Part shown: positions 1-20,000 of the stretch, piece by piece
Layout of the letters: each line of letters opens with the position of its first letter
Numbering within the stretch: the first letter of the stretch is position 1
IMG/VR virus record: IMGVR_UViG_3300028854_000017
DNA from: an uncultured virus (IMG/VR IMGVR_UViG_3300028854_000017)
Taxonomy: Duplodnaviria > Heunggongvirae > Uroviricota > Caudoviricetes
Length of the DNA: 20,000 nt
Reading direction: 5' to 3' (one strand)
Translations under genes and position numbers: made by a program
The notes under the pieces: model-generated
What the model was told of the DNA's origin: nothing
Database searches by the model: none
Seen by the model: only the letters and a program-made list of their open reading frames with translations

Positions 1-100
1 ATACAAACAACCCAACCGAAATGACTGCCAACGATACAGCTTTTCCATCTGTAACCAGTGGTAATACAGTCGGCATTTGCATAAGCATGAGGTCGGGCAT
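1..100 (-). CDS. N-terminal fragment of a probable small membrane protein (possibly holin-like); runs off the window edge
   Basis: Manual translation from ATG at 100 gives MPDLMLMQMPTVLPLVTDGKAVSLAVISVGLFV, open to the edge. GAAGGTG lies 6 nt upstream and the gene starts just after the previous stop. AVSLAVISVGLFV is hydrophobic. The holin idea rests only on its position after the fibre genes. Confidence 0.5.
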   Translation of the reverse strand, partial: MPDLMLMQMPTVLPLVTDGKAVSLAVISVGLFV

Positions 101-113
101 GATATACACCTTC

Positions 114-782
114 TTAGAAGAATATAGAAAAACTGTAAACTGGTATTATCGATTTCGTATCGTTAGATAGTTTGAAGACGAATCTGTTATGTGTATCAGA
201 CAATTCGATAGACGGACCACCATCTATAAACGTATCACCACCATCAAAACTATATTGTAGCGATAACCCTGAAAAATCGTAAGTATCACCAGCTTCAATA
301 TTCACATTTAATTGCTTAACGTCACCTGTAAAGATTGGATGGAATGTTAAAAAACCGCCATCTGGGATTTGAACACACTTTACGTTGAATGCCGCTGCAT
401 GAATGTCATCCAATGATGATGAATCTAGAAATTCATCAAACCAATATTGCTTTCCGTTAGCCAATGTATTGTACTTTGCGTTGATTACGTCTTGCACATT
501 TATTGATGATGGGTCTGATAATAGATTCGCTTGCCGCGTCTTAACTACCGGCTCCATAGATGGAACATTTTCGCGATAATTGGTTGTTGCCGATATCACC
601 TCAACCCCATCGCTTTTAAGAAACAGTAGACGTCCTAGCGAGTCTATTTTTTGTGTATATACAGTATGCGAAACTGACACAGATTTTATAGAATCTGGGC
701 AATGTATGAAAGCTCCATTGCCCTTCCCGTTTCCAACATCAACACTCGCGATCCGAAGATTACTGTCAAAAAATACGTTCAT
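114..782 (-). CDS. Hypothetical protein, probably virion-associated (fibre accessory), 222 aa
   Basis: Co-directional ORF 10 nt after the fibre gene, with TAAGGA SD-like site overlapping the upstream stop. The C-terminal half looks beta-rich (LSLQYSFDGGDTF..FVFKLSN). No family recognised. Confidence 0.65.
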   Translation of the reverse strand: MNVFFDSNLRIASVDVGNGKGNGAFIHCPDSIKSVSVSHTVYTQKIDSLGRLLFLKSDGVEVISATTNYRENVPSMEPVVKTRQANLLSDPSSINVQDVINAKYNTLANGKQYWFDEFLDSSSLDDIHAAAFNVKCVQIPDGGFLTFHPIFTGDVKQLNVNIEAGDTYDFSGLSLQYSFDGGDTFIDGGPSIELSDTHNRFVFKLSNDTKSIIPVYSFSIFF

Positions 783-792
783 TGTCTAATCC

Positions 793-3700
793 TTAATAAC
801 GAACAATAGGTCTGTTTTGAAGTCTGAAAATATCGATGGCAGTCGTTACATTGGTTTGCCCATTCAGCTGACTTGATGTTGATGTGTTGTAGGTATTTAT
901 TACAACCATAACGATTTCACCCTTAATCAAATCAGGTATAACTGGTGTTATTCCGTTATTTTGTAGGTCGCCAGAAGCAACCGCTAAGAACGCTCCAACA
1001 ACACACTTATTAACAGCTTGAGTTTGAATGGAATTAGCAATTACGCTGTCATACCCATAATTATCAACATACCGTTGTAATGTGTTGATACCCCTTATGC
1101 TGTACGCTGCAGCTGTCAACTGCGAGATAAGAATTTGAGAGCCAGATATGTTAATGGTTGATGAGTTACCCTCAGAGCCAACCAATCCAGCGGTTGATGT
1201 GGTTAAGAGAGGTGAATTGTCATATCCGCTGATCGTAAAGTTTGTTCCACTGCAGGCCCATTCACCAATGGTGTTTGTTCCGTCGTTAGATGGCATCGGA
1301 AGGTTAACCAAAGCGCCATTAAGTAGATCAGAAACAACTGTATTTCGTCCACCAGTTCCCAAGGTGTTGATGTATAGAGTAATCGGTGTCAAAGCCTTGA
1401 GATGATACGCAATCGGCGTACTGCCCTGACTAGCGATTATTCCTTGATAAGCCTTGAAATTGTACCACAATTTCAATGTATCGGTCGGGTTACCACCTAC
1501 AACAATTTCAAACTGGCGAAGTGGGAAATCACATGCACCCATGAACTTATTTGTCTTAACCACACGGTAGTTATTGGTATCGGATATGTAGATACCACCA
1601 ATCGTGTCCAGAAAGAAACCAGTTGGATGGTTCAGATGTGATGTATCGGTTCCAACAATGCCTGTTACGCCATATTGTCCGACATAAATAAGGTTGTTGT
1701 TGAGCCTTACGATTCGATGATTATTAGTGTCGGCTACATAGATGTAGCCATCAGCGCCATATTCTATATTGGATGGGCTGTTAAGTGCGTAGTTGCTCGC
1801 TCCGCTTGTCAAAACAGAACCAAACCTGGCAGAGAAAGAACCACCACTGGTATATCTGGCAACACTATGCCCTGTCGTGATCCAGTAATTTCCAGAAGCA
1901 TCCACTGTCACACAATTTATAGCATTAGCCAATCCAGTAACCGGAGTTGCGCTGTATGTGAACGAACTTAGATTAACTTCAACCACGCGATTATTCAAAC
2001 TATCGGCGATAAAAAGGTTTGTGCTGTTTATATTCATCCCAAGCGGCGTGTTCAAATGTGAAGAATCAGAGCCAGCAACACCAGTGTTGAAAAGCGGTGT
2101 TCCAACAATAGCTAACGAGTTCGATAACTTAACAAGTCTGTGGTTCATAGTGTCAGATATGTAAACATTGTTACTGCTATCGATTGCAATTCCTTGAGGG
2201 CTATTGAGATGCGATGTATCGTTTCCAGATACGCCTGTTTGACCAAACTGTGCTTGGAATACAAATGCCGAGCTATACTTCAATATTCTGTGGTTTCCAG
2301 TATCGACTACAAAAATGTTTCCAGCTGTATCGGTTGCAACCCCGTTTGCCAAAGCAAAATTGTTATTGCCTGTTCCAACATTTCCAGTACCGATTACACC
2401 TACAGTGTAATCTGTGCCTGATATATTGGCATCCTGAGCCACAATGTTGTATGGGCGATGGTTTAACCCATTTCCAGCTGGATAGTAAATCCCGAACACA
2501 GAAACTACTCCATTAGCTAACGCAGCGGCAGACCATTGCGTTCCGGGAGTAATTCTAAACGTCGAGCTAACTGTTCCCAACCCGCTCCATACACCTGTCA
2601 CTGCGATACCAGTACTGAACTCATAAACAATGATTGAATATCCGTTCGGAAAACCACCAGCATCAGATTGATTAGTGCTATTTGTCATTGTTTTTATAGC
2701 AGCGCCAGTCGGATTCTTAAGACCACTGGTGCTGAGTGTAAACAATAAAGGTGATGATGCACTGTTTACTGTTTGTGTCGCTGTAACAGTCAAAAGAGCA
2801 GAGTTTAGAACTTTATTCGTTCCGATAGATATCGGGCTGCTGTTTTGTTTAAATAGATTGGCAGCACCAGTTGTAGTTCCGGCGTATACATTGTAATATG
2901 AAGCCCCGGTTACTGCTGCAGGGCTTGAGATTGTCAGCGTTCCGTTAGTACCCATTGCCAAAGAAGCTTCATTAGCGCCATTGGTTTCATATAAGCCAGT
3001 TGCATCTGTACAGTAGGTCAAACGAACATATATTGTTATTCCGTTTAATGTTCCACCAGCCGAAGCAGCGAGTGCTGGAACAGCTGGAGGATTAACATTC
3101 CAAGGTAGTAAACTCGCCGTAGGAATAACAGTAGCAGCCGTGTAGTTCCATTCAGTTTGCTGTAAAACAGCAGCATCGGAATAGATTCTGCGTTGATAAT
3201 TGTATTGAGAGAATCCCAAGTAGTACGGCACAGATGAAGAATTCAACTCTTGAGCAATTAATGGAGCCGTGCTTCTATAAGCAGCGTCGTTACCAGTACC
3301 GTCTCCAACACCAAAAAGACTGTTCGAATTACCTCTTAAAAGCTTGTCGAAATTGTCTTGTAACAAGGATGGAAAATCCCATTGCTGTTGTATTAGAGCT
3401 TGGTGTCTAAGACTTAAAAGGTCTCCAACCACAATTTGATCGGCATAAAGATGATCAGGTCGTCCCGAAATTCCAGAAGCAATCGTTCCACCACTAGGAC
3501 CAGACGCCGCACATCCATCTCTGTTTGAATCAGCATAAATACCAGTATTTCTACGATATATAGCAGCGATAGGAATAGCGTATGAATATCCGTCGATTGT
3601 TCCCAATGTCGCCTTAGCTGTAGTTGAACCGTCACCAGCCACGTATAACCCCGGATCGGTAGCAGATACGGAGAAAGTATAAGGAGTAGCAGCTCCTGAA

Positions 3701-4380
3701 GCACCGAAAGCCTTCACAACAGATGTTTGACTAACGCCATCAGGATACGTATCTATGTTTACGCCTTGAGCAATCTGAATAGCGTACTGAATTTGCCACC
3801 GGCGATTGATTTCCATATCAACTTCTGAAATGTCGTCAGTAGCATTTGTTCCAGCGTATTGAGTATTTCCATAAAGCCAAAGATGTGTTGCATCAGGTTT
3901 ATTTGATGTATTCGAAATGGTCGCCGACGTTCCACCCAATTCGGCTATCCAAACTTCAAGATATGCGAGGTCTATTCTATTTCCGGTGGTCGGTGGCGCA
4001 GGCAAAGTTATGTTGCTACACGTTCCAGTTGTTCCAGCTGTATTGGTAATAGGAATTTTCCATCCATTCACCAATCCAAGCATATTTCCAAGCCGTATTT
4101 GATTAGATAATGGAATTCCGTTTGTGGTTAGAACCATCAGTTCGCCGTCGGCATCAGCGGTGGTAGTCGTCTCTATAAGCGAAACTGATTTGATCTTGGT
4201 GATAAACCCACTAGGAGACATAGAACGATAAATCTCTTGATCTGCTTTTATGCGTAGCCAGTCTTTAATGTTGTATTCTTTGGTGGACGCTGGACAGCCC
4301 AAACCCCAAGGGTTCATCACGACGTTCGTGTTGCTGATAGATTGTTCCGTAGTTATATCACGGCTTTTTGACCAGCTCAT
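793..4380 (-). CDS. Tail fibre / adsorption-associated baseplate protein with an Ig/FN3-like domain and six NHL repeats, 1195 aa
   Basis: The N-terminal LVNGW...ITLPAPPTTGNRIDLAYLEVW and YSYAIPIAAIYRRN segments resemble phage tail attachment domains. Composition is T/S/G/N-rich, the NHL repeats are clear, AGAGGA lies 6 nt before the ATG, and the gene sits downstream of the wedge genes. Confidence 0.75.
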   Translation of the reverse strand: MSWSKSRDITTEQSISNTNVVMNPWGLGCPASTKEYNIKDWLRIKADQEIYRSMSPSGFITKIKSVSLIETTTTADADGELMVLTTNGIPLSNQIRLGNMLGLVNGWKIPITNTAGTTGTCSNITLPAPPTTGNRIDLAYLEVWIAELGGTSATISNTSNKPDATHLWLYGNTQYAGTNATDDISEVDMEINRRWQIQYAIQIAQGVNIDTYPDGVSQTSVVKAFGASGAATPYTFSVSATDPGLYVAGDGSTTAKATLGTIDGYSYAIPIAAIYRRNTGIYADSNRDGCAASGPSGGTIASGISGRPDHLYADQIVVGDLLSLRHQALIQQQWDFPSLLQDNFDKLLRGNSNSLFGVGDGTGNDAAYRSTAPLIAQELNSSSVPYYLGFSQYNYQRRIYSDAAVLQQTEWNYTAATVIPTASLLPWNVNPPAVPALAASAGGTLNGITIYVRLTYCTDATGLYETNGANEASLAMGTNGTLTISSPAAVTGASYYNVYAGTTTGAANLFKQNSSPISIGTNKVLNSALLTVTATQTVNSASSPLLFTLSTSGLKNPTGAAIKTMTNSTNQSDAGGFPNGYSIIVYEFSTGIAVTGVWSGLGTVSSTFRITPGTQWSAAALANGVVSVFGIYYPAGNGLNHRPYNIVAQDANISGTDYTVGVIGTGNVGTGNNNFALANGVATDTAGNIFVVDTGNHRILKYSSAFVFQAQFGQTGVSGNDTSHLNSPQGIAIDSSNNVYISDTMNHRLVKLSNSLAIVGTPLFNTGVAGSDSSHLNTPLGMNINSTNLFIADSLNNRVVEVNLSSFTYSATPVTGLANAINCVTVDASGNYWITTGHSVARYTSGGSFSARFGSVLTSGASNYALNSPSNIEYGADGYIYVADTNNHRIVRLNNNLIYVGQYGVTGIVGTDTSHLNHPTGFFLDTIGGIYISDTNNYRVVKTNKFMGACDFPLRQFEIVVGGNPTDTLKLWYNFKAYQGIIASQGSTPIAYHLKALTPITLYINTLGTGGRNTVVSDLLNGALVNLPMPSNDGTNTIGEWACSGTNFTISGYDNSPLLTTSTAGLVGSEGNSSTINISGSQILISQLTAAAYSIRGINTLQRYVDNYGYDSVIANSIQTQAVNKCVVGAFLAVASGDLQNNGITPVIPDLIKGEIVMVVINTYNTSTSSQLNGQTNVTTAIDIFRLQNRPIVRY
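1555..2400 (-). repeat. Six tandem NHL repeats (predicted 6-bladed beta-propeller) within the 1195-aa protein; boundaries approximate
   Basis: FALANGVATDTAGNIFVVDTGNHRILKY; LNSPQGIAIDSSNNVYISDTMNHRLVKL; LNTPLGMNINSTNLFIADSLNNRVVEV; a degenerate AINCVTVDASGNYWITTGHSVARY; LNSPSNIEYGADGYIYVADTNNHRIVRL; LNHPTGFFLDTIGGIYISDTNNYRVVK. These match the NHL consensus PxGIAxDxxGxxYVADxxNxRI. Confidence 0.92.
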
Positions 4381-4386
4381 AGTAAT

Positions 4387-4429
4387 TCCTCTTTAACTGA
4401 TAATACGAAATTTTCGGTGCGTTTACCAA
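4387..4429 (-). promoter_or_regulatory. Ribosome-binding site and possible internal promoter upstream of the fibre gene
   Basis: Minus strand: TTGGTA (4429-4424), 18-nt spacer, TATTAT (4405-4400), then AGAGGA (4392-4387). The RBS is credible; the promoter is a weak match only. Confidence 0.3.
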
Positions 4430-4454
4430 CCTTAATATGTACTACCAGTTCTAT

Positions 4455-5000
4455 CTAAAATGTGAAATAAATCTTTCTGCTTAAAGAGAGCGTGTCATCA
4501 ATTGAAAGTGGCGCGTGTGGCACGTAATCCATCATTAATCCGCTATTTGGTAGATTGGCTTGAAATCCGCTAAATATCCCAAATTCAGTGAGAATAACAG
4601 TCGAACCTTGGCTTAATTCACCCTTCACCCAACTAGCCGTCATCATAATGCGATTAGTAGGAGATGTTGTAATGGCGTTGTTTTGATCTACAAAGCTGAT
4701 AGTACACTGCTTTCTTGTATATTCATTGACAAGAGTGGCAAGATTAGGACTTTGTGTTTGGGAACCGATTCCAACGGCCCAAAAGCTATTATTTCCAGCA
4801 TAGAAACCCTGAATCAAGCCAGCCACTAGAGTGCTTATTCCAACCGTAATTATGTTGTGACGAATGGGAGTAACGATCTTCTCTACGATACGACCAATTT
4901 CGTCATATCGTATGATTTCATCCTGATATTCGCCCTTAATAGTGGACTTAATATCAACATTTACTTCCAATCCATCATTAGTTTTTATCATGTTCTTCAT
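4455..5000 (-). CDS. Small baseplate / fibre-attachment protein (tail-collar-like fold), 181 aa
   Basis: The pattern HNIIT..G...AVGIG......TLVNEYTRK...LTEFGIFSG...L...RKIYFTF resembles standalone phage baseplate proteins related to the N-terminal attachment domain of P2 gpH-type fibres. It lies between the wedge and fibre genes. The start could instead be the ATG at 4991. Confidence 0.7.
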   Translation of the reverse strand: MKNMIKTNDGLEVNVDIKSTIKGEYQDEIIRYDEIGRIVEKIVTPIRHNIITVGISTLVAGLIQGFYAGNNSFWAVGIGSQTQSPNLATLVNEYTRKQCTISFVDQNNAITTSPTNRIMMTASWVKGELSQGSTVILTEFGIFSGFQANLPNSGLMMDYVPHAPLSIDDTLSLSRKIYFTF

Positions 5001-5002
5001 GT

Positions 5003-5545
5003 TTAATTCCCAAAATTACCAAATGGAGTTTGAAGCACGATACCTGTGTAGTTAGTTCTTTGATTATCCTGTGCAGTAACCCCTTCGTCTGTCACAACTG
5101 AAGGGTCTGAGGACTTAATAGCTGTTGCGTTTCCCAAATCGTCTACTGAAACCGAAGCAGGAGTCTCGTACTTCCTAATTTTAGAACCTGTTGAAACACT
5201 AGCTGTTCCTATTCCTTGAATAACCGTCGATGGAATAACGATCGGTCTTCCCGCCGAACCCAAGGCTGGAATGTTCAATGAAGGATCGGGGTCCGTTATA
5301 GTCAATTGTTGTCTAAACACATAACTCGATTGATCACCATTTACCACAGTAATATCATATATCCCAGCGGGGATATATGGAAGAACGAATTTAGCCATAA
5401 AAGAGTTGGCATAGTGGCATGGTATTCTAACCATATTAATAATCACAGCTATAGGGGCTACAAAACCTGTTCCACCTATGGTTATCTCGGCAGATTTGCC
5501 AGTCATAAACGAAGCATGTGAAATAGAGTTTACAAGAATCGCCAT
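5003..5545 (-). CDS. IPT/TIG (Ig-like) domain protein, about 180 aa; start revised from 5554 to the ATG at 5545
   Basis: ILVNSIS...EITIGGTGF...V.IN...KFVLP.IPAGIYDITVVNGD fits the IPT/TIG consensus. The ATG overlaps the upstream stop as TAATG, suggesting translational coupling. Confidence 0.75.
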   Translation of the reverse strand: MAILVNSISHASFMTGKSAEITIGGTGFVAPIAVIINMVRIPCHYANSFMAKFVLPYIPAGIYDITVVNGDQSSYVFRQQLTITDPDPSLNIPALGSAGRPIVIPSTVIQGIGTASVSTGSKIRKYETPASVSVDDLGNATAIKSSDPSVVTDEGVTAQDNQRTNYTGIVLQTPFGNFGN

Positions 5546-8500
5546 TATTCCCAACCCCCAGATTGTGCTGCAACATCAAAAACACCAACATTTATTGGAT
5601 CAGCGTTAACAGGGGAAACATCGACACCGTTGATAGATGTGGTTTGTATAGCTGTGTTTGGATTCTGTGGAACATATACTGTCGGCTGTAAAATAACAGC
5701 ACCTACAATTTGGTCAGGGATCACTGTCGATATAACATTGTTATTTGGAGATATGTTCAAAGGACCATTCAAACTACCAATTGTTTGAGAGGATGGAACT
5801 TGAGTGGGTGTTGTGGATGCTGGAATAAATACCGTCAACCCCATCCAGCTAACCGAGCCATACGTACCAACCGAATCAACCACAGTAACCACATATCCAC
5901 CAGCTGTAACACTTGGGACTACGAAATTTAACTTTGTTGTGCTCACATAGGTTGTTGTACACGCCGTAGCTCCTACATATACAGTAGACGTACTCGCAAA
6001 ATTATTCCCAAATACTGAAGAAGTGCTCAACGTATCAACAAGCGCTGGCGAAACATAAGAAATAGACATCGCCGCTGGCGGTGTTGGAGGAGACGCCGGA
6101 GATGGGGTTGGAACAAATGTCTTTTGAAGCGCTCCGAATCCGTTTTGCGTCATTATGATGATTCCGGTAACTGTGGCAGAACTTAAAACCACCAGTACTG
6201 GATATCCAATACCGTCGAAACCACTAATCGAAAGTATATTCGCTTCAACACCACCAACCAGAATGGAAAATCCAGCATCCCTAATCGGATTATACGAGTC
6301 TATTTCTAATGTATATTGGTCTCCGGAATGTCCAGCGACAGCTATAGTATCCAAGAAACTAGGCACATATGTATCAACAGTGAAACTAGTTAACGCTGTC
6401 TGTTGAAAGCTGACGCCAATATCATTCTGTACTATAACGAAATAACGATCAGCCAATGTGTATTCATAAACATGTATCTTGCAACGAATATAAGTATCGG
6501 TTACCGTGTCGATTCCAACCACATCAATTAGCGGTACTTCACCATTCTGATTAGATAAAACAACACGTACAGCACCAACAATTGTAGATGTTAGAGCGCG
6601 TCCACCAACAAATCCAGAACCGTAAATTTCAAGTACGTGAATAGCATCCATCTCGGTCGTACTTGGCGTATTTCCATTTCCATCCAAATAAATACTCGTA
6701 ACATTTGGAATATCCAAACCGCCACACGTCGGCGATAAGACTTGTGGATTAACCGATATATGTATAGTCGCTGTTGTTGTTAAACCAGTTGAACTGGTGG
6801 CAGTTATCTTAAAATCTTGCGTTCTATCTGGGTATATGACAAAGCTAGCCAAGCCTAGAGGAAGATTTTGTCCACCAACAAAATCTCCTGTCACATTAAC
6901 AGCGCCAGTTGTCTGCCACGAAACCGTAACAGGGTCTCCCACATTGACGCTTGCCGAAGATATGCTGGTTGATATAAATTTTGCCCCTGCATCAACATTC
7001 ACAAATCCAGCAGCAACAAAACTAGAATAATTATTTTTTCCATTAAACCTATACATCGTATTGGTAGTTGGAAACGCCGTGTATTGAGCGTTATTCGCGT
7101 TGGATAGCAAAGTAGTTTGATTCTGCGTTGGTCTGGCACCGTTTACAGAAACGACAGAGTCGCTAAAAGCATACAACGTCACCTGTTCAACCGAATAAGC
7201 GTTGTACGCAACGTTTGAACTTTGCCCAAGTTGGACTATGGCTGGTTTACAAAGTATGGTGATCTCGTTGGATACAGCTGTTGAAACATTGACAGTAATG
7301 TCGCTAATTACAACCGCTCCACCATACCCAACGACATACAAACGATAACTGGTACTGCATGTTGGCATCACCAACATGGTGCCTGCATCAGCAACACTGG
7401 TCGATATCATGGTGGATAAATCTGTAATCGAAACGCTGAATGCATTAGAAGTATTCCAGCACAACCCTATTCCATCTGCATAACCGACAGTGATAGATGT
7501 GGAAGACTCGGCAGACATCGAAATGTCTGCATCATACGCAGTGAATTTATTAATCACCGGAGCGTCAACCGAAAGCAAATTGCCAGATGCTTTTAGTGTC
7601 AGTTGTGTACCGTGATTCGCTACGACAATATTGTATACGTGCGATGCTGACAATGTTTCCGGAGTTGTATAATCCCAATTCAATTGTAAATCTTCGTTAA
7701 GAACTGAAACTCCATCAATAGAAGCTGTTCTAACGTTATTCACATCTATGGTTAACACAGCTTTCGTTGTTTGAGATAGGTTTAAAGGAATGCTATCAAT
7801 TGGTGCGATTGTCCCACCATTACTCGTGATTTGGAACGTGCGCCCATAATGATACCAGTAATCCCAATCGCCCTCTAATGGGTAGATTCCGGCAGCGTTG
7901 AAGGTTACAGGAACTTGTGAATTTCCTTGTTGACCTCCCTCACCTCCAGATTGCGCAGCTGGAAGTAATGGATAACCACCAATCACAGTCTTTGTTTGAC
8001 CTGATGTGCCAGTTATTGAACCACGCCCTGCCCACGTGCAATTCCCACCTATTCCCCAAATAATGCTGTCTTTATAAAATGCACCTATATCATATGTTCC
8101 AGCAGCCGGGACGTACAAATAAGCCAATATACAGCAGTTAAAGTTGCTGTATCCTCCGCCACCAGTAAGCGACGGGTCGAATAGATTTTTCGTTCCTATT
8201 TGTATACCAGAGCTGTTCAATATAGTCCATTGTACCGGGCTTGATATAGAGCCGTATGGATTTTCGTCAAAGAGCAACGAATTTCCAACCGTCATTCCAT
8301 CTGCATCAGACAACACACGAGTGATTCCATTTGCGTACAAGTCGGAAACATTCTGCCATATATATGCACTTACCGATCCACTATGTGGCGAATCACCCCA
8401 ATAGTATGTAAGAACAGAACCAAACAGATATATTTTACTTAATACTGATGTAGAACTTAGCGGTAAGAAGGCGAAAGGCGGGGTGACACCAATATCGTAA

Positions 8501-11500
8501 ACCGACAAACAAGGGTCTGTCCCATTTACCTGAATGATGGTACTAAGAATACCTTGCGTATAGACATTATCAAAGAAACTAACCCGTATCGTAGTAATTC
8601 CGAGAGTTATATAGGTTACAAGCCCATCATTCACTGTGATGGATGACGAGTAATTGCTATAGCTGCATACCGACGTTACATCAAGAGATGAACCATCCGA
8701 ATATATAGCCATAACTGTAATCTGCTGTTGCAGTCCTAATTGACTGTAATCTATAACCATCGGATTAACTTGCAATTCTACAGGGTAAGGCAATTGTATT
8801 GATACGACGGCTATATCTGTATAACCTTTCCAACTTGCCAATACAGAGACCACTCCATTTTGAACTGGGTTAAGCACAAATCCAGCCAATGTAGCAAGAC
8901 CTGTAGTAACCGGATTTCCCCTAAAATCTACAAATGAAAAAGTAAGGTCACTGTCTGTAGTAATATCTACAAAAATTTGGTCTCCGGTAGAATCATCCAC
9001 AAGAGTTTGTAGAACGCTAAGTTTATACGGCTGTTTTAAGTTCATATAAACTGGGTCTGGCGATATCGCAATACGTTCGGTGTGATAGCTCTGTGCTTGC
9101 GTAAAGGTAATAGTGTCTGGTAAGGTATTGCCACATATATTATGTGCATACATCGTAATTGTCACCCCCTCAGCGGGTATGACAACTGAAACTGAGCCCT
9201 CACTTCCCCAAATTCCAGATAAGGCCGCCTCAACATCTGCATCACTCGACATAAACGAAACGTCAGAGGTATTCTGACAAGACCAGTGTAAATTGAAAGA
9301 TTGTCCGTATAGAGCAGTTGTTCCATCGATGGTTGGGAATGTGTATCCGAATTGTGTAACTATCGGGATTATAGAGCTATCTTGTACTTGGAACATCTGT
9401 GTTGCTATTCCTTGTGACGTATCCGTATTTATGAGAACCAAATTATAAATACCTGCTACATCGACATCCATCAAAAACGAAATCGTATTCTCGTTGATAA
9501 AGGTTGTTGTCTTGGCTACCAATCCAGTGTTCATCACCATATACACTACAATGCCTGACCTGAAATTAGAACCGTTCAGAACAATGGTTGTAGGTGTAAA
9601 TCCAGTTCCAGAGCAAACATAATTGGGTTGGCAATTTGCTACGAATGGCGGAAATCTATACGTCGATTCGTCATAAACCAGCACGAATGTTTCATTCATC
9701 GCTATCACGTCTTCCACACAATCCAACTTAACCAAACGAACAGGATATGAACCAAACGTAAATTGTGGAGCGATGAACGTAATACTCCCATTCACCCAAT
9801 CAATATTGGTAACTGCCGCTTGCACCAGTTGCGTCAAGGTTGGATTACCAGGCGATACAGATTCAGCTGCTTGTCTAGTCGGCGTTCTCAACCACACTTC
9901 CATCTTCGAACTGAAACCAGTACCAGTTAAGGTTACAGGAACGGTCTCACTAATCGTAGGCCCAACTGCTTCAGGTATATTGGTAGGGCTAATATTATTT
10001 ACAGCAAAATTTCCAGCGCCTTGTTGAACTGGTTGCACGTATACCGGAAGGATTATGGTACGTGTTCCAGCAGCATTAACAGCTGTAATAGCGTAATTAA
10101 CAATGTATTGCACAATTTCAGTACTTCCAACCATATAAGAGTCGTAACTTGAAATGGTTGGGCTACCTGGCTTCGGAAGTATCACTGTCATCGTTTGAGA
10201 ATAGGTTTCAATATCGGGGTTTATTGCTATAGCATTGTTATTAAAAAATAATTGGTGATTACCGTACTCTACGGCGTATTCAAAAAATAGCGATATACCA
10301 TCTAACACTCCATTTTGGAATTCCAGCGTTGGTACGAAGGTCAACACACTTGTTCCATATCCTTCCCAAGAACCATATACAGGTGTGTCATCGTCTACTC
10401 TCGATACAATCGGAACTTCATTAGCGAATGCAGTTCCAACTGGGTCTGAAGATAATGGAGTTAAATTCAAAGAGCTTGATCCATATTCCCAAAGTACTGT
10501 TTGTTCTTCACTTACATGGTCGTTGAAATCAACTAGATAAGAAATCTGAGTTTGATCAGACTCGCACAATTCAACCACACTAGGAGTTGCAATAGCTGTA
10601 ATTGTAGGAGCATCAGTCGTAATCGGAACTAAAACCACAGATACTACGATGGAAGCAGAAGCAATTTGTCCATTGTTTCCTGTTGCCTCGATTACATAAC
10701 GAGTATTGACAGTTGGGTAATAGCTGATTGAACCACTGTATCCAACCGTTGTATCGTCTTCTAAAATAACGCCAGTATCGTTGTTATATCTGTATATCCC
10801 AACAGCATCAGAATTTGTAACCTCCCAGCATATGTTGACCATTCCACCTAGCACAACCTGTACTTTAGGTCTCGCATCGGGATAATCAGTAGTAGAAAGA
10901 GGGTCGGTTGGGTCTAGAGACCAGATGTAGGCAGTAGGATTAAGAATTCTCAATACAGTGGCTGGTGGAGGAGGTGAAGCCGGAACATTAATTGTTTGGT
11001 AGTATATGTTTCCAGCGGCATCTTGATAGGCTATTACGATGCTTCTAGTATCTGAGTAATCGGTTCCCCAATTTTCACCAAGATATGGAGCGTCTATGTT
11101 CCTAATAACAACAGGAACATTATGAATATTTTGTAGCATCAAAGCTAACGTGTTAACCGACAATCCTTGCATACTCGTTGGAGCGGTAACACTAATCGGT
11201 GTTGTAATAATCACAGATGTGGAACTCAAAACATCTATCTTACTGCCGGTTCCAGCCCAAGACGAAACAGGGCCAGTGATAGATGAAAGCGTCTTTTCCA
11301 TCACATCATCACTCAGCGTTTCGCCAACGCGTGGATTTAAATAATCATCAGATACACGTTGATAAGATAGGAATACTGGATCGTTTTCGTATGTTGGCGG
11401 CGGTGCTGGATTAGTAGTTGATGTTAATATATTGATAAACTTTACGTTGTCCCCTGTTCCGCTACTATCACCTACCAATAAATTAGTGTTGAATCCTCCT

Positions 11501-12783
11501 GATAATCCATCTCCTAGTGAACCGTCCAATACTACGGTATCAACTTCTGTCGTGAATGTTGGAGGCGCTATAACCTGTCGCGTCTCTACAACTACCCCAT
11601 CTCCAACACTTGGTATGTTTAGATTGTTCTGATACCAAGGCGTAGGAGCAACGTTGCTGGCAGCCCAATGATCTCCATAGAACTGTTCATCAGGTTGTGA
11701 AAAGAACTTAACACTAGCGCTAATTTCTTGGTCGATGATACCTTCAATCGAAGCCAAGGTATCGTTCACCATCAGTAACACTTCATTAGCAACTTGAGTA
11801 ACGGTAAAGTATGGCGTAGTTCCAGCTGCACGATGACGTGCTACGATTTCCTCAAGATGTTGTGTAGTATATTGAAAATACGATGTATTGATGGGTACGT
11901 CGACAAAAACACCAAAATTAGTAAAGCTATACTGACCACCCAATCCATACTTTGCCGTGTCTGTCGGAGAACCCATCGTTGGGTTGTTCAAGAATCCATC
12001 GCCAACCATCAAATCGTCAGTATATTCGTTAGATGGAGTAACATTTATCAACGATGGCATACCGTCGCCAAGAAGTATGTTGGGGCTGTATTCAAGAATG
12101 GTAGTTTCGTATCCAATACCACGAGAGAGTATATTCTCGATAGCTAAATTGTTGATGCGTGGTTTTACGGTTTCCCACAGCAGACGGTTGGAGTATTCAT
12201 AATCTGGTTCAACAGTGTAGCCAATAATATTGTTATGTTGCGGGTCGCTCGTAGCATACATTGGTATCGACAATCTAGGGATGTCGAATATCGTTCCCCA
12301 ATAATCTAAGAAACCGTTTTGAGCTGTGGCGAATCCTAGCTGCTGAATGGCGAGGTCTACATCATTTTTAGCTGTTTCTAATATATATGCTAACGGTCTA
12401 AAAATAGCCCACAGCGTAGATGTAAAAATCTGTACGTTGTACCAGTCGTCTTCACTTAAAGCAAATGTACCTTCCAATAGAGCAATTGCACCCAAACCAC
12501 TGAAAGGAGTAGAAATATTTTGAACAGATATTCCAGACGTATTATTTAATTGATTGCACAGGTCTGCAATAGTTATGCTCTTAGCTGCATCATATGGATT
12601 ATTAAAATTTATTGTGACAACGGGGATAGTTTCTCCAACCGTGGTGATAGTTAACACGCGGTTGGAGATTACTAAGTTTGAATTTCCGCTCGCCTTCAAC
12701 TGAAAAGCAGGAACACTCTTAGGGTCTCGCGAGAAAACTCGGTTCAATCTATTTAAAAGATTACTAAATATCCCATTTGCCAT
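5545..12783 (-). CDS. Giant baseplate wedge protein: gpI/gp7-like N-terminus fused to multiple Ig-like domains (IPT/TIG, Big_2-like, PKD-like) and a PA14-like domain, 2412 aa
   Basis: The first ~330 aa contain TAQNGFLDYWGTIFDIPR...EPDYEYSNRLL...AIENIL...IVARHRAAGT, typical of P2 gpI-like wedge proteins. The gene lies downstream of baseplate J. The remainder has repeated Ig-like motifs and Pro-rich linkers. Confidence 0.8.
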   Translation of the reverse strand: MANGIFSNLLNRLNRVFSRDPKSVPAFQLKASGNSNLVISNRVLTITTVGETIPVVTINFNNPYDAAKSITIADLCNQLNNTSGISVQNISTPFSGLGAIALLEGTFALSEDDWYNVQIFTSTLWAIFRPLAYILETAKNDVDLAIQQLGFATAQNGFLDYWGTIFDIPRLSIPMYATSDPQHNNIIGYTVEPDYEYSNRLLWETVKPRINNLAIENILSRGIGYETTILEYSPNILLGDGMPSLINVTPSNEYTDDLMVGDGFLNNPTMGSPTDTAKYGLGGQYSFTNFGVFVDVPINTSYFQYTTQHLEEIVARHRAAGTTPYFTVTQVANEVLLMVNDTLASIEGIIDQEISASVKFFSQPDEQFYGDHWAASNVAPTPWYQNNLNIPSVGDGVVVETRQVIAPPTFTTEVDTVVLDGSLGDGLSGGFNTNLLVGDSSGTGDNVKFINILTSTTNPAPPPTYENDPVFLSYQRVSDDYLNPRVGETLSDDVMEKTLSSITGPVSSWAGTGSKIDVLSSTSVIITTPISVTAPTSMQGLSVNTLALMLQNIHNVPVVIRNIDAPYLGENWGTDYSDTRSIVIAYQDAAGNIYYQTINVPASPPPPATVLRILNPTAYIWSLDPTDPLSTTDYPDARPKVQVVLGGMVNICWEVTNSDAVGIYRYNNDTGVILEDDTTVGYSGSISYYPTVNTRYVIEATGNNGQIASASIVVSVVLVPITTDAPTITAIATPSVVELCESDQTQISYLVDFNDHVSEEQTVLWEYGSSSLNLTPLSSDPVGTAFANEVPIVSRVDDDTPVYGSWEGYGTSVLTFVPTLEFQNGVLDGISLFFEYAVEYGNHQLFFNNNAIAINPDIETYSQTMTVILPKPGSPTISSYDSYMVGSTEIVQYIVNYAITAVNAAGTRTIILPVYVQPVQQGAGNFAVNNISPTNIPEAVGPTISETVPVTLTGTGFSSKMEVWLRTPTRQAAESVSPGNPTLTQLVQAAVTNIDWVNGSITFIAPQFTFGSYPVRLVKLDCVEDVIAMNETFVLVYDESTYRFPPFVANCQPNYVCSGTGFTPTTIVLNGSNFRSGIVVYMVMNTGLVAKTTTFINENTISFLMDVDVAGIYNLVLINTDTSQGIATQMFQVQDSSIIPIVTQFGYTFPTIDGTTALYGQSFNLHWSCQNTSDVSFMSSDADVEAALSGIWGSEGSVSVVIPAEGVTITMYAHNICGNTLPDTITFTQAQSYHTERIAISPDPVYMNLKQPYKLSVLQTLVDDSTGDQIFVDITTDSDLTFSFVDFRGNPVTTGLATLAGFVLNPVQNGVVSVLASWKGYTDIAVVSIQLPYPVELQVNPMVIDYSQLGLQQQITVMAIYSDGSSLDVTSVCSYSNYSSSITVNDGLVTYITLGITTIRVSFFDNVYTQGILSTIIQVNGTDPCLSVYDIGVTPPFAFLPLSSTSVLSKIYLFGSVLTYYWGDSPHSGSVSAYIWQNVSDLYANGITRVLSDADGMTVGNSLLFDENPYGSISSPVQWTILNSSGIQIGTKNLFDPSLTGGGGYSNFNCCILAYLYVPAAGTYDIGAFYKDSIIWGIGGNCTWAGRGSITGTSGQTKTVIGGYPLLPAAQSGGEGGQQGNSQVPVTFNAAGIYPLEGDWDYWYHYGRTFQITSNGGTIAPIDSIPLNLSQTTKAVLTIDVNNVRTASIDGVSVLNEDLQLNWDYTTPETLSASHVYNIVVANHGTQLTLKASGNLLSVDAPVINKFTAYDADISMSAESSTSITVGYADGIGLCWNTSNAFSVSITDLSTMISTSVADAGTMLVMPTCSTSYRLYVVGYGGAVVISDITVNVSTAVSNEITILCKPAIVQLGQSSNVAYNAYSVEQVTLYAFSDSVVSVNGARPTQNQTTLLSNANNAQYTAFPTTNTMYRFNGKNNYSSFVAAGFVNVDAGAKFISTSISSASVNVGDPVTVSWQTTGAVNVTGDFVGGQNLPLGLASFVIYPDRTQDFKITATSSTGLTTTATIHISVNPQVLSPTCGGLDIPNVTSIYLDGNGNTPSTTEMDAIHVLEIYGSGFVGGRALTSTIVGAVRVVLSNQNGEVPLIDVVGIDTVTDTYIRCKIHVYEYTLADRYFVIVQNDIGVSFQQTALTSFTVDTYVPSFLDTIAVAGHSGDQYTLEIDSYNPIRDAGFSILVGGVEANILSISGFDGIGYPVLVVLSSATVTGIIIMTQNGFGALQKTFVPTPSPASPPTPPAAMSISYVSPALVDTLSTSSVFGNNFASTSTVYVGATACTTTYVSTTKLNFVVPSVTAGGYVVTVVDSVGTYGSVSWMGLTVFIPASTTPTQVPSSQTIGSLNGPLNISPNNNVISTVIPDQIVGAVILQPTVYVPQNPNTAIQTTSINGVDVSPVNADPINVGVFDVAAQSGGWE

Positions 12784-12786
12784 TTT

Positions 12787-13335
12787 TTACTCTGTTGTGG
12801 CGACTTCCAATCCAAGTGGTGCCAAAGGCAAATTCCACTCCGTTGCTACGACGAGCTTCTCTTCAACAGTCAAGCTACAATCCGGTGCAATCAACTCTGA
12901 GAACTTAACTGCACGTTGCTGTTCGTATGCTCGAGTTTCCTGAACATCTGATTCCTTAACAAGACCGAGACGATATAGAGTTTTGGCGAGAACGAAGATG
13001 TCGTTATCGCGCGATTGAATCATCTGCATGATATCGTTCAAATCTTCAATCTTAGCATTAGAAAAAGGCTGAGAACGCCGAAGGTCTCGAGCTTTCGCGT
13101 TCCTTTGTTCATGCTGTTGTAATTTCTTTTGCTCTTTGAGGCGCGCTATGAACTCGTCTTGAGTAATAATTTTCTTTGGCTGTTCATAAGTCTCAATAGG
13201 CGCTGTATCATTTTGCTGAAGAGTATCTTCGATGGATGGTTCGTTTTCGTTTTCCGCTTCCAGAACTACATCGGCGGCTGCCGCAGCGACTGCTTCCTGT
13301 ACTGTTTCTTGATCTACCACGTTTGGTTCCTCCAT
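12787..13335 (-). CDS. Hypothetical acidic / coiled-coil protein, 182 aa
   Basis: Fills the gap between J and the gpI-like gene (6 nt and 3 nt spacers). It has an E-rich N-terminus and a helical K/Q/R-rich middle (EFIARLKEQKKLQQHEQRNAKARDLRR). Confidence 0.7.
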   Translation of the reverse strand: MEEPNVVDQETVQEAVAAAAADVVLEAENENEPSIEDTLQQNDTAPIETYEQPKKIITQDEFIARLKEQKKLQQHEQRNAKARDLRRSQPFSNAKIEDLNDIMQMIQSRDNDIFVLAKTLYRLGLVKESDVQETRAYEQQRAVKFSELIAPDCSLTVEEKLVVATEWNLPLAPLGLEVATTE

Positions 13336-13341
13336 TGTGGG

Positions 13342-14529
13342 TTACGATATTGTTATTGTTCCGGCCTTTATAACTGTTTGAGAGTTACCTGGAATCACAT
13401 CTCCTGAAGGCGTTGATAATACGCAATTATACATTCCGTTTTGTCCCATAACCAGCGAAATAAGTTCGTTATAAATTAACGAATCTCCCGGTTTAAGTGT
13501 TGACATATACTGCACAACACTTGCCGCTATCGCCGCTTCGGCATTGCTATCTAGAATATACCCGGATAACCATGTTGTTTGTAGAACAAAGTTCTGAGGT
13601 TGTTCTGTGGCTGCAATGGTTGTGGCTACTATACCAGCGGCTTTATACCCCGGCAATCTGTTCCCATCCGAGTCTGTATACCCATATATGATGTTTTGAC
13701 AGTTTGCGACCAGGGCAGCAGAAGTAGAACCTAACCCGTTGTAAATGTATATATTTACGTGTCCGATTGGATTAGAACCGTCTAGTACGTATGGTTCTAC
13801 AGCTGTACAACTTTTAACTTGTTCTATGATGTTGCCATTGGAGTCTGTCACTACAGCTAAAGAAGCGCCATATTCTATAGCCCCCAAAGTGCCTCTAGAT
13901 AAACTTTGTAGATATGCCGCAAATCTTACTTTCTGACTAGCAGAACTTTCTTGATCAGCTCCATTCACAAACGGAAATTGGTTAGTAACGACATAGACCG
14001 CATCTGCAACCACCGGAAGATTGTCAACTGGCACAGTGATTGTATTAGCAACAGCGTTTCCAACGATTCCAGCTGTATTAGAGATAACCATAACCAATTG
14101 TGATGTTGCTCCAGCAGGCCATACCGTATCAGAAACTACACTATACGTAACACTAGCTATAGATGAAGCGGTTACAGTCGACCCTGTGGATGGAACCTGA
14201 AAGCGAGTTCCAGCTGGTATAACAATCGCCGATGTAGGAGCTATTGGGGTCGTTGTTCCTGCAACTACTAGTGATAATAGCAATTGACCTGATGAGGCGA
14301 TTGGAGGTAACGGTGGAAAATCAAAGCTATTATAGATTGCTGTATCGATGCCCTCGAGAATACCACGGAGCATCATATGATAGAACTGTTCAAGTTCTTC
14401 AGCAAAAGCTTCCAACATGGTACGAGTCTTCGAACCAATATTAAAATCGGTGAGCGTAGATGTGGATTGAGCTACCGATTGTATCAGGCTGGCTGTAATA
14501 TTGGCGAAATTACGGATGTAGAAAGCGAT
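13342..14529 (-). CDS. Baseplate J-like (gp6/gpJ) wedge protein, 395 aa using the proposed ATC start at 14529 (ORF track starts at 14418)
   Basis: Baseplate J motifs: TDFNIGSKTRTMLEAFAEELEQFY, IPAGTRF, AGIVGNAVANTIT, VTNQFPFVNGADQES, LSRGTLGAIEY, GYKAAGI, GMYNC...PSGDV. The in-frame upstream extension supplies the conserved N-terminus. Confidence 0.9.
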   Translation of the reverse strand: MAFYIRNFANITASLIQSVAQSTSTLTDFNIGSKTRTMLEAFAEELEQFYHMMLRGILEGIDTAIYNSFDFPPLPPIASSGQLLLSLVVAGTTTPIAPTSAIVIPAGTRFQVPSTGSTVTASSIASVTYSVVSDTVWPAGATSQLVMVISNTAGIVGNAVANTITVPVDNLPVVADAVYVVTNQFPFVNGADQESSASQKVRFAAYLQSLSRGTLGAIEYGASLAVVTDSNGNIIEQVKSCTAVEPYVLDGSNPIGHVNIYIYNGLGSTSAALVANCQNIIYGYTDSDGNRLPGYKAAGIVATTIAATEQPQNFVLQTTWLSGYILDSNAEAAIAASVVQYMSTLKPGDSLIYNELISLVMGQNGMYNCVLSTPSGDVIPGNSQTVIKAGTITIS

Positions 14530-14535
14530 ACGTCT

Positions 14536-14541
14536 ACCTCC
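14536..14541 (-). promoter_or_regulatory. Consensus Shine-Dalgarno GGAGGT for the baseplate J gene
   Basis: Minus strand reads TAA AAATAGCTG GGAGGT AGACGT ATC GCT TTC, placing the SD 6 nt before the in-frame ATC. Confidence 0.75.
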
Positions 14542-14550
14542 CAGCTATTT

Positions 14551-15864
14551 TTATACTGCTGGAATTACGAAATTGAAGTTCTGCGATATATTTAACAAAT
14601 CTATATTAGCGCTAGCAGACACTCGCAATGTATCAGCATATAGATTAACATTAACATTAGTTACAGACGAAACTCTAGGGTCTTGTGATAGAGTTCTATT
14701 TATTTCATATGCAGCAAAAACCAAAAGAGAATCGTTATCTATCGAACCGACATAATCCAGCAGTCTATCTCCATATTCAGGATGATAGTGAAGCGAGCTA
14801 GTTTCTGTGGTCAATCTGTGTGCAAGCGCTTGATTAAGATTCATCATGCCTGAAAACGACAATAAATCTCCGTTCGTATCTGCCCATAGCTGACCATAAG
14901 CGTCTAATGCAATATCTTCCCCAAGAATGTCATAAAGACTATTCGCATTATAATTGTTGTTTTGGATATTCGATTGGCTCGAGCTGTTCGATGGTATGAG
15001 AATATAGCTACCTGGGCTGACGACTCTAGACGTAATATTTATCGCTGCAGATAACACGTTTACAACGAACCCAGATTCGTAAGTATTTTGAAGCGGCGAT
15101 GATAAAACCACTATCGATTGAGTGTTGTCCCCAGTTACCGAGTCTACCGTCACCAAATCTGAAAGAACCTGTGATTGCCCATTCGTTAACGGACTTGTCA
15201 AATTGAAATATAGTGTAGACCCAATGGATAACAATTGGCTCAATCCATTGATATAGATTGTTGAAGTTCCAGCCTTAGCCTTTTGGGTCAGATAAACATT
15301 GAAATTTGTTTGTCCCATCAAAACGTTCTGGTCGCTGCTGATATATGGATATGTCAATTTGTTCATATCCGCTATGACTTCCCAATTTGAAGCATCTCCG
15401 GTCATTTGAGCTGCTATACCCTGCAAATTATCAAAAGGTTTAATTTGGTAAACTTGCATGTTGTTTATCGTCATCGAGTACGGGTCTGTGGTTGTAGCTG
15501 TGAATTGACTGGCGTTTGGAATCTGTATCGCATTAACCATACTTTGTATATCTGCCAAAGATATCAAGCCTTGTTGATCAATGGTAAATATCACAGAATT
15601 AGATGGACCGTTATTCGGATCGTCTATATATATTGTCGCTCCTCCTAACGAGAAAGTAGCGAAATAAGATGGTAAAACATAAGCATATAGGTAAGTATTG
15701 TCTACATAAACTGTGGCATGATTTCCGTTTCCGTCCAAAAGAACTTCACCGCCGAACACAATATCACTATCACCTGTAAAGTTGGTTCCTCGCACAGCGA
15801 ACAAGAACTGTGAGCCTCCAGCAACCACGTAATCAGGTGTTATCGATGCTATGACGGGAACCAT
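14551..15864 (-). CDS. Baseplate wedge protein: IPT/TIG + interrupted LysM-like + gp25/gpW-like (sheath initiator) domains, 437 aa
   Basis: N-terminal PVIASITPDYVVAGGSQFLFAVRGTNF...PSNSVIFTI is IPT/TIG-like. YQIKPFDNLQGIAAQMTGDASNWEVIADMNKL is LysM-like. C-terminal GDL...SG..NLNQALAHRLTTE...HPEYG...LSQDPRVSSV is gp25-like. The gene is immediately upstream of J. Confidence 0.85.
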   Translation of the reverse strand: MVPVIASITPDYVVAGGSQFLFAVRGTNFTGDSDIVFGGEVLLDGNGNHATVYVDNTYLYAYVLPSYFATFSLGGATIYIDDPNNGPSNSVIFTIDQQGLISLADIQSMVNAIQIPNASQFTATTTDPYSMTINNMQVYQIKPFDNLQGIAAQMTGDASNWEVIADMNKLTYPYISSDQNVLMGQTNFNVYLTQKAKAGTSTIYINGLSQLLSIGSTLYFNLTSPLTNGQSQVLSDLVTVDSVTGDNTQSIVVLSSPLQNTYESGFVVNVLSAAINITSRVVSPGSYILIPSNSSSQSNIQNNNYNANSLYDILGEDIALDAYGQLWADTNGDLLSFSGMMNLNQALAHRLTTETSSLHYHPEYGDRLLDYVGSIDNDSLLVFAAYEINRTLSQDPRVSSVTNVNVNLYADTLRVSASANIDLLNISQNFNFVIPAV

Positions 15865-15865
15865 A

Positions 15866-17218
15866 TTACCTACCTATAAGTTTCAAAATCATATCAACCG
15901 AATTCATATCTTTAGCTGCTGTCGTATTAGCAACGCTAATCTGGTTAACTGCGGTTTGTATGCCGCTTGTATTGGCTGCAGCTGTTACAGCTATAAATGT
16001 ATTAGGCGTGTCTTCTGCTATTGAGTATATTGCTCCAACATATGGAGGAACAGGGCCAGAACTTACAAGATTTGTTGGTACAGTTATCCCCATCGGAGTA
16101 ACCTGTGTAGCGAGTGTAGACGCATCTTTCATAAATTGTGTTGTGTCTTTCCACGCCAATTGAGCTGTGACACTCATCGTATTGAATGATGTTCCATTTT
16201 GAGCAATCATCATCGCTCCGCCAATAGAATTAAACGTTTCTTGAGCCATCATCGTTAAACCAGGCGTACTAGATGGATTGACAACCGATAACAAACCGCC
16301 TATACCACCACCCGCGTATGCTACTTGATTAAGGACTTCCATAGCAACCATCACATCTGAAGCAACAGCTGCAATAGTAGATAGAATGCTTCCCAATTTT
16401 GACCAGAACCCACTAGGAGACGATGAATTATTCTTATTGATCGTAACTGGAGGCCTCGAGTTGTTGGAGTTTACAACTTGAAAATCAGTGTTTTCTTGTG
16501 TAACTATAAACGACGCTTCATACATGTGAAGCAGCGGATTTGATTTGTTTCTGAGCAACTTGAACTGTTCTGGAACAACGTAATGAACCATTCTGTGTAA
16601 TTTGTCGATGATATGTACTGTTAATTTTTGCTCCAACTGAGATTGAGGAAAGTTGGCAGAGTTTGTGTCTCTCAAAAGGAAGTAATTATCAAACAAATTT
16701 TTCAGAGCCATCACGTTCGCATATCCGTCTTGGGCTTGAGATGTGGACCCACTAAAATTGTGCGTTCTCCATCCAGTATTCCCACGTAACGTAAGCCTCA
16801 CAATTGTTTTACCCCACACATCTACGAATGCACCGCTCATTGTTTGGGTGGCGTTTACACGATATGGAGTATCTAATACGAAATCATCAGGATTGATATT
16901 CATCGTCACAGTTGTTGGAACCGTGGTTCCACTCAAGCTATTCGACAACATCACGGTGAAATGATTGACGTGGCCTAACCACGATACAACATTGACAGGG
17001 GATGTACTATTCGTCCACCCATTTTCAGAAACGTTGGCATTGGCTAAAGCGGATGAATAAGGAGGCCCGAGAGTTGGAGTTGTTGCAGCTGATAACCCAG
17101 AATACGTTGAATCCGTGGTAAATGGCGCTGGTGTTGTGGTTACCGCTGCGGAGCTCAGCGGCGTTCCATACGTGGATGCCGTCAATGGTGTGCCACTACC
17201 AGCACCAGTAATAGACAT
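15866..17218 (-). CDS. Probable tube-fold baseplate / tail-tube initiator protein, 450 aa
   Basis: The central MNINPDDF...RVNATQTMSGAFVDVWG...LTLRGNTGWR...F.LLRNKSNPLLHMYEASF resembles tube-fold baseplate proteins. It lies between the spike and gp25-like genes. Confidence 0.6.
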   Translation of the reverse strand: MSITGAGSGTPLTASTYGTPLSSAAVTTTPAPFTTDSTYSGLSAATTPTLGPPYSSALANANVSENGWTNSTSPVNVVSWLGHVNHFTVMLSNSLSGTTVPTTVTMNINPDDFVLDTPYRVNATQTMSGAFVDVWGKTIVRLTLRGNTGWRTHNFSGSTSQAQDGYANVMALKNLFDNYFLLRDTNSANFPQSQLEQKLTVHIIDKLHRMVHYVVPEQFKLLRNKSNPLLHMYEASFIVTQENTDFQVVNSNNSRPPVTINKNNSSSPSGFWSKLGSILSTIAAVASDVMVAMEVLNQVAYAGGGIGGLLSVVNPSSTPGLTMMAQETFNSIGGAMMIAQNGTSFNTMSVTAQLAWKDTTQFMKDASTLATQVTPMGITVPTNLVSSGPVPPYVGAIYSIAEDTPNTFIAVTAAANTSGIQTAVNQISVANTTAAKDMNSVDMILKLIGR

Positions 17219-17220
17219 AT

Positions 17221-18345
17221 CTAACCAGCCTTCGTAATGCTCGTAGCATCCGTAGTAGTAATCTGTTGATCAGGTGTCGTTGTCGGACTACCTGTGCCAG
17301 TACAAGTGTGCTTATGGCTATTAAACTTATCAGCAACCTTTTTATACAGCAGAAGATTATCCAATTGTGAAGCGTTCGGTCCCAAAATTATGCTGTTTTG
17401 CTTTGCGGAATCGGTTTTAACCGTAATGGTCGTATTCGACTCAGCGGTTAATTGCCCTTTAACCGATTGCAGCGTGACATCACCAGCAACACTCTGCAGT
17501 ATAACATTCCCTCCCGCAATAATCTTCACCTGATTATTAGCTGAACTCGCACTGCTGGTATCCATCGGAGTGTTGATTACAACGTTTCCTGTAGCTTTAT
17601 CGATCTGTATCAGAACAGTTCCTTGTGCAGTGACAACCTCCAATTGGGCGTATAACTTACGGCTATTATTCAGGTTCCCATCAACACCCTTCTTCAGTTG
17701 GGTGTTCCACGCCATATTTGTCGGTTTTCCGTTCATGACGGATTTCCTATTACCCTTGCTCAAATCGACATGCACAGCGCCATCAACTGGTTGCGTCGGG
17801 GTCTCAGCTAATCTAAAGAAAGAACCATTAGGGTGTGCCCATTCATAATTTCCATCCACATCAGTAAAACTGTAAACATCGCTATTTGTTCTACTTATTG
17901 TAGCTCCAGCCAGTTTCTTAATTTGTGTTGTGGTTGGGGCTGGTAAACCGGGAGGAATATTCTGAGGGTCGAACAGCATTTGAGAGCGTTGTGGGAATAG
18001 GAAACCAAGACAAACCCACGAACTTTGTCCAAGATTGGCGTCTAATTTATCTATAACAGCGTATACATAATTAGAAGTTGGATCATCCAAATCTGGATTA
18101 TTAGAAGATAAACTTTCATACTTATATACATTAGGAACCTGTTTAGTGGTTCCATCATAAGACAACACAGTTCCAGCCTTATTTCCAACAGTTTTAAGCA
18201 CTGGAAGCGAAATCATTCCACCATTCGTAGATGCACCAAGAGTGGGTACATGGACACCATAGATGATTCCGCAACCCTGCTCAAGAAGCACATCTATAGT
18301 GTGAGCGCTGTAATCAACGTTAATAACTTTTCCTTGACGGGCCAT
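17221..18345 (-). CDS. Baseplate central spike (gpV/gp45-like), 374 aa
   Basis: OB-fold-like start (GKVINVDYSAHTIDV...VCLGFLF), beta-helix-like repeats (GNVILQSVAGDVTLQSVKGQLTAES) and C-terminal FNSHKHT with an HxH metal-binding tip (17308-17316) followed by TTTP. It follows the hub gene. Confidence 0.88.
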   Translation of the reverse strand: MARQGKVINVDYSAHTIDVLLEQGCGIIYGVHVPTLGASTNGGMISLPVLKTVGNKAGTVLSYDGTTKQVPNVYKYESLSSNNPDLDDPTSNYVYAVIDKLDANLGQSSWVCLGFLFPQRSQMLFDPQNIPPGLPAPTTTQIKKLAGATISRTNSDVYSFTDVDGNYEWAHPNGSFFRLAETPTQPVDGAVHVDLSKGNRKSVMNGKPTNMAWNTQLKKGVDGNLNNSRKLYAQLEVVTAQGTVLIQIDKATGNVVINTPMDTSSASSANNQVKIIAGGNVILQSVAGDVTLQSVKGQLTAESNTTITVKTDSAKQNSIILGPNASQLDNLLLYKKVADKFNSHKHTCTGTGSPTTTPDQQITTTDATSITKAG

Positions 18346-18348
18346 ATT

Positions 18349-19995
18349 TTAATATCCGTAATCAGCATAACGTGGATCGTCCTGCATTCTGTCTAAATGA
18401 GCTTCCCCACGAGTCAATGTTAGCATCGTCAACCACGATTCCATAGGAGTGAAATTCTGATGCACTTCTTCCACATAAAAAACGTGAACCATCGTGTCGA
18501 GTCGTTCATCCCAAAACGCTACAAACATTCCAGCTCGTATATCTTCTCGCCCACGAATAACCATCGAACCTTGTTCTAATTGCGAATTGTGTTCAAAGGC
18601 ATTAAACAAAGTCATTGCCAGTTGCTGCCCAACCTTAAACATGTCGGAAGTAGTTATATTCGAACCAAAATCGCTTCTGTAAAAAGCATTAGTATCTTCC
18701 AAACTACCAATTGTTTTTGGGTCCACTGATAGCAACTTGCTAGTGATTAGCAATTTTCTAAAACCAAACAACTCCATCCTAGAATATTCAAGCTTTGTCG
18801 ATTGAGGAAGAGTCACGCCAGTATCAGTAAACGAACTAGTATCAACCGTAAAATGTGGATTAAGGTTAGTAAGCTGCCCCATCGCTTGAGATTCGAATGA
18901 TTCTCCAATCCCACTATTCGTAGCATTAACCATGATATAGTTCCACACTTCTTGGTCGCTGCGACCTAAGTTATAGTTTACTATTTCACTTTGATCTATG
19001 AATATTGGCAATCCCTTCGCACATGCATCTATACTCCGTGAACCCAGTGGGGTGTACGTAGGGCCAGTTCCACTAAAACTGGTGGTTCCTACCCATTCCC
19101 TGTCTCTATCTCGCCAAGGGGTTGGTCTGAACACTAAGTAAGTGCCATCTGGAGCATCATCTGTGAATATCTCGATAAACGGCTTTCCAGTGAATTCGTT
19201 AAACAAGTCCGACACAGACATTTCCGTCGAGGCTATTGATGGGTCAACTACTCTGAGGCTATAACTCGCTACGTCATCACCTATCCCTTGGGCAGCTCTA
19301 TTTCCGTCTACACCATCCACATCAACATCTAATTCAAAAGGTGCTGCAATATTAACTGAGGATATTATGTCGTTGCTTTCGGAGCCGTTAGCTGAAGATG
19401 AATTACTCTGCGTCTGATTCCTGTTAGTGGTTGTTTTTAGAATGTTCTGAAAAGTTGGCGTGACAACTTCATTCCACACCATTGTTACTATCTTGGATGG
19501 GGTGCAATTACCCTGCAAAATATCGATTCCATATCCAAAAAACAACGGCGATGTAGTCCCAGAAGCAGCGAACACTTGACTCGGGTCTAAAGCATAAACA
19601 TAATGTATTACAGCATTTTTAATAGCTTTTCCATAATTCTCTCCAGAAATAACAATCGATCTAACAGGCTTTCCGCTAGACATATCTAGCGATTTAGATA
19701 TGGTGGTTACGAAACCCCTCATGATGGTTGTATAATCTTTCGATTCACGCTTCATCCTTATTTCACAATAAACCATCGGTTCTATCATATCGTATAGCGT
19801 TGCACCGTTAGTATCATCTCTTGGAACAAGGGTGATTCTAAAACTATTCGTCAAATCCTTACACGTAGCCTGCGTCTCTATTTTAGTCACGTAACCAAGC
19901 TGGTTGAATCCAGTGCTAAATGATTGTATTCCTGATGGAAGACCGAGAATTACATCGTATTTTGGATTGAACGTGTTGATATTGCTTGTGCTCAT
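18349..19995 (-). CDS. Baseplate hub protein (gp27/gpD-like), 548 aa
   Basis: F.ITL.P...IMRGFVTTISKS...I.ISGENYGK, PFIEIFTDD...LVFRPTPW, LGRSDQEVWN, and C-terminal GSMVIRGREDIRAG...FYVEEVHQNF...WLTMLTLTRG are hub-family motifs. A probable upstream stop TAA lies at 20000-19998. Confidence 0.85.
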   Translation of the reverse strand: MSTSNINTFNPKYDVILGLPSGIQSFSTGFNQLGYVTKIETQATCKDLTNSFRITLVPRDDTNGATLYDMIEPMVYCEIRMKRESKDYTTIMRGFVTTISKSLDMSSGKPVRSIVISGENYGKAIKNAVIHYVYALDPSQVFAASGTTSPLFFGYGIDILQGNCTPSKIVTMVWNEVVTPTFQNILKTTTNRNQTQSNSSSANGSESNDIISSVNIAAPFELDVDVDGVDGNRAAQGIGDDVASYSLRVVDPSIASTEMSVSDLFNEFTGKPFIEIFTDDAPDGTYLVFRPTPWRDRDREWVGTTSFSGTGPTYTPLGSRSIDACAKGLPIFIDQSEIVNYNLGRSDQEVWNYIMVNATNSGIGESFESQAMGQLTNLNPHFTVDTSSFTDTGVTLPQSTKLEYSRMELFGFRKLLITSKLLSVDPKTIGSLEDTNAFYRSDFGSNITTSDMFKVGQQLAMTLFNAFEHNSQLEQGSMVIRGREDIRAGMFVAFWDERLDTMVHVFYVEEVHQNFTPMESWLTMLTLTRGEAHLDRMQDDPRYADYGY

Positions 19996-20000
19996 AATTA

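Follow-up and report, generated by a model that had tools for sequence, protein, structure and literature searches.

An ATC codon behind a strong Shine-Dalgarno motif as the predicted start of a baseplate wedge gene in an uncultured peat phage

The wedge gene and its start region

In the window, i.e., the whole 20,000-nucleotide stretch of uncultured-virus DNA that was analysed, a baseplate wedge gene follows a sheath-initiator gene on the minus strand. The features of its start region, in window coordinates and with the Shine-Dalgarno motif abbreviated as SD, are as follows.

14551..15864, minus strand: sheath-initiator (gp25-like) gene upstream of the wedge gene (PF10934, phrog_975, phrog_120)
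14542..14547, minus strand: in-frame TAG, then CTG without SD (sequence; SD energy at CTG 0)
14536..14541, minus strand: SD motif GGAGGT, 6 nt 5' of the ATC (sequence and predicted duplex energy)
14527..14529, minus strand: ATC, the predicted start codon of the wedge gene (alignment of homologues; same base in the assemblies L001, X11 and X13)
14419..14529, minus strand: 37 codons missed by gene callers, which encode N-terminal helix 1 (residues 8-22), the TDFNxGS turn and the beginning of the long helix 2
14416..14418, minus strand: internal ATG (Met38), the start in automatic gene calls (SD energy -2.7; Met in 10 of 20 close homologues)
13342..14529, minus strand: baseplate wedge gene (Baseplate_J / T4 gp6 / phage 812 gp116-like), 395 codons (profiles, fold, single copy)

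The sheath-initiator open reading frame (ORF) ends with TAA at 14553-14551, after which come AAA, TAG (14547-14545), CTG (14544-14542), GGAGGT (14541-14536), 6 bases and the ATC (14529-14527), with the TAG and the CTG both lying in the wedge frame. Between the upstream stop and the first canonical codon, the ATG at 14418, there are 132 nt with 42 open codons and with no ATG, GTG or TTG. A sequence-only reading made earlier had described this gap as open in the J frame and bounded by the TAG, and all of its coordinates are confirmed in the sequence. From the TAG the wedge frame is open down to the stop at 13342, with the translation LGGRR-IAFYIRNFANITASLIQSVAQSTSTLTDFNIGSKTRT-MLEAF, which beside the ATC reads LGGRR-IAFYIRNF...SKTRT-MLEAF, and the predicted peptides of the full-length N-terminus are (M)AFYIR and NFANITASLIQSVAQSTSTLTDFNIGSK. 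It is noted that the sheath-initiator and wedge genes share one reading frame over 15864-13342 (minus strand), parted by TAA-AAA-TAG, and that a fusion of the two is blocked because two different stops lie between them. The wedge gene has its own 21-nt spacer, while most of the baseplate genes follow the gene before them at a distance of 1-6 nt. The RNA structure at the start site is not unusual (z -0.51 and 0.73), and promoter-like (9 vs 9.9) and terminator-like matches (2 vs 1.8) occur at chance level.

The wedge product scores 53.1 bits against PF04865 (Baseplate_J; cut-off 21.1) and matches phrog_6 over residues 4-394 (E 2.7e-33), and a profile of 66 relatives matches chain 9euf_C of phage 812 over positions 5-371 (E 5.2e-63). 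The AlphaFold2 model of the protein (pLDDT 87.7) has helices at residues 8-22 and 34-69, and its top Foldseek matches are all wedge proteins, with 9euf_C coming first (E 4.5e-26, TM 0.55/0.62). Upstream of the gene lie the PF23980 and PF10934/phrog_975 matches, the latter being the sheath initiator (PF10934 E 4.1e-06, below its curated cut-off; phrog_975 and phrog_120 also matched), and further upstream are the sheath, tube and chaperone genes. The family profile, the fold and the position in the contractile-tail module after the tube and sheath initiators thus all place the product among the wedge proteins. By tblastn and profile search no second wedge-like gene was found in the 88,968-nt contig in which the window sits, leaving one J gene only. 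The protein is like gp116 of phage 812 (PDB 9euf chain C) in having N-terminal helices followed by wing, trifurcation and dimerization domains and in being encoded after the sheath initiator, whereas it differs in sequence (23% identity), in that the J gene is followed here by a 182-aa ORF of no known family, and in belonging to an uncultured peat virus of ~98 kb.

Downstream in the window, the acidic 182-aa ORF (13335-12787, minus strand) lies between the wedge gene and a 2412-aa putative arm-scaffold gene and has no Pfam or PHROG match; its first ATG is without SD and overlaps a GGAGG that could serve the GTG at 13320 (-9.3). The 2412-aa protein (12783-5545, minus strand), in which Pfam finds C-terminal TIG domains only, stands at the position of the wedge partner and is by its gene order a putative gp7/arm-scaffold partner of the wedge protein in a 2:1 heterotrimer; the wedge part of the 812 arm scaffold has 176 residues, and the protein here exceeds it by far. 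In the tail-fibre region, a 1195-aa protein with NHL beta-propeller repeats (4380-793, minus strand) is a candidate receptor-binding protein.

Conservation of the N-terminus and identity of the ATC base

Among 5.8 billion proteins searched, 20 close relatives forming one clade were found, 49-57% identical to the wedge protein, and a re-search with the clade alignment added none. In 16 of the 20, which start with M-A-F, Met1 falls on the ATC codon, with one of the others beginning one residue earlier and three one residue later. Over residues 2-37 the mean identity to the 20 relatives is 63%, against 52% for the rest of the protein, and the resulting ratio of 1.23 is inside the range of 1.17-1.35 that the relatives give among themselves. 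Moreover, within the 36 extra codons all of the 12 columns that are invariant among the relatives are kept here, and 147 of the 150 best wider-family representatives keep the N-terminal helix region, with the other three starting further in. The extension is thus conserved coding sequence, as had been claimed from the sequence alone.

Because of the homologue alignment (Met1 of all 20 at or within one residue of the ATC), the conserved extension, the SD, the single copy of the gene and the weakness of the other candidate codons, the ATC at 14529, which the sequence-only reading had taken to be the true start, is almost certainly the codon at which the wedge gene would initiate. If initiation occurred at the ATG at 14418, it would be expected that the first helix and the TDFNxGS turn were deleted; only 10 of the 20 close homologues have Met in this column and the SD energy there is -2.7, so that this ATG is unlikely as the main start. 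Another route to the full N-terminus is initiation at the CTG at 14544, or a readthrough fusing the sheath-initiator gene to J. The CTG is in frame 7 nt past the upstream stop, i.e., within reinitiation distance, and the two genes share their frame, which would suit such a route; but the CTG is without SD (energy 0) and would add GGRRI before the conserved start, the TAA and the TAG part the genes, and the homologues begin at the ATC position in a protein search that reached up to 741 aa. We thus regard this route as very improbable.

The ATC is also present in other assemblies. The separate viral assembly L001 carries the same ATC and agrees with the window at all but 2 of 7185 positions, and in each of the runs X11 and X13 a contig spans 13300-15900 in one piece with 0 differences and with the ATC (word depth of the matching contigs 18.6 in X11 and 17.3 in X13). 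All three members of the 90% protein cluster are called short (358, 358 and 249 aa), and one of these recurs on 25 contigs from three sources, the longest being 98,281 nt. An error at 14527 could be argued for in that the evidence consists of contigs rather than raw reads, that this DNA may itself come from X11 or X13, as their flags indicate, and that the 4 of the 24 listed runs compared contig by contig may, like all the runs, stem from one campaign. With the ATC carried by L001, X11 and X13 and standing at the very end of a contig of the RNA run X17, and with the short calls recurring as above, a sequencing or assembly error is unlikely, and we give it hardly any probability. Of the two alternatives named in the sequence-only reading, an ATG>ATC mutation or a sequencing error, it is the point change in the lineage that is favoured. 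With 2 differences in 7185 nt the sampled population is near-clonal, and the ATC allele looks fixed in it. Fourteen DNA runs, all peat metagenomes, contain 0.99 of the sampled words from 12000-17000.

Contigs from two RNA runs, X15 and X17, match parts of the region, coverage that is no proof of transcription; of the other RNA runs, four have smaller shares of it and two have none. The X17 contig (record 8) matches 14312-14529 without difference and ends exactly at the A of the ATC, probably by chance or at a graph branch, since contigs cannot show an RNA start. In the X15 piece that crosses the ATC there is one difference at an unlisted position, and this piece was left out of the ATC count.

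Gene callers accept ATG, GTG and TTG as starts, and the public calls of the wedge protein of this phage are of 358 aa, from the ATG at 14418. Callers limited to these three codons thus cut the first helix off an essential virion protein, on at least 25 contigs, which makes the gene a clean example of this problem for phage structural genes.

Shine-Dalgarno strength and start codons among relatives

The SD:anti-SD energies were calculated with an anti-SD of the E. coli type, which may not be that of the host, and serve here as relative ranks only: on this scale GGAGGT before the ATC has a predicted energy of -11.6 kcal/mol, the strongest of the 13 candidate starts scored in the window (the others 0 to -9.6). 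The earlier claim that this is the best SD in the window, 6 nt before the ATC, is borne out in this way; the start at 19995, which falls outside the 13-start scoring, has -3.3 in the genome-wide scoring. Among the 97 minus-strand genes (median -6.0), the best canonical starts of two, the tail tube and the tail chaperone, are at least as strong as -11.6, and among the internal in-frame ATA, ATC and ATT codons of the genome this value is reached at 2 of 1460 (0.14%). In absolute terms the wedge SD is moderate (6-7 nt) and not "extended". The site thus has an AUH codon at the homologous start, no canonical codon nearby and a strong SD, as expected of an SD-led non-canonical start.

A genome-wide habit of ATH starts was considered and rejected. 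When 4105 near-cognate codons were tested, 42 passed the print filter, among which the wedge ATC was the sole coding-strand case, defined as lying ahead of the first canonical codon and with no canonical codon beside the near-cognate one; the chance background consisted of 11 such hits on the non-coding strand, in short frames, at -8.1 to -10.7.

The sequence-only reading had named close relatives with ATG as the sign of a private mutation, and at the level sampled this is what is found. The 20 relatives (49-57% identical), known as proteins only, are all called with Met at the ATC position and, as callers accept ATG, GTG and TTG, therefore have a canonical start there. The same reading had proposed to look for a recurrence of ATC, ATT or ATA in the DNA of related J genes: all 55 distant J genes with DNA are assigned canonical starts (ATG 46, GTG 7, TTG 2). 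These 55 remain from 66 loci (L002-L067) after removal of 2 of this phage, 8 duplicates and 1 cut by a contig end, and their starts were assigned by rule as the canonical codon nearest to the expected position. Of the 46 distant ATG starts (median SD energy -6.3), one reaches the -11.6 of the wedge gene, and the two TTG starts have the strongest SDs, -14.9 and -15.2, which is in line with compensation, though confounded by host. N-terminally short database proteins were tried as a marker of non-canonical starts and given up: the loci L025 and L033, near two such proteins, have ATG or GTG at the full-length position.

A scan of viral contigs with a degenerate pattern for ATY-started J genes returned this phage only. 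Four queries were used to look for the DNA of close relatives (the J protein, the alignment of the close clade, the sheath initiator and the tail tube), and they yielded only this phage or J genes with best segments of 24-50% identity; cultured phages reach at most 36% identity. The tree places the query on a long terminal branch (0.46) that shares an unresolved fork with P0003. No relative with an identity above 57% and below about 99.7% was found, so that the ATC could be old or recent, and the strong SD may or may not have arisen with it. Judged from these genes, the ATC codon is not conserved and, at the level sampled, is confined to one lineage.

These data bear on the proposal, also made in the sequence-only reading, that the strong SD and the weak codon are a maintained device for tuning or for sensing IF3. 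Under this proposal the AUC and the strong SD are kept in order to hold wedge synthesis, and with it the number of baseplates and virions, at a low level that responds to host IF3, ppGpp or temperature. It would agree with the wedge SD ranking in the top three of the genome despite the gene being low-copy, its equals being the abundant tail tube and the tail chaperone, and with the 21-nt spacer where most baseplate genes abut. It would agree also with the discrimination of IF3 against AUU, AUC and AUA codons (PMC4611024) and with the harder effect of nutrient limitation and ppGpp on non-AUG mRNAs in vitro (PMC5499595). However, with Met in 20 of 20 close relatives and canonical codons in 55 of 55 distant genes, conservation does not support a maintained device; moreover, in the viral contigs scanned ATY-started J genes were seen in this phage only, the design recurs at no further gene of the genome, and the structure at the site is not unusual. 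We therefore consider the proposal rather unlikely. We regard as unlikely, too, its more specific form, in which the AUC with an SD of capsid-gene strength would be a selected valve on the baseplate-nucleating wedge subunit, and in which the discrimination of IF3, ppGpp and cold against AUC would let the translational state of a slow-growing peat host determine how many tails, and with them infectious particles, are made, with no phage-encoded regulator. If the weak start were nevertheless selected, virion output would be linked to the IF3 or stringent-response state of the host.

A probable compensated weak start, known systems and the phage

The explanation that we consider likely is that the AUC is a lineage-restricted weak start, compensated by its SD and giving a low but adequate output of the wedge protein. 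In this explanation, an ordinary start, most simply ATG, would have become ATC by a point change in this lineage. The strong, well-spaced SD in the dedicated 21-nt spacer would hold the 30S subunit independently of the upstream gene, and the initiator tRNA would decode AUC with a few per cent of the efficiency of AUG, so that the full-length Met-Ala-Phe-Tyr... protein is made. The product of a strong SD and a weak codon would then land in the low range of the neighbours, which have ATG with weak SDs, and the change of start would be tolerated, near-neutral and compensated, because ~12 wedge copies per virion suffice and because the neighbours have weak SDs. The initiation at AUC, its rate, the order of the changes in SD and codon and the neutrality are all what we infer from the comparisons above.

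The wedge of phage 812 is made up of two gp116 and the N-terminus of the arm scaffold, with N-terminal helices mediating contacts in the module (PMC13433997); six wedges with two copies each make ~12 wedge copies per virion, far fewer than of capsid or sheath. As for the codon, AUC behind a strong ribosome-binding site in E. coli initiates at 1-2% of AUG, with N-terminal Met (10.1101/063800); AUC gives 5% for a gene of phage HB-3 and AUA ~15% in a mutant of T4 rIIB (PMC5499595); and AUU or AUA behind extended SDs in S. aureus gives ~10%, up to 30% (PMC13009471). Weak starts tend to be paired with stronger SDs, in a treatment (PMC5622118) that deals with GUG and UUG only. By a rough hand estimate with an exponent of 0.45 per kcal/mol, an illustration and not a computed result, the SD would give ~12-fold over the genome median, and the net output would then be roughly 0.1- to 1.2-fold for a codon efficiency of 1-10%. 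A point counter to the compensated start is that two copies of the wedge protein are required for each copy of the sheath initiator and the arm scaffold, and this doubled demand may be hard to meet at an efficiency of 1-2%. The moderate absolute strength of the SD, which two distant TTG-started J genes exceed, also speaks against it. If the compensated start is right, the gene points to a strong SD allowing an essential baseplate subunit, required in fixed stoichiometry, to be translated from a start codon of 1-10% efficiency, and it offers a simple natural test case for compensation between start codon and SD beyond GUG and UUG.

It is noted that SD-led AUH starts are of a known kind, and that the wedge case is a lineage-specific instance and not a new mechanism. 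Like infC and pcnB (AUU) of E. coli and infC, ccpN, citZ (AUA) and cvfC1 (AUU) of S. aureus, as described in 10.1101/063800 and PMC13009471, the wedge gene has an AUH codon placed optimally behind a strong SD with no canonical alternative. The infC, ccpN and cvfC1 starts are conserved across species and lie on regulators, whereas the wedge ATC is in one phage lineage and on a structural protein, and initiation was measured for starts of the infC, pcnB and ccpN type, whereas the wedge start is predicted here from sequence. The nearest parallel in lineage restriction is the citZ AUA, reported only for the NCTC 8325 lineage (PMC13009471). Phage genes on AUH codons, as here, are the truncated murein hydrolase of HB-3 (AUC, ~5%) and the T4 rIIB mutant (AUA, 15%), which are cloned or mutant constructs (PMC5499595), whereas the wedge ATC is a natural and apparently fixed allele of an essential virion gene. 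In a conserved regulatory start such as that of infC or ccpN the codon is kept among relatives, whereas the wedge ATC is not kept in the 20 close and 55 distant genes. T4 gene 26 (baseplate hub) is said to have an internal AUU start that gives a second, shorter product beside the AUG-started one; it would thus be like the wedge gene in having a near-cognate start on a baseplate gene and differ in the added shorter product. In the literature searched, whose scope left out most subscription papers, no relevant report on AUC/ATC starts of phage baseplate, wedge or virion genes was found.

The remaining alternative is that the ATC is a recent loss of function or a strong hypomorph, with little full-length wedge protein or a truncated form made from the ATG at 14418, and that the element is defective or helped by another phage. 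Because of the long terminal branch (0.46) and the near-clonal sample, conservation would look alike after a recent harmful mutation and after a tolerated one, and the branch and the population give no age. An IS200/IS605 element after the major capsid gene and coverage by RNA runs that is no proof of transcription also fit with such a loss. In addition, the longest contig carrying the wedge protein, of 98,281 nt, puts ~9 kb of the genome outside the 88,968-nt contig, where lysogeny genes or a second wedge copy could lie. On the other hand, no integrase was found among the 64 proteins scanned outside the window, and the 97 minus-strand ORFs cover 87,546 nt (overlaps counted) with no sign of decay; the short call recurs on 25 contigs and 14 DNA runs contain the region; and the ATG at 14418 is almost without SD, and initiation there would lose the first helix, which 147 of 150 representatives retain. 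We take this alternative to be quite improbable. The 88,968-nt contig is that of a myovirus with terminase, portal, capsid, sheath, tube, DNA polymerase, primase and helicases, and from its head, tail and replication genes and from the 14 DNA runs with 0.99 of the words, the phage looks intact and persistent. The host search gave distant matches only (best plasmid matches of TnpB ~43%, capsid 45%), and the major capsid protein is at most 45% identical to those of cultured phages.

Finally, we note some further observations on the genome. The IS200/IS605-type TnpA and TnpB pair (genome 42069-43638; L070:10473-12039, minus strand) comes right after the major capsid gene, with several HNH/endonuclease VII genes around it. 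Two adjacent 64-aa ORFs (genome 40849-41284; L070:9250-9685, minus strand) have the same SD context and similar N-termini (M.L.LDDSGG / MTVTVNNDGG ... AELIKQVNQL / TQLLIQVNQL), apparently representing, from their sequences, a small tandem duplication between the head and neck genes. Three very large ORFs without PHROG match (1345, 1128 and 1284 aa; genome 51762-66420, L071) flank the 899-aa portal gene, and a single tRNA-Ser(TGA) gene is located at genome 75753-75842 (L072:4754-4843, minus strand).
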